IMG/VR virus record: IMGVR_UViG_3300029258_001393 | Span: 1 to 63,515 of that record | DNA: 63,515 nt | Reading direction: 5' to 3' (one strand) | From: a virus | Part shown: positions 1 to 63,515 of the stretch, in pieces | How positions within the stretch are numbered: the stretch's first letter is position 1 | Layout of the letters: the number at the start of each line of letters is the position of its first letter | Made by a program: the position numbers and the translations under genes | The notes under the pieces: generated by a model | The model's input: the letters and a program-made list of their open reading frames with translations, nothing else | Databases searched by the model: none | Told to the model about the DNA's origin: nothing

Positions 1-62
1 AATGCGGGTAAAATTGTTAAGAAAATCCGTGCTGTACGGTCTGCTGTCAAGAAAGGTGTGAA
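1..62. repeat. terminal direct repeat copy 1 (same as 63454-63515)
   Basis: 62/62 nt identity between the two window ends, read directly. Confidence 0.95.
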
Positions 63-111
63 CAGTATTGAAGGTGTTAAGGCAACACGGATTCAAAATA
101 AGGATAAATAA
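1..111 (+). CDS. 3' part of a 53-codon hypothetical ORF that crosses the circular junction (starts at 63403)
   Basis: Frame 1 stays open from nt 1 to TAA 109-111 and continues the ORF that begins at ATG 63403. Confidence 0.5.
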   Translation, partial: NAGKIVKKIRAVRSAVKKGVNSIEGVKATRIQNKDK

Positions 112-112
112 A

Positions 113-322
113 ATGGATTACCCAGTAGCAAAAGATCCCGAAGCTGAAGCGGCTGCAAGTAGTGTTGTTATCAGTGAATTTGTCGGAGAACAAAGGACTG
201 AAATAGTTGCAAACATAATTTGGAAATATTTTGGAAAGGGTTTCAATAAAAAACCTGAACGATCCGTAGAAGTAAAAGAATCTTTTATGGATTGTGCAAG
301 AGAAATTGTTAGACGTATATAA
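113..322 (+). CDS. hypothetical small protein (69 aa)
   Basis: ATG 113 follows the junction motif TAAGGATAAATAA. The TTG-68 start in the track would overlap the upstream ORF. Confidence 0.55.
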   Translation: MDYPVAKDPEAEAAASSVVISEFVGEQRTEIVANIIWKYFGKGFNKKPERSVEVKESFMDCAREIVRRI

Positions 323-338
323 ATAAGGATAAATAATC

Positions 339-902
339 ATGGCTTACGCAAGCGTATCATTCGATCCTGATTCAGTTGCATCCAACAGTGACGTTGCCTC
401 AAGCGCTATGGATTTGGCCGCCTCTGCGAGTGATGCGGCTTCGAGCGCTACGGATAAGGCCGCCGCCGCCTCTGCTGCCGTTGCCGGAAAGAAGGACGTT
501 CTATACGATACCACTCCTGCCGATACCGTTGACGATGGTTTTACAGGATCATTTGTGGCAAGTGGTGTATTGGCAAGAGGAAACCTTTGCTATGTCAAAA
601 CTACGGGGGCCGCTGCCAAGGCCAATGCTGATTCGGCGGCGACAATGTCAGGCTTTTTAATTATGGCTCCCGGTTCTGTTGCCGATGGCAGTTCGTTTGC
701 GGCCATTATGCCGGGAACGATGGTGGGTCATTCAGCATGGAATTGGTCTTGTGGAAAGCCTGTTTTTGGTGGATCAAGTGGCGGAAGTATGACGCAGACA
801 AGGCCGAGCGCTGCAAGTGCGATTGTTCGGGTGGTCGGTTATGGTGGCAGAAATTCAAACGTCATGTGGTTTGACCCTGATAAAACTTGGATAGAGGTGT
901 AA
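339..902 (+). CDS. fibre or decoration-like structural protein with an Ala/Ser-rich N-terminal helix
   Basis: 187 aa. The N-terminus MAYASVSFDPDSVASNSDVASS... is paralogous to 61764..62312. The low-complexity A/S region resembles phage fibre shafts. Confidence 0.55.
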   Translation: MAYASVSFDPDSVASNSDVASSAMDLAASASDAASSATDKAAAASAAVAGKKDVLYDTTPADTVDDGFTGSFVASGVLARGNLCYVKTTGAAAKANADSAATMSGFLIMAPGSVADGSSFAAIMPGTMVGHSAWNWSCGKPVFGGSSGGSMTQTRPSAASAIVRVVGYGGRNSNVMWFDPDKTWIEV

Positions 903-903
903 T

Positions 904-990
904 ATGACAAGATATGAGTATTTAATCATAAAGGCAAATGAAGTGCAGGAATTAAAACGCCTACGATCAGGATATTTCATAAGGAGGTGA
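904..990 (+). CDS. possible 28-aa mini-ORF
   Basis: ATG overlaps the upstream stop (TAATATG) and the ORF fills an otherwise non-coding gap. No other support. Confidence 0.25.
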   Translation: MTRYEYLIIKANEVQELKRLRSGYFIRR

Positions 991-995
991 TATAG

Positions 996-1658
996 ATGGC
1001 TGATATCGATACAGTCGTTCTTTTGGATAATATTCAGAATGCAAAGGACAGTTCCGATAAGATTTACACTATGGATGGTGATGGTGAGAACTATGAAGCG
1101 GTCAAGACTTATGTAGTCGAATTGCCTCCCGATGCATCTGGTGCAAGAGTGCTGTTCAACGGGAATTACGATCCTGATGGTGCAAGGCATTGCGTTAGGG
1201 TGCATTATATCGCACTTACCGACCCATCAACACCGACCAAGACTGAGAATACCATTGCTTTGGATTGGACAGCTGTTGACCCCGATAGCGGAACTGCAAC
1301 AGACAGATTCAAGGAGACAGGTGCGATTGACGTATCCGGTCATGTATACGGCTCTTTAATGATAGACGTTGCTGTAGCTGAAGCAGAAGCCACCACAGGG
1401 CTTGAGGTCATTGTTCAGGTTCGGGGTTATACAGGTCTGGATGTTTGGAATACTCTATGCAGATTTATCGGACCAATAGGCACAGGAGTTGAAGTTGCTA
1501 TCCCCGACACTGTAAATGCGGATCAGAATGTATTAAAGGCAACCAACCCTACAGCTGGGCACTTGAATCATATTGGGAAGTTCATTTTCATTGAGGATAA
1601 AGGCACTATTGCTGATAGTGAAATCGCTTACCTTATCGAGTGTGGGGCAGACAGCTAA
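996..1658 (+). CDS. hypothetical structural or accessory protein (220 aa)
   Basis: AAGGAGG SD upstream. Tightly packed in the late operon. No recognisable motif. Confidence 0.6.
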   Translation: MADIDTVVLLDNIQNAKDSSDKIYTMDGDGENYEAVKTYVVELPPDASGARVLFNGNYDPDGARHCVRVHYIALTDPSTPTKTENTIALDWTAVDPDSGTATDRFKETGAIDVSGHVYGSLMIDVAVAEAEATTGLEVIVQVRGYTGLDVWNTLCRFIGPIGTGVEVAIPDTVNADQNVLKATNPTAGHLNHIGKFIFIEDKGTIADSEIAYLIECGADS

Positions 1659-2471
1659 ATGCTTCATCAGAAACCACCATTAGGAAGAAGAGTAAATAAG
1701 AAGCATCCATTAGCCATTGATCTTACTGGTTGCTGGATAATGAATCAGGGGTCTGGTAATCTTGTTTATGATCTAAGTGGGAACGACAATCATATCATTC
1801 TTCCTTCTGATCTGGCTAACGAGCACCTTGAGACAGGTACATTATACTGTGACGGGTCAAGTGGTTATGCTCAAACTCTTCGTTCATATCCCTATTTTGA
1901 TAATTTCTCTTTTGCGATAAGATATCGTTTAGATTCTGGAGTGGGCATTAATGATCAACTTGTAGGCGACTACCAAGATCAAACAGGGAGTAGTGGGTGG
2001 ACACTTAGATATTCTCCTTCTGGTTTGAGTTTTGCGTATGGTGGTTGGGATAGTTATGAGGATTTGGTATTAGGAAAGAGCGCTCCTCTGTGGATCAATT
2101 TAGCAATAACTAAGAAGGACCAAAAACTTTTTTGGTGTTTTAGCGGTGGAGACGGTGGTTACTGTGAGTTTAGCAATAGTAATTTTAATCATTACTTAGA
2201 TCCCTCTTCTCGTAAATTGACGTTTTGTGCAAGTTCTGTAGATACTGCGACTAAGAACCTCCCGGCTTGGGTTGAGTATGCTTATATCTACAATCGACCT
2301 TTACCCTTATCGGAGTTAGCATGGATTCAGAGGAATCCATATGCGATGTTTCAGAGGGAGCCGATTTGGTTGTTTAGTGGAGAAGAAGCAGGCTGGACAG
2401 GCAAAATCTACGGAGTCGATTCTGCGGATATTGAAAAGGTATGTGGGATGCATATTCGACCTTATGAATAA
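1659..2471 (+). CDS. LamG / concanavalin-like lectin-fold protein (fibre-associated)
   Basis: The N-terminal pattern LTGCWIMNQGSGNLVYDLSGNDNHIIL and ...GYAQT...FSFAIRYRL are typical of laminin-G jelly-roll domains in phage fibres. Confidence 0.55.
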   Translation: MLHQKPPLGRRVNKKHPLAIDLTGCWIMNQGSGNLVYDLSGNDNHIILPSDLANEHLETGTLYCDGSSGYAQTLRSYPYFDNFSFAIRYRLDSGVGINDQLVGDYQDQTGSSGWTLRYSPSGLSFAYGGWDSYEDLVLGKSAPLWINLAITKKDQKLFWCFSGGDGGYCEFSNSNFNHYLDPSSRKLTFCASSVDTATKNLPAWVEYAYIYNRPLPLSELAWIQRNPYAMFQREPIWLFSGEEAGWTGKIYGVDSADIEKVCGMHIRPYE

Positions 2472-2501
2472 ATATAAATAATTACATAAAGGAAATTAAC
2501 C

Positions 2502-2807
2502 ATGAAAACACTCGTAACAATTCTATGTATTTTGACAATGACGTTGGCACTGGCAGGGGTGGGTTGCTCTCAACCGTTTGTTCACAGGGTAACTATTATA
2601 CCATCAGTTGATATTATCATATCTGACGATTGCAGCGGACACAGAGGACTCGCATGGCCAGATAAAGCAGAGATATGCACTGAGGGATTTATGAATGATG
2701 ACGGAACAATAACGGCAACCCAGGAAGTTTTAGGGCATGAGATGCTCCATATTATTCATCATTTTGATAAGATGGTAAGACATCCACATGATAAGGGAGC
2801 GAAGTAA
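2502..2807 (+). CDS. small secreted protein or lipoprotein with an HExxH zinc-metallopeptidase motif
   Basis: Signal peptide MKTLVTILCILTMTLALAGVGC (lipobox-like) and GHEMLHIIHH near the C-terminus. Confidence 0.5.
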   Translation: MKTLVTILCILTMTLALAGVGCSQPFVHRVTIIPSVDIIISDDCSGHRGLAWPDKAEICTEGFMNDDGTITATQEVLGHEMLHIIHHFDKMVRHPHDKGAK

Positions 2808-3149
2808 ATGGCTAAATGGACACACAAAGAATTAAATAGAGTTAAGGTAAAACGTGGTGGGTTTGATGTAACTGTTGAATTTTCAAATCCTACTATACCA
2901 CAGCGGTTTACTAAGACTTTTTATTTTATATCTGAGACTCAAATAAAAACGGGGTTTGAGGAGAGAATGAAACACGCTGAAGACAATCTTCAAGATTCTA
3001 TAGACCAAGCAGCTTATGAAGCACAATGGCCATCTATGTTTACCCGTGAAGATGTTGAGAAAATCTTGATTGAAAAGAAATACCTTTCTGTAGGCCAGAA
3101 GTTTGAAGACCTACCTGTTAATCAAGTTGCTGAAAGGGGGGTTGTGTAA
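2808..3149 (+). CDS. hypothetical protein (113 aa)
   Basis: ATG directly follows the upstream TAA. Coding continuity with the late operon. Confidence 0.55.
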   Translation: MAKWTHKELNRVKVKRGGFDVTVEFSNPTIPQRFTKTFYFISETQIKTGFEERMKHAEDNLQDSIDQAAYEAQWPSMFTREDVEKILIEKKYLSVGQKFEDLPVNQVAERGVV

Positions 3150-4924
3150 TGGCCGACAAATTCTTAGACGAAGCCGCTGGCGGTTTGAATAACGGTGGTT
3201 CAGGTGACGATGCATGGCAGACATGGGCTGCTGCCGTTGCTGGTGCTACGGATGGTGATGATGTTTGGGTACGGCGCACTACAAATACTGCTTTGGGTGC
3301 GTCATTAGCTCTAACCAATAACACCCCAGAAAGCCCTATAAGGTATATAGGATGGCCTCGTCCAGCGATTTCAAATACTACAATTACCCAGGCAGATTTC
3401 ACAAACGGTTCAAGGATTATTGATAATATTGTAGGAATTACTCCGTCAAGAACGCAACACACTGCAAGATATATAACCGCACCTGATGGTAAACTATATA
3501 TGCTTACTGCTGTTCTTTGGGAGGCAGGTGTTGACGGCATGGCCGGTGCTGACGAATTCACGGTTGGTTCACATCTCACAAACACGACTCAAACTAAAAA
3601 AGGAAAGGTTTGGGCATTTACTGATAATTTAGATACCACAGGAATAATTCAATATGTAAGAGATTCCGCAACTGCTTGGGTTGAAGACGACAATATAATT
3701 GATGGTGATGGCGGTGATGCAGAGATAGATGCTGGCGGCGAAATTGCTGTTGGTTTCCTGCTCGACAGAGAATATGCAGGTTCAACAGCAACTGGCACAG
3801 ATGGCAAATTTCAAATTGAAGCTGACGAAGATTATGTTGATCGGCCAGTAGTAGCACAGGCGGTATATGATGCAGATGCAATTGATCTTCCTTTAATAGA
3901 TTTTAATGATGGATTTTTTCGTGTAGATGCAAGCAGTGATGCCTATAATATATTTAAAAATATTGAGTTTAAGGACAGTTCTAATACTTATGGTATTGTT
4001 TACTGCGCATATTCAACAGGGTTATCGTTTATTGGTTGTTTATTTAAACAGACCACTCAAAATACAATGATGATAAGGACACTTAACAGAAATTTAATTT
4101 ACTTTAGGCAGCTTATAATGGAGGGAAGTGGGTCTGGTGCGGGCCAAGTCGCAATCTTCTCTGATAGCGGAGAATTCGACTTTAAAGATGTTGTAATATT
4201 TAATATGGGGGATCATGGAATATCTTCCTATAAAGTGGGTAAGATATATGGAAAAAATGTAAATATTGGTGTTGAGATACCAAATGGAGATGCTGATATT
4301 TTAGTCAATGATGGTAACTTATTTGTAAAATTTATTGATACAGAATTAGGAGGAACAAATGGTTATGTAAGTATCGCCAATGCAACGTCTAATGCAAATA
4401 CCCATATCAGCGTAGAAAATTATCAGAAGGTATTGGGAAATCATAAAACGTGGTTTGCTGGTGGTGAATATATCTCAACTGCTGTGTCTGGTGAAACCCC
4501 TAACGAGAAGCTGTCTGCTAAAGTTTTAAAGATAAGTCCAAATGTAAACAATTTTGTATTTTATGAACAAGACTGGAAAGTAAAAATCCCACTTGGTGAA
4601 ATCAACGCAGATGCAGGAAGTCAGGAGTTCAAGTTCTGGATATACAACGGATTAGGCGTAACTCTGAATGACGGTGATGCTTTAGCTAATTTTAATTTAG
4701 CCGCTGAATACGTTTCAAGTTACGGAGATCCAACTGCCTATACGATGGCAACTATCAGATCAGCAGAACACACAATAGCTGTTCCTGCCGATGCTGATGA
4801 TTGGGATTATCTTTCTGTAACTCCAACAATAGCGGTTGAAAGTAAGATTCGATTATGGCTTGAGATCAGTGTGTATAGTGCCGCTGGCTATCTTATCGTT
4901 GATCCACAAGTGGTGATAACATAA
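3149..4924 (+). CDS. tailspike or fibre with a probable right-handed beta-helix (depolymerase-like)
   Basis: 591 aa. The central part has repetitive short beta-strand rungs (NIEFKDSSNTYGIVYCAYSTGLSFIGCLFKQ...VVIFNMGDHGISSY). Sits in the fibre block. Confidence 0.5.
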   Translation: MADKFLDEAAGGLNNGGSGDDAWQTWAAAVAGATDGDDVWVRRTTNTALGASLALTNNTPESPIRYIGWPRPAISNTTITQADFTNGSRIIDNIVGITPSRTQHTARYITAPDGKLYMLTAVLWEAGVDGMAGADEFTVGSHLTNTTQTKKGKVWAFTDNLDTTGIIQYVRDSATAWVEDDNIIDGDGGDAEIDAGGEIAVGFLLDREYAGSTATGTDGKFQIEADEDYVDRPVVAQAVYDADAIDLPLIDFNDGFFRVDASSDAYNIFKNIEFKDSSNTYGIVYCAYSTGLSFIGCLFKQTTQNTMMIRTLNRNLIYFRQLIMEGSGSGAGQVAIFSDSGEFDFKDVVIFNMGDHGISSYKVGKIYGKNVNIGVEIPNGDADILVNDGNLFVKFIDTELGGTNGYVSIANATSNANTHISVENYQKVLGNHKTWFAGGEYISTAVSGETPNEKLSAKVLKISPNVNNFVFYEQDWKVKIPLGEINADAGSQEFKFWIYNGLGVTLNDGDALANFNLAAEYVSSYGDPTAYTMATIRSAEHTIAVPADADDWDYLSVTPTIAVESKIRLWLEISVYSAAGYLIVDPQVVIT

Positions 4925-5493
4925 TGGCAACCACAGCACCAACACCGACATGGAGCATGGGGAATGTCGCTCAGTACACTAAGCAAGGTGTGACTGATGA
5001 TACCGAGCAGTGGTCTTTAGGGCAAGTACTTTCGTATTTGGAGTACGAGGCAGCAGGCGGGTCAGCAGCACTTACAGGCACGGCAGTTGCTGGTGGAGTT
5101 CTTGAGTCTGAGATAGTAACAGGTGGTGAGACAATAATCATCACCTTGACCGATGATACATGGATAGCTGCTGACACTGGCCCGATTGGAACAACAGCAA
5201 ATACCCAAGCCCTTATAGACGGTATAGACGGGGATGTCGCTGGTGGAACCGGATGGGATGAGAAGGTCAAAGCTAATCTTGTTCCGGCTGACGATGTTGA
5301 AAGAACCAGCGACACGGTATGCACAATTACCCTAAATGCTGCTCCTGATTATGCAATATCTTCAGACGAAACAATTACTGTTACAATTCCGGCAGCGGTA
5401 TTGACTGGCGGTGAAGAGATAGTTGCAGATGCTACGTTTGTTGTGACTAATAACGTGTGGACAGCGTATATCAGTAAAATTTGTGGAGTTTAA
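4924..5493 (+). CDS. hypothetical structural protein (189 aa)
   Basis: ATG overlaps the upstream stop (TAATG). Thr/Gly/Ala-rich. Confidence 0.55.
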   Translation: MATTAPTPTWSMGNVAQYTKQGVTDDTEQWSLGQVLSYLEYEAAGGSAALTGTAVAGGVLESEIVTGGETIIITLTDDTWIAADTGPIGTTANTQALIDGIDGDVAGGTGWDEKVKANLVPADDVERTSDTVCTITLNAAPDYAISSDETITVTIPAAVLTGGEEIVADATFVVTNNVWTAYISKICGV

Positions 5494-5612
5494 AACGAGC
5501 GGCATGTCTGGACGCTGACACGAATCGACAGACCTGACCGAATTCATAACCGGGATGAAAACGGCTGACCGATGCAGATAGCAGAAACGGCCTGGAATGT
5601 AAAGGGGCGATT

Positions 5613-5942
5613 ATGGAACAACAAATTGGACTGATAGCAAAGATTGGGGCAGGATTGTCAGCTCTACTTGGCAGTGCTTTCGGGCTGGGTAAGTATAATG
5701 CCAGTGTTGTTAAGAAAAAAGAACTGTATGATGACAAGGGAAATGCAATTTACATGCACTTAGAAGACGCAAAGAAGTGTAAAGAGGAGTGTTTACGGAT
5801 TGTTTCCAAAGTCTCTGAAGAAACTGAAAAAAAATTTGATAGGATTGTAGGCTATATGAAGGAGCAAAACGACCGGCACATAAAAACGACTGAATTCATA
5901 GGCCGAGTCAAACAATACATGGAATCGGACTCTAAAAAATGA
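5613..5942 (+). CDS. membrane-anchored protein, possible holin or lysis regulator
   Basis: N-terminal TM helix IGLIAKIGAGLSALLGSAFGLG followed by a charged coiled coil. Overlaps the endolysin start (ATGA). Confidence 0.4.
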   Translation: MEQQIGLIAKIGAGLSALLGSAFGLGKYNASVVKKKELYDDKGNAIYMHLEDAKKCKEECLRIVSKVSEETEKKFDRIVGYMKEQNDRHIKTTEFIGRVKQYMESDSKK

Positions 5943-6346
5943 TTTCTCCAACTGGACACGGAGTGCGTGGCGCTGATGTTTGGGGCCAGGGACGATATGG
6001 TGCTCCGAGAGACAAAGGAACACGAATCCATAAAGGTGCTGACTTTGTATGCATCCCAGGGCAAGATATTGTTTCTCCGATAAATGGCGTGGTGGTCAGG
6101 GAAAAAATACCTTACTCCACGAGATCACAGGGCGTTCTTTTTGGTGGACTGTTGATCAAGAATAGCAATTGCGAGATTACCATGTTTTATTTTGAGCCTC
6201 TTAGGGAAATCCTGAAAATGGGAATAACAAAAGGCCAGGTGATCGGCAAGGCCCAAGATATCGGGCTGAAGTATCCGGGGATTATTCCTCATATTCATCT
6301 TGAATTTTCAAGTATAAATCCAGAGTTATTTATTAATTTACCATAA
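5939..6346 (+). CDS. M23 family peptidoglycan endopeptidase (endolysin)
   Basis: HxxxD motif (HKGADF) and HxH motif (HIHLEF), with the typical SPINGVV strand. Confidence 0.85.
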   Translation: MISPTGHGVRGADVWGQGRYGAPRDKGTRIHKGADFVCIPGQDIVSPINGVVVREKIPYSTRSQGVLFGGLLIKNSNCEITMFYFEPLREILKMGITKGQVIGKAQDIGLKYPGIIPHIHLEFSSINPELFINLP

Positions 6347-6349
6347 GTT

Positions 6350-6556
6350 ATGACTGACATAATTTTTGCATATACTCCACTTGAAACGAACTGGTTAAAT
6401 CCAGAGTGGAGGAAAGCAAGGATAGCCGAGAACATGAAAAGGGATATTATGTTTGTAGAGAATAATTTTCCTGAATATACCAACAATAAAAAAGCAAAGT
6501 TAGTAGGCATGAAATTTACTCAATATATTTATTGGAAGCAAAAATTTAATTTATAA
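6350..6556 (+). CDS. hypothetical protein (68 aa)
   Basis: Follows the endolysin within 3 nt. No motif. Confidence 0.5.
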   Translation: MTDIIFAYTPLETNWLNPEWRKARIAENMKRDIMFVENNFPEYTNNKKAKLVGMKFTQYIYWKQKFNL

Positions 6557-6568
6557 GGAGATGTTAAA

Positions 6569-7276
6569 ATGAAAAAATTACTGATAGTCTTGTTGGCATC
6601 GTTAATAGTTATACCATCAGTTGCCATATCAAAAGAAGTAAAACTGACATTTGACTGGGATGCAAACACTGAACCAGACATGGCCGGGTATGCTATTTTC
6701 CAACGAGTTGAAGGGCAGGAATACGATTATAACAGCCCGATTGACCCTACTTGTACCATTGTCGATGGTGGGTGTTATGTGGATTCGGTTTTAAAGTCTA
6801 ATGAGTTTGAGCATACATTTAATGCGCCGGATGGTCAGATTACCACATTTTATTGGGTAGCCAGAGCAAAAGATACAGAGGATAAATGGTCAGGCGATTC
6901 CAATGAAGTTTCTTTCACTATTGATCTTGCTCCAATTGTTTCTGCTGTAATTACTGCTGCGGTATATAATCCAGTTACTAATACAATTGATATTTCATTT
7001 CAACAAGCGGATTCGGAAAGGGTTGAGAAGTGGGAACTTTTTATGTCTAACGTTTCAGGCGGTCCATATACCAAAGTTGATACCATAACTAAACCCGGAG
7101 TTGGTGATACGTTTTCAGCATCGTGGCAAATTACCGGGGATGGAGATTATTACTTTACACTTGTTACATTTACGCCTGAAGGAATGTTTTCGCCAGACTC
7201 AAACGAAATGTTCGTTGAGGTTAAGACACATCCATCACCGATGAAAGATTTTAAAATCAAAATTAGACTTCAATAA
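6569..7276 (+). CDS. secreted fibronectin-type-III-like repeat protein
   Basis: Signal peptide MKKLLIVLLASLIVIPSVAIS. The pattern FDWDANTEPDMAGYAIFQR is typical of FN3-like domains. AAGGAG SD. Confidence 0.55.
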   Translation: MKKLLIVLLASLIVIPSVAISKEVKLTFDWDANTEPDMAGYAIFQRVEGQEYDYNSPIDPTCTIVDGGCYVDSVLKSNEFEHTFNAPDGQITTFYWVARAKDTEDKWSGDSNEVSFTIDLAPIVSAVITAAVYNPVTNTIDISFQQADSERVEKWELFMSNVSGGPYTKVDTITKPGVGDTFSASWQITGDGDYYFTLVTFTPEGMFSPDSNEMFVEVKTHPSPMKDFKIKIRLQ

Positions 7277-7301
7277 AGGGAAATGAAGTTGAAAAGAGCA
7301 A

Positions 7302-7760
7302 ATGATAAAGTATAAATCAGGATATAAATATCAATTAGTCAAGGATTATGGAATCAAGACAAAAATTTTGGGATTTGAAGCCCACACAAGATATATTAAT
7401 CTATCAAAAGATGGTTTTTTATTAATTAAGGAATCTTATTGCTGGGATGGGCCTTCCGGTCCGACAATCGACACAAAGAATTTCATGCGGGGTTCTCTGA
7501 TCCACGATGCTTTATATCAACTGATAAGAGAGGGCTTGCTTGATTCTAAATGGCGAAGACAGGCCGACAAGGAGCTTAGAAAGGCCTGTCTTGAGGATGG
7601 CATGTCAAAGATTCGGGCATGGTATGTATATCATTGTGTGCGAAAATTTGCTGATTTTGCTGCGGACCCTAAGCACCGCAAACCAATTCTAACGGCCCCG
7701 GTGTTGCTGCTAATCAGCCTCTTTATTTTTGCCTGTCAGCATCCTTGGGCTTATCCGTAG
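7302..7760 (+). CDS. DUF1353-like phage protein
   Basis: The pattern YCWDGPSGPTIDT...LIHDALYQL...ADKELRKA resembles the DUF1353 family. Confidence 0.5.
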   Translation: MIKYKSGYKYQLVKDYGIKTKILGFEAHTRYINLSKDGFLLIKESYCWDGPSGPTIDTKNFMRGSLIHDALYQLIREGLLDSKWRRQADKELRKACLEDGMSKIRAWYVYHCVRKFADFAADPKHRKPILTAPVLLLISLFIFACQHPWAYP

Positions 7761-7763
7761 GGG

Positions 7764-7970
7764 CTACTCCGGTGGCCTCTTACCCCTTGCCTCCCATGCT
7801 TTCCATGCCCAAAATCTAACCACATTGAACCAATCTTTTTCATCGTCTGTTGTCGGTGTAAATTTATAGCCATTTTTCTTAAACCATCCTTCAAATTTTT
7901 TACTTTCTGAAAAGGTTTTTTCTTGTTCCGGTGTAAACTTGGCTTTCGCCAGCTTTTTTATTTCATCCAC
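7764..7970 (-). CDS. hypothetical protein (68 aa), last gene of the leftward operon
   Basis: GTG start with an AAGGGGGA SD. Convergent with 7302..7760; both end in TAG. Confidence 0.5.
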   Translation of the reverse strand: MDEIKKLAKAKFTPEQEKTFSESKKFEGWFKKNGYKFTPTTDDEKDWFNVVRFWAWKAWEARGKRPPE

Positions 7971-8051
7971 CCCATCCCCCTTTCATGTGGTTGTCATGTG
8001 TATCAACTGTATCATAAATAGCAAAACGGGTACACGCCTATGTGAATAGTT

Positions 8052-8810
8052 TTAACTGCCTTGTTTTTCAATTAATACCGGATACTCGTCACGCTTGAAC
8101 AGTTTTAGTTGGTTTTCTCCTACTTCTACACTAAGAGAAACTCCATACTTGCTTAAATAAATGGGTCCCAAACCCTTCCTTTTGCGTTCTCTATTACAAC
8201 TATTTTCCAATATTTTTGCCTTGATAAATAATTTCGGATGGTCGTTTCTAAGGTTTCGCCAATCTGCATGGGTAGAGTTGAAACAAATATAACAAGCAGA
8301 TTTTGGAGGGATAGGGAATCCATGCCTTTTTATAATTCTTTTACATTCGGCCCTATCAATTCCAACTTCTATCAATGGGAATTTATCTTTAATCCCTTTA
8401 GAGGGTTTCCAGTTTTTAATCCTGTTTTTTTCTCCTGCATCAATGCCAATAAAATTTATACAGGGCTTTGAAAAATAATTTTCTTTTGGTTTAATCTTAA
8501 ATTTTTGTGAACAATCCCTATACATTCTTGAAGGTATGGTTTTTTTTGACAAATAAAAACTATACATTAAACCATTAAATTCTCTTTGTGCTGGGAATCC
8601 ATGTTCCATTGCATTAATAATAGTTATTGGTTGTTTGTTGTTTGTTTTTAAAAACTGATTCACTCTTTTTAAAAACTGATATGTTTCTGGTCTTTCACAT
8701 CCAGTATCGACAAAAACAGACTCAAATTTATATCCTTGATCTTTAAGGTAAAGTTGTAAAGCATAAGAATTAACCCCTCCACCATGACTAAGATATTTTT
8801 TCAATTCCAT
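8052..8810 (-). CDS. PAPS-reductase-family PP-loop ATP-pyrophosphatase (paralog 1)
   Basis: PP-loop SHGGGVNS, VFVDTGCERPETYQF, RDCSQKFKIKP, KSACYICF. No SD. In frame with the upstream MTase fragment across one TAG. Confidence 0.75.
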   Translation of the reverse strand: MELKKYLSHGGGVNSYALQLYLKDQGYKFESVFVDTGCERPETYQFLKRVNQFLKTNNKQPITIINAMEHGFPAQREFNGLMYSFYLSKKTIPSRMYRDCSQKFKIKPKENYFSKPCINFIGIDAGEKNRIKNWKPSKGIKDKFPLIEVGIDRAECKRIIKRHGFPIPPKSACYICFNSTHADWRNLRNDHPKLFIKAKILENSCNRERKRKGLGPIYLSKYGVSLSVEVGENQLKLFKRDEYPVLIEKQGS

Positions 8811-8825
8811 GTGGTTTCCATGTGG

Positions 8826-9344
8826 CTATTTGGTGGCTTTTTCCTGTAAATTTTCCACCCCATACCCAAAAATGTCATTATTATTTCTATTCGCATGAGC
8901 TTGTGTAAAGGTTGTCCCGTTTTGTTTCGCCTTTTGAACATCTCCCCTAATCTTTTGCCCAACAATCTCTCTTTCAACCCCTGCCGCCTTATCAATCGCC
9001 TTTGAAATATTATGCGATTTCGGAAATCCAGAACCATAAAGCCACATCATACAATCCCTGATTTCCCATCCTGCATCTTCAATGGCACACATTAATCTGT
9101 GGTGGGTACGGGTTCCACCAAAGGCTAAGAGAAATCCACCAGGCTTGATTATCCGAATGGCGTTTTTCCAAGTTTCAATTTGAAAAGCTACGCCGGAAGC
9201 ATCCCATTTCTTACCCATAAAGCCTAACTCATATGGTGGGTCAGTTATAATGCAAGTGAAATGATTGTCTGGAAACGATTTCATAACTTCGTTGCAATCA
9301 CCCTGATAAATTATTCCTTCTGACTGTTGGAAATACGGTCTAAT
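8826..9344 (-). CDS. N6/N4 DNA methyltransferase N-terminal half (motif IV DPPY only), probable ATT start
   Basis: IIYQGDCNEV-MKSFPDNHFTCIITDPPY...FGGTRTHHRL...GSGFPKS. No FxGxG AdoMet motif before TAG 8826-8828. The conserved IYQGDC lies upstream of the first ATG (9284). Confidence 0.65.
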   Translation of the reverse strand: MRPYFQQSEGIIYQGDCNEVMKSFPDNHFTCIITDPPYELGFMGKKWDASGVAFQIETWKNAIRIIKPGGFLLAFGGTRTHHRLMCAIEDAGWEIRDCMMWLYGSGFPKSHNISKAIDKAAGVEREIVGQKIRGDVQKAKQNGTTFTQAHANRNNNDIFGYGVENLQEKATK

Positions 9345-9552
9345 CTTTCCTCCCCCCTCCCATATGCGCCATCAATTTCCCGATCAACCATTTTAATGTT
9401 TATGAATTGTTTATTGACCCCTTTGCAGACCCTTGATATACGGGATGCAATGCGGGGGTTCAACCCGTCATTTCTTAGAACTTATCCATTAAATTTCAGT
9501 ATCTTATCTTGTTCAGATACCCCATTTTGGTTTATGAAAGGTTTATGAAGGA

Positions 9553-10203
9553 TTAATGCCATAATTTTAACTGCTTTGTTTCTTCTTCTTCTTTAAATGC
9601 AACCTCATCCATTTCTAAATATCTTTTATATAATTCTGAAAAATGCAACCTTAGTTTATCAATTCGTTTTTGACCTGCTTTGGGACAACAAAAACATGAC
9701 ACTCGACTAAAAACTTTATAAAGTCCATCCCAATCATACCCAAGAGAATAGCAATATTTTAGAGTGTCTTTTTCACTAAACCCGTATTCAATCAGCGGGA
9801 ATCTAACGGGCCATTTTCTATTAGTTATAGATGGTTGTTTTGTTCGGTGTGTCTCATCGGTTGTAAACCCGATACATTCAATCGTGCCTTTCAATGCCCT
9901 AAATATCTTTTTGCAATTATCTCTTTTTGAAGCAGCACACCATCCACCTTTTGAGTGAGGCCAACCATACCGAGCTAACAATTCACCAAAATGTCGATAG
10001 TTGCGAATCCGAATTGTTTTTATGCCAGTATTTTTTTCGACCTTCTGAATATGCGCTTCCATTTGGGGAAAATCCCATCCGGTTTCAAAATATATAACAT
10101 GGGAAATGGGTTCATTTTTTTCGATCATTAAATGAATCATGGCTGTTGAATCCTTGCCGAATGATGAACTAACAATTACACATTTTTTGCAATACGGTTT
10201 AAT
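9553..10203 (-). CDS. PAPS-reductase-family PP-loop ATP-pyrophosphatase (paralog 2), probable ATT start
   Basis: The PP-loop SFGKDS is encoded upstream of the first ATG (10140). YFETGWDFPQ, GFTTDETHR, SCFCCP. GGAGG sits 7 nt before ATT 10203. Confidence 0.75.
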   Translation of the reverse strand: MKPYCKKCVIVSSSFGKDSTAMIHLMIEKNEPISHVIYFETGWDFPQMEAHIQKVEKNTGIKTIRIRNYRHFGELLARYGWPHSKGGWCAASKRDNCKKIFRALKGTIECIGFTTDETHRTKQPSITNRKWPVRFPLIEYGFSEKDTLKYCYSLGYDWDGLYKVFSRVSCFCCPKAGQKRIDKLRLHFSELYKRYLEMDEVAFKEEEETKQLKLWH

Positions 10204-11246
10204 TCCACAACCTCCCCTGACAACTCTTTAATTTTCTCCGTAACCTTCAAAGCCCTTGCCTGCTTACCCTGAAAATACCTCTCAAACGCTGCTGAGACAT
10301 GCCCTGTTGCGTCTTTAACCTGTTCGGGGGTGCATATCCTACCCAAAGCCGTAACGGTGCTGTGGCGTGTTCCACCGTACAAATCAACCCCTTCAATGCC
10401 GAGGTTATGACAGGCACGTTTCCAGAATTTATAGAGATAACCTGGGCCGAATCTGGATCCGTTCTTTACTCCCTTACTATGGCAATGCCGAAAAAAGTAG
10501 AGATCGGGCATTGACGTAGGGAAAGTATTGAGGTGCTGTATATCTTCTTGTAAAAGGTAAATAATTTTGGGTGTTTTTTCCTTTGGATCGGGTATAAGAA
10601 TACCGCCCATCCCAAGACTAATTTGTTTTTCCCGTATGGATATAAGCTCCCCTGGACGCACAGAAACGTATGTTGAAAGAAACTTAATCCCGAGCCAAAT
10701 CTTGGGATTAATGCTATACGATATTTTCCGCACCTCACTAATAATGCTCTGTTGTGTTCCAACATCAATTATATTCCTCCATCCCAAAGTATAGGGCACT
10801 TCCGGTATATCCGGCATAGGGATTCTTTCACGCTTCGATACCCACTTAAAAAACTCTGACAGGCATATTTTGATATTGTGCCGGGTCTTGTCGGATATCC
10901 CTTCAATGCCATAAAGAAAGTCTTCAATCGTGCCAAAATTAATATCTTTGACGTTCTTCCCTTGCCATTTTCCAGCCGCCCTTGCCATGTAGTTCTTTAG
11001 GTTGCTGTAATATCGAGGTCGTACCTGTTTTTCTTTAACCTCAAGCCACTTCTTAGCCAGATTCTCAAAGCCAAGCGGATTGATTTTTTGCCAGTCTCTT
11101 GGGTCAAACGTGCCGTTGTCCGTTTGAACCCTAATGTAATTAAGAAACCTCTCAGCGTCTATTAAGTGCTTGAATGATTTGGTTAATTTACGACCAAACC
11201 GAACCTGATACCCACCCCTGTAATTTGGATATATTCGTCCTTTCAT
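10176..11246 (-). CDS. int: tyrosine recombinase (phage integrase)
   Basis: C-terminal catalytic signature LYGGTRHSTVTALG and ATGHVSAAFERYF. ATG 11246 has an AGGGGGGA SD. The longer track ORF is an unsupported extension. Confidence 0.85.
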   Translation of the reverse strand: MKGRIYPNYRGGYQVRFGRKLTKSFKHLIDAERFLNYIRVQTDNGTFDPRDWQKINPLGFENLAKKWLEVKEKQVRPRYYSNLKNYMARAAGKWQGKNVKDINFGTIEDFLYGIEGISDKTRHNIKICLSEFFKWVSKRERIPMPDIPEVPYTLGWRNIIDVGTQQSIISEVRKISYSINPKIWLGIKFLSTYVSVRPGELISIREKQISLGMGGILIPDPKEKTPKIIYLLQEDIQHLNTFPTSMPDLYFFRHCHSKGVKNGSRFGPGYLYKFWKRACHNLGIEGVDLYGGTRHSTVTALGRICTPEQVKDATGHVSAAFERYFQGKQARALKVTEKIKELSGEVVELNRIAKNV

Positions 11247-11283
11247 ACACAGATCCCCCCTTTGATTTGAGTCTAAGAGGGTA

Positions 11284-11526
11284 TCATATATCGTATTTGG
11301 GCGTGGTGTCAAATTTAGTCCTCTTCTTTTTATTTGCAAACCGACCAACCTCCCCAGTCAGCCGGCTTACAGTGCCGTCTTGCTCCCCTTTCTGTAAAAT
11401 CATCAACCCGGGCCTGTTATGGGTTAGGCGATAAGAAGGTTGATGCCCGCCTTTTCGAGGGGGCTTGGTATCAACTCGGCTTGCGATAGCGGTATCTCCG
11501 GCCATACCGTTAATTCGCAGGGTCAC
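11284..11526 (-). CDS. small basic protein upstream of int (possible directionality factor)
   Basis: GTG start overlaps the upstream stop (GTGA). Lys/Arg-rich. No recognisable HTH. Confidence 0.35.
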   Translation of the reverse strand: MTLRINGMAGDTAIASRVDTKPPRKGGHQPSYRLTHNRPGLMILQKGEQDGTVSRLTGEVGRFANKKKRTKFDTTPKYDI

Positions 11527-11708
11527 GGACGGCGCGCCCGTTGGAGGTGCGGGTTGAAAAATCGTTTATACCAAGGCTCTTTTTGCTCAAATATCGCTGT
11601 TTTATAAGCATGGAAATTTGACCGGATGGTATCAATCCGGCCTTTTTGCCTGGGTGCGAATACGGCGTTCTCTAAGGTTTCGAGCTTTGCTATTTGATCG
11701 GGGGTCAT
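11523..11708 (-). CDS. hypothetical protein (61 aa)
   Basis: AAGGAG SD. Packed between the MTase and the 11526 ORF. Confidence 0.5.
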   Translation of the reverse strand: MTPDQIAKLETLENAVFAPRQKGRIDTIRSNFHAYKTAIFEQKEPWYKRFFNPHLQRARRP

Positions 11709-11716
11709 GTTGCTCC

Positions 11717-12574
11717 TTAGTTGAATAATTTTAACTGACGTGTTTCCTTTTCAATTCTCGGTATTCCTATATCGTCAATATAAACCCTGGATAGTTCAAT
11801 CATGATAAATTTTCGACTATACTTATGCGCTACGATTGCCGTTGTCATTGCCCCGCCGAAGGGGTCAAGTACAACCTTTCCTTTTGGACATCCGGCAAGG
11901 ATAGCTACTTCTGGCAACCTCGGCGGAAATGTGGCAAAATGCGCTTCAGAAAATCCCTTCGGGTTAATGTCCAGCCCCACAAGCTCATCATCGGCAAAGA
12001 TCGCCCCGAATGGCGGTTCAAGAGATTCAAAGAATAGGTCGGTGTTGCGGAAGTTGCGGCCCAAAGGATTGTATTCACGGTGTTTATCAAGTGATACTTT
12101 TCCACCAGACCAACCTTGATTATTCTGTCTCGGTCCAATTCCATCTTTACCCTTAAAACCGTTTGGCCTGTTTAAATCTTTATGCTTTACCCGTATCGCC
12201 TCCATATCAAAATAATATTTGGCCGATTTCGTAAGCAAAAAAACATACTCCAAGGCACTCGCCGGACGGTCCGAGCAACTTTCTGGCATGGCGGATTTTT
12301 TTACCCAGGGAATTCCAGACCGCAAATACCAACCATCGGCTTGAAGCGCAAGGGCTACACGCCAGGGGATTCCGCATAGGTCTTTGGGTTTGAGGCCCAT
12401 TGGAGCCTTTCTTGATTTTCCGCTTGCCTGACCCCTATTCCTAAAATTACCGCTTTTATCAACAGTATTCTCAACCTGTGGCCCTGCTTGACTTGCATAA
12501 CTATCGCCCATATTCAACCAAAGCGTTCCATCATCCCTCAACACCCTGCGGACCTCTCGGAAGATTTCAACCAT
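11717..12574 (-). CDS. N6/N4 DNA methyltransferase, C-terminal 285-codon ORF (motif I present; catalytic motif IV lies upstream of an in-frame TAG)
   Basis: DGTLWLNMGDSY, SGIPWVKK, HFATFP, VLDPFGGAMTTA. The frame continues upstream to GTG 12940 with a single TAG at 12815-12817. Confidence 0.85.
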   Translation of the reverse strand: MVEIFREVRRVLRDDGTLWLNMGDSYASQAGPQVENTVDKSGNFRNRGQASGKSRKAPMGLKPKDLCGIPWRVALALQADGWYLRSGIPWVKKSAMPESCSDRPASALEYVFLLTKSAKYYFDMEAIRVKHKDLNRPNGFKGKDGIGPRQNNQGWSGGKVSLDKHREYNPLGRNFRNTDLFFESLEPPFGAIFADDELVGLDINPKGFSEAHFATFPPRLPEVAILAGCPKGKVVLDPFGGAMTTAIVAHKYSRKFIMIELSRVYIDDIGIPRIEKETRQLKLFN

Positions 12575-12814
12575 GTGTTTAATAAATAATTCCGGTGTGG
12601 GTTCGAGTCCGAGACAACCACGCCATGCTCCGCAGAGTTGGCAGAATTGGGTTTTAACAAGTTCGCAATTTACTCCTTTGTTTGTTGCCTGCTTACTATT
12701 TTTGTTTTTTACATCATCGGGGTGCCGTTGCCGCCTTGGATCACATTCCCCCCAAACATGCTGACAATCTGAATCACCATCCCAAATTGTCGGCGGTAGG
12801 CCATAATCTCTCAG

Positions 12815-12940
12815 CTAAAGGCCCCAGTAGGGTGGGCTTGTGATTACACAATGCACACTCTCTGAGGCCATCTCCTTCAGCACGTCTAAAACATGCCCTT
12901 GATAAATCTTATTTCCGTCTTGTTGCCAGTATGTTTTCAC
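12815..12940 (-). CDS. N-terminal 41 codons of the same methyltransferase (contains SPPY), ending at the in-frame TAG
   Basis: GTG 12940 with an AGAGG SD. Translation is KTYWQQDGNKIYQGHVLDVLKEMASESVHCVITSPPYWGL-TAG. Confidence 0.6.
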   Translation of the reverse strand: MKTYWQQDGNKIYQGHVLDVLKEMASESVHCVITSPPYWGL

Positions 12941-12969
12941 TAATTTACCTCTATCCCGGTTCCGTTAAA

Positions 12970-13353
12970 TTAAAGCGATAATGCCATTTGCTTCTCATTA
13001 ACGATTACCGGGTCTGTCTTAACCTTCGTTTGTGGCAACGGATAATATGATAACTCGGTTATGACACCGACGACCTCTAAATTTCCACTTAGGTTAACCT
13101 TGACCGATATCCCAAGTTTGCAATCACTGTTTTCGTAGGCCCGAACAATTCTCTCCCAATCGGTTTCAATAATGTTGCTTACTTCCGCTACTACCATGTT
13201 TTTAGTTTTATCCATTGACATGCTCCTTAGATTTTTGTTTGCACATTCAAGGCAAATTCCATATTCTCCACCCTTAGCCTTGCAAGCACCCGGCTTCCCG
13301 CATTGCTTACATTTCACATCTTGGTTGATTGTCATATTATAGACTTTTCCCAT
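12970..13353 (-). CDS. Zn-ribbon protein (127 aa)
   Basis: CKQCGKPGAC...CLEC four-Cys motif at the N-terminus. Confidence 0.55.
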   Translation of the reverse strand: MGKVYNMTINQDVKCKQCGKPGACKAKGGEYGICLECANKNLRSMSMDKTKNMVVAEVSNIIETDWERIVRAYENSDCKLGISVKVNLSGNLEVVGVITELSYYPLPQTKVKTDPVIVNEKQMALSL

Positions 13354-13365
13354 GATCGTCCTTTC

Positions 13366-14115
13366 TTACTGGCTCTTGGTGTTAGGAGACTCTCTTGCTA
13401 TCCAATTTGTTTTGGTTTTGTCGAAAAACGGCACCCCCGACTCTTGGCATTGCTCGTATAAATCTCTTATCCATTCGGGCTTGCATTCTCGTTTGCCGGG
13501 TCCAGTTTCGGGACCGACGATTACCCAGTCAAGGCCAACGCCAGGAGCACCCCAAAAATCATCAAGATCGACAGGTTCAAGCATCGGTTCAATACTTACA
13601 AACCGGACAGCGGCTGGAATTTGAAGCAAGGTAGGTATGCGCTCATCGGCACGTTTTTGATTTTCTGCGGTTACGCCGAGCCATATATTTGTCCATCTTG
13701 CAAAGTGTTCTGGGTGCGGAGAATTTGCAATTCGTTCGGGCCGCTTGGTGAGCAATAAATAAGTGTGTGGTTGTTTATTGAACAGCGCAGAAATTGGATA
13801 AAAGGCATCGTAAGCTATATTTGCAAAGATGCTATCAAGTTGTTTGTCGGTTACATTTTCGTGGAATAGATCCCCCATGGAACTAACAAAAATTTTCTTC
13901 GGTGTCTTTGGCAACTTATCAAACACGCTCATATCCACACCGATTTTCCCGGTCCATCCGTTCTTATCAACAACATCCTGATATTTCGGAACTCCCATAC
14001 ACTTCAACCGCCATGCCATTTTTTCGGCATAGCAGTTTTGACACCCGTCACTGATTTTTGAGCACCCCACAATCGGGTTTATGGTTTCGTCGCACCATTC
14101 TATTTTGGTTGGCAT
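13366..14115 (-). CDS. phage Gp37/Gp68 (DUF5131) family protein
   Basis: Characteristic N-terminus MPTKIEWCDETINPIVGCSKISDGCQNCYAEKMA, then LLTKRP and VSIEPMLEP. Confidence 0.8.
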   Translation of the reverse strand: MPTKIEWCDETINPIVGCSKISDGCQNCYAEKMAWRLKCMGVPKYQDVVDKNGWTGKIGVDMSVFDKLPKTPKKIFVSSMGDLFHENVTDKQLDSIFANIAYDAFYPISALFNKQPHTYLLLTKRPERIANSPHPEHFARWTNIWLGVTAENQKRADERIPTLLQIPAAVRFVSIEPMLEPVDLDDFWGAPGVGLDWVIVGPETGPGKRECKPEWIRDLYEQCQESGVPFFDKTKTNWIARESPNTKSQ

Positions 14116-14200
14116 TATCCCACCTTTTATTTCTTACTGTCTCTCTAATAATAATTTATATTTTTTGACATCGCACATGCCGATCAATCCGGCGTGATCC

Positions 14201-14521
14201 TCAAGTGCGTCTTGAATATACTCTTGCCTGTCTTTCTGATTTAATCCACCTCAATCCATGTTCCTCCAAAATATGACAGCGGTAACACAAAATTCTTGTA
14301 TTCTCCTCAGAATCATCGCCACCACTTCCCCTTGACTTGATATGGGCTAAATGAGCCGTATTGAATACCGTGTCACCGTCTAATCTGACCCACCTACCGC
14401 ACTCAGCGCATAGGCCATGTTGTTTTTTCCAGACTTTTTTTCTAAGGTTAGAGTAAGCCCTACCTGTTAGCTTGATTCTCTTCTTTTTGGGCATTGGCTT
14501 TGGCGTGGTATAGGAGTGCAT
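14201..14521 (-). CDS. HNH endonuclease
   Basis: CAECGRW...HLAHIKSRGSGGDDSEENTRILCYRCH. Confidence 0.8.
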   Translation of the reverse strand: MHSYTTPKPMPKKKRIKLTGRAYSNLRKKVWKKQHGLCAECGRWVRLDGDTVFNTAHLAHIKSRGSGGDDSEENTRILCYRCHILEEHGLRWIKSERQARVYSRRT

Positions 14522-14740
14522 TTATTTATACCATCCTTCTCCGTCACTGATAGCCTGCCCCTGTAATTTAGGGTTAAATATCCTATGCACTCTTGGTAAC
14601 ACATGATAATGATTAGGACGTAACAACAAATTATGCTTGCGGTCTTTCACTGTTGTACCGTCACAATTAACTCTCATGCCGTTTGGTTTAAAATATGCTG
14701 ACCTTTTAAAATTCTTAAATCTTGAGTGACTTCCGACCAT
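14522..14740 (-). CDS. hypothetical protein (72 aa)
   Basis: Abuts the HNH gene with no spacer. Basic. Confidence 0.45.
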   Translation of the reverse strand: MVGSHSRFKNFKRSAYFKPNGMRVNCDGTTVKDRKHNLLLRPNHYHVLPRVHRIFNPKLQGQAISDGEGWYK

Positions 14741-14762
14741 ACCCCCTCCTATGCTTTTATCC

Positions 14763-15224
14763 CTATGCGAACTCTAAAACTTGATTAACGATTTCATTCA
14801 CTTTGTCTTCTCCCCACTCTCCCATTATGGGTATGCGCTTCAAAATAACGTCAAGTATGTTTGAGTATAGCCCGTTAAATGTTTCCTGATCCATGCTACC
14901 AAATGACAACGAATCAGCCTCTACTCTTACCGAACCGTCTAACCTAATTACGTTATGATAATAACCGGCTAAAATAGTTAGGTCTTTTCGGAAGCGGTCA
15001 AAGTTCTTCTCTGGGGTTCCGTATTTAGAATTAACTTCACCAGGATTCCAGTAATCGAAAGCTAAGTTAAACAGGGCAAACAGCTTCCGGTGAAATGCAG
15101 CGTTTCGCATTTGCTTGAAATCTGAGTGAATGGTTGAGCCTAATTTGACTTTACGATACCACTCATCTGTCTTGGGATCTGCCGGAATAAAACCGCTAAG
15201 TGTTTTGGTTAGAATTATATGCAC
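14763..15224 (-). CDS. NinB/Orf-like (DUF1367-like) recombination mediator
   Basis: MRNAAFHRKLFALFNLA and SFGSMDQETFNGLY resemble lambda NinB motifs. Adjacent to the annealing protein. Confidence 0.4.
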   Translation of the reverse strand: MHIILTKTLSGFIPADPKTDEWYRKVKLGSTIHSDFKQMRNAAFHRKLFALFNLAFDYWNPGEVNSKYGTPEKNFDRFRKDLTILAGYYHNVIRLDGSVRVEADSLSFGSMDQETFNGLYSNILDVILKRIPIMGEWGEDKVNEIVNQVLEFA

Positions 15225-15270
15225 TTCCCTCCTTCACCGGATGCTCAAGTCTCCATATTTAAAACAAGTT

Positions 15271-16002
15271 TTAAAAAGCAATGTCCCTCCCGTCTTTTTT
15301 GTCTCGTTCAGATTGATACTCGCAGTATCGAGTAAAGACGCTTTCAAAATTATCTTCAGGTAACAGCAACTTTGCTATTTTCCAGTGTCGGGGTTCTATT
15401 TTTTCTTTATCAGCAACCCATTTGACCATGTCAACCAATTCAGCTTCGGTGAGTTCTTTGTCAGTCGCAATCTTTTTCATGTAATTCCATTGCTTCTGGC
15501 TGATTTGTTTTGAGGTTTGTTTGTTGGGTATCGTTACAGGGTCGGTATTTGGTTTGTTCGGTGCTTGATTTGGGGGGGGTGCATCTCGATACTTTGAACC
15601 ATCCCATCTTCCTGCATAGATATCTGCTGCCATGCCAAGCATCTTCATGGCAACTGACAAGGCATCAGTGACAGCCATTTTGTAGGCTTCATCGGAAACA
15701 TATGGACCGTGCTTTTCTTTGGCGACCATCATTGATCCGCCTATGCCGGGAATTGGCTCGCTCCATTCAGAACCTTTGACATAAAGATTTATTTGAGCAA
15801 AGGCGCAGACTTGTTCCCCCGCAGGTTCAAGCCAAAGTTTTACAATTTCATATTTCCAGTTTTGCCCGCACGGCCCGAATGTTTCGGTCATGGCTTGATA
15901 ACGCCATTGCGGGTTTACATCGGTCATGCCCTTTAATCGTCCACCGTTGATTTGCTTCAAGGCAGACTTGGGAGGTTGTTTTAATTTGTTCCATATCTCC
16001 AT
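15271..16002 (-). CDS. single-strand annealing protein (Rad52/Sak-like)
   Basis: GGRLKGMTDVNPQWRYQAMTETFGPCG and EAYKMAVTDALSVAMKMLGMAADIY. ATG 16002 has a GGAGGG SD. Confidence 0.6.
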   Translation of the reverse strand: MEIWNKLKQPPKSALKQINGGRLKGMTDVNPQWRYQAMTETFGPCGQNWKYEIVKLWLEPAGEQVCAFAQINLYVKGSEWSEPIPGIGGSMMVAKEKHGPYVSDEAYKMAVTDALSVAMKMLGMAADIYAGRWDGSKYRDAPPPNQAPNKPNTDPVTIPNKQTSKQISQKQWNYMKKIATDKELTEAELVDMVKWVADKEKIEPRHWKIAKLLLPEDNFESVFTRYCEYQSERDKKDGRDIAF

Positions 16003-16181
16003 TATGTCACCCTCCATTCATCCTCCATTTGTGCCGTTACTAAAATAGTGAATGTAAACTCCTTGTCGCAATGGGGGCAAGCTACATGCCGCTTTACTTC
16101 TAACCCAATGCAAGGGTTAAATGTTACCTCAAATCCGATGCAACAATTTTCACAGTAATAAATTAAACGACATTCTGACAT
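16002..16181 (-). CDS. Zn-ribbon mini-protein (59 aa)
   Basis: CENCC...CPHC. GGAGGG SD before ATG 16181. Confidence 0.5.
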   Translation of the reverse strand: MSECRLIYYCENCCIGFEVTFNPCIGLEVKRHVACPHCDKEFTFTILVTAQMEDEWRVT

Positions 16182-17080
16182 AATCCCTCCATTGCTTCGC
16201 ATTGCTCGGATACCTCACAATAACCGTTACATCTTCGGCCTTCCCATGATTCCCAATCGTTGCATTTTCGGACGTAACCAGTCTTAAAAGCCTCATCAAC
16301 TTCAGACTGTAAAAAGTCATAAAAATTATGGACTTCATTATCTTGCATGAAAGGCACCGGGATTATATAAAGGTTGTCTTCAATACCCCTGCTTTTTGCA
16401 ATGTAAGTGCCGCCATCTCTTGGTATGGCTTGTATTTCCATGCGAGATATAGGGAACCCTGCTTTCTCAAAAAAGATACGATATCGGTTAAGTTGTAAGA
16501 TCTCTGATTTTAAATCGGCTTTGGCAGGATCAAGGATTCTTGTGGATTCAATTTTGGTTTTGGGTTTTCCTTTATTCTTGCCGGATTTCAACAAAACAGG
16601 ATTACCCTCAGCATCTAAAATAGGCACATCTTTTTTCTCAATGATAAGCCCCATTGCTTTCGCAACCTTGAAAGACCCCCACGTCTTATAGTCAGTCAAG
16701 ACATAGGAATTAGGGTCAGACTCATCAACATCAAGCGTGTCCGCAATACCTCTCATTTTCTCATCGGATAATGGTTCCTCAGACAGCACATCATTGATAT
16801 AGCGGTGCATTCCCAGGCTATTGTGTGTGCTTGTTCCAAACGCAGCCCATACCCTGTCTTGTGGATTAATTGAATAGTCGTTTACGGCCTTCAGATAGAG
16901 CAATCTTGGGCCGTTTCCTGCCGACGAAGGGCTAACCCCTCTCCATTCACGATCATAGCTAATAAGCCGAAGATATGGCCGTGTGGCGCATCTTTTACCC
17001 ATGCGACAACCACCGCTTTCAAGACATTTAGCTATCTCTATTTGCTCTCCATCGGGACAAATAAAATGTGTAGTTGGCAT
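16163..17080 (-). CDS. PD-(D/E)XK exonuclease with a Cas4-like Cys cluster
   Basis: N-terminal Cys residues, core LTDYKTWGS, and C-terminal CNDWESWEGRRCNGYCEVSEQC. Paired with the annealing protein. Confidence 0.6.
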   Translation of the reverse strand: MPTTHFICPDGEQIEIAKCLESGGCRMGKRCATRPYLRLISYDREWRGVSPSSAGNGPRLLYLKAVNDYSINPQDRVWAAFGTSTHNSLGMHRYINDVLSEEPLSDEKMRGIADTLDVDESDPNSYVLTDYKTWGSFKVAKAMGLIIEKKDVPILDAEGNPVLLKSGKNKGKPKTKIESTRILDPAKADLKSEILQLNRYRIFFEKAGFPISRMEIQAIPRDGGTYIAKSRGIEDNLYIIPVPFMQDNEVHNFYDFLQSEVDEAFKTGYVRKCNDWESWEGRRCNGYCEVSEQCEAMEGLCQNVV

Positions 17081-17137
17081 TTAGTTTTCCTCCATTCTAT
17101 ACTCAATTTCATCAATATGGATTCTGAGTTCCCAGTT

Positions 17138-17329
17138 TCAGATGATACCTTTTTCAATTGCCAACCACTCGGGAATGATAAACTCATAATCATCGCTTTT
17201 TGCGCTGAGTCGTCGGCATTCCTGAACTTGGCTTTTAGGAATCCAAACTTCATTCGCACCGTCATAAACCAAATAGGCAGCATCGGTTTCATGTTTGACT
17301 TCACCACAGAATTCTATTGGATGGGGCAT
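17138..17329 (-). CDS. hypothetical protein (63 aa)
   Basis: GGGAGG SD. Operon packing. Confidence 0.5.
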   Translation of the reverse strand: MPHPIEFCGEVKHETDAAYLVYDGANEVWIPKSQVQECRRLSAKSDDYEFIIPEWLAIEKGII

Positions 17330-17522
17330 TGTTCACCTCCCAGTGTTCGCAGGATCTTTCCCCTACCTTAGTCCCCGGATCCTCTTCATTAGTCCATGAT
17401 CGCTGATCCGGGAAATGTTTTCCCCAAAATCCACAGTGCGCCCACCCGCCGGACTTTCGGGGTTTGTAGCCGAAATGGTGACAGTTCGCGCAGATTTTAG
17501 GACAGCGATAAAGAGTCGTCAT
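17301..17522 (-). CDS. Cys/His-rich mini-protein
   Basis: MTTLYRCPKICANCHHF...HCGFW...CEHW. The start is chosen at the internal ATG 17522. Confidence 0.45.
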   Translation of the reverse strand: MTTLYRCPKICANCHHFGYKPRKSGGWAHCGFWGKHFPDQRSWTNEEDPGTKVGERSCEHWEVNNAPSNRILW

Positions 17523-17688
17523 GTCCGCAATCCCGACAAAAGTAATGATCGTTAGCAAAACTCATCGGCGCGCCACATACCGGGCAGGGCTGAACATTAC
17601 AGCCGATCTCTATGGGTATTACGGCACCGACCAAGAACGCATAGGGTTTCTTGCCGATTTTAAATGCTATGGGGCATACGGCTATCAT
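17497..17688 (-). CDS. Zn-ribbon mini-protein (63 aa)
   Basis: CPVCG...CRDCG. ATGA overlap with the upstream gene. Confidence 0.5.
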   Translation of the reverse strand: MIAVCPIAFKIGKKPYAFLVGAVIPIEIGCNVQPCPVCGAPMSFANDHYFCRDCGHDDSLSLS

Positions 17689-17858
17689 ACTGTTACCTCC
17701 TTGTTGGCGGCGTTCATCATCTTGTTTGCTCGGGAAACAGCTTTCTCAATCTTTTTTAATGCGATGTACGTTTCTCCCTGCCAGTGTTCAGACCCGCCGG
17801 TAATGTCAATCATGTATTCACAGGCGTCGATTAATTCCTGTGTGATTTCGGGTTCCAT
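17685..17858 (-). CDS. hypothetical protein (57 aa)
   Basis: AAGGAGG SD before ATG 17858. Not in the track (<60 aa). Confidence 0.45.
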   Translation of the reverse strand: MEPEITQELIDACEYMIDITGGSEHWQGETYIALKKIEKAVSRANKMMNAANKEVTV

Positions 17859-17932
17859 GTTTTTACCTCCTTGGTTTTGTTTTCCTTAACCTATTTGGTT
17901 AAGAGAAATGGTTAATCGTATGTGTCCGCCAT

Positions 17933-18061
17933 TTACTTTCCATTTTGTTTCCTCCAGTTTTTATAACAACCGCCTTCGAAGCATGTCCGGCAGGGTGCCT
18001 CGTTTGCCGGGCGAGCGGCGTATTTGCAATTTGAACAGAAATGTTCTCGTTCTTCGGACAT
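17933..18061 (-). CDS. Zn-ribbon mini-protein (42 aa)
   Basis: AAGGAGG SD. CSNC...CRTC. Not in the track (<60 aa). Confidence 0.45.
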   Translation of the reverse strand: MSEEREHFCSNCKYAARPANEAPCRTCFEGGCYKNWRKQNGK

Positions 18062-18174
18062 GGTTAAACCTCCTTAGTCGTGAATGACTGGCGGGTGTCT
18101 TATCTTCCTCTCTTTTCCCGTAGGTGGCATATTAAGAGCCAAAGAGCTGTCAACTGTACTCCCGCCAGGGCTTA

Positions 18175-18369
18175 TTACAATGAAGCCTGCAACATGGCGT
18201 GTTCGTGGTTCAATTTGATAATGTCCTGATACAAGAGCGTGTCAACGGTCTCGGCCCTGATCGTGCTAACCTGGTTTTTTAACAAGTCTCGTTCGATCAT
18301 GAGACGGTGGTTTTCGTCCTCAAGCTCTTCGATTCTGTCAACGAGTTGGATCATTTTTTTGTTTTTCAT
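18175..18369 (-). CDS. coiled-coil mini-protein (64 aa)
   Basis: AAGGAGG SD before ATG 18369. Heptad-like sequence IQLVDRIEELEDENHRLMIERDLLKNQV. Confidence 0.5.
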   Translation of the reverse strand: MKNKKMIQLVDRIEELEDENHRLMIERDLLKNQVSTIRAETVDTLLYQDIIKLNHEHAMLQASL

Positions 18370-18435
18370 TTTTAGCCTCCTTGGTTTAAATGGTTGATAA
18401 GACTTGGCACGTCCATTTTTCGCCATTCCCGAATG

Positions 18436-18564
18436 TCAGTCCCACGATCTCTGAGAGTGTGCGTGGCGTAAATCGGGTTCCGGCTTATCCGGGCTCCGGT
18501 GGCAGTAGTAAAGTGTTTCTTTACAAGTGCGCCGTTTGCCGGGGATTCTCTTAAATAGGGTCAT
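18436..18564 (-). CDS. possible 42-aa basic protein
   Basis: ATGA overlap with the upstream stop. GGAGA SD. Confidence 0.35.
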   Translation of the reverse strand: MTLFKRIPGKRRTCKETLYYCHRSPDKPEPDLRHAHSQRSWD

Positions 18565-18932
18565 TGTAATTCTCCGTAATTGTGGACTACAACGCCCCAC
18601 GTTAGGATGTTAGCAGGGATTAAAAACCATTTGCGATACTCTGGCTCAATCCAGTCGGTAATGAAATAACAGGCTGTTAGACCGATTATTTTCAGGGGGA
18701 TGGTTCTTTCTTCGTGACCGTCAAAAACAGGATTGTATTCTTCCCCGCCATCGACAAGGATTTCCGAGGTAATCGCAGCATCGAGGGCTTGACCGGCGAC
18801 CAGACCCGTAAACATAACCTTGGTGGGCGTATCCCATTTTTGATAGCGACCACAGCCCATCAGAAACAGGCATATAATCATTATGAGCCAGCATATTAGA
18901 GCCTCAATTAAATGACGATTCCGGGTTGACAT
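18561..18932 (-). CDS. membrane lipoprotein, first gene of the leftward early operon
   Basis: Signal peptide plus lipobox LFLMGC, and a second hydrophobic segment. AGGAGG SD. Confidence 0.6.
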   Translation of the reverse strand: MSTRNRHLIEALICWLIMIICLFLMGCGRYQKWDTPTKVMFTGLVAGQALDAAITSEILVDGGEEYNPVFDGHEERTIPLKIIGLTACYFITDWIEPEYRKWFLIPANILTWGVVVHNYGELQ

Positions 18933-18969
18933 GATTGCCTCCTATGCGGTTTGGTAAGTTTTTATCTCT

Positions 18970-19087
18970 TGTGCCAAATGGTACATGAAAAAAAATAGCT
19001 TGTCAAGGAAAAAAGAACCAAATGGTACATTAAGGCAAAAATAATTTAAAAATATATATTGACAAAGGGTACATTATCATATATTCT
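18970..19087. promoter_or_regulatory. genetic switch: divergent promoters with palindromic operators
   Basis: Operators TGTGCCAAATGGTACA (18970-18985) and AGAACCAAATGGTACA (19014-19029), plus a half-site GGGTACA (19067-19073). Leftward promoter: -35 19001-19006, -10 18978-18983 (TTGACA-17-TACCAT). Rightward promoter: TTGACA 19059-19064, 17 nt, TATTCT 19082-19087. Confidence 0.65.
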
Positions 19088-19093
19088 GCAACC

Positions 19094-19465
19094 ATGAAAA
19101 AAATATTACTAACGAGATTATGGACAGTTTTTGTTCAGCTTGTGAATAAATATATGTCCGATCACAACATGACTCAACAAGAATTGGCCGACTTGGTTGG
19201 TATGCAACGCAGTCACCTTAATGCTATGCTCAACAAAGCACCTTCTCGACCTCTAAGTGCATATTACCTATTAAAATTTATAAGGAAAGGAGTTATAACT
19301 GTGGCCCAAATCAAAGATGGTCAAATTGAGTCAGACCGTGAGCAAGAGTTTTGGGATCAAGCAAAGGAAGCTGAGAACCTTAAACTATTGTCTAAGATTG
19401 CAAGAATCAGACAGCAAGGTATAGATTTTGAGAAGTTTTTAGAGATTCATTTTCCAGATATTTAA
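19094..19465 (+). CDS. HTH (XRE/CI-like) repressor
   Basis: HTH MTQQELADLVGMQRSHLNAML. No SD, and the ATG sits about 7 nt after the -10, so the mRNA is probably leaderless. Flanked by operator clusters. Confidence 0.65.
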   Translation: MKKILLTRLWTVFVQLVNKYMSDHNMTQQELADLVGMQRSHLNAMLNKAPSRPLSAYYLLKFIRKGVITVAQIKDGQIESDREQEFWDQAKEAENLKLLSKIARIRQQGIDFEKFLEIHFPDI

Positions 19466-19487
19466 TCTATTTTTTTTAGTATGTTAT

Positions 19488-19555
19488 AGTACCGATTGGT
19501 AACAATTCCTATTATTAGGATATTTTTTTTGTTTTTTAGTGTACCAAATGGCACA
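19488..19555. promoter_or_regulatory. second operator cluster (right early control region)
   Basis: AGTACCGATTGGTAAC (19488-19503) and TGTACCAAATGGCACA (19540-19555) match the 16-bp palindrome of the left cluster. Confidence 0.55.
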
Positions 19556-19711
19556 CAACATGGACCCCGATTAACTACCATGCCAAATATGCAAAATCAA
19601 TACGAAGAAAGCATGAAAAAAGCATTAATTTTTGCAAATAATTTTCTAATGCTTTGGTATTAGATGGGAAGTTTTTTACCTAATGCTTTTTTAATACTTC
19701 GGAGGTAAAAC

Positions 19712-19879
19712 ATGAGAGTTTTAAAGGTTTTCATCGTCACATTTTTACTGACGTTTGGCATACAAGCGGCCTTAGATCTTCCGGCGGTGAAGCGATATAT
19801 CAAGAAAGAAATCAGAACCGCTAAGATTTTATGTCTCAAATTAAAATATAATATCAGGCCGAGGGGATTGAACCTTTAA
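19712..19879 (+). CDS. small membrane protein (55 aa)
   Basis: CGGAGG SD. Hydrophobic N-terminus VFIVTFLLTFGIQAAL. The stop abuts the ATG of the initiator gene. Confidence 0.45.
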   Translation: MRVLKVFIVTFLLTFGIQAALDLPAVKRYIKKEIRTAKILCLKLKYNIRPRGLNL

Positions 19880-20590
19880 ATGGCGAACCCGCAACCGGAT
19901 AAATTTACAAAATGGAGCAATGAATTGTTAGAGGCGATTATCCAATATCCATTTACAGCCAATGAATATGCCGTGATGTTATTTATTGGTAGAAATACTT
20001 ATGGTTATGGGGAAAAGACCATCAACTTGAGGGTGTCGAAAATAGCAGAGGGTTCAAATATATCAAAAAAGGTTATAAGTCGGGTGCTTAGATCGCTTTT
20101 ATCATCAAGTTGTATACTCTACCATCAAGTTGAGGGTAAAACAGGCGTAACTATTGGAATACAAAAAGATTATGATAAGTGGAAGCAAAGAAAGAAAGAA
20201 AAGAAAAACACCATCAAGTTGAGGGTAAAACACCATCAAGTTGAGGGTAAAACGAAAATTATACCTTCTAGTATAAAAGAAAAAAGAAATAAAACTAATA
20301 AGGGGGGTAATAATTCAGACCTCCCAAAATTAGAAGATTTAAAATCCAAATTTCCATGGCTCGACATTTCAAGTTGGAGTGAATTTCGGGATCATCGTCT
20401 TAATCTTTTCAAGAAAACCAAGCGACATCCATTCAACTCTCTCGCAGAAACCAAAGCGCTAAACAAATTAAAATCGTTTATCGATCTTGGATATAAACAA
20501 TCTGAGATTTTAGATCCGTCAATTATTTCCGGGTGGGCGGGTATATTCAAACCCAAAGAAGAACCAAAACGAGAACTGGGGGATTTCTAA
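19880..20590 (+). CDS. replication initiator, lambda O-like N-terminal domain
   Basis: FTKWSNELLEAIIQYPFTANEYAVMLFIGRNTYGYGEK fits the replication protein O N-terminus. Iterons lie inside the gene. Confidence 0.75.
   Translation: MANPQPDKFTKWSNELLEAIIQYPFTANEYAVMLFIGRNTYGYGEKTINLRVSKIAEGSNISKKVISRVLRSLLSSSCILYHQVEGKTGVTIGIQKDYDKWKQRKKEKKNTIKLRVKHHQVEGKTKIIPSSIKEKRNKTNKGGNNSDLPKLEDLKSKFPWLDISSWSEFRDHRLNLFKKTKRHPFNSLAETKALNKLKSFIDLGYKQSEILDPSIISGWAGIFKPKEEPKRELGDF
20018..20305. other. origin of replication: iterons plus an AT-rich tract inside the initiator gene
   Basis: ACCATCAA(C/G)TTGAGGGT at 20018 and 20121, a 22-bp tandem pair at 20209-20252, a degenerate copy at 20101, then an A/T-rich stretch at 20255-20305. 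Confidence 0.7.
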
Positions 20591-20591
20591 A

Positions 20592-21167
20592 ATGGACCAA
20601 AAAAGAGAATTTGCACTGACAATGAATCAGCTTGGCAATTATTTCGGGCTGAAAATCACAACAGAAATCACCAAATCATATTACGATCAACTAAACTACA
20701 TCCCACAGCCCAGTTTTAACGATATTTGCCAAAAGATCATTTCAGAGCGTAAACCTTTCAAATCTCAATTCCCGACAATCAGTCAGTTTGGTCCTCTTTA
20801 CGAATCACACAAACCCCATACAGACTATGAAAAACCTGAGTTTGAAGCTGAACCTTGCGACGAGTGCGGGGGGGAAGGTCTTATCTATTACAAAGTATGG
20901 AATTTTAAACTCGGAGTTGCGTACACCACTCATGCGGCGTGTGGCAGATGCCAAAATTGGCGACGTTTTTTTAATACCCTGGCACCTCACACCGTTTTTA
21001 CTGGCGATGGAAAAAGGCTGTATCGTAATCCAGGGATAGCGCAAACCACAAAAGAAGAATTAAGGCTAAAACGTGGCCTTATTGAAATCTCAAACAATGG
21101 TGTTTTCACTATGACCAAGGATGAGATATCGGAAAGAGTTTTAATGTTTTACGGAAAAACACAATAG
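20592..21167 (+). CDS. replication-associated protein with a Zn-binding motif (possible helicase loader)
   Basis: Follows the initiator by 1 nt. CDECGGEG...CGRC. No family recognised. Confidence 0.4.
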   Translation: MDQKREFALTMNQLGNYFGLKITTEITKSYYDQLNYIPQPSFNDICQKIISERKPFKSQFPTISQFGPLYESHKPHTDYEKPEFEAEPCDECGGEGLIYYKVWNFKLGVAYTTHAACGRCQNWRRFFNTLAPHTVFTGDGKRLYRNPGIAQTTKEELRLKRGLIEISNNGVFTMTKDEISERVLMFYGKTQ

Positions 21168-21179
21168 GGAGGATAAACC

Positions 21180-21542
21180 ATGGATGATATGGACAAAGTT
21201 ATTTTATGGGAAGGCGCAAAGAGGCTTGCCTGGATCGTAGGGTTAGGGTTGATTTCAGCGGCGATAATGTTTTTTGCCGTGATCGGCGTTTACGATGCGA
21301 TCTGGAACGTGCCTGCAAAGGTTGTCGAGATCGCAGAGCTAACAGACAGCCGGGACGCATGGCGGGCCCGGGCAAAAGAGCTGGATAAATATATCGAGAC
21401 CCGCGAGGGGCAGTATCGAGTAGCGACTAAATGCGATCAGTTGTGGATGATGGTGGCGGATCCTAATCAGGTTATGGACTTCGAGGGCCTTGAAGAATAT
21501 TTAAAAAGTAAAAAGGCATTTTTTAAGCGGGTAAAGAAATGA
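21180..21542 (+). CDS. membrane-anchored hypothetical protein (120 aa)
   Basis: GGGAGG SD. TM helix LAWIVGLGLISAAIMFFAVIGVY. Confidence 0.55.
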   Translation: MDDMDKVILWEGAKRLAWIVGLGLISAAIMFFAVIGVYDAIWNVPAKVVEIAELTDSRDAWRARAKELDKYIETREGQYRVATKCDQLWMMVADPNQVMDFEGLEEYLKSKKAFFKRVKK

Positions 21543-21679
21543 AAATAATTAGAATATATATCTTGGCGGTAAAGTATTGGTTGTGTGGGGATAAGTGGAG
21601 GTTTGCAGTAGAATATGCGACGGCGTTGGTAAAAGGCTGGAAATGTGGATCACAAAGAACGAATCAAAATAGCGAATAG
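21539..21679 (+). CDS. possible 46-aa protein
   Basis: ATGA overlap with the upstream stop. Confidence 0.3.
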   Translation: MKIIRIYILAVKYWLCGDKWRFAVEYATALVKGWKCGSQRTNQNSE

Positions 21680-21812
21680 GATTTACGCGGCGATCTTTAA
21701 GTTATCGATTTCGGTCTTTAATTTTCGGAACGGGGATCTGGAACTGCCACAGTTGCGATGGGAGTTTGTCGAGTTTATAGGCAACTTAAACCGAATGATG
21801 AAAGGAGATTGA
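21645..21812 (+). CDS. possible 55-aa protein (GTG start)
   Basis: Open frame encoding DHKERIKIANRIYAAIFKL..., ending 2 nt before the next gene's ATG. Confidence 0.3.
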   Translation: MDHKERIKIANRIYAAIFKLSISVFNFRNGDLELPQLRWEFVEFIGNLNRMMKGD

Positions 21813-21814
21813 TT

Positions 21815-22087
21815 ATGGAAAAGGCAGAATTAATGGGAGATAACAAAAGGCCAAAATATATTGATATAATAGACGCTGTTAATCGGTTGGTGTCTGTCCG
21901 GTCTTCCGTGGAAAAACTATGTGATGATATTTGCGGGATAGTGGAAAGCCCATCCCCAAAAAGCGAAAAGCCACCCGAAAGAAGACTTTGCCTTCTTGAA
22001 GTGTTGGAAAATATACCAGGGGACATCAAGGCCGAGTGTAACATGATCGAAAAGGTGGTTGAGGAAATCCGGGCGCAGATTCTCTAA
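21815..22087 (+). CDS. hypothetical protein (90 aa)
   Basis: AAAGGAG SD before ATG 21815. The track start at 21758 is an unsupported extension. Confidence 0.5.
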   Translation: MEKAELMGDNKRPKYIDIIDAVNRLVSVRSSVEKLCDDICGIVESPSPKSEKPPERRLCLLEVLENIPGDIKAECNMIEKVVEEIRAQIL

Positions 22088-22407
22088 TGAAACCAATAAT
22101 AAAATCAAAATACGCACTGATGAATAAGACAGAGGAGAGGTATGCCCGACGACTTGAGAATATGAAGTTAGCGGCATTGATAATAGATTGGCGTTTTGAT
22201 GAGTTGAATTTTCGGTTAGCCAAAAAAACGCATTATCGGCCCGATTTTTTAGTTATCACAACAGATAGAATTGAGATGCACGAGGTTAAGGGGTTTTGGC
22301 GTGATGACGCAAGGGTTAAAATTAAAATGGCTGCAAGAATGTTCCCTTGGTTTCGATGGGTAGCGGTTCAGTGGAAGAAGAAACAATGGGTTTTTGAATC
22401 ATTTTAA
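22087..22407 (+). CDS. PD-(D/E)XK nuclease (DUF1064-like, possible Holliday-junction resolvase)
   Basis: YRPDFLV...IEMHEVKG gives the D...E-x-K core. Confidence 0.55.
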   Translation: MKPIIKSKYALMNKTEERYARRLENMKLAALIIDWRFDELNFRLAKKTHYRPDFLVITTDRIEMHEVKGFWRDDARVKIKMAARMFPWFRWVAVQWKKKQWVFESF

Positions 22408-22419
22408 AGGAGAAAAACC

Positions 22420-22554
22420 ATGAAAGATGCAATTCTATTGTTTGTGTATATCGTCCTTTTGTTCGCTTTGATGCTATCTCGATATCGAGCGATAGGGATT
22501 AAGAAACCGGATCGAAGGTTGATACTGCGGAGACTGAAACGCTTTGTTGGATAA
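22420..22554 (+). CDS. small membrane protein (44 aa)
   Basis: AAAGGAG SD. Hydrophobic ILLFVYIVLLFALML. Confidence 0.4.
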   Translation: MKDAILLFVYIVLLFALMLSRYRAIGIKKPDRRLILRRLKRFVG

Positions 22555-22555
22555 C

Positions 22556-23410
22556 ATGCAAAAATCGCCATGTCATGAATGCCCTAATTTAAAAACACCC
22601 AAAAACCATGAACCATGCGCGAGTTGCCCTCTTCCTATCCAGTACGACGATGCGTTAAAGCAAGAATTCTTCCCATCAATGGCATTTTTACGAGAATCAC
22701 GGCCGGATCACTGGGGCATACAAACAGCGAAGGAGAAAAGAGAAATGGCAAAACAAGAAAACAACCTGTATTACAAGAATTGTGATCAGTGCGGAGAGAA
22801 AAAACGCGCCGATACGTATTTTGAAAAGGCGGGCAACAGCGAGGATGGATACAGAAATACGTGTTCGAAGTGCATTAGAGATAACCGGATGAAGAAAGAA
22901 GAAGAGCACGTAAGGGCAAAAGCAGCCGCCGACGCTCTTTCTAAAAAACCCTTCACGTCTGAGAATAAAGAGCCGCCCGAAAAGAAGACCGGCAAGTTCA
23001 CCGTCTCTGTCGATTTGCCTAAATATTGCGCCCAGGAGGGAATCTCTGTCGAAAAAGTGACATCGGATTCTAAGATGCCGGTTATCGCGGACGCTCGTAA
23101 ACGTATCGCCAGGGCCATGGTTGCAGATGGTATCGACCGGAAGCTTGTTGCGTTAAAACTAAAAATCGGCGCATCAACGCTCTGGAATTATTTACAAGAG
23201 GATAATCCGGAAAGTGATAAACCCAAAAAGCCCGAAGTGATTAAAAAAGATAAGCCGGTTATCACCCTGGACTTTACAGACCGTGAAGATTTGTATGAGG
23301 AAATATGTAATATCGCTGAAGAGCGATTACGGAAACCCGCTGGTCAGGTTTTATGGTGGCTGATGAATGCGGATTTTGATAAACTAATAGGGGGTATGGC
23401 CGGTGAGTGA
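22556..23410 (+). CDS. Cys-rich DNA-binding protein with a DnaA-domain-IV-like HTH (candidate regulator)
   Basis: N-terminal CHECP...CASCP and CDQCG...CSKC. C-terminal PVIADARKRIARAMVADGIDRKLVALKLKIGASTLWNY. Confidence 0.45.
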   Translation: MQKSPCHECPNLKTPKNHEPCASCPLPIQYDDALKQEFFPSMAFLRESRPDHWGIQTAKEKREMAKQENNLYYKNCDQCGEKKRADTYFEKAGNSEDGYRNTCSKCIRDNRMKKEEEHVRAKAAADALSKKPFTSENKEPPEKKTGKFTVSVDLPKYCAQEGISVEKVTSDSKMPVIADARKRIARAMVADGIDRKLVALKLKIGASTLWNYLQEDNPESDKPKKPEVIKKDKPVITLDFTDREDLYEEICNIAEERLRKPAGQVLWWLMNADFDKLIGGMAGE

Positions 23411-23627
23411 AAACGAAAGACATATTGAGGGATGGAAGAATATCGCAAAACTGTTTCCTATGATCAGTGAGGAGACGGTTAGGAAAAAGTACGGAAAAGA
23501 AATGTTATCAGGCGGTTGGGTGTTTAAAACCCTAAGAGGAAAGCATAAAAGCCCGAGGATTTGGGCCTATCCATCAATCGTAAAACAATTTATTGCAAAA
23601 AAACAAATCGACCATGGTTATGTATGA
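23403..23627 (+). CDS. small HTH protein (AlpA/Xis-like)
   Basis: The pattern EGWKNIAKLFPMISEETVRKKY. GTG start overlaps the upstream stop. Confidence 0.4.
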   Translation: MSENERHIEGWKNIAKLFPMISEETVRKKYGKEMLSGGWVFKTLRGKHKSPRIWAYPSIVKQFIAKKQIDHGYV

Positions 23628-23647
23628 ACCCCGACCGGAGCCGGGGT
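23628..23647. terminator. bidirectional hairpin between convergent genes
   Basis: ACCCCG-accggagc-CGGGGT stem-loop between the ends of 23403..23627 and 23655..24083. Confidence 0.5.
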
Positions 23648-23654
23648 GGTTTAA

Positions 23655-24083
23655 TTATAAAAGTGATTTGATATAATCTTCAATAGTTCCTTCTGAATTT
23701 TTTGCGGTCTGTGAATACCAAAATGCATTTGCCCATATTTCCAAACACGCGGCTTGAAATGTGGTGAGGTTTCCGAGTTTTTCAAAAAACGGATCTTTTT
23801 CAATGTTCCATTTTTTGTCCAGCCGGTATAGTGCAACACCGTCCGTGCAATTCATGGTGAGATGGCGTCCGTAATTGTCGGAACCGATCATGCTGCCGTT
23901 CATCACGTCCAACATGATGCCAAGCTCCCCCTGCGAAAACCGTTCTTTTAGCTCATTCAGTGTGAGCCGGAACAATCCCGGCCAGCTATTGAGGATATGT
24001 TCACAGCCTGCGTTCAGGGTGCGGAATTGACCGGGGATAAACTCAGCGGTTGTTTTTGAGATTCTTGGTGCGGTCTTAATCAT
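23655..24083 (-). CDS. hypothetical protein (142 aa), second gene of the reverse-oriented cassette
   Basis: GAGGAG SD. No recognisable motif. Confidence 0.6.
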   Translation of the reverse strand: MIKTAPRISKTTAEFIPGQFRTLNAGCEHILNSWPGLFRLTLNELKERFSQGELGIMLDVMNGSMIGSDNYGRHLTMNCTDGVALYRLDKKWNIEKDPFFEKLGNLTTFQAACLEIWANAFWYSQTAKNSEGTIEDYIKSLL

Positions 24084-24109
24084 GGTTTTTCTCCTCGAGG
24101 TTAAGGTTT

Positions 24110-25255
24110 TTAATTTCGCGTAGCTGCATATGATACTGCTCGGCGCGTGTAATTATCATTTCGTATTGCCAGAATTACATCAGCGCGCACACAAACATGC
24201 CCATCGGCTCCAATTTTTTTCATGACCTCAGCGGCAAATCTATTTGTTTCCGTGTGACAATTCCCGGCGTCATAACTGTCTTCAACCGATACCCATATCT
24301 TTTCAGGCATATCGATTTTAACTTTTTCTGCTCGGCGTTTGCGAAATGCTGCAATAGCATTTTTTACGCAATTTTTTGCATATTTAACTGTTTGAATTTC
24401 GGGTAAATGATATTGTTCTCCGAAGCCGTCAACCAGCATCAAAGACTTTTCTTCCCTGTCATAATCAACACTCAGGATTCCCGGCACATGCGCAGATAAA
24501 ATTCGGCGCTGAATGTGGACTGGAAATTTAGCTGTTTTCGGCGTTGCAATTCTTCGGCGTTGTGGTTCTTCTTTTCCGATTTTGATATAATTTTGGGTTA
24601 CATATACAGTATGCCTATTATGATCAGCGTCAACATAATACATACTATAATTATTTCCATGATTTACGGGAGAAATCAGAGTATAATCAGCGTAGTAATC
24701 ATAGTGGGTCCATTTACCACCCCAAGGGTTTTGGCCCCGGTCATAACTTTCTGTGCGCATTCCAGGCGATAAGCATGAGTCTCCACAATGTGTCCGTTTT
24801 TTTCGGCCAAAATCGCAGACGCTATAAGAGTGTTTTTCAATTTCATCCATTTCAACCAATTCACCACGATTTTTTTCGGCAACCCTGACAAATTTCTGCA
24901 TCCTCGGAAAATCAGAACAATAATTGACATAATGAGCACGCACATAAACAGGCTTTTCTTGCAATCGTTTCATCTCTCGGTTGGCAGGATGTTGCAGAAT
25001 TAACAGACGATTCTCGGCTGACAGATATCTCGGCAATCGTTTCATTCCGACATATCGTGCTAACAGTCGTCGCTCGTGGTCCTTTGCAATCCACTGCTCT
25101 TGTGTTGTTTGTCTGTACCAGAGGTCGGGTTTTGGTTCATCAAATACACTGGCAGTGTTTGCCATGATATATTTTTTTGCTCCGGTGTAGGTTTTTGCAG
25201 TGCTACCAGCATTTTGAGCAGCGTCAATAACCGATTGTTTTGTTTTGTATTTCAT
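24110..25255 (-). CDS. hypothetical protein (381 aa), first gene of the reverse-oriented cassette
   Basis: AAGGAGGG SD and a consensus promoter upstream. No recognisable family. Confidence 0.65.
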   Translation of the reverse strand: MKYKTKQSVIDAAQNAGSTAKTYTGAKKYIMANTASVFDEPKPDLWYRQTTQEQWIAKDHERRLLARYVGMKRLPRYLSAENRLLILQHPANREMKRLQEKPVYVRAHYVNYCSDFPRMQKFVRVAEKNRGELVEMDEIEKHSYSVCDFGRKKRTHCGDSCLSPGMRTESYDRGQNPWGGKWTHYDYYADYTLISPVNHGNNYSMYYVDADHNRHTVYVTQNYIKIGKEEPQRRRIATPKTAKFPVHIQRRILSAHVPGILSVDYDREEKSLMLVDGFGEQYHLPEIQTVKYAKNCVKNAIAAFRKRRAEKVKIDMPEKIWVSVEDSYDAGNCHTETNRFAAEVMKKIGADGHVCVRADVILAIRNDNYTRRAVSYAATRN

Positions 25256-25291
25256 GTCAATCCCTCCTTGTTAATTGTTAATCTTAATTAC

Positions 25292-25320
25292 AATATAATA
25301 TTTGTTTTAATGTTTGTCAA
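25292..25320 (-). promoter_or_regulatory. near-consensus sigma70-type promoter of the reverse cassette
   Basis: Minus strand reads TTGACA (25320-25315), 17 nt, TATATT (25297-25292). Confidence 0.6.
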
Positions 25321-25452
25321 GGCTTTTTTTAAAAAAAAGTGAAATAAAATAAAAATAATTTCAAAAGCCATATATTTTTTTATGATTTTTACCATTTCAT
25401 AAATACCACTCTATAAAGTCCACACCATGAAAGTCCACTCTATGTCTACCAT

Positions 25453-25480
25453 TTGACAGCGATTTCTTTAATAATATAAG
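25453..25480 (+). promoter_or_regulatory. candidate promoter in front of the packaging operon
   Basis: TTGACA (25453-25458), 16 nt, TATAAG (25475-25480). The -35 overlaps an operator-like ACCATTTG half-site. Confidence 0.4.
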
Positions 25481-25990
25481 ATGCATATTGTTATGAAAAC
25501 CCCGAAGAATGCTCTCGAAGCAATTGGCAATCCAATACACCAGGTGTTCCGGGAAAATGGGATTACAGCCGAGTATTTAGTTAAAAAATTAAAGAAAGAA
25601 TTGAACGCGGAAAAAACCGTGTTTCAGAAAGTAAAAGGATCGGCAGAAATTCCATTGACCCCTACAGGAAAACCCAAGAAAGGGTTAAAGATTGTCACAA
25701 CAACGGGCTTAATTGAGAAACGATTCGTTGATGGCGAAACAGAAAAGGAGTTTACCGACGGTGAAACAGTAATTGCAATCAATATGACCGATTGGACGAC
25801 TCGGCAGAAAGCCAGGATGGATGCCCATAAGCTTAGAGGGGACTATCCGTCTGAGAAACATGAAGTCAGTTTGATCGATACTCCAATACTTAACGCTATT
25901 ATAAAGATGGTTGAGGACGCGAAAGGGCCTGAATACGCTGAAACCTTTAAGGAGGCATTAATAAAGAATGCTGCAGGCGATTCAAAATAA
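25481..25990 (+). CDS. candidate terminase small subunit
   Basis: 169 aa, directly upstream of and overlapping the large terminase gene. Call rests on position only. Confidence 0.4.
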   Translation: MHIVMKTPKNALEAIGNPIHQVFRENGITAEYLVKKLKKELNAEKTVFQKVKGSAEIPLTPTGKPKKGLKIVTTTGLIEKRFVDGETEKEFTDGETVIAINMTDWTTRQKARMDAHKLRGDYPSEKHEVSLIDTPILNAIIKMVEDAKGPEYAETFKEALIKNAAGDSK

Positions 25991-27575
25991 TTCTCTTCCC
26001 GAAAACCCGTTAGACCTGGCCGATATGTTGCGCGGACAGATCACACCCGACGCTATTTCCTCACTTCATGTTGTAAAACCATTTCACGAATGGGTGGACG
26101 GAATCACATTAGATGGCCGTCAATTCACATACAAAAACCACGAATACCTCAGAGAACCCTACCAAGACGCCCACATCGATCAGACAGAGCTCAAAGCAAC
26201 ACAAATGGGCCTAACCTCAAAGGCTATGCTCCGGGTGATGTATGGCGCCAGGTACGGCAATTACCGTGGCATTTTATATCTCTTCCCGTCTAAATCTGAT
26301 GTGACCGACTTCTCTAAGGGTCGAATAAATGCCCTGATTGATGATAACCCGGAAATAGAGTCATGGCTCAAAGACACGGACTCTGCGAACATAAAACGGG
26401 TGTGGAATTCATTTCTCTATCTCCGGGGCATGAAATCAAGAGTCGGCTTGAAGTCTATTCCTGTTGATTTTATCGTGTTTGACGAGCTTGACGAAGCGCC
26501 ACAAAAAGCCGTTGATATGGCATATGAGCGTATGGCTCATAGTGAATTCAAGGAACAACTCAAACTATCCAATCCAACCCTGCCGGATTACGGTGTCGAT
26601 AAGTTCTTCCAACAGACAGATCAAAAGTACTGGCTGTTAAAATGCCCCAAATGTAATCACTATACGGACTTGGTGGGGACATTCCCGAAAGAAGCAAACA
26701 AGGATGTACCTACAATCATCGAACACAAAGGGCGCGTGATCCGGGCGTGTGAGAAGTGCCATGCGGAGTTAAATCCTTCAGTTGGCCAGTGGGTCGCCAA
26801 GCATCCAAGCATAACCGATAAGCGGGGATATCAGTATTCTCAGTTGTGGTCTCACTTTGTTGATCCTGCTGAAATCCTACATATGTACCGCACCACTGAC
26901 AATCTAACGGATTTATTCAACCTGAAGATTGGTATTGCCTGGGTGGAAGCCGAGAATCGGTTGAGCGTTCAGGATTCATTACGACTATGCGCTGATCATG
27001 GCATTGAGAACCAAGATCCCGGGCCGTGCTTCATGGGCGTTGATCAGGGGAAGGATCTGCATGTTGTCATTGGTAAGCGATGCCCAGGCGAAGAAGATAA
27101 AATAATCCATATTGGTGTTTACCGTGATTGGGAAGAGCTGGACCGTTTAATGGACAATTTTAATGTGTCCCGGTGCGTTGTGGATGCACTCCCGGAAACA
27201 CGGAACGCCAGGGAGTTTGCGAAGAAACATAAAGACCGTGTGTGGTTGAGCTATTACAACATTCACCAGAAGGGATCATACGCCTGGAATGACAAAGAGT
27301 TTATCGTTGCGAGTAATAGAACCGAGAGCCTTGACGCTTCGCATAAACAGATATCCAATCGAAAGATAATCCTGCCACGGGAGAATGACATGGTGCGGAT
27401 GTTTGCCGAGCAATTACACAATGTCGCTAAGAAGCTGGAAGAGGATGAGGAAACAGGGTCAAAGCGATATGTTTATATCAAGCTCGGACCGGATCATTTC
27501 AGACATGCGTTTAACTATGAGACCATGGCAAGGCAGTTTGGGGCGGGTTTCTTTGGGGAGTGTGATTTGACATGA
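25968..27575 (+). CDS. terL: terminase large subunit (GpA-like)
   Basis: KATQMGLTS Walker-A-like, VDFIVFDELDE Walker B, Zn-ribbon CPKCNH...CEKCH. Confidence 0.75.
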   Translation: MLQAIQNNSLPENPLDLADMLRGQITPDAISSLHVVKPFHEWVDGITLDGRQFTYKNHEYLREPYQDAHIDQTELKATQMGLTSKAMLRVMYGARYGNYRGILYLFPSKSDVTDFSKGRINALIDDNPEIESWLKDTDSANIKRVWNSFLYLRGMKSRVGLKSIPVDFIVFDELDEAPQKAVDMAYERMAHSEFKEQLKLSNPTLPDYGVDKFFQQTDQKYWLLKCPKCNHYTDLVGTFPKEANKDVPTIIEHKGRVIRACEKCHAELNPSVGQWVAKHPSITDKRGYQYSQLWSHFVDPAEILHMYRTTDNLTDLFNLKIGIAWVEAENRLSVQDSLRLCADHGIENQDPGPCFMGVDQGKDLHVVIGKRCPGEEDKIIHIGVYRDWEELDRLMDNFNVSRCVVDALPETRNAREFAKKHKDRVWLSYYNIHQKGSYAWNDKEFIVASNRTESLDASHKQISNRKIILPRENDMVRMFAEQLHNVAKKLEEDEETGSKRYVYIKLGPDHFRHAFNYETMARQFGAGFFGECDLT

Positions 27576-28318
27576 GAGAACACTACCCAAGCATAATCCA
27601 AGCCCGGCGTGACAGCATCGAAGAGACCCAGGCGCGTAAAGATTGGGCGATTGTCACCGGGCAAAAGGAAGTCCCGAAGCCGACGTATTATGAGAATATC
27701 GAGACCGGCGAAAAGTATTACCACATTGCCGGGGCAATCGGCTGGCCATGGGAAAGCATACCCGGCTATGCCATGGTTATAGGTGTCAATAAGACAGACG
27801 ATGGATTGTGCCGGATGACAATCCTTGAAGAGATCGAAGATTCGAATGTTCCGAGATTGCTTTTGCGTTGTGTGGGCCTCCGGGAAAAATACGGATACTG
27901 GGATAGCTCCGAGCTGATGCGGTATTTCTTCGGAGATGACACCCGATACACTCCTATTACGTTGAATATCTGTTTTAAACTCCGGGAGAAGGACGGTTAT
28001 GGTGACGGCCATGGCTTTTGGATCTACTCCCCGGATGATTTCTATGAAAAGGACCATTTTGAAACGTATGTTAGACAGGTACTTGCGGCGCTGACAAAGG
28101 ATGAGACCGGACATAAGATGTTAATCATCGGCCAGAACGAGAAGATCCGAAACCACATCCAAACATTATCAAACGATTCGGTCACACGGTTAGAGATGCG
28201 ACAGAGAGCAAAGGAATATCCGGCCATGTTCGCTTTGGGCGGATTGGTTCACACGTTGTTGCAGCGCAAGCCGTGGCTGGAGGGGTCCGGGGGCGAGGCG
28301 TTTAATTTGGAGTTTTAA
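27572..28318 (+). CDS. hypothetical protein (248 aa) coupled to terL
   Basis: ATGA overlap with the terL stop. No motif. Confidence 0.55.
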   Translation: MREHYPSIIQARRDSIEETQARKDWAIVTGQKEVPKPTYYENIETGEKYYHIAGAIGWPWESIPGYAMVIGVNKTDDGLCRMTILEEIEDSNVPRLLLRCVGLREKYGYWDSSELMRYFFGDDTRYTPITLNICFKLREKDGYGDGHGFWIYSPDDFYEKDHFETYVRQVLAALTKDETGHKMLIIGQNEKIRNHIQTLSNDSVTRLEMRQRAKEYPAMFALGGLVHTLLQRKPWLEGSGGEAFNLEF

Positions 28319-28333
28319 AAAAGGACTTAACCA

Positions 28334-28708
28334 ATGAATAAAAACATCATTTTAACATTCAGACAATTACAGAGCGATGGTTCATGGGCTGAGGATGCGG
28401 CAACTGTTAGTCTTGCTAAAGACGGAACGCTGACCTCTGACGCCGTTGATATCAGCCATACGAGTGGGATCATTCAAATTCAGATTTCTCATGCGTCCGA
28501 TGGAGCGGCGACAGTTACCGGGGAAATATTAGAGTCAGTCGATGGAGTAACTTTTGTCGAAAACGCAACCGGGTTTGGTGATTCTATTGCGAAGGCTACG
28601 CCGACGATTTACTGTCACGATGCCAAGGCGAACCGGTTCATAAAGATCAAGATCACTGAGGATGATGTTGCGGCTACGGTTGTTACGCTGAGTTTAGCGA
28701 TTAGATAA
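28334..28708 (+). CDS. hypothetical structural protein (124 aa)
   Basis: AAGGA SD. Late operon. Confidence 0.5.
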   Translation: MNKNIILTFRQLQSDGSWAEDAATVSLAKDGTLTSDAVDISHTSGIIQIQISHASDGAATVTGEILESVDGVTFVENATGFGDSIAKATPTIYCHDAKANRFIKIKITEDDVAATVVTLSLAIR

Positions 28709-28755
28709 TAGTGAGTTAAAGAGTTCTGCTAACCAACTAACGAAGGAGATTTAAG

Positions 28756-30111
28756 ATGGCAGCTTTAGACGACAAAGTTTTAACGGCAATGGGGAACTAT
28801 GCGTACTTTGATGTTTATGATGAAGACGACTTGAGTTCCGATGATAACCGGGGATTAGCGACGCAGCAGAGCATTAAAGCCTATGTTGATGCTGGTGGCG
28901 ACGGTTTTACATTCGCAGATGCAGGAACAACCCCCAGTATTGTAACGGGAACCTATCAAAGTACGGCTGATGGCGGCGTAATTTTATCTTCTGACAATAC
29001 TTATAATGCCGCTTTCCTTGCCGATGATTCCGGGAGTAATATCGGTTGTAGTGTTAGGAATTTACTTGGCAGGCTCCTACTTACTGTTGATCAAAGCGGT
29101 GCTTCAATACGCGCATTAATGGGGCAGCTTAAGCTTCTGGACGGTGTTGATGTGGCAACCGGGATTTATACCGGTGTTCAGGGTTATCTGGAAATGGCTG
29201 GCACCCATGCCTGTAGTAGCGGAGCAACCTTTTCATGTTTTGATGCTTCGGCGGAGATTACGACAGCCTTAACCGTTGCTTCAGGTGGTGAATTCGCAGG
29301 GGTACACGTTGAGACAACTGGAGCCGGAACTATTACAAACAATGGAACATGCGCCGGTATCTTGATTGACAAGGCAGCGGGTGCCGCAAGCTGGCCCGAA
29401 GGTATCCTAATTGATGGTCCGTCCGTCATTATGGGTATGCGGATTGGCAAGTTTGCCGGAAGTGCGGCTACGACTTCGGCAGTAGTATTCTCGACAGATC
29501 AGGATGTTTATACGGACGGTCAACTTTCAACAATGGAAGTCCATGGGGCTACCAATACAGATTTGACAAGTGCGTATTGTGCTAAATGTGGACGATTTCG
29601 CCATGTTGTAAGCGGATCGTCTATGACAGCCGCCCATGAAACATACGGTCTAATGGGTCAAGTGGTTGTGAAAGGAACGACACTTACCCACCTTCATTCC
29701 GGTCTGATTGGTACGTTTGAAGGCCATACTTCCGGTGTTGTAGTGAATTCTGCCTACGACTTTGGAGCTTGTGGGGTTATGGCCAGGGTAGGCGGTGGAG
29801 CCGCAATTACGGCAACTACGGATGTGTGTGGTTTTGTTGCATTTTTAAACAGTCCTGCCATGGATAGTGGATCAGCCAATGCTATTGGCATTTGTGATGT
29901 CGGAACCGCTGCATGGACAAACGCAATTGCGATCAGTCGGGCAACCAACTTATTTGATCTTCCGGCTGCCGGTACAGATCCAGTAATTTCAAATGCGTTA
30001 GTTCCGGCCACTGCGCCTGATGCTGGAACAATGGGTGCGGATGCGTGTATTCGGGTACTGCTTAACGATGTGGCTTATTACATACCCCTGTATGATTCGC
30101 TGCATGGCTAA
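28756..30111 (+). CDS. abundant structural protein candidate (451 aa, Gly/Ala/Thr-rich)
   Basis: GAAGGAG SD and a strong hairpin terminator downstream. The N-terminal motif LATQQSIKAYVDAGG is seen in fibre or head-fibre proteins. Confidence 0.55.
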   Translation: MAALDDKVLTAMGNYAYFDVYDEDDLSSDDNRGLATQQSIKAYVDAGGDGFTFADAGTTPSIVTGTYQSTADGGVILSSDNTYNAAFLADDSGSNIGCSVRNLLGRLLLTVDQSGASIRALMGQLKLLDGVDVATGIYTGVQGYLEMAGTHACSSGATFSCFDASAEITTALTVASGGEFAGVHVETTGAGTITNNGTCAGILIDKAAGAASWPEGILIDGPSVIMGMRIGKFAGSAATTSAVVFSTDQDVYTDGQLSTMEVHGATNTDLTSAYCAKCGRFRHVVSGSSMTAAHETYGLMGQVVVKGTTLTHLHSGLIGTFEGHTSGVVVNSAYDFGACGVMARVGGGAAITATTDVCGFVAFLNSPAMDSGSANAIGICDVGTAAWTNAIAISRATNLFDLPAAGTDPVISNALVPATAPDAGTMGADACIRVLLNDVAYYIPLYDSLHG

Positions 30112-30122
30112 AATTGAATCAA

Positions 30123-30177
30123 GCGGGATAGGCGCAAGCCGATAAAGAGGACCTCACCTCTCCTCTTTCCCGCTTTT
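30123..30177 (+). terminator. rho-independent terminator-like nested hairpin
   Basis: GCGGGA...AAAGAGGA-cctcacctc-TCCTCTTT-CCCGC followed by TTTT. Confidence 0.5.
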
Positions 30178-30206
30178 CAAAAACGAGGTGAGAAAACGAG
30201 GTGGAT

Positions 30207-30518
30207 ATGGAATTGAATGTAAGAGAACGATTAATGCTGGTAAGTGTTTTACCTAAAGAAGGTGACATTACAACCCTGAAAATTATCCGCAAGTTGAGAG
30301 AAGACCTTTCGTTCAGCGAGGAAGAACACAAGGTTCTCAATTTCAAGCATCAAAACAATATGACGATTTGGGATGATGCGGTTGATGTTAAAAAAGAGAT
30401 CGAGATCGGAGAAAAGGCAACGGATGTGATAACCGAAGCCTTGGAAACACTTAGTAAAAACAAGAAACTCCATGAAGACCATTTGCCTTTATGGGAAATG
30501 TTTATAGAGAAAGATTAA
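30207..30518 (+). CDS. hypothetical protein (103 aa)
   Basis: GAGGTGG SD before ATG 30207. Confidence 0.5.
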   Translation: MELNVRERLMLVSVLPKEGDITTLKIIRKLREDLSFSEEEHKVLNFKHQNNMTIWDDAVDVKKEIEIGEKATDVITEALETLSKNKKLHEDHLPLWEMFIEKD

Positions 30519-30835
30519 TGACCCTAACCTTCTGGCAAATAATTACCATGCTTGGCGCCGGGGCCTTTATGACGGCCATGGGTGCTGTGATCACCGGCGT
30601 ACTTGTGTATAAAACCAAGTACGCCGGCCAATCAATGTTTCACGAGGAACACAAGCCCGAGGCGGAGGCGTTCACCGTTGATGACGATTTCACTGACAGT
30701 CTGCTTGAAACGTCTCCCCCGGAAAAGCAAGAAGATCCTGAAGAGGTCAAAGCGGCTAACGAGAAGTTTATTAAACAGTTTAACATGGATCGGATGATTA
30801 AAGAGGCGGAGAAATATGCCGAACCGAATGCGTAG
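30518..30835 (+). CDS. membrane-anchored acidic protein
   Basis: TAATG overlap. TM helix FWQIITMLGAGAFMTAMGAVITGVLVY. Confidence 0.5.
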   Translation: MTLTFWQIITMLGAGAFMTAMGAVITGVLVYKTKYAGQSMFHEEHKPEAEAFTVDDDFTDSLLETSPPEKQEDPEEVKAANEKFIKQFNMDRMIKEAEKYAEPNA

Positions 30836-31190
30836 CAGCTTGGAAACACCACAAGAAAGAGCAACAAGGGCACACGATGACTTCTTGGATGAAAGGGTGT
30901 TTCCAGCACAAAACATTAAGGTTCTTATCGATAAGGACCGGCTAAAAGAAGGATACCCGGCCTTTAAATTGTTCTTTGATGTTGGAATGTCGAAATCAAA
31001 AGGTGATGCCCGGCGATTAATCAACCAGGGTGGGGCTTATGTCAACGGTGAGCGGGTTAAATGTTTTGACCAGAAGATAACCCTTGATGATGTTGTTCAC
31101 GATCAGATCATACTCAGGGTTGGGAAGAAGCGGTATTTGACGGTTTATTTAAGTAAAAAAACGGAGGGGTTTAATGGTTTGGGACCTTGA
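30816..31190 (+). CDS. S4 RNA-binding domain protein resembling the TyrRS C-terminal domain
   Basis: MSKSKGDARRLINQGGAYVNGERV...ILRVGKKRY parallels the S4 domain at the C-terminus of bacterial tyrosyl-tRNA synthetase. Confidence 0.6.
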   Translation: MPNRMRSSLETPQERATRAHDDFLDERVFPAQNIKVLIDKDRLKEGYPAFKLFFDVGMSKSKGDARRLINQGGAYVNGERVKCFDQKITLDDVVHDQIILRVGKKRYLTVYLSKKTEGFNGLGP

Positions 31191-31755
31191 GGGGAAAAGA
31201 AAGAAAGCTTTAAAAACGTTCACAAATGATGACTTAGCGGGTGAGTTGGAGCGACGGAAGAGCGAGAAAATGCTTATATTTAAACAACAACTTAAAGAAA
31301 CTCAAAGATACGCAGAGAGATTAGCTGCTTCGGCCATTTTTGGCTTAGATGAACACAGTGATGCCAAACCAAAGGAAAAACCATTGCGAGAAATAAATAT
31401 GGGAACAAAACGTTTCACTTCTTTATGCGTTATGGATGAACCCGGCGATGGTGGTGCATGTCATAGATATAAAATAATGAAGACCAGGAATCCTAATGGT
31501 GGTATCTATGTACCGGAGCAATATGCAGATGTTAAGTTCCAGAAAGGCCCGGTCAAAGAGAACGGTGTCAACGGATGCTTCCAGGAAGACCTGATCGCCA
31601 TTGTGATTGATCGTCTTCAATGTTTTCAAGCCGGAGATTTCGCTTGCCGTGAAAATGCTTTGGCGTTGACGAAGTTGGAAGAGGCTTTGCATTGGCTGAA
31701 TCATCGGACTGCTGATCGACAGGCGCGGGGTGTTGAGGGGAAGAGTGAGTTATGA
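31174..31755 (+). CDS. conserved-looking phage protein (193 aa), function unknown
   Basis: Motif FQKGPVKENGVNGCFQEDLIAIVIDRLQCFQAGDFACRENALALTKLEEAL. I cannot assign a family. Confidence 0.55.
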   Translation: MVWDLEGKRKKALKTFTNDDLAGELERRKSEKMLIFKQQLKETQRYAERLAASAIFGLDEHSDAKPKEKPLREINMGTKRFTSLCVMDEPGDGGACHRYKIMKTRNPNGGIYVPEQYADVKFQKGPVKENGVNGCFQEDLIAIVIDRLQCFQAGDFACRENALALTKLEEALHWLNHRTADRQARGVEGKSEL

Positions 31756-32024
31756 TTCTTGACCAAAAATCCAAAGATGCCATAACTAAGATACTAATTT
31801 TAGCTTTTCATGAAACTGAAAATCCGGGGAGTATTCAGGAGACTACCCTTGATGGGGATTTGGCTAATTACATGGAAAAGGTTATGGCTAAATATCATGG
31901 CAAGCAATACAACGAAACTCTTCCTGTTGCCGGTGTTACTTGCAATATGTTTTATTGTAGAGTCCAATTTGTTTTGTCTCAAATTTTAGATGTTATTGAA
32001 AAGGTAGAACCATATGCCACTTGA
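31752..32024 (+). CDS. hypothetical protein (90 aa)
   Basis: ATGA overlap with the upstream gene. Confidence 0.5.
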   Translation: MILDQKSKDAITKILILAFHETENPGSIQETTLDGDLANYMEKVMAKYHGKQYNETLPVAGVTCNMFYCRVQFVLSQILDVIEKVEPYAT

Positions 32025-32472
32025 CGTAATATGCCCATGGTGCAGAGAATGTTATTTTGAGACCAATGATCAGGATAAGCGCTTTGAGCTTGATGATCGC
32101 GGTATTTTGTTTAGGAGTTTCCAGAAACCCAACTTCCGGGTAAGCGAATTCGTACAAAAGTACGATCCTAACCGCCCGGCCAATGCCGCTATGATTAGGT
32201 TAAAGGATGAATTCAAGGAACACATCGACGATATCCCCCATGATTGTGATTTAACGTCAGAGGGAATCGGGCCGTGTCCGGGTTGTGGTAATCCGCTGTC
32301 GAATGATAATTATACGTTTATCACCCGAGAGCAGGAAACCACAGCAATTATTGAAGAAACTGACGATTACGAAGGTACTGAATGCCGATACTGCGGTGAA
32401 CTATTTCCGACTTCAAAGGGTAGAATCATACATGAAAAACGATGGTGTAAAAAACGTCCAGATGCCGAGTGA
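32014..32472 (+). CDS. zinc-finger protein (CxxC pairs plus a C2H2-like finger)
   Basis: CPWCREC, CPGCG, CRYCGELFPTSKGRIIHEKRWC. Confidence 0.55.
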   Translation: MPLDVICPWCRECYFETNDQDKRFELDDRGILFRSFQKPNFRVSEFVQKYDPNRPANAAMIRLKDEFKEHIDDIPHDCDLTSEGIGPCPGCGNPLSNDNYTFITREQETTAIIEETDDYEGTECRYCGELFPTSKGRIIHEKRWCKKRPDAE

Positions 32473-32638
32473 AGCTTTCTCCCGGCGCTTGAATAATCTG
32501 ATAGCTAAATATTCCAAACAGCTGACCAAGGCCCATTTTAAGGGCATGACCGGGCCTGTCAATCTTGAAGTCAATATGACGCAGGGTATGATTAATAATG
32601 CTTATTTGATGCCTAAGAGGAAGTTGGAAATTGAATAA
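32462..32638 (+). CDS. hypothetical protein (58 aa; alternative start at 32432)
   Basis: Open frame overlapping the upstream stop. Start uncertain. Confidence 0.35.
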   Translation: MPSEAFSRRLNNLIAKYSKQLTKAHFKGMTGPVNLEVNMTQGMINNAYLMPKRKLEIE

Positions 32639-32643
32639 ATAAC

Positions 32644-32745
32644 ATAAACTCGGTTACCCCTTAACCCGGAAACGGGTATTACGCGGCCCGATAGAACGTG
32701 CAGAGTGCCACCTCCCACTCGTGCAGAGTTTTATCGGGCCTTTTT
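32644..32745 (+). promoter_or_regulatory. conserved intergenic element D (motif + small hairpin + terminator-like stem-loop)
   Basis: ATAAACTCGGTTACCCCTTAACCCGG, hairpin ACCCGG-aaa-CGGGT, then GGCCCGATA...TATCGGGCC followed by TTTTT, 17 nt before the portal ATG. Confidence 0.6.
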
Positions 32746-32761
32746 CGTTTGAGGACGTTGA

Positions 32762-34711
32762 ATGTTTAAAACTTACAATATTGCGAATTTACCGCCGGAC
32801 ACAGACAAGGAAGCGGTTGGAAAGTTCGGCCAGCTTCTATTCGAAGATGCCCAAAGGGAAAAGGAGCGCCAGGGACTTCCGCACAAGTGGACACACGCAT
32901 ACGCCATGTATCGAGGCGACCACTGGCAAAAAGGCGCGGCCTTTCGCAAGAAAAGCAAGTCAAAGGTTACGGTCAACCTGTTTTTTACCAACGTCATACG
33001 AACCGTATCCAACATAACCGCCCGGCGTCCGGTGGCCGAAGTCGTTGACCTTGAATCCGGTGAAGACAATGCGGATATGGCCTTGACCGCCCGTAATCGT
33101 AAATGGTGGAAAGAGACCAAACAGCAAGTCAAGCTCAAAGAAACCGCCCTCAAGATGGAAAAGTACGGAATCACCGTCGAGCATCCGGTGTGGATGGGCA
33201 AGAAAAACGATTGCGACATTGTTGTCATGGATTGTTTTGCCTGTTTCCCGGCACCCGGTAACTGGAAGAATTTTGATGAGGATTGCCCGTATTTTTGCAA
33301 AGCGTTTGCCGAAAACTGCGATGTGCTGGAAAAACGATACGGATTAGATCCGGGAACGATTAAACCTGACGAAGTTTATTCTTCCATGGGAGAGGCCAGG
33401 TCCGAGACCCGCCCCGTACCGACAGACACCTATCCGGGATCGGTGGCCGCAGCCGGGAATTATACAGATCCAAACATGCACCCGGTTGTGGATGGAAGTA
33501 CCTATCTTCAGAAAAGAGCTCTTGTCGTAGAGTTGTGGGTGCGAGATCCCTATACCAAGACAACTACCTCCGAGAATGTAGTGGGCGAGGACCTTGAGGG
33601 CAACCCGGTTATTGAGAAAACCACGAAAAAGAAATACCCGGACGATATCCGGCGAATCCTTTTCACCAATCAAGGGCAATTGGTTTTAGAGGACACGCCT
33701 AATCCAAATATAAACTGGGCACTACCGATGGACCGGGTAAAAGAAACTCACGCATGGGGGAGATTCCCTTTCTATAAAGTCAATTCGTACCTTGATACCA
33801 CATCGCCATGGGGATTCAGTGCACTCGATCAAGTGGGAGATCTCAATAAAAAGGTTGATGAAATCATGTCGCGTCTTTTGGCATGGGTTATGCGGGTCAT
33901 GTTTCCGCCGCTGATCGTGGCAAAAGAGACCGGATTGACAAAAGCCATGATCAACTCTGATCCGAACCGGGTCTATATGGTTGAAAAGGTGGCGCATGTC
34001 AACGGTATTCGATTTGAGCCGGTACCGAATCTGCCGAGCAACTTCATTGAGATATTGAACCTCGTTTTAACATTCTTTGACCGTATTTACCAGATTGAAG
34101 ACGCTGATCGCGGTGTAGGCCCCAGGGGAGTCGTTGCCGCTTCCGCTATTGTCGCCCTTCAGGAGCGAAACGCCGTACTGATTCAAGAGAAGATTATCGC
34201 CGTTGACGGTTTGGTGGAGAACAGGGGCAAGTGGAAAATCTCAATGGATCAGAACTTTGGATTCATTAAGGAACCGATTGAGGTTGACGGTGACCGAATG
34301 GATTTCCGGGGAACTGATCTTGTAGGCCGAAAGTTTAACTTTGTGGTTGAATCCGGGTCCACCATGCCGAGGACATCATTACAGGTCGAAGAACAGGCCA
34401 AGGATCTTTATGATAAAGGCGCAATTGACAGGCAAGCCCTTCTTGAAGCGTTGAACTTCCCGAACTGGAAGAAGATTATCGAACGTGCCGGCGAGGGCCA
34501 GGTTGACCAGGCATTGCAGATTCTAATCGCTGCGGGTCTGGATGAAGAAACGGCATATGCTTTGAAACAATATGTCATGCAGCCGGATCAAGGCCCGGGT
34601 GGGTCAAAAGAAAAATCCGGTGTTGAGTCTGTTGGGAAACCCAAAGGCATACAGGGGAAAACGCCTCCGGCGGGTGTTAGGCAGAATCCGGCGGTGGGGA
34701 AAGGGGTATAG
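32762..34711 (+). CDS. portal protein candidate
   Basis: 649 aa. Lies upstream of scaffold and capsid. Gly/Pro-rich basic C-terminal tail. No search possible. Confidence 0.55.
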   Translation: MFKTYNIANLPPDTDKEAVGKFGQLLFEDAQREKERQGLPHKWTHAYAMYRGDHWQKGAAFRKKSKSKVTVNLFFTNVIRTVSNITARRPVAEVVDLESGEDNADMALTARNRKWWKETKQQVKLKETALKMEKYGITVEHPVWMGKKNDCDIVVMDCFACFPAPGNWKNFDEDCPYFCKAFAENCDVLEKRYGLDPGTIKPDEVYSSMGEARSETRPVPTDTYPGSVAAAGNYTDPNMHPVVDGSTYLQKRALVVELWVRDPYTKTTTSENVVGEDLEGNPVIEKTTKKKYPDDIRRILFTNQGQLVLEDTPNPNINWALPMDRVKETHAWGRFPFYKVNSYLDTTSPWGFSALDQVGDLNKKVDEIMSRLLAWVMRVMFPPLIVAKETGLTKAMINSDPNRVYMVEKVAHVNGIRFEPVPNLPSNFIEILNLVLTFFDRIYQIEDADRGVGPRGVVAASAIVALQERNAVLIQEKIIAVDGLVENRGKWKISMDQNFGFIKEPIEVDGDRMDFRGTDLVGRKFNFVVESGSTMPRTSLQVEEQAKDLYDKGAIDRQALLEALNFPNWKKIIERAGEGQVDQALQILIAAGLDEETAYALKQYVMQPDQGPGGSKEKSGVESVGKPKGIQGKTPPAGVRQNPAVGKGV

Positions 34712-34969
34712 ATGAGACAAGCAAAAATTCAATATAAATGTCGTAATTGTGGCGCTGTTTTTGAAGATGATCTTTTTGTAACTGAAGAAATGGCCAATAT
34801 TGTTTTGGCGGCTATTGTAGAGCTGAAACAATTACCGACAGTGGGCTGCACAACACCGCCTTATTTTCCTTCAATATACTCCATTCATGTGTGCAAGGAA
34901 ACAGATGATGAAGTTCAAAAGGGTATTGCGGAAGTAATAGGCTATAGAATCCAAAAGGAAGGAGTATAA
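34712..34969 (+). CDS. hypothetical protein (85 aa) with a CxxC motif
   Basis: ATG directly follows the portal TAG in the same frame. CRNCG. Confidence 0.5.
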   Translation: MRQAKIQYKCRNCGAVFEDDLFVTEEMANIVLAAIVELKQLPTVGCTTPPYFPSIYSIHVCKETDDEVQKGIAEVIGYRIQKEGV

Positions 34970-34970
34970 A

Positions 34971-35267
34971 TTGCCTATTTATGAATACGAGTGTCAAGCC
35001 TGCGGAAACATCGACGAGCTAATCGAAATAAAATACAACAGCTCAAAGTTTAAGAAATGCTCCGAGTGCGGTGGCCGGTCAAAACGGATTATCTCCGCCG
35101 GTGCTATTCATACGGATACCCCGAGCTGGATCAATGATGAACTCAGAGGGAGTATCCAGGGTGATGATGAGCGACCGATTGTGAACCGTAAGGATCTGGC
35201 CGAGGTTGTGGCCAAGAAAAAGATCGAGCCCATTGAAAAAGGACATCGAAATCTAAGGATGATATAA
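34971..35267 (+). CDS. FmdB-family zinc-ribbon protein
   Basis: MPIYEYECQACGN...CSECGG is the classic FmdB/CxxC_CxxC_SSSS signature. TTG start. Confidence 0.75.
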   Translation: MPIYEYECQACGNIDELIEIKYNSSKFKKCSECGGRSKRIISAGAIHTDTPSWINDELRGSIQGDDERPIVNRKDLAEVVAKKKIEPIEKGHRNLRMI

Positions 35268-35473
35268 TGGGATTACTTGACAGAGCGAGAAAGAAGATAA
35301 GCAAAACCGTCGAGAATTTACGACCAATGAAACGGTTGTCCGAGGGTTTGGGCGGTGGACCGTCGAATAAACCCAAGGTGACGCCGGCCAGTAAGCGCAA
35401 AAAGGTTAAGCCTAAAGGTGAAGGTACTATTTTCAGAGGGAAAGACGGAAAGCTTTATCGCCGCGCCGAATAA
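35267..35473 (+). CDS. small, very basic protein (68 aa)
   Basis: Lys/Arg-rich (KPKVTPASKRKKVKPKGEG). TAATG overlap. Confidence 0.5.
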   Translation: MGLLDRARKKISKTVENLRPMKRLSEGLGGGPSNKPKVTPASKRKKVKPKGEGTIFRGKDGKLYRRAE

Positions 35474-35523
35474 CAGATTTTTTAGAAGGAAACAGACAGG
35501 CAGTAGATAGAAAGGAGATAGAC

Positions 35524-35853
35524 ATGATAGTAAAGGTAGAAAGGTATTCAGGAAGAGAGGAATATATTATGATTGACAATATTAAAGAGGTTCACAAGTC
35601 TAACGGATTTGACAATGCCGAACCTTTAAGGGCGACAGACATTTTAATTCAGGATTGTGGCGAACAGGTATCAAACGTAGTTGGGGGCGCAACCTGTATG
35701 GAGGCATGCAAAATGCGCTTGAACTGCGTCAAGAATGACGGTTCAGAGATTGATATAATTTTTGATACAGTTGCTTATATTCTTAACGATAACGGTAAGA
35801 CCATAGAGCGTGTTTTGGCGAATCAAAGAAGTGTAATGTGCTCAAACGAATAG
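35524..35853 (+). CDS. hypothetical protein (109 aa)
   Basis: AAAGGAG SD. Confidence 0.5.
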   Translation: MIVKVERYSGREEYIMIDNIKEVHKSNGFDNAEPLRATDILIQDCGEQVSNVVGGATCMEACKMRLNCVKNDGSEIDIIFDTVAYILNDNGKTIERVLANQRSVMCSNE

Positions 35854-35890
35854 AATAAACCTACTGTCTGTTTGTTTTTTAAGGTTTAAC

Positions 35891-35982
35891 ATAACGGATA
35901 CTTTTTAATCCCGAGAGGGATATTAAACAGCCCGGATGGAATGGATAATGCGAAGGCACCCATTTTATACCGGGCTTTTTTA
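35891..35982 (+). promoter_or_regulatory. conserved intergenic element A (motif + small hairpin + terminator-like stem-loop)
   Basis: ATAACGGATACTTTTTAATCC, hairpin ATCCC-gaga-GGGAT, then AGCCCGG...CCGGGCT followed by TTTTTT. Upstream of the scaffold and capsid genes. Confidence 0.6.
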
Positions 35983-36064
35983 TTAACACTTAACGAAGGG
36001 GTAGCTTGAAATACAGTCCCTAACCACAGGGTAGCCGTATAACGGTCCTGAAAGAGAGGCAAAG

Positions 36065-36853
36065 ATGCCAGGAACCAAAGACGACGAAGGAACGAAAAAG
36101 GTTGCTCCCGTTGACGAACCCAATAACAAGGATGCCCCGGCAAAGCCGGACAAGCAACCTGATGAGGGTAAGAAAAAGGAAGAGCAAACCTTTGGTCAAT
36201 TCAAAACTGCTGAAGAGCTTGCAAAAGGCTATTCCGATCTTGAGAAGAAGTTCGGAACTCAGGGCAAGGAGTTAGGGACCCTGAGAAATGAAGTCGCTCA
36301 ACACCGTGCGGCCTTGGCCGAGAGGGACAAAGCCGACAAGCAGAAACAGGAACCGATCACCGATTATGACGCAAAGCTCAATGAGATTTACGAAAAATTG
36401 GAGGTCGGGGATATTTCAGTCACGGAAGCGGTGAAACAGTCCAATGCGTTGACCGCCGAAATGACCATGGCGAAAGCCGTTGCCGAGTCCAACAAGCGCA
36501 CACAGGAGATTCTAATCGACAAGGACGCTGAAACCGCCGAATCAGAGTGGCACAGAGACCATCCGGACTATGCCGAGGTTGTGGCCTCCGGGGTATTACA
36601 GCCCTATATCGACAAGAATCCTATCCTGGTCGATGAGACCGTTGCCTATTTTCAGTACAAGGCCGATCAGCGCTTTGAAGAGGGCAAGGCCGAAGCCGAA
36701 AGAATTGCCAAGGGAGCCGATATCGCGGACACCGTTGTCAAAGAACCTGGGGGTTTAGCACCAAGAACACCAACTAGGCAAGAACCCCTGTCCGAAGACA
36801 AAATGCTTGCAGCGCAAATGGAAACGCTGAAGAAAATGAGGGGTCAGGCTTAG
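36065..36853 (+). CDS. scaffolding protein candidate
   Basis: 262 aa, highly charged Lys/Glu/Ala-rich helical protein immediately upstream of the capsid gene. Confidence 0.55.
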   Translation: MPGTKDDEGTKKVAPVDEPNNKDAPAKPDKQPDEGKKKEEQTFGQFKTAEELAKGYSDLEKKFGTQGKELGTLRNEVAQHRAALAERDKADKQKQEPITDYDAKLNEIYEKLEVGDISVTEAVKQSNALTAEMTMAKAVAESNKRTQEILIDKDAETAESEWHRDHPDYAEVVASGVLQPYIDKNPILVDETVAYFQYKADQRFEEGKAEAERIAKGADIADTVVKEPGGLAPRTPTRQEPLSEDKMLAAQMETLKKMRGQA

Positions 36854-36877
36854 TTCTCACTATAGGAGAATTTAACG

Positions 36878-37846
36878 ATGGCACTTACATTAGATGAACT
36901 TAACGCGACAACTTTAGACTATTGGGAAAGAACGACTACTGATATTTACTTTCTCGATAACGTACTGCTTTGGAAACTGCTAGGAAATGGCAACCTCGAC
37001 AACGAGCTTGTCAAGGCCCATGAAACCGTTGACGGCGGTATGATGATTCGAGTTCCGCTCGAATACGCAGAATCCAACAGCGGATCTTATGGAAACGTCA
37101 CAAGGATTGACCAGGGGAAGGTTGACCTTGCCAATGCCGCTCGGTTCAGATGGGCGGGGTATTTTTCAAGTAACACCATTGACCTTAACGACAAAATCAA
37201 GAATGCCGGTGATGCCGCAATGATCAACCTGGCCAACCTGAAGATTAAAAATATCCAGAAAACCATCCGGAAAAAGATGGGGACGGATATTTACGCTTCT
37301 GCAGCGGATAGTTATTCATTCCTCGGCCTGGGAAACCTGTTTAGCACGGTAACGGCAACCGCATACGGTTCAATCGCAGAGGATGATATGGCCGATTGGA
37401 AGGCGAATCTTATTGATACCGCCGAGGCAATCAACTTCAAGAACCTTCAGAAGTGCCGTCGAACCCCGAATATCGGCCAGAACGATAAGGATAAGCCGAA
37501 CCTGTATATCACCACGGATCTTTTGAAGGACGGTTTTGAAAGAACCCTTCAGGTCCAGGCGCGGTATAAAGATGTGGATATGGCCGATGCTGGATTTGAG
37601 AATGTTCTTTTCAAGGGTCAGCCGGTTGTGGCCGATGATCGCCAGACCGCTGGGTACTGCGATTGCTTGAATACTCGATATCTGAGGCTTCGAGCGCACA
37701 GTATGTATAACTTTACGCCTCCGGTGTGGAAAGCCAACAACGATCAGCCCGATGTGTGGACGGCGGATCAGCGGTTCATGGGGCAGTTGACCACGAACCA
37801 CAGAAAGGCCCATGTACGGCACACGAATTTTGATGAGCCTGCGTAA
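36878..37846 (+). CDS. major capsid protein candidate
   Basis: 322 aa, AGGAG SD. Follows the scaffold and is followed by a perfect 10-bp hairpin. No motif-level proof. Confidence 0.55.
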   Translation: MALTLDELNATTLDYWERTTTDIYFLDNVLLWKLLGNGNLDNELVKAHETVDGGMMIRVPLEYAESNSGSYGNVTRIDQGKVDLANAARFRWAGYFSSNTIDLNDKIKNAGDAAMINLANLKIKNIQKTIRKKMGTDIYASAADSYSFLGLGNLFSTVTATAYGSIAEDDMADWKANLIDTAEAINFKNLQKCRRTPNIGQNDKDKPNLYITTDLLKDGFERTLQVQARYKDVDMADAGFENVLFKGQPVVADDRQTAGYCDCLNTRYLRLRAHSMYNFTPPVWKANNDQPDVWTADQRFMGQLTTNHRKAHVRHTNFDEPA

Positions 37847-37870
37847 GGTTGTGTAAGGTTTGAATAACTC

Positions 37871-37900
37871 CGACTGGGTAGCGCAACTGTTACCCAGTCG
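37871..37900 (+). terminator. perfect 10-bp stem-loop after the capsid gene (attenuator or RNA-stability element)
   Basis: CGACTGGGTA-gcgcaactgt-TACCCAGTCG. No U-tract follows. Confidence 0.45.
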
Positions 37901-37930
37901 TAAATAACCATTATTATAAGGAGAACCAAC

Positions 37931-38290
37931 ATGGATGAAGACATCAGATTTCCAGTACATCTTTTAGGCGTTGCCGGAGTTGAAACGCTACCCTTCATAT
38001 GCCCGTACAGATGCACGGTACGGGACTTGATCGGGGTTGTTGACGCTGATCCCGGCGACGACGAAACCGTAACGCTTACCAATAACACTCAATCCGTGAC
38101 CTTGGGAGTATTGCTTTTTGGCAATGATATTGCGGCCAACACAGCGCATGTATCATGGACGCCGGACGCCACAAACGGGAATACAGTTTGTGAAGAGGGC
38201 GACATTCTCTTGTTTACGACTTCGGATTGTGCGGCCATTGCGGTATTCAACATGATCCTCGAACTTGATCCAAAGTGTAGAGTGCCCTGA
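37931..38290 (+). CDS. hypothetical head or connector protein (119 aa)
   Basis: AAGGAG SD. Late operon. Confidence 0.5.
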   Translation: MDEDIRFPVHLLGVAGVETLPFICPYRCTVRDLIGVVDADPGDDETVTLTNNTQSVTLGVLLFGNDIAANTAHVSWTPDATNGNTVCEEGDILLFTTSDCAAIAVFNMILELDPKCRVP

Positions 38291-38952
38291 TGAAAAGCCG
38301 TGAATTAATAGAACGTGTCAAGGAAAAGATCCACGATGCGTCCTTTACGCCCAAGAGGATTCTTGACAAGCTCAACAAAGGCGTCGGGAGGATCGCCAAC
38401 CTGGTTGATCTTCCCGACCTTAAATCGTCTGACACGGTTGAAACGAGTACAGACCCGTATGTTTCCCTGCCGTCTGATGAGGGTAATGTCTTCCACAAGA
38501 AAGACAAAAGCCTTTTCTTTGTTTCGAGCGCCAGCCAAGACAATGAGGTTTACATCGAAGAATCGTGGATCAAATTCTTGGGCAAGTGGCCGACCCTCGA
38601 TGATGCGGGAGACGTTCAACAGGTGTGCGTTCGCGCAAGCCGGTTGTATTTTCAGCCGATCCCGTCGGATGCGGACACGTTGACGCTTCATTTTTTCAGG
38701 CGCCCGGTGGCCATGACCGCCAATTCAGACGATGAGCCGGACGGTATTCCAGAAGACTTACAGGAAGACCTTTTGGTTAATTTCGCCTGTTGGGATATTT
38801 TTTCGGAGAAAGAAGACGAAGACGGAAAGACCCCTGAAACGGATAAATACCAAAGGTTGTTTGCCCAGGCGCTTGCCGAACTGAAGATGTTTGTAGGTCC
38901 GAGAGATGCCAAACCGGATTATTACGATTATAACGAAGAGGATTTTATATGA
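38290..38952 (+). CDS. hypothetical head-tail connector protein (220 aa)
   Basis: TGATG junction with the upstream gene. Call rests on position only. Confidence 0.5.
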   Translation: MKSRELIERVKEKIHDASFTPKRILDKLNKGVGRIANLVDLPDLKSSDTVETSTDPYVSLPSDEGNVFHKKDKSLFFVSSASQDNEVYIEESWIKFLGKWPTLDDAGDVQQVCVRASRLYFQPIPSDADTLTLHFFRRPVAMTANSDDEPDGIPEDLQEDLLVNFACWDIFSEKEDEDGKTPETDKYQRLFAQALAELKMFVGPRDAKPDYYDYNEEDFI

Positions 38953-39191
38953 CTGACGAAGAAAAACCCAAGATGCCGGAATTAACCCCGGAGCAAAAAG
39001 CGGCGATGGAAACCGTTAAAAATAGTGTTTCCAAGTTCAATCAGGTCGTGTCCTTCTACCTTTTTAATCAGCTTCAAATGATTAACGATGGAGAGATCCA
39101 TATTTCTTTAACGGTTAAGAATCGACAGATCGATAACATTGAACTGCACTCACGGATGTCAAGGAAGATGGTTAATGGCCAAAAAGATTAG
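38949..39191 (+). CDS. hypothetical protein (80 aa)
   Basis: ATGA overlap. Confidence 0.45.
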   Translation: MTDEEKPKMPELTPEQKAAMETVKNSVSKFNQVVSFYLFNQLQMINDGEIHISLTVKNRQIDNIELHSRMSRKMVNGQKD

Positions 39192-40104
39192 ACTCTTTAC
39201 CGGGTCCACAGGGCTAAACACCCAAGAAGATCCGGCAAGGATTCAATATAACACCAAGACAGGCGTTCAGGAACTTGCTGCTTGCGAGAATATTGATATC
39301 AGCGACGACGGAAGGATATCAAGACGCAAGGGATTTACGCAGCAGGTTGATTTGTCTGGATGCCACAGTTTGTTTTGTGAGGGCAGGGATTGTCTTTTTG
39401 TCCATGGCGACGCGCTTTGTGTGCTGAATAAGGATTACAGCTATACCGCAATCCGGAATGTTACGCCTAATGCACGGCTCAGATGCCGACAGGTGGATGA
39501 TATCGTTTATTACTGTAATGGGTTTGAGCGCGGATATGTCTTTGAAGGCACAAGCTACGGCTGGAATATGCCGACTTATTACGGTCCTGTTACCACAAAA
39601 GCGTTTACCGATCCTCCTATAGGCACTGACCTCGAGTATTATGCCGGGCGTATGTTTGTTGTTCAGGGCAAGATCGTGCCGTATAGCGAACTGTTTGACA
39701 TTTCGACATTTGAGCGCAAAAGCTATCTTCCGTTCGACCGTGAAGTCGTGATGTTTAAAGCGGTTAAGGACGGTATTTATGTTAGCACCGATAAAGAGAC
39801 CTTGTTTTTATCCGGAAACGACGCCAAAGCTTTGGATATCACAAAAATTGCCGATTACCCGGCGATCAAGTGGACTGAGGTTAAAATTATCGGTCGCCTA
39901 ATTTTTACCAAGGACGGAAACGCCATGATTTTAGACAAGGGCGGAAGTGCCTGCCTGTTGTGGCTGTCCAAAGAAGGTGTTTGCTTTGGTGGTCCTGGCG
40001 GCGAGTTCGTTAATTTAACCGAGCATAAGGTTGATTTGCCAACCGCTTTAACCGGATGCGGTTTTATGTACGATCACAGATATATCGGAATTATGGACCC
40101 ATAA
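39175..40104 (+). CDS. hypothetical tail structural protein (309 aa)
   Basis: ATG 39175 preceded by AAGGAAG. The longer track start is not supported. Confidence 0.5.
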   Translation: MAKKIRLFTGSTGLNTQEDPARIQYNTKTGVQELAACENIDISDDGRISRRKGFTQQVDLSGCHSLFCEGRDCLFVHGDALCVLNKDYSYTAIRNVTPNARLRCRQVDDIVYYCNGFERGYVFEGTSYGWNMPTYYGPVTTKAFTDPPIGTDLEYYAGRMFVVQGKIVPYSELFDISTFERKSYLPFDREVVMFKAVKDGIYVSTDKETLFLSGNDAKALDITKIADYPAIKWTEVKIIGRLIFTKDGNAMILDKGGSACLLWLSKEGVCFGGPGGEFVNLTEHKVDLPTALTGCGFMYDHRYIGIMDP

Positions 40105-40114
40105 ACAAAATATT

Positions 40115-40191
40115 ATAACGGATACTTTTTGATCCTCTTTAAGAGGACCCCAAACGGCCCGATTGAGATGTATTTCTCATTCGGGCTTTTT
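40115..40191 (+). promoter_or_regulatory. conserved intergenic element B (motif + small hairpin + terminator-like stem-loop)
   Basis: ATAACGGATACTTTTTGATCC, hairpin TCCTCTT-ta-AGAGGA, then GCCCGATTGAGA...TCTCATTCGGGC followed by TTTTT, 19 nt before ATG 40210. Confidence 0.6.
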
Positions 40192-40209
40192 ATTTGAAAG
40201 GAGAACAAA

Positions 40210-40968
40210 ATGGCTTTACGACTTTCAACAGGATTGAGAAATTTAATGCTTGGCGGGCAGGCAACGGTGACCGCAATTACCACAGGAAGTGATGCGTCAA
40301 TCGAATTGAATATTACTGGTGGTGATGACACCATTACCAGGGATGCAGGCAGTTGGATCACTGACGGATTTGTAGCTGGGGATATAATCAAAGTAACAGG
40401 GTGTACTACAGCCGCCAATGATACAGCACTTACCGACCTTCGGATCAAAACTGTGGCTGCGCTGACATTGACTTTCGATGGTGCGGTTATTAATACGGAC
40501 GAAGCACTTGCCGCCGCAGGCGTTATTTGTGCCGCCAAGGGTGGATGCCTGAAAGACATTTTCAGGAATGGTATTCTGTATATCTATACCGGTTCCCAGC
40601 CTGCTACGGCTGACACCGCCGCTTCGGGTACGAATGTTGTAAAAATTACCGATTCTTCCGGTGCGTGGGTTGCCGGTGCCGAGGCCAACGGCCTTGAATT
40701 TGGCGATTATTCAGCCGGAACTTTATCGAAATGCGCGGATCAAACATGGTCCGGGGTTGGTATTGGTGGCGGTGGTACAGCCGGATGGTTCAGGCTTTGT
40801 GCCAATGCGACAGATGCCGGAGCCCTTAGTACCACATTGCCGAGAATTGATGGAAGTATCGGAACAAGCGGTGCAAACCTGAATATGTCCAGTACAACCA
40901 TTGTGGACGATGCCACTTACACCATTGATACGTTTACGCTGACATTGCCGTTGCAGTACGGTTCCTAA
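40210..40968 (+). CDS. structural protein (252 aa), probably abundant
   Basis: AAAGGAG SD. Preceded by element B. Gly/Ala/Thr-rich. Confidence 0.55.
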   Translation: MALRLSTGLRNLMLGGQATVTAITTGSDASIELNITGGDDTITRDAGSWITDGFVAGDIIKVTGCTTAANDTALTDLRIKTVAALTLTFDGAVINTDEALAAAGVICAAKGGCLKDIFRNGILYIYTGSQPATADTAASGTNVVKITDSSGAWVAGAEANGLEFGDYSAGTLSKCADQTWSGVGIGGGGTAGWFRLCANATDAGALSTTLPRIDGSIGTSGANLNMSSTTIVDDATYTIDTFTLTLPLQYGS

Positions 40969-41001
40969 TCTTAATCTTTTTCAAACGAAAGGGGTTAAGT
41001 T

Positions 41002-43521
41002 ATGGGGCAGCTTGTATTTGGGCCATATGATAACAGTGTTTTCGATGCGTATTATTACGACGACGATTATACGTTTCGGGTATGGATACCCCCGGCCCTT
41101 TTAACCGAGTGTAGTAAATTTCGAATTGGTTTTGGGTATTATTCAACTCAAAACGTTTATATTGACGCAGTATATGTCGGTCAATCATCGGGAGCAACAG
41201 CGGATTCCGCCTTTGACGGAACTCCTACTGCTGTTTTGTTTAGCGGTGTTGCCGCTGTTACCTACAATAGCGCCGTAAAGTACTCGGATTATGTGGAATA
41301 TGATATAGACCCTACCAAGGGTCTTATCATTTCTATGGAATTTGGGGCGTCTCATTCCTATATGCCGTATGTGGAAGTGGCAACCGGGGATGAGGCCGAT
41401 ATCGTCACTTATCGGGATTATGGTGACTATGCTGATTCATCCTCATTTTCGGCAGATGCGACTTATGAAACCCGGAGACATTTAGTTGTCAGTATCGGAA
41501 ATGTATTTGAATTAGACGACGATTTATCTAACCTGAAGTCTGATGCCAATATTAACCATGCGCATCAGTCGAACGCCATTTCCGCGACCGCCGATATCGG
41601 GGCCGGTGATAACGGTGTAGTTACAACAACCGTTGATACCGCCGGAACTGACGGGAATAATTATACCATTGAGGTTGTGGCCGGTGTCGGTGTAGATCAG
41701 GCAATGTCAGCGGCTATTTTAGCTAAGGCCGTTACCGTTACCCTGGGAACCGATGGGGCCGGCGATCCTGACGATACCAAAAATACAGCTACGCTTATTA
41801 CCGCAGCGATTGAGGCTTTGGCAAATGTCAGTGCAAGTGCTTCCGGCACCGGTGCAACTCCATTAACTGGTGCAGAAGGTCCGACCTCTTTTACCGGGGG
41901 TGTGGATCAGTGGAGAACGTTCGATGCTCTTTCGGACATGGAATCAACCGGCGAAGTCGAGTGGAATTATGTTGTTGATGACTTGCCGGATGTTCAATTA
42001 ACCGGTTTCGGGAAAATCGGCTTTATCGATCTTGACGATGGAGTGTTGTCAGACCTTCAATGCACGGGGCGAACAGGGGATAATGGCGAATTGGGTTATT
42101 ATGAACCTGTTTATCTTCCAGATATGCGTTGCGAAGGTCAGACAGGGGAACGTGCGGATTTAGACGCCAATCTTCCAGATCTTCAATGCACCGGATATAC
42201 CGGGGCTCAGGCAGATAACACATTGCCGGACCTGGAAATTTCCGCAACCGGGACCGCCGGGCAGGTTGGAAACCTGGATGAAACACTTCCCGACTTAGAT
42301 TGTACGGCTTATGCCGGATCCAGATGCGGAATATTAACACTGCCTGATCTTCAGATCGAGGCTACCGCTTCAGGGTCTTACGCCACCCTTGACGCCAAGA
42401 TCCCTGCATTGATAATCGAGGCTGAAGGATCGACACCGACAACCGGTGTTTTGGATATGGATTTGACATTTCCTACATTCGATGGGGAAATGTCTTTGGA
42501 TTGTCGGTTGAACCTGAATGCTGATCTTTCAAATTTAAAAATATCTTCAACACTTTATGGACCACGGACTTTAATACTCGATGCAACACTTCCAGATTTA
42601 AAGGTCAATGCTGAACTGAAAAGAGAAGTTGCCGGGGAGTTGGATGACAATCTTCCTGGCCTGCGGATAGAATCAACAGCCCATTGTACACCTGAAATCA
42701 GTCTTGAAAGCGACCTTCCGGCTCTTAAACTTTCTTCAACGCTTTATGGTCCGAGAACTTTAAATCTTGATGCGACACTTTCAGATCTAAAAATAGAAGC
42801 TGAACTTAAACGGGAGGTTTCGGGAGAATTAGACACCGATCTTCCGGGATTACGAATAGAGGGAACAGCTCATTGTACGCCTGAGATCAGTCTTGAAAAT
42901 GATTTACCGAATTTAAAACTTTCTTCTACAGCCTATGGTCCGAGAACCTTAGTTCTTGACGCCACGTTATCGGATTTAAAAATTGAGGCTGAACTCAAAC
43001 GTGAAGTTTCGGGAAATCTTGATACCATTCTTCCGGGGTTGCGAATAGAATCAACAGCGCATTGTACTCCTGAAATAAGCCTTGAAAGTGATTTACCAAA
43101 CTTAAAATTATCTTCTACAGCATACGGCCCAAGAACATTAACCCTTGATGCAACATTATCAGACTTAAAGATCGAAGCCGAACTTAGAAGAGAAGTTACC
43201 GGAAGTTTGGATACCGACCTTCCAGGTTTGAGGATAGAAGGCGCCGGCCATTGTGACCTTGATACAATCAGTCTTGACGAAAATCTTCCGATCTTAGGCC
43301 TTGAGGCCAGTGGTTACTCGGGCGAAGTCGGAACTCTTGACGCAACACTTTCAAACCTGACAATCGAAGCGTCTATTCTTTCTGAAGAAATCGGAGATCT
43401 TGACGCGACACTCCCGGCTTTGGTGATGGGCGACACCCGGACCGGGGGAACCGGAGGAGAAAGCGGAACTATTTCTTATCTTAGCAGATTTGCGGATTAT
43501 ATTTTAAGGCATACGAGGTAA
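41002..43521 (+). CDS. repeat-rich tail or fibre protein (839 aa)
   Basis: About 8 short LPDLxxxG units followed by four 63-aa tandem repeats. Confidence 0.6.
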   Translation: MGQLVFGPYDNSVFDAYYYDDDYTFRVWIPPALLTECSKFRIGFGYYSTQNVYIDAVYVGQSSGATADSAFDGTPTAVLFSGVAAVTYNSAVKYSDYVEYDIDPTKGLIISMEFGASHSYMPYVEVATGDEADIVTYRDYGDYADSSSFSADATYETRRHLVVSIGNVFELDDDLSNLKSDANINHAHQSNAISATADIGAGDNGVVTTTVDTAGTDGNNYTIEVVAGVGVDQAMSAAILAKAVTVTLGTDGAGDPDDTKNTATLITAAIEALANVSASASGTGATPLTGAEGPTSFTGGVDQWRTFDALSDMESTGEVEWNYVVDDLPDVQLTGFGKIGFIDLDDGVLSDLQCTGRTGDNGELGYYEPVYLPDMRCEGQTGERADLDANLPDLQCTGYTGAQADNTLPDLEISATGTAGQVGNLDETLPDLDCTAYAGSRCGILTLPDLQIEATASGSYATLDAKIPALIIEAEGSTPTTGVLDMDLTFPTFDGEMSLDCRLNLNADLSNLKISSTLYGPRTLILDATLPDLKVNAELKREVAGELDDNLPGLRIESTAHCTPEISLESDLPALKLSSTLYGPRTLNLDATLSDLKIEAELKREVSGELDTDLPGLRIEGTAHCTPEISLENDLPNLKLSSTAYGPRTLVLDATLSDLKIEAELKREVSGNLDTILPGLRIESTAHCTPEISLESDLPNLKLSSTAYGPRTLTLDATLSDLKIEAELRREVTGSLDTDLPGLRIEGAGHCDLDTISLDENLPILGLEASGYSGEVGTLDATLSNLTIEASILSEEIGDLDATLPALVMGDTRTGGTGGESGTISYLSRFADYILRHTR
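42523..43278 (+). repeat. 4 x 189-bp in-frame tandem repeat
   Basis: Unit starts at 42523, 42712, 42901 and 43090 (DLxxLKLSSTxYGPRTLxLDATLSDLKIEAELKREV...CTPEISLE). A degenerate fifth unit follows. Confidence 0.85.
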
Positions 43522-43523
43522 TT

Positions 43524-44000
43524 ATGGCAACTGAAAGACTTACCATTGCCCTGAACGCAAAAATAAACGCTTTGTATCAGTGGTCAAACTTTAATTTTAA
43601 CAGCATGATCATGTTTAACGGTGTTCCGATTGCTGCAAACGAAGATGGTATTTATTCCCTGTTCGATGCCGATGACGACGATGGAACGGATATCGACGCT
43701 TTTTTTGAATTGGCTACAACAGACTGGGGGATGCCTGAGACTAAAAAGGTTAGATTTGCCTATGTCAGCGGTGAAACTTCCGGGGATTTGAAATTAAAAT
43801 TAAAGGTCGATGATGATCAGGAACAAACCTATTTAGTCCCGGCAAGAAAGACCGGGCAACTTCAACACCGATACCATAGGGTTGATGGTCGTAATGATTT
43901 GAGAGGCGTTTATTGGCGGCCACGGATAGAGAACACAAAGGGATGTGATTTCAGCGTGGACGCCATGGATGCAATTGTAATGTTTTTGGGGAATAGATAA
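43524..44000 (+). CDS. hypothetical tail protein (158 aa)
   Basis: Starts 2 nt after the upstream stop. Confidence 0.5.
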   Translation: MATERLTIALNAKINALYQWSNFNFNSMIMFNGVPIAANEDGIYSLFDADDDDGTDIDAFFELATTDWGMPETKKVRFAYVSGETSGDLKLKLKVDDDQEQTYLVPARKTGQLQHRYHRVDGRNDLRGVYWRPRIENTKGCDFSVDAMDAIVMFLGNR

Positions 44001-45859
44001 TGACCGAAGGGCCGAAACAAGTCAACATGTACGGAATCCGTTATTTTATTAACGGCGATTTGTCGGACCCGTATGTCAAAAAACTGATGGTTCAGGCCCG
44101 GAATGACCTTCGGGGGATGAAGGATAGAAACATAAACGATATTGATCATATCTGGATGAACAAACCCAAGGCGTATAAGATTGATAGCCAGTTTGGGATT
44201 GATTCGGTTTATATTGATGTGCCGACTTTTGGGGAAAAAATTAAACGTAAGGTTGTCCTCGAAGAAAAAAAAGAAAAGAAAGACTTAAATGTTTATCTTA
44301 CTCCTGCATTTGAGGCTTATGATAGCGACTGGAATCAGATAGGATATGTTATTTGTTCTCCTGGAACTTGGAATGCTCCCTACACGCTTATAGTAACTGA
44401 TAATGTCATACCACCTGATGAAGATGGTGTTGCACTGGCAATAGCAAGAGAAGCTGGTGTTACAGTAGATCCATTCTACTTTCCATCTTGGAAAGATATG
44501 TGGTCAAGATATTGGGATGTAGATCCTGACGATAAGCCATACGAAGGAATTCTTGAAAATAAAGATGTTTATACTGGCTATCCCGTATCTGGTATCTATG
44601 GCGGAGATATTAGGGTTAATCTTTTTGAAATAGCTTCTACGTTTGAAGAAGTCTTCAGAGAGATGTGGGATATAGAAGGTTTTGCTTACCCGGAAGAAGT
44701 TATTACTCAGGTTGGTGAATGGGCTGGAGGTGATTATTTACTAAGCATTGTTTTCCAAAACCAAGATGCATATGGCGAAGATTTAGATCATTGCTCTTGT
44801 GGTGATGTTTGCAGGTCTTTGCGAGATATGTCTGGAATTTATACGCTTAATGACTCTTTTACGTCCTACCTTGTATTTACTGGCGCTGATGATCCCATTT
44901 CAACGACTTACTTTGATGGTTATTCTGTCGATCAACAAGAAAATAGAACAGATTATATTCCAATGGTACACTGGTTAGCCAACTGCTTTGGTGTTGGGGC
45001 CGATTGGGACGATAGGTTTGCAGAACATAAAGCTTTACATATGCACTGGTATGCCGAGACGGTTGAGCCTGGATGTCCACCTAACGGCACATTAACTCAT
45101 CCAGAAGCTCATGCTTGGGGCGATGCAATAGCACAAGATCATGTTAGCATATCCTTTGAACATTCTGGTATTGCGTATGGAACTAAGTCTGAAACATACT
45201 TATCGTGGAATAGTTATTGGGCTAACGCTTATGATATAAATAAGTATTCCTGTTTCTTTCTTGAGCGTTTATGGACAAATGATTATAGCGTAGAAACCAC
45301 TTTTCATCATATGCCTGACTATGGGTATCAGCCGTATATAACACCACTTCCATATCCACAAGCGGATTATCCAGAATACTGGGATTGGTATCAGACAACA
45401 GAGTCGAGTAGTATTAATTTGAATATTTATAAGTACTGGATAGCCATTAATGGAGATAAGGTTTTATGGAAGGAAAGTTTGCCAATTGAAGATGCGTGGG
45501 ATGGTAACTGGGAGTGGCATGTTCAAGATATGTATATTCGTTACTTTGAACTTGATAAAACTGGGGATAACTTTTGGGTGCTTTTAGCGATACATAATAG
45601 GCCACAGGATGAAGACCTTGGGATTAATAGATGGATATACCATATCTATAAATCGTCTTCATTAGAATTAAGCGAGCCTGTAATGTTTGACAATTTACAA
45701 TATAGTGGTCCCCCAGAATACTATACTCATGAAATTCCAAACTTAGTAGCTCCCAATAGTGGGCCAGTATATGCTCGTGGAACTTTTAGATTGTTTCAAG
45801 TAACTGAAGATGATGAAAAAATCAAGATAACAACAAAAAAATGCGAGTATGAAATATAG
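44000..45859 (+). CDS. hypothetical tail or baseplate protein (619 aa), Trp/Tyr-rich
   Basis: TAATG overlap. From about 44.3 kb on it is visibly more AT-rich than its neighbours. Confidence 0.55.
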   Translation: MTEGPKQVNMYGIRYFINGDLSDPYVKKLMVQARNDLRGMKDRNINDIDHIWMNKPKAYKIDSQFGIDSVYIDVPTFGEKIKRKVVLEEKKEKKDLNVYLTPAFEAYDSDWNQIGYVICSPGTWNAPYTLIVTDNVIPPDEDGVALAIAREAGVTVDPFYFPSWKDMWSRYWDVDPDDKPYEGILENKDVYTGYPVSGIYGGDIRVNLFEIASTFEEVFREMWDIEGFAYPEEVITQVGEWAGGDYLLSIVFQNQDAYGEDLDHCSCGDVCRSLRDMSGIYTLNDSFTSYLVFTGADDPISTTYFDGYSVDQQENRTDYIPMVHWLANCFGVGADWDDRFAEHKALHMHWYAETVEPGCPPNGTLTHPEAHAWGDAIAQDHVSISFEHSGIAYGTKSETYLSWNSYWANAYDINKYSCFFLERLWTNDYSVETTFHHMPDYGYQPYITPLPYPQADYPEYWDWYQTTESSSINLNIYKYWIAINGDKVLWKESLPIEDAWDGNWEWHVQDMYIRYFELDKTGDNFWVLLAIHNRPQDEDLGINRWIYHIYKSSSLELSEPVMFDNLQYSGPPEYYTHEIPNLVAPNSGPVYARGTFRLFQVTEDDEKIKITTKKCEYEI

Positions 45860-45868
45860 GAGCCAAAA

Positions 45869-48800
45869 ATGTCAATAGGACCAATGGGAAGCGCAAACGA
45901 CTTAACACCTCCGGCGGCGGTTTCAAGTGCCGGAACATTGGTTTCGGAGCGATTTGAAATAGCTGAAATTTACGGCACTGAGTCATGGGACAGGGCGTTA
46001 ACATATTTGGCTCAAATTGCCGGGTTTAGTTTTTATATGCCGTGGACCGCTGTTGAAATGGACGATATTCCGACAACCGGATTAGACGCCATTAATGCAA
46101 ACGAACCCACACTTCCCGAAATCAGTCCGATAGATATTTTTATCCCGACACTGGATGCGGTTGCCCCGGAAATGGAAGACGTTGAAACCGACATCGGAGA
46201 TGTACCTAATTTTGTTCCGATAGATCCTAACTTTAATATTCCAGACACGCCGAGCGTAACCTGGCCGGAACTTTTAGACGAAGCGCAACCGTTATCAGAT
46301 GTAACCATACCCGCAAAGCCAAGCTACACAAGTCCGGCGGCGCCGGTTATGTCAGGGGTAAGCATACCGTCTGTTCCTGAACTCAACATGCCGACATTTG
46401 AAGGCGTTGAACCCGAGATAGACTATGGTGAGGCACCGATAGCACCGTCAGTCAGTCTTCCGGATCTTGAACTTATTTCACCGGAAACACCCGATATAGA
46501 TGTTCCGAGTCCTCCCGAGCTTGATCTTCCGGCATTTGAAGGTGTCAGGCCGATTATGGACACACTGACAATCCCATCTCCCCCCGAATACGATATGCCT
46601 AACTTTGAGGGTGTCGAGCCGGATATAAGCGATTTTTCAGCACCGATAGCACCGGAAGCAAGCATACCGGATCTTGAACTTATTTCGCCAGAGACACCGG
46701 ATGTTGATATTCCTTCGCCGCCCACGTTTGATCTTTCGGAATTTGATGGCATTAAACCGGTGATGGATACATTAACGATTCCTTCACCGCCGGAATATAA
46801 TATGCCTAATTTTGAAGGAGTTGAACCAGATATAGAAGACTTCTCTGCGCCAGTAGCACCGGAAGCAAGTATCCCCGATCTTTCATTAACGGCACCCGAA
46901 ACACCAGACATTGATATTCCTTCGCCGCCGGAACTCGACCTTCAGGAATTTGATGGTGTTAAACCGATAATGGATACACTAAGCATACCAACCCCGCCAA
47001 CCTTGAACATTCCATCCTTTGAAGGGGTTGAACCAGACATAGGAGATTTTTCTGCGCCTATTGCTCCTGAAGCAAATATACCGGATCTTGTGCTTACATC
47101 TCCCGAAACACCGGATATTTCAGTTCCGGGTGCGCCGGAGTTAAACCTGCCGACATTTAGCGGAGTTAGGCCGGTAATGGACGCATTGAGCATACCTTCA
47201 CCGCCGGAGTTTAATGTTCCATCGTTTGACGGTGATCTTCCGGTCACGGATTTAACACCGCCGGAACCCATGTTTTATTACAATGAAACCCGGTATGACA
47301 GCGATCTTTTAAACGAATTAACCAGCAAACTTTTAACGGATATCCGAGCCGGGGGAACCGGTCTTGATGCTGACACCGAACAGGCTATATGGGATCGGGC
47401 AACTGCCAGACAGACAGAAGAAAATGAAATTGCATTTGAAGAAGCGAAAAACTTTTGGGCTTCAAAAGGATGGGAATTGCCACCGGGCGCTCTTGTAGGT
47501 GCGGTGATTGACGTCAGAAACAAAATTGACCGCCGAAACACCGATCTTAACAATGATATTTTAATTCAGCAATCCAAGTTGGCACAGGAAAATACCCATT
47601 TCATTATACAGTCCTGTCTTAATCACGAAAAAATGATGATAGACGACACCAATACCTATCAGCAAAGAGCGTTTGAGGCGGCCAAGGCCGTAGTGGATTA
47701 TGCTATTAAGGTTTATTTGGGAAAGGTTGAAGCGTACAAGGCCCGGATGGAAGGGTACAAAGTTCAGGCCGATGTATTTGAGTCGAGGATTCGTGCCGAA
47801 GTTGCTAAAGCCGATTTCTATAAAAGCCAGATCGAGGGCATAAAGGCCGTGGTTGAGGTATTCCTTGGGGAAATGGAAGGATATAAGGCGGACGCTTCTG
47901 TTTATGAAACCATCGCAAAGACCGAGCTTGTAAAGCCTGAATTCTTCAAAGCTGAAATAGACGGCAAGCGTTTAATTCTTGATCTTTACATTGCACAATT
48001 AGAAAGAGACAAGGTTCGGGCTTCGGTATTTGATTCTGTTGTCAAAGGCGAAATGATAAAGCCCGAGTTTTATAAAGCTGAAGTCGCTGGTATGCAGGCG
48101 GAAGTCGATGCAGAAAAATTAAAACTCGCAAAGTATGAGACACAGGCGAACGTATTTGAAACCCTTGTAAAAGCAGAGGGAATAAAGCCAGAATTTTATC
48201 GAAGTCAGATCGAGGGCGCAAAAGCAACCGTTGATGTATTCCTTGGGGAAATGGAGGGGTATAAAACCGAAGCATCCGTTTATGATACTTTAGCAAAAAA
48301 TGAACTGATAAAAACAGAGTTTTATAAAACCGAAATCGAGGGCAAAAGATTAAACCTTGACCTTTATACCGCACAACTGGAACGGGATAAAATCAGGGCA
48401 ATTATATTCGATTCGATAGTCAAGGGTGAATCAATAAAACCAGAATTCTATAAGGCAGAAATAGCCGGTATGCAAGCGGAGGTCGATGCTGAAAAACTTA
48501 AACTCGCCAAATATGAAACCCAGGCAAGCGTTTTTGAAACCAAAGCCAAGGCCGAGGGATTAAAAGCTGATTTTTACCGAAGTCAGATTGAAGGAACGAA
48601 AGCGGTTGTTGATGTATTCTTGGGCGAGATCGAAGGGTACAAGGCCGACGCATCCATATATGACACACTGGCAAAAACCGAACTGATAAAAACAGAGTTT
48701 TACAAAACAGAAATTGAAGGTAAACGGTTAAATCTCGATCTTTACACCGCACAGCTTGAACGGGACAAAATAAGGGCAATTGTGTTTGACTCAATAATTA

Positions 48801-50224
48801 AAGGAGAATCAATTAAACCCGAGTTTTACAAAGCCGAAATTGAAGGACTTCAGGCCGAAGTTGACGCCGAAAAACTTAAACTTGCTAAATACGAAACCCA
48901 AGCGAATGTTTTTGAAACCAAAGCCAAGGCCGAGGGATTAAAAGCTGATTTTTACCGAAGTCAAATCGAAGGTACAAAGGCCGTAGTCGATGTATTTCTT
49001 GGCGAAGTTGAGGGGTACAAAGCCGATGCTTCCATATTCGATACAATAGCGAAGACTGAATTAATAAAGCCTGAATTTTACAAGACTGAAATCGACGGAA
49101 AGCGGTTGAATCTTGATTATTATGTTGCTCAACTGGAACGGGACAAGATCAGAGCGTCCATATTCGATTCAATAGTAAAAGGTGAGCTGGCAAAACCGGA
49201 GTTTTACAAGGCCGAGATTGCAGGTTATCAGGCCGAGCTTGATTCGCAGAAATTAAAACTTGATAAATACGAGACACAGGCAAAGATATTTGAGACTAAA
49301 GCCCGGACAGAAGGATTGAAACCCGAATTTTACAAAGCAACCATAGACGGTATTCGTGTGGGGGTGGATGCCGAGGCCAGGTTGATTGATCTGTATAAAG
49401 CCCAACTTGCCGGTATTCAGAATATCATTGACCTATATCGTGCCGAAATGGAGGGTGCTAACATCGAGGCCAAAATCAACCGGGAAAAGGTCGAAATATT
49501 TAAAGCCCAGGTAGAAGCGTACTCCGCAGAGATAGGGGCCTTGACCGCAAGGTATAACGCATATCAGGCCGAAGTTGCCGGGGAAGCGGAAAAGGTTAAA
49601 ATGTACCTTGCCCAGGCCCAGGCATACGAGGCAGAAGTCAGAGGATATAAGGCAAAGGCCGATGTTGAGTTAGCAAAGGTTCAGGTCGAGGTTGAAAAGA
49701 ATAAGGGTGAGGTGGAAACCTATAAGGCCAACATTGAGAAATATCGCGCGGACATTCAACGATCAATTGCCCAGGGAGAAATCGAATCAAAAGAAATGGG
49801 ATACCGTGTATCTCTTTATGAAGCCGATACCAAACGATATGCTACAGAAATTGATGCCCTGGTTCGTTCATATCTTGGAAGAATTGAAGAAACAAAAGCA
49901 CAGGTTGAGCTACAGATTAAGGATGCTGATGTACAGTTAAAAGCGGCGATTGCCGAGGCCGAAATACAGTCCAACAATCTTCAGTCTCTTGCCAGGGTAT
50001 CCGCGCAACTGGCATCCAGCGCCATGTCCAGTGTATCAGCGTCGGCTCATCTTGGGTTTGGCGAAAGTCGGGGTGATACACGATCTTATGGTGTCCGTGT
50101 TGGATCGTCAGAAAACTACAGCGAGTCATTTTCAAGCGATTTGACAAAGGGCGTAAAAGAAAAAAGATGCACCGAAACCCACCACTATAGCGAGGAAGCC
50201 ACCGGTGAAGGATGTGAGGATTAA
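45869..50224 (+). CDS. 1451-aa repeat protein (tape-measure-like or internal ejection protein)
   Basis: Pro-rich 69-aa repeats at the N-terminus, long coiled-coil with 42/126-aa periodicity, TAGGAG SD. Confidence 0.6.
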   Translation: MSIGPMGSANDLTPPAAVSSAGTLVSERFEIAEIYGTESWDRALTYLAQIAGFSFYMPWTAVEMDDIPTTGLDAINANEPTLPEISPIDIFIPTLDAVAPEMEDVETDIGDVPNFVPIDPNFNIPDTPSVTWPELLDEAQPLSDVTIPAKPSYTSPAAPVMSGVSIPSVPELNMPTFEGVEPEIDYGEAPIAPSVSLPDLELISPETPDIDVPSPPELDLPAFEGVRPIMDTLTIPSPPEYDMPNFEGVEPDISDFSAPIAPEASIPDLELISPETPDVDIPSPPTFDLSEFDGIKPVMDTLTIPSPPEYNMPNFEGVEPDIEDFSAPVAPEASIPDLSLTAPETPDIDIPSPPELDLQEFDGVKPIMDTLSIPTPPTLNIPSFEGVEPDIGDFSAPIAPEANIPDLVLTSPETPDISVPGAPELNLPTFSGVRPVMDALSIPSPPEFNVPSFDGDLPVTDLTPPEPMFYYNETRYDSDLLNELTSKLLTDIRAGGTGLDADTEQAIWDRATARQTEENEIAFEEAKNFWASKGWELPPGALVGAVIDVRNKIDRRNTDLNNDILIQQSKLAQENTHFIIQSCLNHEKMMIDDTNTYQQRAFEAAKAVVDYAIKVYLGKVEAYKARMEGYKVQADVFESRIRAEVAKADFYKSQIEGIKAVVEVFLGEMEGYKADASVYETIAKTELVKPEFFKAEIDGKRLILDLYIAQLERDKVRASVFDSVVKGEMIKPEFYKAEVAGMQAEVDAEKLKLAKYETQANVFETLVKAEGIKPEFYRSQIEGAKATVDVFLGEMEGYKTEASVYDTLAKNELIKTEFYKTEIEGKRLNLDLYTAQLERDKIRAIIFDSIVKGESIKPEFYKAEIAGMQAEVDAEKLKLAKYETQASVFETKAKAEGLKADFYRSQIEGTKAVVDVFLGEIEGYKADASIYDTLAKTELIKTEFYKTEIEGKRLNLDLYTAQLERDKIRAIVFDSIIKGESIKPEFYKAEIEGLQAEVDAEKLKLAKYETQANVFETKAKAEGLKADFYRSQIEGTKAVVDVFLGEVEGYKADASIFDTIAKTELIKPEFYKTEIDGKRLNLDYYVAQLERDKIRASIFDSIVKGELAKPEFYKAEIAGYQAELDSQKLKLDKYETQAKIFETKARTEGLKPEFYKATIDGIRVGVDAEARLIDLYKAQLAGIQNIIDLYRAEMEGANIEAKINREKVEIFKAQVEAYSAEIGALTARYNAYQAEVAGEAEKVKMYLAQAQAYEAEVRGYKAKADVELAKVQVEVEKNKGEVETYKANIEKYRADIQRSIAQGEIESKEMGYRVSLYEADTKRYATEIDALVRSYLGRIEETKAQVELQIKDADVQLKAAIAEAEIQSNNLQSLARVSAQLASSAMSSVSASAHLGFGESRGDTRSYGVRVGSSENYSESFSSDLTKGVKEKRCTETHHYSEEATGEGCED
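46364..47270 (+). repeat. 4.3 x 207-bp in-frame tandem repeat (Pro-rich)
   Basis: Unit starts at 46364, 46571, 46778, 46985 and 47192 (IPSPPExxMPxFEGVEPDIxDFSAPIAPEASIPDL...). Confidence 0.85.
47816..49327 (+). repeat. 4 x 378-bp in-frame tandem repeat, each made of three 42-aa sub-repeats
   Basis: FY(K/R)xxIxG recurs at 47816, 48194, 48572 and 48950. 48530-48585 is identical to 48908-48963 (56 nt). Confidence 0.85.
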
Positions 50225-50238
50225 AGGGAGAATATAAA

Positions 50239-51378
50239 ATGGCTGGAATATTTGATCGAATAAAAACCGCATATGAAAACAGGGGCGAGACAGACGATTG
50301 GGAAAAGATTAAAGATCAATTCAACCCAAAGACGCAAATGCAAAAATTTGAGCAAAGGGGAGAGCGCGAACCCGCAAAGACATCCTTAATGGAACGGGCA
50401 ACGAAGAAAAAGCCAGCCATTGCCAAACCCCTAGAAGCTGGCGCGGCGTCGGCTCCGTCGGTTGTGGCTACAAAAAAAGCAAGGCAACCTATCAATAAAC
50501 GGAACACCGTCGATCCATCGGCATACGAGACCCCATCAAAAGGATATGCCAAAAATATAACGGAATCCAACACGTTCAGGGGTGGACGGCCATTGCTGAA
50601 CCCAAACGCAACACCATCTTTTAACGCAAGGGATACCGTTCCGAGGTCTTTAATTTTCACCCGTGCCAGGGAAAACATACAACGGCGAATCGGCGGCGGT
50701 GATGTTAAAGATCCTCGAACCGGAGAAATCCTTGAATCGTCCGACTGGATACCACAGGGCAAAGCATATTCAAGCAACGCATGGGAAAAGACCGTGGGCG
50801 GTCAACCGAATATGAACTATGACAAAAACGCTATCATGCCAGAGGGGTATTATAATGACGCGGGAACGTTTATTCCCGGACCGAGGGTTAAGGCTTGGGA
50901 GCCACTTTATAATGCAAGGAATCAGGGAGAAAGAAATATAGCAATGAAGGCATTTGCCGAAAAAGCTGGAACCCTTGACCCCGAAACCGGAAGAATCGGA
51001 AGTGAGCTGGCTCGGCGCGGTGAACAGAAACTTGCCAATATTCGGGGGAAATATGCGGAACGGGTTGCAAATATTGGGGCTAATGCGGATATCGAAAGTA
51101 CGAGGATTGCGGCTGATGCCACACGCGACAAGACAACAACGGTACCCCTGAAACAATTTGGCGGCACGTTAACGACTGAAGACATAGAGGGCAATAAAAC
51201 ACAGGTTCCGTACAACGAATATACCGGCCAGGTAGCGCCGGGGTATGGCGATGCAGAACTTCCTCCGGAGGCCAAGGCCGCCATTGAAAAGATTAGAAAC
51301 AATCCCGAAAAAATGAAGAAATTTTACATGGAAAACCCTCAATATAGATCTGCAATAAAAAGGCTATACGGCTATTAA
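50239..51378 (+). CDS. hypothetical internal virion protein (379 aa)
   Basis: AGGGAG SD. Lies between the two giant genes. Confidence 0.5.
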   Translation: MAGIFDRIKTAYENRGETDDWEKIKDQFNPKTQMQKFEQRGEREPAKTSLMERATKKKPAIAKPLEAGAASAPSVVATKKARQPINKRNTVDPSAYETPSKGYAKNITESNTFRGGRPLLNPNATPSFNARDTVPRSLIFTRARENIQRRIGGGDVKDPRTGEILESSDWIPQGKAYSSNAWEKTVGGQPNMNYDKNAIMPEGYYNDAGTFIPGPRVKAWEPLYNARNQGERNIAMKAFAEKAGTLDPETGRIGSELARRGEQKLANIRGKYAERVANIGANADIESTRIAADATRDKTTTVPLKQFGGTLTTEDIEGNKTQVPYNEYTGQVAPGYGDAELPPEAKAAIEKIRNNPEKMKKFYMENPQYRSAIKRLYGY

Positions 51379-51379
51379 T

Positions 51380-63515: not shown

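Follow-up and report, generated by a model that had tools for sequence, protein, structure and literature searches.

In eukaryotes, the DNA methyltransferase DNMT1 binds the sliding clamp PCNA via a PIP box, an interaction that is the basis of replication-coupled maintenance methylation. The motif through which proteins bind the bacterial beta clamp, DnaN, was reportedly given by Dalrymple in 2001 as the consensus QL[S/D]LF. The definition now published, Q-phi-x-[L/M]-[F/L] or Q-phi-x-[L/M]-x-[F/L], takes in both the pentameric ligands Pol II (QLGLF), Pol V (QLNLF), and Pol III alpha (QADMF), and the hexameric ligands Pol IV (QLVLGL) and Hda (QLSLPL), with QLxLF having the highest affinity, and with binding favoured where the motif is followed by an acidic residue or by a free C-terminal carboxylate (PMC11139829). 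Short motifs of this kind also give mobile elements access to the clamp of their host, with Tn7 TnsE, IS transposases, and RK2 TrfA all known to bind it (PMC4549789). The MuC/Mor activators of phage Mu have been found to bind host DnaN via an N-terminal QHDLF (family consensus Qx[D/E][L/M]F), a motif validated by two-hybrid assays and phage genetics (bioRxiv 10.1101/2025.01.04.631326; PNAS PMC12867686).

The window analysed here is a stretch of 63,515 nucleotides from a viral record (IMGVR_UViG_3300029258_001393). The phage is lambda-like, and the carriers of the candidate clamp motif are neighbouring genes of one cluster (Table 1). In a six-frame translation of the window, QLKL[F/W] occurs four times against an expectation of 0.085 (mean of 200 mononucleotide shuffles; maximum 1), with all four copies confined to a single 3.7-kb stretch and a stop codon one residue away in three of the four; the observation is confirmed, and chance falls far short of accounting for it. 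The copies in MT1, PAPS2, and PAPS1 lie on the minus strand, exactly where the original prediction placed them. It missed an out-of-frame fourth copy, KTRQLKLFT followed by a stop, and the hexameric QMALSL tail of a small zinc-ribbon protein. A fourth modification-gene fragment, MT2', does not carry the peptide.

Table 1. Positions of the features discussed, numbered from the first letter of the window.
Feature	Position	Strand	Basis or remark
PAPS1, second, distinct PP-loop / PAPS-reductase-like enzyme	8052..8810	-	Pfam PAPS_reduct 1.8e-05; phrog_424 1e-36
PAPS1 internal QLKLF	8097..8111	-	14 residues before stop; context GENQLKLFKRD
Out-of-frame KTRQLKLFT and stop	8038..8067	-	-1 frame, overlaps PAPS1 stop
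MT2', N-terminal fragment of second N6/N4 methyltransferase (DPPY motif IV)	8826..9284	-	Pfam N6_N4_Mtase, profile positions 3-90 of 221
PAPS2, PP-loop / PAPS-reductase-like	9553..10228	-	Pfam PAPS_reduct 3.8e-10, profile positions 15-174 only
PAPS2 QLKLW, candidate clamp-binding motif, W for F	9559..9573	-	one residue before stop
Tyrosine integrase, between MT1 and PAPS2	10176..11348	-	phrog_1 integrase 1.3e-19
MT1, beta-class N6/N4 DNA methyltransferase	11717..12940	-	Pfam N6_N4_Mtase 2.6e-37, residues 29-390
MT1 QLKLF, candidate clamp-binding motif	11723..11737	-	one residue before stop
127-aa zinc-ribbon protein	12970..13353	-	ends NEKQMALSL and stop; motif at 12973-12990
Lambda-O-like replication initiator	19880..20590	+	Pfam Phage_rep_O 2e-14; phrog_678 4.4e-23

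As had been predicted, the peptide fits the beta-clamp consensus, with MT1 QLKLF, PAPS1 QLKLF, and zinc-ribbon QMALSL all falling within the published definition. The exception is PAPS2 QLKLW, which departs from it by a W at position 5, and an F-to-W substitution weakens binding in Pol III alpha (PMC11139829). The likeness to the canonical ligands extends to the pentamer/hexamer pattern, the terminal placement with a free carboxylate after the motif, and the conservation of Q1, L4, and F5 with variable positions 2 and 3. The carriers differ, however, being here a methyltransferase, PP-loop / PAPS-reductase-like enzymes, and a zinc-ribbon protein for which binding is predicted; none of these types appears on the ligand list of a 2024 review, which never mentions methylation (PMC11139829), and no paper was found that connects the beta clamp with DNA methyltransferases of bacteria or phages, or with PAPS-reductase-like enzymes. 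These peptides do not fit a PCNA-type PIP box (Qxx[LIVM]xx[FY][FY]), with no tail having two aromatics at positions 7-8. The comparison with DNMT1 and PCNA is one of concept, a DNA methyltransferase on a sliding clamp methylating nascent DNA; the clamp and the motif are different, and the analogy is functional, without homology. What TnsE, the IS transposases, and TrfA gain from the clamp is the choice of a target or the initiation of replication, as opposed to DNA modification. Like MuC/Mor, the carriers belong to a temperate phage, here one in which no clamp was identified and for which the host clamp would serve, and their motif is likewise drawn from a family consensus tolerant at position 2; in MuC/Mor, however, it is N-terminal on a transcription factor, whereas here the candidate motif is C-terminal and on DNA-modifying enzymes.

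Lack of the motif in homologues was to refute the original prediction, and the survey found it conserved in relatives of all three enzymes. Q1, a hydrophobic position 4, and F/L at position 5 are retained, with positions 2-3 and the flanks variable, in the methyltransferase, PAPS1, and zinc-ribbon families, and sporadically among PAPS2 relatives. MT1 ends in IEKETRQLKLFN followed by the stop, and 68 of its 120 best homologues have Q..[LIM][FW] within the last 6 residues, mostly as a terminal IPRIEKETxQLKLF. Across the methyltransferase family, the last 8 residues hold the strict motif at a per-position rate ~1100-fold above that found elsewhere in the protein, and the peptide is kept in relatives of only 41-67% identity. 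In a set of 74 bacterial and prophage methyltransferases at greater distance, the canonical form is rare, with Q..[LIMV][FLW] in 13 and DAPLL or DAGMF in its place in many. Comparable motifs occur in the methyltransferases of cultured phages and of prophages, with AAQLDLL in P. aeruginosa LESphi3, QAELF in Bordetella PHB04, and AQMDVF in Pseudomonas prophages. In the AF2 model of MT1, the last helix spans residues 343-358 and the final five residues are coil (pLDDT 62, compared with 91 for the preceding block), such that the motif is modelled as a low-confidence coil tail after the last helix, undocked; the tail has little linker, as the motif starts directly at the helix end.

The zinc-ribbon protein, which has no Pfam, PHROG, or NCBIfam match, would be a fourth protein with a clamp-motif-like tail, from an unrelated neighbouring family. 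Its QMALSL is of the hexameric Q-phi-x-L-x-L form, and most of 32 representative homologues end in [DN]E.Q..[LIM]F or a Q.SLPL-type tail, with examples including QISLPL, QIGLPL, QLVLPL, QLSMPL, and, immediately before the stop, QKQLFD, QIGLFE, and QMGLFDK. Pentamers (QxxLF) and hexamers (QxSLPL/QLVLPL) thus interchange within one family, which resembles known beta-clamp ligands such as Hda (QLSLPL) and Pol IV (QLVLGL).

PAPS2 ends in EEETKQLKLWH and a stop. Most of its close homologues are without a tail, with that of the window's protein reaching beyond their ends, and the motif is sporadic among its relatives, in otherwise unrelated tails (terminal QLKLFT and QMKLFA, QLSLFP, QADLFP). The closest homologue, P0084 (81% identity), ends in PRIEQETQQLKLFT, and others end in QMKLFA, QLSLFPNFKEAV, or QADLFPKFEKAI; the canonical QLSLF and QADLF both occur in the family, the latter comparable to QADMF of Pol III alpha. 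The end of P0084, IAKPRIEQETQQLKLFT, is nearly identical to the methyltransferase tail IAIPRIEKETKQLKLF, and the tail therefore acts as an autonomous module.

In PAPS1 the motif is internal, and its role may be different. An SGGxDS-like PP-loop together with the PAPS_reduct fold is present outright in PAPS1 (SHGGGVNS), and in PAPS2 with the PP-loop only upstream of the first ATG; the AF2 model of PAPS1 has a mean pLDDT of 95, with LarE, GMP synthetase, PAPS reductase, and TtuA as its best PDB matches. In the 78-member family, the motif columns hold Q in 60, L/I/M in 68, and F in 54 members, with E-x-Q-x-x-[LIM]-F retained and positions 2 and 3 variable, which is the pattern by which the Mu Mor/C motif was inferred. 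Position 2, however, is often non-aliphatic (G, R, Y), and the motif directly precedes the conserved tail that normally carries CxC in a near-invariant PPCxCGL. PAPS1 itself lacks this PPCxCGL, with Cys246 (70/78 members) and Cys248 (69/78) being L and E here. The block containing the motif (residues 231-240) is coil with a mean pLDDT of 88, and on account of this value the internal copy looks docked on the fold. In the model, the PAPS1 motif may therefore be structural, an anchor for the CxC arm, instead of a free motif.

This model speaks for the strongest alternative, in which the peptide docks to a partner other than DnaN, either a phage-encoded scaffold for a modification complex or, in the PAPS1 family, an intramolecular site placing the CxC arm over the active site. 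Also in its favour, the carriers are all neighbours within one cluster, and position 2 of the PAPS1 family is frequently non-aliphatic. However, the same tail is found on methyltransferases whose gene neighbourhoods are unrelated and have no PAPS or zinc-ribbon genes, the MT1 tail is undocked in its model, and the pentamer/hexamer alternation together with QLSLF, QADLF, and QISLPL specifically matches beta-clamp ligands, and we consider docking of this kind unlikely. Much less likely still is a role as a C-terminal signal by which a host AAA+ protease would recognise DNA-modifying enzymes and degrade them, limiting their lifetime. The extreme C-terminal position and hydrophobic last residues in three proteins bear a general resemblance to such tags, however in many homologues the motif stands 5-15 residues short of the C-terminus, or inside the protein as it does in the PAPS1 family, and a conserved Q at position 1 and pentamer/hexamer alternation are not known as features of C-terminal degrons.

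The nucleotide sequences likewise point to the peptide. The codons of the internal PAPS1 copy (CAA CTA AAA CTG TTC) and of homologues elsewhere differ synonymously from those of the terminal copies, with CAG/CAA, TTA/CTA/CTT/CTG, and TTC/TTT all in use across loci, and such variation argues for selection on the peptide. The fourth copy, KTRQLKLFT, would be translated only after a -1 shift in an A5 run just upstream, and represents either what is left of a terminal tail or a sequence reached by such a slip; it is identical in the independent assemblies L016 and L017, whilst the related contig L006, near-identical in other respects downstream, does not have the piece. That the repeat is instead a DNA or RNA element at cassette 3' ends (a recombination or att site, terminator, or promoter), with the peptide a by-product or a remnant of recent recombination without selected function, is highly improbable, for whilst no direct-repeat family of the region ranks above that of the three terminal copies in a repeat search (28 nt, 75-82% identity), an integrase lies between two of them, the fourth is out of frame, and the cluster boundaries are cassette-like, the same peptide is encoded by different codons in the internal copy and on other contigs, persists in the divergent methyltransferases described above, and would by itself produce 75-82% identity over 28 nt from nine identical residues.

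The reading we favour, and think probable, is that the QLKL[F/W] peptides and QMALSL are beta-clamp-binding short linear motifs at or near the C-termini of phage DNA-acting proteins, coupling modification to replication via DnaN. Both the binding and its functional consequence are inferred here; as the tag is conserved in relatives, the enzymes probably ride the host replication clamp. The window encodes a lambda-O-like replication initiator, and no polymerase or clamp was identified among the phage ORFs searched; the phage therefore presumably uses the host replisome, with host DnaN the plausible partner of the tails. Under this proposal, the phage would replicate with the host Pol III replisome, and host DnaN rings would remain on new phage DNA with the hydrophobic pocket between domains II and III, which normally receives QLxLF peptides, on offer. 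The tails would dock in this pocket, concentrating the methyltransferase, the two PP-loop enzymes, and the zinc-ribbon protein on nascent DNA, and DNA modification would thereby be coupled to replication, making this the bacterial equivalent of the DNMT1-PCNA interaction. The peptide itself behaves as a portable module of ~10-14 residues (IEKETxQLKLF), grafted onto non-homologous enzymes.

Whether the DNA of this particular phage is modified as it is made, as originally proposed, is doubtful, since MT1, MT2', PAPS2, and PAPS1 all look damaged. MT1 has both motif IV ((S/D)PPY), as SPPY near the N-terminus, and motif I (FxGxG), as DPFGG near the C-terminus, but its frame is split by an in-frame TAG (12815-12817) inside motif IV, directly after SPPYWGL. 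The stop lies within a 6-nt insertion that sets MT1 apart from 119 homologues, turning SPPYWG-LRDY into SPPYWG-L-stop-LRDY, and the insertion is also found in assemblies from other samples. MT2' ends at a TAG, with PAPS1 in frame five codons downstream, and retains only motif IV; it has neither motif I nor a tail, the clamp motif being absent because the protein is truncated to its N-terminal ~150 residues (the closest homologue among phages, that of Bacillus phage BSP18, has 409 aa). The PAPS2 frame is open from 10228 without a canonical start codon, with its first ATG at 10140 and the PP-loop SSSFGKDS encoded upstream in the same frame; homologues begin M..IIxSSSFGKDS, and the integrase stop codon abuts the PP-loop coding sequence. 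With the CxC of PAPS1 also lost, the modification cluster looks, from its sequence, partly decayed in this phage, in which case the motifs may outlive the enzyme activities.

A bolder version of the clamp-binding proposal, which we put forward tentatively and with less than even expectation, is that the IEKETxQLKLF cassette has been shuffled by recombination among unrelated phage genes, and that the resulting enzyme set of a temperate phage rides the host beta clamp, so that phage DNA would leave the fork already methylated, and perhaps carrying other modifications, ahead of host restriction enzymes. This would make it a convergent prokaryotic equivalent of DNMT1-PCNA within a methyltransferase lineage that is large and for the most part uncultivated.

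Binding of the tails to DnaN, if borne out, would make new clients of the bacterial sliding clamp out of the DNA methyltransferases and PAPS-reductase-like enzymes of phages and prophages, and would account for the protection that orphan phage methyltransferases give to fast-replicating genomes against restriction. Action at the replication fork would also provide a first functional handle on the widespread, uncharacterised phage PAPS-reductase-like families and on the small zinc-ribbon family, with the tails themselves adding natural ligands of the clamp pocket that would be relevant to clamp-targeting antibiotics.

The peptide QLKL[F/W] occurs four times in a six-frame scan of the window, with all copies lying between 8044 and 11737, against a mean of 0.085 and a maximum of one in 200 shuffles of the window. 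The original prediction, which read this peptide as a motif for binding the bacterial sliding clamp DnaN (the beta clamp), had placed it in three proteins, and each is found exactly where it was reported: at the C-terminus of the DNA methyltransferase MT1 (...IEKETRQLKLFN), at the C-terminus of the PP-loop enzyme PAPS2 (...EEETKQLKLWH), and within a second such enzyme, PAPS1, 14 residues ahead of the stop (...GENQLKLFKRD...). That set was however incomplete, with the fourth copy, KTRQLKLFT, overlapping the PAPS1 stop in the -1 frame, and a looser scan using published motif forms adding one further real ORF, the zinc-ribbon protein adjoining MT1, which ends in the hexameric NEKQMALSL. As a rough background, the strict motif ends 9 of 2391 ORFs on unrelated fetched loci, four of the nine being methyltransferase or PAPS homologues. 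The DUF5131 protein carries no clamp-type tail, and its NCBIfam match to 'radical SAM mobile pair protein A' scores 63 bits, below the cut-off of 355. Pfam, NCBIfam, and PHROGs give no specific name to PAPS1, PAPS2, or the zinc-ribbon protein, and no cultured phage is a close relative at the DNA level.

Positions of the motif-bearing cluster and associated features; cluster genes lie on the minus strand of the ~63.5-kb phage-like contig and are listed in the direction of transcription
Feature	Position	Strand
Lambda-O-like initiator	19880-20590	
DUF5131 protein	13366-14115	-
Zinc-ribbon ORF, 127 aa	12970-13353	-
MT1, beta-class N6/N4 DNA methyltransferase	11717-12940	-
CTT TAG insertion in MT1	12812-12817	-
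61-aa ORF, between MT1 and integrase		-
Tyrosine integrase	10176-11348	-
Slippery heptamer at integrase/PAPS2 junction	10188-10182	
PP-loop of PAPS2, upstream of first ATG	10140-10228	-
PAPS2, PP-loop / PAPS-reductase-like enzyme	9553-10140	-
MT2', N-terminal third of second methyltransferase	8826-9284	-
PAPS1, second, distinct PAPS-reductase-like enzyme	8052-8810	-
PAPS1 end lacking the cysteine pair	8052-8075	-
KTRQLKLFT, -1 frame	8038-8067	-
Conserved intergenic sequence	7981-8026 and 8805-8824	

In a repeat search of the region, the three terminal copies rank first among direct-repeat families (28 nt, 75–82% identity), which is the level of identity expected from a common 9-residue peptide. 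The internal PAPS1 copy is encoded by CAA CTA AAA CTG TTC, differing from the terminal copies, and on the contigs of homologues the same peptide is written with CAA or CAG, with TTA, CTA, CTT, or CTG, and with TTC or TTT. The codons vary synonymously, and selection therefore acts on the peptide; an att site or DNA repeat as its origin is ruled out by the same variation.

Conservation in homologues, on which the original prediction had staked itself, is found in the methyltransferase and PAPS1 families and in some relatives of PAPS2. Among the 120 best methyltransferase relatives (41–67% identical), 68 carry Q-x-x-[LIM]-[FW] in the last six residues, the commonest ending being ...IPRIEKETxQLKLF(N), with the strict motif enriched ~1100-fold per position in the last eight residues relative to the rest of the proteins. 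The PAPS1 family alignment retains Q in 60, L/I/M in 68, and F in 54 of 78 sequences, positions 2 and 3 being unconstrained; the motif is preceded by an acidic residue and followed by a terminal DEYPPCxCGL. The majority of close PAPS2 relatives stop shortly after ...YLEMDEIAN; the nearest, P0084 (81% identity), ends ...PRIEQETQQLKLFT, further relatives bear the tails QMKLFA, QLSLFPNFKEAV, or QADLFPKFEKAI, and a more distant subgroup shows ED.Q..[LM]F. P0084 and the methyltransferase have almost the same tail (IAKPRIEQETQQLKLFT and IAIPRIEKETKQLKLF, respectively), which points to a portable module moved between non-homologous enzymes. Most of 32 zinc-ribbon family representatives (mutual identity ≤50%) end in [DN]E.Q..., in either pentameric (QKQLFD, QIGLFE, QMGLFDK, QRELF) or hexameric form (QISLPL, QIGLPL, QLVLPL, QLSMPL). 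Many homologues of the zinc-ribbon protein are ~85 aa long and lack the zinc ribbon.

In cultured phages, the methyltransferase of P. aeruginosa LESphi3 contains ...AAQLDLLHD..., that of Bordetella PHB04 ends ...PQAELFGSVA, and that of cyanophage P-HM1 ends ...PQQLVL, with no motif in the methyltransferases of one mycobacteriophage and one uncultured podovirus. The canonical Q..[LIMV][FLW] is rare in bacterial methyltransferases, occurring in 13 of the 74 complete tails scored from the 80 best bacterial or archaeal matches (38–46% identity), including AQMDVF, conserved in Pseudomonas prophages, and the terminal VQTNLF and VQQKLF of Paenibacillus; many of the other bacterial tails read DAPLL, DAGMF, or DAPLF. 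The QLKLF tail thus marks a large, mostly uncultivated methyltransferase subfamily, with looser [LM]F tails more widespread. In seven Pseudomonas prophage loci (L058, L065, L079, L084, L086, L092, and L099) the methyltransferase reads ...WLDGAAQMDVF(R/H)D... ~10 residues from the C-terminus, with LESphi3 (L012) having QLDLL at the site of QMDVF, and these enzymes offer a culturable system for the question of clamp binding. Two other proteins adjoining prophage methyltransferases also have tails of this kind, namely a 936-aa Bacteroides SNF2/ResIII helicase ending ...SQLLLFA (L053, 3934-6744) and a 79-aa Sphingomonas GapR-like DNA-binding protein ending ...AQLGLF (L098, 1074-1313). On a related element (L100, 1-8964) a tyrosine integrase again directly follows a QLKLF-ended methyltransferase, and the host-like genes OmpW and a response regulator ~8 kb away suggest a small integrated element or a prophage edge.

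By sequence, the peptide in the window belongs to the beta-clamp-binding motif class, whose defining feature is binding itself and whose known ligands conserve Q1, L4, and F5, tolerate variation at positions 2 and 3, interchange pentameric and hexameric forms, and carry the motif sporadically in variable tails (PMC11139829). This review, from 2024, covers clamp partners and says nothing of methylation. Clamp binding by the Mu Mor/C family was inferred by the same logic and then confirmed experimentally (bioRxiv 10.1101/2025.01.04.631326; PMC12867686). MuC/Mor, a phage protein exploiting the host clamp by means of a motif of this type, is among the closest functional analogues, as are mobile-element proteins such as TnsE and IS transposases. 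In the literature searched, nothing connects the beta clamp with bacterial or phage DNA methyltransferases or with PAPS-reductase-like enzymes. A conceptual analogue of a methyltransferase on the clamp is eukaryotic DNMT1-PCNA. The window encodes a Cro/CI-like HTH protein, recombination and exonuclease genes, terminase, and structural genes alongside the initiator; a search covering part of the window's ORFs found neither a DNA polymerase nor a clamp, so that the phage should depend on host Pol III and DnaN for replication, and the host clamp would thus be available as a partner.

The AF2 model of MT1, built from 82 aligned sequences, places the last helix at residues 343-358 and the final LKLFN in coil, with pLDDT falling from 91 to 62, consistent with a free terminal peptide. 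The PAPS1 model (mean pLDDT 95) best matches PP-loop enzymes in the PDB, such as LarE, GMP synthetase, PAPS reductase, and TtuA, and its internal QLKLF, also in coil (pLDDT ~88), looks docked on the fold directly before the arm that bears the CxC in relatives. For this copy, a structural role has to be weighed seriously against clamp binding. A PDB sequence search with PAPS1 gave only a weak match, to chain 'PptA' (21fy, E = 0.002), for which a literature search returned nothing relevant.

Several genes of the cluster look damaged in this phage. Catalytic motif IV of MT1 is interrupted by six inserted nucleotides, CTT TAG, that introduce an in-frame stop (SPPYWG-L-stop-LRDY, compared with SPPYWG-LRDY in homologues). 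Recoding of this TAG is ruled out, as TAG is a normal stop ending 11 of the window's 77 ORFs, no tRNA gene lies in the window, and the TAG belongs to an insertion, with no sense codon substituted. Assemblies from other samples (99.9–100% identical) share the TAG insertion, the out-of-frame PAPS1 end, and the interrupted gene calls, ruling out sequencing error for the MT1 stop and the fourth copy, and the interruptions are therefore real features. MT2' reaches its stop after 152 aa, compared with 409 aa in the nearest phage homologue. With its stretch at 8811-9284 (minus strand), MT2' thus covers only the first ~150 residues of a methyltransferase of ~400 aa; it ends with TAG and lies in the frame of PAPS1, which begins five codons downstream. 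PAPS1 itself lacks both near-invariant C-terminal cysteines of PPCxCGL, a pair present in ~90% of the family and likewise lost in its relatives P0010 and P0017. The first ATG of PAPS2 lies downstream of its PP-loop (SSSFGKDS), which is encoded in a frame without a canonical start and sits immediately next to the stop of the integrase. Two codons before that stop, on the minus strand, is a canonical slippery heptamer, A_AAA_AAT, where a slip would put ribosomes into the PAPS2 frame; the RNA downstream folds no more stably than shuffled sequence (z = +1.2), giving no stimulatory structure.

The fourth copy would be joined to PAPS1 (...YPVLIEK-TRQLKLFT) only if ribosomes slipped by -1 on an A5 run. 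No canonical heptamer accompanies this run, and KTRQLKLFT is more likely a relic than the product of a programmed frameshift. Taken with MT2', the out-of-frame copy may indicate that an older methyltransferase gene had its middle replaced by a PAPS1 cassette. A conserved intergenic sequence (...GATACACATGGAAACCACATG...) is found on either side of a PAPS1-type gene in a related contig (L006, 103-148 and 823-948) and recurs in the window; it resembles the boundary element of a gene cassette.

Clamp binding is the most likely role of the tails on MT1, PAPS2, and the zinc-ribbon protein, and we consider the clamp-binding interpretation as a whole somewhat more probable than its alternatives, with less confidence placed in the internal PAPS1 copy. 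The original reading is partly supported, more for the MT1 and PAPS2 tails than for PAPS1, and its proposal of modification during synthesis of this phage's DNA is a weaker claim than that of clamp-type tails in these enzyme families, because the genes look damaged here. The clamp-tail hypothesis covers a large methyltransferase subfamily, and would be cheap to test.

What the first reader, a model, noticed from the sequence alone, without database searches (positions are those of the whole stretch)
8052..14115. DNA-modification island with two diverged PP-loop enzymes, two methyltransferases and a Gp37/Gp68 protein wrapped around the integrase
The PAPS-reductase fold is the ATP-pyrophosphatase fold used by DndC and SspD (DNA phosphorothioation) and IbrA. 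Here two paralogues, visibly more AT-rich than the flanking genes, sit with two N6/N4 methyltransferases, a three-Cys Gp37/Gp68 protein and an HNH nuclease. No cysteine desulfurase, ParB or other known partner is visible. The combination, the clamp-like tails and the unusual translational gating (TAG, ATT) suggest a non-canonical phage DNA modification or anti-restriction system rather than simple methylation.
Basis: inference. Interest (0 to 1): 0.7.

Follow-up and report, generated by a model that had tools for sequence, protein, structure and literature searches.

The report
Stop-hop methylase in phage modification island
A temperate phage carries a patchwork of DNA-modifying genes; its main methylase is split inside its catalytic motif by a six-base stop-containing insert that ribosomes probably hop over, and four of the proteins end in a peptide that looks like a docking tag for the host's sliding clamp.

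Summary
One "methyltransferase" is only a 172-codon 5' fragment. The HNH gene lies outside the given coordinates. The genes do not form a conserved multi-gene system, because their relatives occur in unrelated contexts.

1. The in-frame TAG in the intact methylase (MTase#2) is one of ten cases in 9 datasets. In each, a 6-9 nt insert starting with a stop codon splits catalytic motif IV (SPPYWGLRDYG) of related phage methylases. Removing the insert restores one ORF. All three stop codons occur, and +7/+8 inserts shift the frame. Eight of ten have a strong RNA hairpin ending at the codon before the stop (3/174 in intact relatives). Both gene halves are under purifying selection. HNH genes lie within 1.5 kb in 8/8 assessable cases. 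This fits a programmed short translational bypass ("stop-hop"), analogous to T4 gene 60/MobA.

2. The "clamp-like tails" are a conserved acidic-QxxL[F/W] or QxxLxL motif near the C-terminus of four unrelated families here.

The two PP-loop enzymes are SspD-like by profile. Their chemistry is untested.

The parts
11717..12940 (-). MTase#2. A beta-class N6A/N4C DNA methyltransferase with a GTG start. It is 405 codons once the 6-nt insert is removed, and ends ...IEKETRQLKLFN*.
   Evidence: Pfam PF01555 5.7e-34 on the downstream part. Full translation with a single in-frame stop. Motif I reads DPFGGAMTT. Gap removal gives one 405-codon ORF.
12812..12817 (-). Six-nt micro-insert TAG CTG inside catalytic motif IV (SPPYWGL[*L]RDYG). 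TAG is at 12815-12817. The candidate landing codon CTG is at 12812-12814. The take-off codon CTT is at 12818-12820.
   Evidence: Nine related genes carry analogous stop-first inserts in the same 7-codon stretch.
12820..12869 (-). RNA hairpin whose 3' arm overlaps the first base of the take-off codon CTT (12818-12820) and stops 2 nt before the TAG. It is a candidate 5' driver of the bypass.
   Evidence: MFE -28.1 kcal/mol and z -3.67 for the 60 nt upstream. The 121-nt fold has z -3.08, with 0/200 shuffles as stable. The same feature is in 8/10 interrupted genes against 3/174 intact relatives. There is a compensatory pair in the 5-sequence alignment.
14201..14521 (-). HNH endonuclease. It is a candidate homing endonuclease associated with the interrupted methylase.
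   Evidence: Pfam HNH 1.1e-6. A homologue lies next to the interrupted methylase in L114. HNH genes lie within 1.5 kb of 8/8 assessable interrupted loci, against no HNH family with more than one member in 147 neighbour ORFs of 30 intact loci.
13366..14115 (-). DUF5131 (Gp37/Gp68) protein with a Cys triad CX6CX2C. This family is a subgroup of the radical-SAM superfamily.
   Evidence: Pfam 1.5e-69. PHROG 2045 1e-76. PADLOC PDC-M41B/M30B ~1e-58. NCBIfam rSAM_mob_pairA 2e-17, below its cut-off. Listed in RadicalSAM.org (PMC9477430).
12970..13353 (-). A 127-aa protein with an N-terminal Zn ribbon and an alpha/beta domain. It has no known family and ends NEKQMALSL* (a hexapeptide clamp-like motif).
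   Evidence: No Pfam or PHROG hit. 32 relatives were found, and the only invariant column is the Q of the tail motif. The AF2 model has pLDDT 87 with a low-confidence tail. No fold match in PDB or BFVD.
11523..11708 (-). 61-aa ORF between the methylase and the integrase. Function unknown.
   Evidence: No family hit.
10176..11348 (-). Integrase. The original gene call was 356 aa, from 11246.
   Evidence: PHROG 1 1.3e-19. Gene call in L001.
9553..10203 (-). PAPS#2, an SspD/DndC-like PP-loop protein. The PP-loop SSSFGKDS lies upstream of the first ATG (10140). The ORF is open from an ATT at 10201-10203, 7 nt after GGAGG. It ends ...EEEETKQLKLWH*.
   Evidence: Homologues start M..(I/V)I.SSSFGKDS.
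10182..10188 (-). A_AAA_AAT heptamer in the integrase frame, two codons before its stop. A -1 shift here enters the PAPS#2 frame. The GTG at 10206-10208 aligns with the GTG start of the L007 homologue.
   Evidence: This is inference only.
8826..9344 (-). MTase#1 fragment. It has only the N-terminal catalytic half (DPPY) of a beta-class methylase, lacks motif I, and has only ATT (9342-9344) as a possible start.
   Evidence: PF01555 positions 3-90 of 221. 60% identity to BSP18 methylase residues 14-146 of 409, with no C-terminal half in the window.
8052..8810 (-). PAPS#1, an SspD-like PP-loop protein (PP-loop SHGGGVNS). It has an in-frame ENQLKLF 14 residues from its end and lacks its family's terminal PPCxCGL.
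   Evidence: PADLOC SspD 9e-31. PHROG 424 1e-36. Family C-termini.
8038..8070 (-). An out-of-frame (-1) relic of a second tail, KTRQLKLFT*, overlapping the PAPS#1 stop. At the nucleotide level it is similar to the tails of MTase#2 and PAPS#2.
   Evidence: (repeat family D1).
9330..9356 (-). Copy of a 27-nt translation-initiation repeat (GGAGG...ATTARACCGTATT). The other copy is at 10189-10215. The pair brackets the PAPS#2 cassette.
   Evidence: 2 matches against 0.01 expected.

Best explanation
The region is the integrase-proximal, accessory end of the leftward early operon of a temperate lambda-like phage. The phage has an O-type initiator, NinB and a recombination exonuclease, and no polymerase or clamp of its own. 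The region is a mosaic of separately acquired DNA-modification cassettes, not one conserved system.

(a) The methylase and its insert. The working methylase is MTase#2. Its catalytic motif IV is split by the 6-nt insert TAG-CTG. The most likely way full-length enzyme is made is a short translational bypass, a 'stop-hop'. Peptidyl-tRNA-Leu leaves CUU when UAG enters the A site. Refolding of the strong hairpin just 5' pulls the mRNA through the ribosome. The tRNA re-pairs on CUG six nucleotides downstream, and decoding resumes at AGA. This restores the canonical SPPYWGLRDYG. The stop-hop would keep the yield of methylase low or conditional. By analogy with T4 gene 60/MobA, the insert probably also makes the gene immune to a neighbouring HNH homing endonuclease that targets the conserved motif-IV DNA.

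(b) The tails. MTase#2, both SspD-like PP-loop enzymes and the Zn-ribbon protein carry an acidic QxxL[F/W] or QxxLxL peptide near the C-terminus that matches the bacterial beta-clamp-binding motif. They are probably recruited to host sliding clamps on replicating phage DNA and act co-replicationally.

(c) The PP-loop enzymes. They most likely adenylate and modify DNA, either by phosphorothioation-like chemistry or by interfering with Dnd/Ssp-type defence. They would use host sulphur-mobilising partners.

What is shown and what is inferred:
- Shown: the sequence anatomy, the recurrence, the hairpin, the purifying selection, the HNH association, the motif conservation and the profile similarity.
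- Inferred: the hop itself, clamp binding, the chemistry and endonuclease immunity.
- MTase#1 is a dead fragment. PAPS#2 has no canonical start and may be expressed weakly, from ATT or by a -1 shift, or not at all.
For: Bypass:
- Ten genes from 9 datasets carry a 6-9 nt insert beginning with TAA, TAG or TGA, always within SPP^YW^GL^RDYG.
- Removing the insert yields single ORFs of 405-621 codons.
- The +7 and +8 inserts shift the frame, so readthrough cannot rescue them.
- Take-off and landing codons are identical in 4 cases and match in 2 of 3 bases in 4 more.
- The 60 nt ending at the take-off codon fold with z -3.6 to -7.4 in 8/10 cases.
- Among 174 distinct intact relatives, the median is z -0.54 and only 3 reach z<=-3.6, even taking the best of three positions.
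- A 9-bp helix is shared by five sequences, with one fully compensatory column (CG/AU/GC).
- pN/pS is 0.24-0.33 in the 35 codons upstream of the stop between the window and its three closest relatives. Those relatives (60-62% identity) are all interrupted, each differently.
- Ordinary lesions in relatives, including prophage copies, are scattered elsewhere in the gene.
- HNH genes are near 8/8 assessable interrupted loci, against at most one member per HNH family in 147 ORFs around 30 intact loci.
- The window has no tRNA gene, so no suppressor tRNA, and it uses the standard genetic code.
- Precedents: synthetic stop-hops and T4 gene 60 (PMC5009743); the MobA cassette (bioRxiv 10.1101/2022.08.31.505936); phiHau3 short gaps (PMC10732093).

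Clamp motif:
- The tails in the window.
- Methylase relatives against other long ORFs of the same loci: strict motif 9/107 vs 1/1419, loose 27/107 vs 18/1419, hexapeptide 15/107 vs 2/1419.
- PAPS#1 family 56/82, PAPS#2 family 20/120, against 1/82 and 0/120 in an internal control window.
- In the Zn-ribbon family the motif's Q is the only invariant column.
- The phage has lambda-type replication genes and no clamp or polymerase.

PP-loop chemistry: SspD/BrxP profile hits, and a phage PAPS-Dam fusion that counters Dnd.
Against: - No protein product has been observed, so the hop is inferred from comparative features only.
- The window's landing codon, CUG, is synonymous with the take-off codon CUU but not identical to it.
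- Two of the ten inserts (L062, L128) have no matching landing codon, and two (L028, L029) lack a significant hairpin.
- The ten cases fall into about five lineages. The HNH association and the hairpin statistics are therefore partly non-independent.
- The HNH genes belong to different Pfam families and sit at different positions. One locus (L172) has a nested HNH gene but an intact motif IV.
- Other lesions in the same island fit gene decay: a truncated MTase#1, no canonical start for PAPS#2 or MTase#1, and PAPS#1 without its family's terminal CxC.
- In the PAPS#1 family the QxxLF motif sits 12-14 residues from the end, in front of a conserved PPCxCGL. It might be part of the enzyme fold rather than a docking peptide.
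- No Ssp/Dnd partner genes are present.
Confidence: 0.55

Rival explanations
1. Gene decay. The TAG insert, the missing start codons, the truncated methylase and the shortened PAPS#1 tail are disabling lesions in a dispensable accessory region. On this view MTase#2 is a pseudogene.
For: Several lesions cluster in about 5 kb. Methylase relatives in bacterial genomes show ordinary frameshifts and stops. MTase#1 is clearly a remnant.
Against: - Ten independent sequences are interrupted only within a 7-codon stretch, always by an insert that starts with a stop.
- A hairpin specific to interrupted genes ends at the take-off codon.
- No second lesion occurs in 405-621 codons, and pN/pS is 0.24-0.33 upstream of the stop.
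- The three closest relatives are all interrupted, each differently.
Confidence: 0.15
2. The micro-insert exists only to disrupt the recognition site of a homing HNH endonuclease, or is a repair scar. The methylase is sacrificed, or it works as two pieces, and no ribosomal hop occurs.
For: The HNH association. In L062 a GTG follows the stop, and HNH genes are nested inside some of these methylase genes. Split-gene solutions exist for MobA/MobE targets.
Against: - The insert always begins with a stop, and in 8/10 cases a matching or near-matching landing codon follows. An immunity insert has no need of either feature.
- The hairpin and the purifying selection on both halves argue for continued translation of a joined product.
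- A restart codon in the right frame is absent in most cases.
- The split would fall inside the catalytic loop.
Confidence: 0.15
3. Stop-codon readthrough or reassignment. The TAG is decoded as an amino acid, giving an enzyme with two extra residues in motif IV.
For: The window insert and five others are in frame (+6 or +9).
Against: - All three stop codons occur. One insert has two consecutive stops (L114). Three inserts are +7 or +8.
- The window has no tRNA gene, so no suppressor tRNA.
- TAG reassignment is not supported by ORF statistics.
- Extra residues would sit inside the (S/D/N)PP(Y/F/W) catalytic loop.
Confidence: 0.07
4. The PP-loop enzymes, methylases, DUF5131 and HNH act together as one non-canonical hypermodification or anti-restriction pathway.
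For: The genes are co-located on one strand. The clamp-like tails shared by four proteins suggest a common site of action. The PP-loop proteins have SspD-like profiles. DUF5131 appears in candidate defence systems.
Against: - Neighbourhoods are not conserved.
- One methylase is a fragment.
- GC content and flanking repeats indicate separate acquisition.
- DUF5131 and HNH lack the tail motif.
Confidence: 0.15
5. The C-terminal QxxL[F/W] peptide is not a beta-clamp ligand. It docks on another hub (a phage or host protein), or it is an intrinsic structural or catalytic element.
For: In the PAPS#1 family the motif is internal to a conserved tail, EExQxxIFxxDEYPPCxCGL. No binding data exist. No paper in the library links these families to the clamp.
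Against: - The motif matches QL[SD]LF/QLxLxL (consensus recalled from memory).
- It sits at or near the C-terminus, after acidic linkers, in four unrelated folds.
- The tail of the Zn-ribbon model has low confidence, as expected of a linear motif.
- The phage depends on the host replisome.
Confidence: 0.3

Closest known systems
Phage T4 gene 60 translational bypass with the MobA homing-endonuclease cassette
   Same: - A non-coding insert sits inside a highly conserved catalytic region of a phage DNA enzyme.
- A stop codon immediately follows the take-off codon, and there is a matched landing codon.
- A 5' stem-loop is present.
- The element is associated with an HNH-type homing endonuclease, and the insert blocks that endonuclease's cleavage site.
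- Insertions recur at the same location.
   Different: - The gap here is 6-9 nt rather than 50 nt.
- The gap contains no Shine-Dalgarno sequence, and there is no take-off stem-loop around the stop.
- The host gene is a DNA methyltransferase, not a topoisomerase.
- The HNH genes are of several families and are not in a fixed position.
- There is no sequence homology to the gene 60 cassette, and no Rfam family matches.
Synthetic 'stop-hops' in E. coli (Weiss et al. 1987, as described in PMC5009743)
   Same: Matched codons flank a stop, so that 9 nt specify one amino acid. CCU-UGA-CCU, CCA-UAG-CCA, UGG-UGA-UGG and CUU-UAG-CUG are exactly this design.
   Different: Those were engineered constructs with low efficiency. 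The 2016 review states that no natural in-frame stop-hop was known. The elements here are natural, recurrent and carry an upstream hairpin.
Candidate UUA-triggered bypass of 7-10 nt inserts in Streptomyces phage phiHau3-type terminase genes (PMC10732093)
   Same: Short frame-shifting inserts lie at conserved junctions of an essential phage gene. Local RNA structure brings the landing codon close. A regulatory role has been proposed.
   Different: The trigger there is a rare sense codon, not a stop. The gene and the hosts are different. No endonuclease link has been reported.
SspD / DndC / BrxP PP-loop enzymes of DNA phosphorothioation, and the Vibrio phage PAPS-Dam anti-Dnd protein
   Same: The same PP-loop ATP-pyrophosphatase fold by profile (SspD 9e-31 and 8e-12; BrxP 2e-7). 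Phage-borne, next to a methylase, in a variable anti-defence region.
   Different: - No SspA/B/C or DndA/B/D/E genes are present.
- The proteins here are short, single-domain proteins of 216-252 aa.
- PAPS#1 lacks its family's terminal CxC, and PAPS#2 lacks a canonical start.
- Neither is fused to a methylase.
- They carry a clamp-like tail that has not been described for those systems.
Beta-clamp-binding-motif proteins (Pol II, Pol IV, UmuC, Hda, MutS; phage Mu MuC)
   Same: A C-terminal pentapeptide or hexapeptide of the type QL[SD]LF / QLxLxL (consensus from memory). There is phage precedent for using the host clamp (bioRxiv 10.1101/2025.01.04.631326, listed).
   Different: The carriers here are DNA-modification enzymes and a small Zn-ribbon protein. 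The library holds no report of bacterial or phage methylases or PAPS-reductase-like proteins with such a motif. Functionally, the nearest analogue is eukaryotic DNMT1-PCNA (from memory).
DUF5131 / 'radical SAM mobile pair protein A'
   Same: A strong Pfam match and a Cys triad. The family occurs in mobile elements and in candidate defence systems.
   Different: The score is far below the NCBIfam equivalog cut-off (63 bits against 355). No 'pair B' partner was identified. There is no link to the other island genes in 12 related loci.

Membership tests
Beta-class N6A/N4C DNA methyltransferase (PF01555) | Catalytic motif IV (D/N/S)PP(Y/F/W), contiguous | tested here: inconclusive
   MTase#2 has SPPY, but the extended motif SPPYWGL|RDYG is split by TAG-CTG. 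It is contiguous only if 6 nt are bypassed. MTase#1 has an intact DPPY.
Beta-class N6A/N4C DNA methyltransferase (PF01555) | AdoMet-binding motif I (FxGxG-type), C-terminal to the target-recognition region | tested here: met
   MTase#2 has VLDPFGGAMTT, and the Pfam match runs to position 218 of 221. MTase#1 does not meet this feature. Its match ends at profile position 90 of 221, and tblastn finds no C-terminal half in the window.
SspD/DndC-type DNA phosphorothioation PP-loop ATPase | Profile match and a PP-loop (SGGxDS-like) | tested here: met
   PADLOC SspD scores 9.1e-31 (PAPS#1, loop SHGGGVNS) and 8.2e-12 (PAPS#2, loop SSSFGKDS, upstream of the first ATG).
SspD/DndC-type DNA phosphorothioation PP-loop ATPase | Partner genes (SspA/DndA cysteine desulfurase, SspB/C or DndB/D/E) in the locus | tested here: not met
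   There are no PADLOC hits to them among the island ORFs. No Aminotran_5, ParB or Dnd families appear in the other 61 ORFs.
SspD/DndC-type DNA phosphorothioation PP-loop ATPase | Phosphorothioate in the DNA | not testable with these tools
   This needs LC-MS/MS or iodine cleavage of virion DNA.
Assimilatory PAPS reductase CysH | Equivalog-level profile score and the C-terminal ECGLH catalytic tail | tested here: not met
   TIGR00434 scores 22.7 bits against a cut-off of 165, and TIGR02057 scores 20.9 against 254. The PAPS#1 family ends in PPCxCGL, but the window protein ends PVLIEKQGS.
Programmed translational bypass (gene 60 type / stop-hop) | A stop or hungry codon in the A site directly after the take-off codon | tested here: met
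   The window has CTT-TAG. All ten inserts begin with a stop.
Programmed translational bypass (gene 60 type / stop-hop) | Landing codon matching the take-off codon, with decoding resuming to give the conserved protein sequence | tested here: inconclusive
   In the window, CUU goes to CUG (same amino acid, 2 of 3 bases) and resumption restores SPPYWGLRDYG. The match is exact in 4 of 10 cases, 2 of 3 bases in 4 of 10, and absent in 2 of 10.
Programmed translational bypass (gene 60 type / stop-hop) | A stimulatory mRNA structure tied to the site and specific to interrupted genes | tested here: met
   z -3.67 in the window; 8/10 interrupted genes against 3/174 controls; one compensatory column.
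Programmed translational bypass (gene 60 type / stop-hop) | Evolutionary maintenance of both ORF parts | tested here: met
   Single ORFs after gap removal, and pN well below pS on both sides of the insert.
Programmed translational bypass (gene 60 type / stop-hop) | A joined protein product lacking the gap-encoded residues | not testable with these tools
   This needs expression and mass spectrometry.
Beta-sliding-clamp-binding motif proteins | A QL[SD]LF / QLxLxL-type peptide at an exposed terminus, conserved among homologues | tested here: met
   The peptides are QLKLFN*, QLKLWH*, QMALSL* and QLKLF(+14). Enrichment is 20- to 100-fold over control ORFs, and the Q is invariant in the Zn-ribbon family.
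Beta-sliding-clamp-binding motif proteins | Physical binding to DnaN | not testable with these tools
   The host is unknown. The best methylase relative in bacterial genomes is only 43% identical and the hosts of the relatives are diverse. No complex prediction was available.
Radical SAM superfamily (DUF5131 subgroup) | Pfam DUF5131 match and a Cys triad for a 4Fe-4S cluster | tested here: met
   PF07505 scores 1.5e-69. The triad is C18-x6-C25-x2-C28, which is not the canonical CX3CX2C spacing.
Homing HNH endonuclease paired with an immunity insert (MobA-like) | An HNH gene adjacent to the interrupted target gene, more often than next to intact alleles | tested here: met
   8/8 assessable interrupted loci, against at most one member per HNH family in 147 ORFs around 30 intact loci. 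The lineages are not independent, and the HNH families differ.
Homing HNH endonuclease paired with an immunity insert (MobA-like) | The endonuclease cuts the uninterrupted allele and spares the interrupted one | not testable with these tools
   This needs a cleavage assay.

The most novel reading that the evidence does not exclude
The TAG in this methylase belongs to a previously undescribed family of natural short-gap bypass elements ('stop-hops' of 6-9 nt). These are driven by a hairpin that sequesters the take-off codon. They are embedded in catalytic motif IV of phage DNA methyltransferases and spread or are maintained together with HNH homing endonucleases. If so, this is a second, independent invention of the T4 gene 60/MobA solution. 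In the same island, methylase and SspD-like enzymes are tethered to the host sliding clamp by a shared C-terminal peptide. DNA methylation, and possibly phosphorothioation, of phage genomes would then be replication-coupled.
Probability: 0.45. Interest if true: 0.9.

Novelty: new variant of a known kind. Interest (0 to 1): 0.8.

Why it matters
Efficient programmed bypassing has long rested almost entirely on T4 gene 60. The 2016 recoding review states that no natural in-frame stop-hop is known.

- A set of ten diverse, minimal elements would give a compact, mutable system for studying how ribosomes take off, slide and land. The elements share a defined take-off codon, a stop, a landing codon and a 5' hairpin.
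- The set would also let one test whether endonuclease immunity drives the evolution of recoding.
- It warns annotators that 'pseudogenised' phage methylases split at SPPY may be functional.
- If the C-terminal peptide binds the clamp, it would show that phages couple DNA modification to replication, as eukaryotes do with DNMT1-PCNA.
- It would also give a handle on the long-unexplained phage 'PAPS reductase' genes, which are often mis-scored as sulphur-metabolism genes.

Tried and rejected
- TAG reassignment. Rejected: freeing TAG raised the >=100-codon ORF count and coverage less than freeing TGA or TAA did, so the standard code was kept. Among the related inserts all three stop codons are used.
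- Suppressor tRNA. None: the window has no tRNA gene.
- Close phage relatives of the island. INPHARED gave only short methylase matches, which was not informative beyond showing that BSP18 has a full-length homologue of MTase#1.
- Single-sequence search for PAPS#1 loci in viral contigs. Nothing found.
- Exact pattern CCNCCNTRRCCNTAYTGGGG in viral contigs. It recovered only the two methylase cases already known plus chance hits.
- Quasi-palindrome templating as the origin of the inserts. By eye, the inserted bases are not the complement of the flank of the opposite arm.
- Restart after the stop as a general solution. Only L062 has a start codon in the right frame.
- Rfam. No family matched in the window or the island.
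- Promoter and terminator scan. Counts were at chance level.
- Fold of the Zn-ribbon protein. The model is confident but has no significant match in PDB or BFVD.
- PDB entry 21fy 'PptA' is the closest solved relative of both PP-loop proteins (E 1e-6 and 2e-3). I found no paper describing it.
- Host identification through the methylase. It failed: the best match in bacterial genomes is 43% identical and lies in diverse phyla.

Full report
**Context**

The window is a rotation of a 63,594-bp contig, ena:ERZ27256770:k141_1602689. Its record ends fall at window position 12070, inside the methylase gene, so the contig was read as circular. It encodes a lambda-type O initiator, NinB, a recombination exonuclease, a gpA-type terminase and podophage adaptor proteins. 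There is no polymerase, no clamp and no tRNA. The genetic code is standard. All island genes lie on the minus strand, at the integrase end of the leftward early operon.

**Checking the observation**

Pfam, PHROG and PADLOC confirm the following genes:
- two PAPS-reductase/PP-loop proteins, at 8052-8810 and at 9553-10140 (extendable to 10203);
- N6_N4 methylase matches at 8826-9284 and at 11717-12574;
- DUF5131 at 13366-14115;
- an HNH gene at 14201-14521, which is outside the stated range;
- an integrase at 10176-11348.

The two PP-loop proteins are barely alignable to each other (E=0.023). Both are AT-rich, with GC 0.320 and 0.352 against 0.440 for the window.

Three corrections are needed.
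1. The first 'methylase' is a fragment. It is 60% identical to residues 14-146 of the 409-residue Bacillus phage BSP18 enzyme. It then stops, has no AdoMet-binding motif I, and has no C-terminal half elsewhere in the window.
2. The PP-loop of PAPS#2 (SSSFGKDS) lies upstream of its first ATG. The open frame contains no ATG, GTG or TTG, only an ATT 7 nt after a GGAGG. MTase#1 has the same defect.
3. The second methylase is complete only if the in-frame TAG at 12815-12817 is dealt with.

**The TAG**

The canonical motif IV of this subfamily is SPPYWGLRDYG. The window reads SPPYWGL-[TAG CTG]-RDYG, a 6-nt insert.

I fetched relatives from viral contigs (80 loci), metagenomes (80) and bacterial genomes (67), plus one locus found through PAPS#2. 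Nine more genes, which with the window come from 9 datasets, carry a tiny insert in the same 7-codon stretch:

| Locus | Sequence at the insert | Shift |
|---|---|---|
| L028 | CCT[TGACCT]TAT | +6 |
| L029 | CCA[TAGCCA]TAC | +6 |
| L128 | CCG[TAGCTG]TAC | +6 |
| L062 | CCA[TAAGTGCTT]TAC | +9 |
| L113 | TGG[TGATGG]GGC | +6 |
| L114 | TGG[TGATGA]GGA | +6 |
| L119 | TGG[TGACATGG]GGC | +8 |
| L149 | TGG[TGACATGA]GGC | +8 |
| L007 | TGG[TAGATGT]GGA | +7 |

Common properties:
- Every insert begins with a stop codon, and all three stop codons are used.
- Three inserts shift the frame.
- The codon before the stop reappears at the end of the insert exactly in four cases. It reappears in two of three bases in four more, including the window (CUU...CUG).
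- Deleting the insert gives one ORF of 405-621 codons in every case.
- The three closest relatives of the window gene (60-62% identity) are all interrupted, each differently.
- Between the window gene and these three relatives, pN/pS is 0.24-0.33 in the 35 codons upstream of the stop.
- Other lesions in about 227 relatives (at most 11) are scattered along the gene, typically in prophage copies.

**RNA structure at the insert**

The 60 nt ending at the take-off codon fold into a hairpin whose 3' arm ends at or within 1-2 nt of that codon. The window values are -28.1 kcal/mol and z -3.67. Eight of the ten genes have z between -3.6 and -7.4.

The end of the stem moves with the take-off site: after SPP, after SPPYW, or after SPPYWGL.

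In 174 distinct uninterrupted relatives, allowing the best of the three positions, the median z is -0.54 and only three reach -3.6.

Five 'after-W' sequences share a 9-bp helix. In it, the third base of the first Pro codon covaries with the base opposite (CG, AU, GC). Rfam has no matching family.

A hairpin that can only form by pulling the take-off codon out of the ribosome is the kind of 5' element proposed to drive forward bypassing in T4 gene 60. I know this proposal only from the abstract of a 2024 preprint and from section headings of another paper.

**Endonuclease link**

All eight interrupted loci with enough flank have an HNH gene within 1.5 kb, and some have two. In the window it lies 1.26 kb upstream. 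In L114 a homologue of the window HNH lies 0.7 kb downstream. In L062, L028 and L128 the HNH gene is nested inside the methylase gene.

In 147 ORFs around 30 randomly chosen uninterrupted loci, no HNH family is among the 25 most frequent, so each has at most one member.

This recalls the MobA cassette of T4. There the bypass insert blocks self-cleavage in a highly conserved region that could not tolerate extra residues.

Caveats: the ten cases form about five lineages. The HNH genes belong to three Pfam families. L172 has the nested HNH gene but an intact motif IV.

**Reading of the TAG**

I take the window site as a programmed stop-hop. Peptidyl-tRNA-Leu would leave CUU with UAG in the A site, re-pair at CUG and resume at AGA.

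Synthetic stop-hops of exactly this design work in E. coli. The 2016 recoding review says no natural one is known. Short 7-10 nt candidate bypasses have been proposed for Streptomyces phage terminases.

The main rivals are pseudogene, readthrough and pure immunity scar. Each is weakened by the stop-first rule, the frame-shifting members, the hairpin or the purifying selection. None is excluded without protein data.

**The tails**

The tails in the window are:
- MTase#2 ends IEKETRQLKLFN*.
- PAPS#2 ends EEEETKQLKLWH*.
- PAPS#1 has GENQLKLF 14 residues from its end, plus an out-of-frame relic KTRQLKLFT* (8038-8070).
- The Zn-ribbon protein ends NEKQMALSL*.

The motif is a family property in each case:

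| Family | With motif | Control |
|---|---|---|
| Methylase relatives, strict motif | 9/107 | 1/1419 other long ORFs of the same loci |
| Methylase relatives, loose motif | 27/107 | 18/1419 |
| Methylase relatives, hexapeptide | 15/107 | 2/1419 |
| PAPS#1 family | 56/82 | 1/82 in an internal window |
| PAPS#2 family | 20/120 | 0/120 in an internal window |

In the 24-sequence alignment of the Zn-ribbon family, the Q of the motif is the only invariant column. The modelled tail has low confidence.

The pattern matches the bacterial beta-clamp-binding consensus (QL[SD]LF, QLxLxL; recalled from memory). The phage relies on the host replisome. I therefore infer clamp tethering of these enzymes. The library holds no report of this.

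In the PAPS#1 family the motif precedes a conserved DEYPPCxCGL end, present in 58/82 members but lost in the window protein. An intrinsic structural role is therefore possible there.

**The PP-loop enzymes and DUF5131**

- Both PP-loop proteins hit the SspD model, and PAPS#2 also hits BrxP. They fall far below the CysH cut-offs.
- No Ssp or Dnd partner genes are in the window.
- A phage PAPS-Dam fusion counters Dnd in Vibrio. BREX-4 BrxP is linked to phosphorothioation, judging from the title and abstract of PMC12914056.
- A DNA-directed role is therefore the best guess, but the chemistry is open.
- DUF5131 is a radical-SAM-superfamily subgroup found in candidate defence systems. It shows no conserved linkage to the other genes.

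**Mosaic origin**

A 27-nt initiation-region repeat (GGAGG...ATTARACCGTATT) brackets the PAPS#2 cassette; 0.01 matches are expected by chance. A 20-nt repeat brackets PAPS#1, and a 28-nt repeat marks the three tail-encoding 3' ends.

Because of the initiation-region repeat, the two ATT 'starts' are copies of one sequence, not independent evidence for ATT initiation.

For PAPS#2 there is an alternative route. The GTG at 10206-10208 aligns with the start of the L007 homologue. A -1 shift on A_AAA_AAT (10182-10188) would then give MELNRIAKKCVIVSSSFGKDS.... This is unresolved.

**Verdict**

The island is real but is an assemblage, not a single system. Its interest lies in the recurrent, structured, endonuclease-associated stop-insert in methylase motif IV. 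It also lies in the shared clamp-like peptide on four protein families. Both are new variants of known kinds. Both rest on comparative evidence and are directly testable.

Noticed in passing
L062:4788-5657(+); L028:4863-5327(-); L128:1431-1934(-); L172:2633-3274(-): HNH endonuclease genes are nested inside the variable Zn-ribbon region of related methylase genes, either in another frame or antisense. The methylase reading frame stays open across the whole insertion of several hundred nt.
   Followed up: partly
window 10189-10215 and 9330-9356; 8805-8824 and 7981-8000: Short direct repeats bracket the PAPS#2 and PAPS#1 cassettes. The second repeat contains a tandem CCACATGRAA decamer just upstream of two start codons. 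They look like cassette junctions or shared regulatory sites.
   Followed up: partly
window 10182-10208 (-): A GTG in the integrase frame aligns with the start codon of the L007 PAPS homologue. An A_AAA_AAT heptamer two codons before the integrase stop would, by a -1 shift, join that frame (or the integrase itself) to PAPS#2.
   Followed up: partly
window 9350-9372 (-): A G6 run lies just upstream of the MTase#1 ATT. Two out-of-frame ATGs before it would come into frame with a 1-nt change in the run. This could be a phase-variation-like or frameshift site.
   Followed up: no
window 8038-8070 (-): An out-of-frame copy of the tail (KTRQLKLFT*) overlaps the PAPS#1 stop. Relative to the MTase#2 tail sequence there is a 4-nt deletion next to an A5 run.
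   Followed up: partly
P0122-P0202 (PAPS#1 family): Most members end in EExQxx[IL]FxxDEYPPCxCGL. The terminal CGL recalls the ECGLH catalytic tail of CysH. The window protein and two relatives (P0130, P0137) lack it.
   Followed up: partly
window, one of the 61 ORFs outside 7700-14600: There is a Pfam hit to the Acb2/Tad1 hairpin domain (3.6e-6), an anti-CBASS/Thoeris sponge family. I did not determine which ORF carries it.
   Followed up: no
window 61185-61739 (+): A class I SAM-dependent methyltransferase (Methyltransf_23/11/25/31) sits among late genes. It is unrelated to the island methylases.
   Followed up: no
window 51380-60247 (+): A single 2955-residue ORF follows a 1451-residue ORF in the structural region of a podophage-like genome.
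   Followed up: no
PDB 21fy chain C: A solved structure named 'PptA' (270 aa) is the closest solved relative of both PP-loop proteins (E 1e-6 and 2e-3). No paper on it was found in the library.
   Followed up: partly
L115, L122, L149 methylase C-termini: Several relatives end ...IPRIEKATKQKGWNRFK instead of ...KQLKLF. This looks like a frameshifted or mutated version of the tail motif.
   Followed up: no

What the first reader, a model, noticed from the sequence alone, without database searches (positions are those of the whole stretch)
11717..12940. DNA methyltransferase interrupted by one in-frame TAG directly after the catalytic SPPY motif
The minus strand from GTG 12940 reads KTYWQQDGNKIYQGHVLDVLKEMASESVHCVITSPPYWGL, then TAG (12815-12817), then LRDYGLPPTIWDG...CQLCGAWRGCLGLEPTPELFIKH. 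It runs in the same frame into the 285-codon ORF that carries motif I (DPFGGAMTTA). As I recall this family, the sequence here is PPYWGLRDYG, so the locus looks like a 6-nt insertion (CTT TAG or TAG CTG) that delivers a stop. Under standard decoding only a 41-aa peptide and a catalytically dead C-terminal protein can be made. Possible explanations are a fresh pseudogene, an enzyme that depends on amber suppression or readthrough, or a host that decodes UAG (for example as Pyl).
Basis: partly seen in the sequence, partly recalled or inferred. Interest (0 to 1): 0.7.

Follow-up and report, generated by a model that had tools for sequence, protein, structure and literature searches.

The report
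Stop-hop insert in phage DNA methylase
The stop codon inside this phage DNA-methylase gene is not decay but a conserved six-base insert, spread by a homing-endonuclease cassette, that ribosomes most likely hop over to make the normal enzyme; if confirmed, it would be the first natural case of a trick so far seen only in synthetic constructs.

Summary
On the minus strand, GTG 12940 opens 41 codons ending SPPYWGL, followed by TAG (12815-12817). The same frame then runs 365 codons to TAA 11717. All 21 closest homologues read SPPYWG-L-RDYG, so the window carries exactly 6 extra bases.

The same Leu-stop-Leu insert occurs at this spot in 35 loci, forming 25 lineages with as little as 25-40% protein identity. 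All three stop codons are used, never a sense codon. The upstream codon is always CTT or TTR, and the downstream codon comes from the same codon box, or is UUY.

Related genes carry 5-nt, 7-nt and 1-nt inserts at the same place. These break the frame, yet a full methylase frame follows.

An HNH endonuclease gene lies directly upstream in 19 of 32 scorable interrupted loci and 0 of 108 intact ones. The cassette of HNH gene, 5' exon and insert has moved between divergent methylases, much like T4 mobA/gene 60.

Best explanation (about 0.6): a translational "stop-hop". Peptidyl-tRNA-Leu leaves CUU, skips UAG and re-pairs on CUG, giving the wild-type motif. The insert probably protects the gene from the endonuclease. 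The window is an endonuclease-less allele. The hop itself is inferred, not shown.

The parts
11717..12940 (-). Complete beta-class N4/N6 DNA methyltransferase gene (407 codons plus final stop), including the 6-nt insert
   Evidence: (PF01555 spans residues 29-390)
12948..12952 (-). Shine-Dalgarno-like AGAGG, 7 nt upstream of the GTG start
   Evidence: Sequence. The GTG start aligns with the N-termini of homologues
12818..12940 (-). [quoted passage not shown]
12827..12838 (-). Catalytic motif IV, SPPY
12821..12826 (-). Trp-Gly codons TGG GGC. They form an SD-like UGGGG and encode the nascent-peptide WG immediately 5' of the take-off codon
   Evidence: Sequence. The parallel with the WG/SD element at the Streptomyces phage Hau3 bypass comes from PMC5009743. 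A functional role here is inferred
12818..12820 (-). Proposed take-off codon CTT (Leu41)
   Evidence: CTT in 19 of 19 CUN-type lineages, against 24% of CUN codons at this position in intact homologues
12815..12817 (-). In-frame TAG, proposed to sit in the A site as a slow-to-decode codon during the hop
   Evidence: Always a stop (TAG, TAA or TGA) in relatives
12812..12814 (-). Proposed landing codon CTG. It is re-paired by the peptidyl-tRNA and not decoded as an amino acid
   Evidence: The landing codon is always from the same box as the take-off codon, or UUY. Two lineages have Phe codons here although Leu is invariant in the family
11720..12811 (-). Resume segment: 364 codons from AGA (Arg) to the last sense codon, carrying the target-recognition region and the AdoMet-binding motif
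11840..11869 (-). Motif I region, LDPFGGAMTT (AdoMet binding)
12813..12876 (-). Predicted 5' hairpin whose 3' arm is the take-off region (GGCCUCAG pairs with CUGGGGCC). Its significance is uncertain
   Evidence: z = -3.1. It is strong only in the window's sub-clade, 9 of 24 lineages. No register-conserved consensus structure was found

Best explanation
The TAG belongs to a 6-nt insert (stop codon plus a second Leu codon) placed directly after the catalytic SPPYWG codons of a phage beta-class DNA methyltransferase. The insert is the signature of a mobile cassette made of an HNH homing-endonuclease gene, a replacement copy of the methylase 5' end, and the insert. This cassette invades methylase genes at the DNA that encodes the conserved catalytic motif. 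The insert probably breaks the endonuclease's target site, so carriers are immune to cutting. The window is an allele that keeps the insert but has no endonuclease gene. The enzyme is still made because a fraction of ribosomes perform a 'stop-hop': with peptidyl-tRNA-Leu on CUU in the P site and the slow-to-decode UAG in the A site, the tRNA lets go, the mRNA slides 6 nt, the tRNA re-pairs on CUG, and decoding resumes at AGA. Nine nucleotides then specify one Leu, and the product has exactly the wild-type motif SPPYWGLRDYG. Ribosomes that terminate instead release a 41-aa peptide. Shown: the insert, its conservation and codon rules, the endonuclease linkage and the cassette mosaicism. Inferred: the hop itself, its efficiency, and the immunity function.
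For: (1) All 21 closest homologues have a single Leu where the window has Leu-stop-Leu. (2) A degenerate scan found the same configuration in 35 loci, comprising 31 unique sequences, 25 clusters at 90% identity and 21 at 70%, with pairwise identity down to 25-40%. (3) The middle codon is always a stop (by locus TAG 19, TAA 12, TGA 4). TGG, which the pattern allowed, never occurs. With any middle codon allowed, IMG/VR returns only the same loci, and 185,579 species' genomes return only one chance hit. (4) The take-off codon is CTT in 19 of 19 CUN-type lineages, but only 16 of 66 CUN codons at this position in intact homologues are CTT. The neighbouring Gly codon and the third base of the landing codon vary freely. 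(5) Take-off and landing codons are never from different boxes. CUU pairs with CUN or UUY, and UUR pairs with UUG. UUY can pair with anticodon GAG through a G.U pair, as in the prfB CUU-to-UUU shift (my own knowledge). In two lineages the landing codon is Phe, although Leu is invariant in the family. (6) Frame-breaking inserts occur at the same spot with intact resume frames: CTT|TAATC|AGG (410 codons), TGG|TGAATGC|GGT (442), TGG|TAAATGA|GCC (336) and TAC|TGATTAG|TGG (220). Each starts with a stop, and each has a landing triplet sharing at least 2 of 3 bases with the take-off codon. (7) One HNH family (PF01844) ends 86-122 nt upstream of the site in 19 of 32 scorable interrupted loci and 0 of 108 intact loci, Fisher p = 2.5e-15. 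When the search was anchored on the HNH gene instead, every evaluable adjacent methylase was interrupted within 0-3 codons of SPPY(W). (8) L021 and L035 are 85-100% identical from the HNH gene to about 30 nt past the site and 30-45% identical beyond it. L019 and L025 differ only in having or lacking the HNH gene. [quoted passage not shown] MobA (HNH) plus the gene 60 bypass insert is a mobile cassette whose insert blocks MobA nicking and is kept after endonuclease loss (bioRxiv 10.1101/2022.08.31.505936).
Against: There are no protein or activity data, so the hop is inferred from sequence alone. Synthetic stop-hops without stimulators are low-level, so the yield may be small. Because the cassette moves horizontally, the low dN/dS downstream of the stop (0.09-0.35) may largely predate insertion. 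Close pairs that share the cassette give pN/pS of only 0.35-0.5 with p = 0.05-0.15. The large metagenome census was anchored on a YTN-TRR-YTN pattern, so drifted inserts would have been missed there. The less biased tests rest on few IMG/VR lineages. No RNA stimulator is conserved across lineages. Identical codons also flank the leaky stop of TMV, where the mechanism proved to be readthrough (PMC2754532). The window itself has no endonuclease gene, and two relatives (L012, L030) look degraded.
Confidence: 0.6

Rival explanations
1. The selfish cassette simply kills the methylase. The insert exists only to break the endonuclease target, the stop ends translation, and the downstream frames look intact only because invasions are recent. 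The window gene is then a dead remnant.
For: Cassette mosaicism shows recent horizontal spread, so downstream conservation need not reflect selection after insertion. Close-pair pN/pS is not significantly below 1. L012 and L030 are degraded. The window region also holds other truncated genes.
Against: A target-breaking insert has no need to begin with a stop, to duplicate the Leu codon, or to keep take-off and landing triplets matched. Yet all 5-, 6- and 7-nt inserts begin with a stop, and their landing triplets share at least 2 of 3 bases with the take-off codon, across cassettes whose HNH proteins are only about 50-70% identical. The stop changes identity (TAG, TAA, TGA) without ever becoming sense. 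Endonuclease-less lineages such as the window and L003 have fully diverged 5' exons (dS about 1.9) and still keep 365-424 open codons.
Confidence: 0.17
2. Ordinary stop-codon readthrough by a near-cognate tRNA yields a methylase with two extra residues (Leu-X-Leu) that remains active, and the stop merely keeps expression low.
For: The frame is preserved in the 6-nt class, and TAG followed by C is a relatively weak terminator in E. coli (my own knowledge). TMV shows that matched flanking codons can coexist with readthrough.
Against: The insert lies inside an invariant 11-residue block, with no length variation in 21 plus 120 homologues. Sense Leu-X-Leu versions are never seen, although they would give more protein. 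Two lineages would replace the invariant Leu with Phe. Readthrough cannot explain why the extra sense codon is always Leu from the matching box, and it cannot rescue the 5-nt, 7-nt and 1-nt inserts at the same site. The UUR-type sites have T after the stop, a strong termination context in E. coli.
Confidence: 0.08
3. Termination followed by re-initiation gives a split enzyme. Ribosomes stop at TAG and restart at the adjacent CUG or UUG, helped by the SD-like UGGGG 7 nt upstream. The 41-aa fragment and the C-terminal fragment then assemble.
For: The spacing of GGGG to the codon after the stop suits an SD-start pair (sequence). In 14 of 25 lineages the codon after the stop is CUG or UUG. Split proteins that reassemble are known for endonuclease-split phage genes, such as gp39/gp60 and NrdA.
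Against: In 11 of 25 lineages the codon is CUA, CUU, CUC, UUU or UUC, which are not start codons. In L004 the nearby AUG is out of frame. The split would fall inside the catalytic loop, and there are none of the added tails seen in known split cases.
Confidence: 0.07
4. The stop is decoded as sense because of genetic-code reassignment, pyrrolysine, or a suppressor tRNA from the phage or its host.
For: In-frame TAG is the hallmark of such systems. The host is unknown.
Against: The complete genome (62-bp terminal repeat) encodes no tRNA. About 10 of 68 ORFs end in TAG, followed by RBS-ATG of separate genes such as portal and major head. Relatives use TGA and TAA at the same site, and the same stop type ends ordinary genes in those loci.
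Confidence: 0.02
5. A fresh, one-off inactivating mutation (an ordinary pseudogene) or a sequencing artefact.
For: No uninterrupted allele closer than about 58-65% identity exists in the protein database.
Against: Three assemblies with SNP differences share the insert, and 25 diverged lineages carry the same configuration.
Confidence: 0.02

Closest known systems
Synthetic 'stop-hops' in E. coli (Weiss, Dunn, Atkins & Gesteland 1987, as described in PMC5009743)
   Same: Matched codons flank a stop codon, and 9 nt specify one amino acid. Peptidyl-tRNA leaves its codon and re-pairs on a matching, non-overlapping codon while a slow stop codon occupies the A site. As I recall it, the synthetic site was CUU UAG CUA, which is exactly the site in L005, L006, L010 and L018. 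That sequence was not found in the searchable library (0 occurrences).
   Different: Those were artificial constructs with low efficiency. The 2016 review states that no natural occurrences are known. Here the configuration is natural, conserved across about 25 lineages, sits in a catalytic motif and is linked to a mobile element. The product has not been verified.
Phage T4 gene 60 translational bypass with the MobA homing-endonuclease cassette (Bonocora et al. 2011; bioRxiv 10.1101/2022.08.31.505936)
   Same: An HNH-family endonuclease, a replacement copy of the adjacent coding segment and a bypass insert travel together as one mobile element. The insert lies a few tens of nt from the insertion point in a highly conserved coding region. 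There is a stop codon immediately 3' of the take-off codon, and take-off and landing codons match. Some genomes lose the endonuclease but keep the insert. Some relatives are also split, with conserved added tails.
   Different: The gene is different (a DNA methyltransferase, not topoisomerase II), and so is the HNH family. The gap is 6 nt (also 5, 7 or 1 nt) instead of 50 (20 in one clade). The take-off codon is Leu CUU or UUR (also Trp or Tyr) instead of Gly GGA. No take-off stem-loop or known nascent-peptide signal is demonstrated. The endonuclease sits upstream of the whole methylase rather than splitting it at that site. Neither nicking specificity nor bypass has been tested.
Streptomyces phage Hau3 terminase short bypass (10-nt inserts; PMC10732093, PMC5009743)
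   Same: A short-distance bypass in a phage gene. Trp-Gly codons (UGG GGN, SD-like, nascent WG) lie immediately 5' of the slow-to-decode codon. The flanking protein sequence is invariant in relatives without the insert.
   Different: In Hau3 the slow codon is the rare UUA, a proposed sensor of host growth phase. The inserts are 10 nt and frame-breaking. No endonuclease linkage is described.
prfB (RF2) programmed +1 frameshift, CUU UGA C with an upstream SD-like element (my own knowledge)
   Same: The 'shifty stop' has the same elements: tRNA-Leu on CUU in the P site, a stop in the A site, and a G-rich SD-like sequence just upstream. tRNA-Leu(GAG) re-pairs on UUU, which may explain the UUY landing codons seen here.
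   Different: prfB shifts by +1 onto an overlapping codon and is autoregulatory. Here a +1 shift gives an immediate stop (AGC TGA), so only a +6 move restores the protein.

Membership tests
Beta-class N4/N6 amino DNA methyltransferase (Pfam N6_N4_Mtase, PF01555) | Significant match to the family profile over the whole domain | tested here: met
   129 bits against a cut-off of 26.7, profile positions 1-218 of 221, spanning the stop
Beta-class N4/N6 amino DNA methyltransferase (Pfam N6_N4_Mtase, PF01555) | Motif IV ((S/D)PP(Y/F)) lies N-terminal to motif I (FxGxG), the beta-class order | tested here: met
   SPPY at residues 35-38 and DPFGGAMTT at 359-367. The nearest solved relatives are TTHA0409, CcrM, N4C methyltransferases and M.PvuII
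Beta-class N4/N6 amino DNA methyltransferase (Pfam N6_N4_Mtase, PF01555) | Methyltransferase activity and target base (N4-C or N6-A) | not testable with these tools
   SPPY suggests N4-cytosine by analogy with M.PvuII and TTHA0409, but this is only an inference
In-frame stop-hop (short translational bypass) | Matching codons immediately flank a stop codon | tested here: met
   CTT TAG CTG in the window. Same-box pairs, or UUY landing codons, in 25 of 25 lineages
In-frame stop-hop (short translational bypass) | The nine nucleotides correspond to a single amino acid in the protein family | tested here: met
   There is a single invariant Leu in 21 of 21 close homologues and in 120 intact IMG/VR homologues (the latter were retrieved with a pattern that required exactly this, so they add little independent support). 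The NNN-middle scans found no Leu-X-Leu sense variant at this site
In-frame stop-hop (short translational bypass) | The product lacks the residues that readthrough would add (junction peptide) | not testable with these tools
   Needs mass spectrometry of the expressed junction
In-frame stop-hop (short translational bypass) | Output depends on the stop and on the take-off/landing match | tested here: inconclusive
   Comparative evidence only: a stop is always kept, the take-off codon is fixed as CTT or UUR, and frame-breaking variants have matched landing triplets. There is no mutational test
Homing-endonuclease plus bypass-insert mobile cassette (T4 mobA/gene 60 type) | Endonuclease gene physically linked to the insert | tested here: not met
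   The window has no cassette-family HNH gene and no 5'-exon remnant. The feature is met in relatives: 19 of 32 scorable interrupted loci against 0 of 108 intact loci. The window is therefore filed as an endonuclease-less derivative, a state also known for T4 relatives
Homing-endonuclease plus bypass-insert mobile cassette (T4 mobA/gene 60 type) | Horizontal transfer of the cassette with a junction next to the insert | tested here: met
   Relatives only: the L021/L035 identity profile, the L019/L025 pair with and without the HNH gene, and duplicated 5' exons fused to the HNH ORF
Homing-endonuclease plus bypass-insert mobile cassette (T4 mobA/gene 60 type) | The endonuclease cuts insert-less targets and the insert confers immunity | not testable with these tools
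   Needs a biochemical or co-infection assay
Homing-endonuclease plus bypass-insert mobile cassette (T4 mobA/gene 60 type) | Take-off stem-loop and nascent-peptide stimulators as in gene 60 | tested here: inconclusive
   A 5' hairpin is present only in the window's sub-clade, and there is no conserved consensus structure. The nascent PPYWG is conserved because it is the catalytic motif
Stop-codon reassignment, Pyl or suppressor-dependent decoding | Many in-frame occurrences of one stop codon, a suppressor tRNA or pyl genes, and that codon avoided as a terminator | tested here: not met
   No tRNA. TAG ends about 10 of 68 ORFs, with RBS-ATG of separate genes following. All three stops are used at the site in relatives
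Pseudogene | Loss of constraint: further frameshifts or stops, loss of invariant residues, and no conservation of the lesion | tested here: not met
   The window keeps every column that is invariant in the alignment, and 365 codons stay open. The lesion itself is conserved across 25 lineages. Caveat: constraint after insertion is only weakly shown

The most novel reading that the evidence does not exclude
This is the first natural example of in-frame 'stop-hopping', and the second known homing-endonuclease-borne translational-bypass cassette after T4 mobA/gene 60. It arose independently in phage DNA methyltransferase genes. It belongs to a whole series of minimal recoding inserts (1, 5, 6 and 7 nt: +1 shifts and +5, +6 and +7 hops) placed right after the catalytic SPPY(W) codons. 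These let a selfish element alter the DNA of an invariant motif without altering the protein.
Probability: 0.55. Interest if true: 0.92.

Novelty: new variant of a known kind. Interest (0 to 1): 0.85.

Why it matters
Short hops over a stop codon have been known from synthetic constructs since 1987. The field's own 2016 review says no natural case is known, and the gene 60 cassette was still called unique in 2022.

If confirmed, this locus and its roughly 25 sister lineages would provide several things:
- A natural, evolutionarily tuned set of minimal bypass sites with built-in variation (three stops, two Leu codon boxes, and inserts of 1, 5, 6 and 7 nt). This set could be used to work out the rules of peptidyl-tRNA take-off and landing.
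- A second, independent case in which a homing endonuclease carries a recoding insert as self-immunity. That would turn a curiosity into a general strategy: hiding a DNA insertion from the protein.
- A practical warning for annotation. Gene callers truncate these methylases (the database holds only the 275-aa C-terminal fragment), so functional phage anti-restriction enzymes are being filed as fragments or pseudogenes.

Tried and rejected
- **Genome-wide TAG recoding.** Several TAG-terminated ORFs are followed by same-frame ORFs, which looked suspicious. TAA-terminated genes show the same tendency (8 of 15). Each downstream ORF has its own RBS and ATG and matches its own PHROG family end to end. 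Rejected.
- **Second methylase as a second readthrough case.** The fragment at 8826-9284 ends in TAG, but the in-frame continuation is a different protein, PAPS-reductase-like. Rejected.
- **Search for an uninterrupted allele of the window's own gene.** IMG/VR and JGI metagenomes were scanned with an exact flanking pattern and found neither allele.
- **Related isolates and host.** The best TerL match to any sequenced phage is 28% or less, no paper mentions the sample accessions, and the host remains unknown.
- **dN/dS as proof of translation.** Ratios between divergent interrupted genes were low, but cassette mosaicism means the divergence may predate insertion. Close pairs were underpowered.
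- **Conserved RNA stimulator.** A strong 5' hairpin exists only in the window's sub-clade. RNAalifold finds no common structure, and Rfam finds nothing in four related loci.
- **A bug.** The first neighbour analysis had a regex error that dropped all wild-type sequences. It was redone.
- **Literature.** Searches for prior reports of recoding or endonuclease cassettes in methylase genes found nothing relevant.
Full report
**1. Observation**

On the minus strand, a GTG at 12940, preceded by AGAGG, opens 41 codons ending ...ITSPPYWGL. TAG follows at 12815-12817. The same frame then continues LRDYGLPPTIWDG... for 365 more codons to TAA at 11717-11719. The joined product matches Pfam N6_N4_Mtase end to end, profile positions 1-218 of 221, E 2.6e-37.

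Its nearest solved relatives are beta-class amino-methyltransferases: TTHA0409, CcrM, N4-cytosine methyltransferases and M.PvuII. Aligned with 21 full-length homologues of 50-65% identity, every homologue reads SPPYWG--LRDYG. The window therefore has exactly two extra codons inside an invariant block.

Two independent assemblies (Logan SRR6963479 and ENA ERZ27256778) contain the identical 1224-nt gene with the TAG. They differ from the window at 9 SNPs elsewhere.

**2. Not code reassignment or suppression**

- The window has a 62-bp terminal direct repeat, so it is a complete circular assembly, and it encodes no tRNA.
- About 10 of 68 ORFs end in TAG, and long ORFs of 2955 and 1451 aa are intact under the standard code.
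- TAG-terminated genes are followed by an RBS and ATG of separate genes that match their own families. Examples are portal followed by an 85-aa protein, and a 262-aa ORF followed by the major head protein. TAA-terminated genes show the same same-frame tendency.

**3. Not a fresh pseudogene**

While checking homologues that appeared N-terminally short, I found P0048 on L003. It is about 67% identical, comes from another sample, and reads SPPYWGL*LRDYG with CTT TGA CTG. The stop differs from the window's, but the Leu codons are the same. P0044 on L004 has a 7-nt insert at the same spot.

A degenerate scan (TAYTGGGGN YTN TRR YTN MGN GAYTAYGG) found 4 loci in IMG/VR, 27 in JGI metagenomes and none in 185,579 reference genomes. 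Together with the window, L001, L002 and L003 this makes 35 loci. They comprise 31 unique sequences, 25 clusters at 90% identity and 21 at 70%, with pairwise identity as low as 25-40%. Most complete loci keep 320-531 open codons after the stop.

**4. Codon rules at the site**

- **Middle codon.** It is always a stop. By locus the counts are TAG 19, TAA 12 and TGA 4. By lineage they are 12, 9 and 4. TGG was allowed by the pattern and never occurs. With any middle codon allowed, IMG/VR returns only the same four loci, and the genome collection returns one chance hit outside any methylase.
- **Upstream codon.** It is CTT in all 19 CUN-type lineages, and TTA or TTG in the other 6.
- **Downstream codon.** It is CTG (8 lineages), CTA (3), CTT (4), CTC (2), TTT (1) or TTC (1) after CTT, and TTG (6) after TTR. 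The two codon boxes are never mixed.
- **Control.** In 120 uninterrupted IMG/VR homologues, the single Leu uses all six codons: TTG 38, CTG 26, CTC 17, TTA 16, CTT 16, CTA 7. In GC-matched loci TTR makes up 29 of 40.
- **Free variation nearby.** The adjacent Gly codon and the third base of the landing codon vary freely.
- **Other stops in the same loci.** The stop type used at the site also ends ordinary genes in the same loci.

**5. What the rules mean**

[quoted passage not shown] 1987). A hop from CUU over UAG to CUG, resuming at AGA, gives exactly SPPYWGLRDYG.

Only under a hop is a stop better than a sense codon. A sense codon would be decoded and would insert two residues into the catalytic loop. 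A slow stop gives the peptidyl-tRNA time to re-pair.

The two Phe landing codons fit a hop and do not fit readthrough. The landing codon is not decoded, and UUY can pair with anticodon GAG through a G.U pair, as in the prfB CUU-to-UUU shift (my own knowledge).

The Trp-Gly codons immediately upstream form an SD-like UGGGG and encode a nascent WG. The review notes the same element at the Streptomyces phage Hau3 bypass. Whether it acts here is inference.

**6. Frame-breaking variants**

Less biased scans, and a search anchored on the endonuclease, revealed inserts that readthrough cannot rescue. Each is followed by a full methylase frame:

| Locus | Site | Insert | Resume frame |
|---|---|---|---|
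| L169 / L176 | CTT\|TAATC\|AGG | 5 nt | 410 codons |
| L004 | TGG\|TGAATGC\|GGT | 7 nt | 442 codons |
| L178 | TGG\|TAAATGA\|GCC | 7 nt | 336 codons |
| L181 / L182 | TAC\|TGATTAG\|TGG | 7 nt | 220 codons, then a second split |
| L185-L187 | TAC TTT C\|GGA | 1 nt, UUU_C slippery site before CGG | 291-305 codons |
| L188 | TAT T\|GAC | 1 nt, creating UAU_UGA_C | 229 codons |

Every 5-nt and 7-nt insert begins with a stop directly after the take-off codon. Its last triplet shares at least 2 of 3 bases with that codon: UGG with UGC or UGA, UAC with UAG, and CUU with AUC.

**7. The endonuclease cassette**

Immediately upstream of many interrupted methylases lies one family of roughly 190-aa HNH endonuclease (Pfam PF01844).

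- **Linkage.** A profile of this family hits the same strand, ending 86-122 nt before the site, in 19 of 32 interrupted loci that have at least 700 nt of upstream sequence. That is 14 of 24 lineages. It hits none of 108 comparable uninterrupted loci, Fisher p = 2.5e-15.
- **Duplicated 5' exon.** In L018, L020, L005/6 and L025 the HNH ORF is fused to a remnant of the recipient's methylase N-terminus. The cassette therefore carries its own copy of the 5' exon.
- **Mosaicism.** L021 and L035 are 85-100% identical from the HNH gene to about 30 nt beyond the site, and only 30-45% identical after that.
- **With/without pair.** L019 and L025 are 99.8% identical from the methylase RBS onward but unrelated upstream, and only L025 has the HNH gene.
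- **Search anchored on the HNH gene.** It returned 13 loci. Every evaluable adjacent methylase was interrupted within 0-3 codons of SPPY(W). None was intact, and none had a sense insertion.

This matches the T4 mobA/gene 60 system. [quoted passage not shown]

The window has no cassette HNH gene or exon remnant. Its small HNH ORF at 14201-14521 is unrelated to the cassette family. The window is best read as an endonuclease-less, insert-bearing allele.

**8. Caveats**

- The hop is inferred. There are no protein or activity data.
- Synthetic stop-hops are low-level.
- Horizontal movement of the cassette undermines my first dN/dS argument (0.09-0.35 downstream), because that divergence may predate invasion. 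Close pairs sharing the cassette give pN/pS of 0.35-0.5 with p = 0.05-0.15.
- The large metagenome census was pattern-anchored. The less biased tests rest on a handful of IMG/VR lineages.
- No RNA stimulator is conserved across lineages. A strong 5' hairpin (z = -3.1) is confined to the window's sub-clade.
- TMV's CAA UAG CAA proved to be readthrough, not a hop.
- L012 and L030 look degraded.
- Interrupted and intact genes are interleaved among nearest neighbours, which implies several gains or losses.

**9. Novelty**

The 2016 review states that no natural stop-hops are known. A 2024 preprint still treats them as a low-level synthetic phenomenon. The 2022 preprint calls the gene 60 cassette unique. 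Searches for methylase recoding or endonuclease cassettes found nothing relevant. I rate this a new variant of a known kind. The mechanism class (translational bypass linked to a homing endonuclease) is known. The gene, the endonuclease family, the minimal 6-nt in-frame form and the series of insert sizes are new.

**10. Verdict**

| Explanation | Confidence |
|---|---|
| Homing-cassette immunity insert decoded by a CUU-UAG-CUG stop-hop | about 0.6 |
| Cassette-inflicted inactivation (dead gene) | 0.17 |
| Readthrough | 0.08 |
| Re-initiation giving a split enzyme | 0.07 |
| Reassignment or suppression | 0.02 |
| One-off pseudogene or artefact | 0.02 |

Interest: 0.85.

Noticed in passing
window 1-62 and 63454-63515: There is an exact 62-bp terminal direct repeat, so the window is a complete circularly assembled phage genome of about 63.45 kb. 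Its large terminase is at most 28% identical to that of any sequenced phage.
   Followed up: partly
window 10962-11064 (inside the integrase-like ORF 10176-11348, minus strand): All 9 differences between the window and the two other assemblies (L001, L002) fall within about 100 bp of the integrase-like gene. The remaining 10-13 kb is identical. This is a local hypervariable or recombination patch. The changes are not adenine-specific, so it does not look like a DGR.
   Followed up: no
window 8052-10140, minus strand: This is a module of apparently truncated DNA-modification genes. A second methylase (8826-9284, DPPY) covers only profile positions 3-90 of 221 and ends in TAG. A PAPS-reductase-like ORF (8052-8810) follows it in frame. 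Another PAPS_reduct ORF (9553-10140) lacks the N-terminal P-loop.
   Followed up: partly
window 11723-11737, the C-terminus of ORF 9553-10140, and near the C-terminus of ORF 8052-8810: Three different DNA-modification proteins carry QLKLF or QLKLW at or near their C-termini (ETRQLKLFN, ETKQLKLWH, GENQLKLFKRDEY...). The methylase family consensus also ends in ...QLKLF. This resembles the bacterial beta-clamp-binding pentapeptide QL[SD]LF, which I recall from memory and did not test. It may tether these enzymes to the replication clamp.
   Followed up: no
L007 2660-2890; L035 (reverse complement) about 2145-2827; L181; L183: Relatives of the methylase are additionally split at a second site, after LGLEPTP. 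The upstream part gains a conserved tail (LRDDLT.KE.EYV...L...G.I). L035 has an HNH ORF inside the gap, and in L183 an HNH gene precedes the LGLEP segment. This parallels the added tails of MobA- and MobE-split genes.
   Followed up: partly
L185-L187 (TAC TTT C|GGA TTG AGA GAC) and L188 (TAT T|GAC GAT): These are single-nucleotide inserts right after the PPY codons in HNH-adjacent methylases. They create a UUU_C slippery site before a CGG codon, or a UAU_UGA_C shifty stop. Both look like candidate programmed +1 frameshift sites, and both are followed by intact resume frames of 229-305 codons.
   Followed up: partly
window 12813-12876, minus strand: A predicted hairpin pairs GGCCUCAG (Met-Ala-Ser-Glu codons) with CUGGGGCC (Tyr-Trp-Gly-Leu codons), z = -3.1. 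Equivalent strong pairing occurs in 9 of 24 lineages, all in the window's sub-clade, with apparent compensatory changes in L018 and L023. The register is not conserved.
   Followed up: partly
window 14201-14521, minus strand: This small HNH endonuclease ORF (106 aa, PF01844) lies three genes upstream of the methylase. It is not a member of the cassette HNH family (tblastn E of 0.2 or weaker).
   Followed up: partly
L014 (oriented) 2-673: The 3' remnant of the cassette HNH gene is fused in frame to the C-terminus of a different upstream methylase (HPTVKP...DPFAGSGTT). This shows decay of the endonuclease while the stop insert is retained.
   Followed up: no
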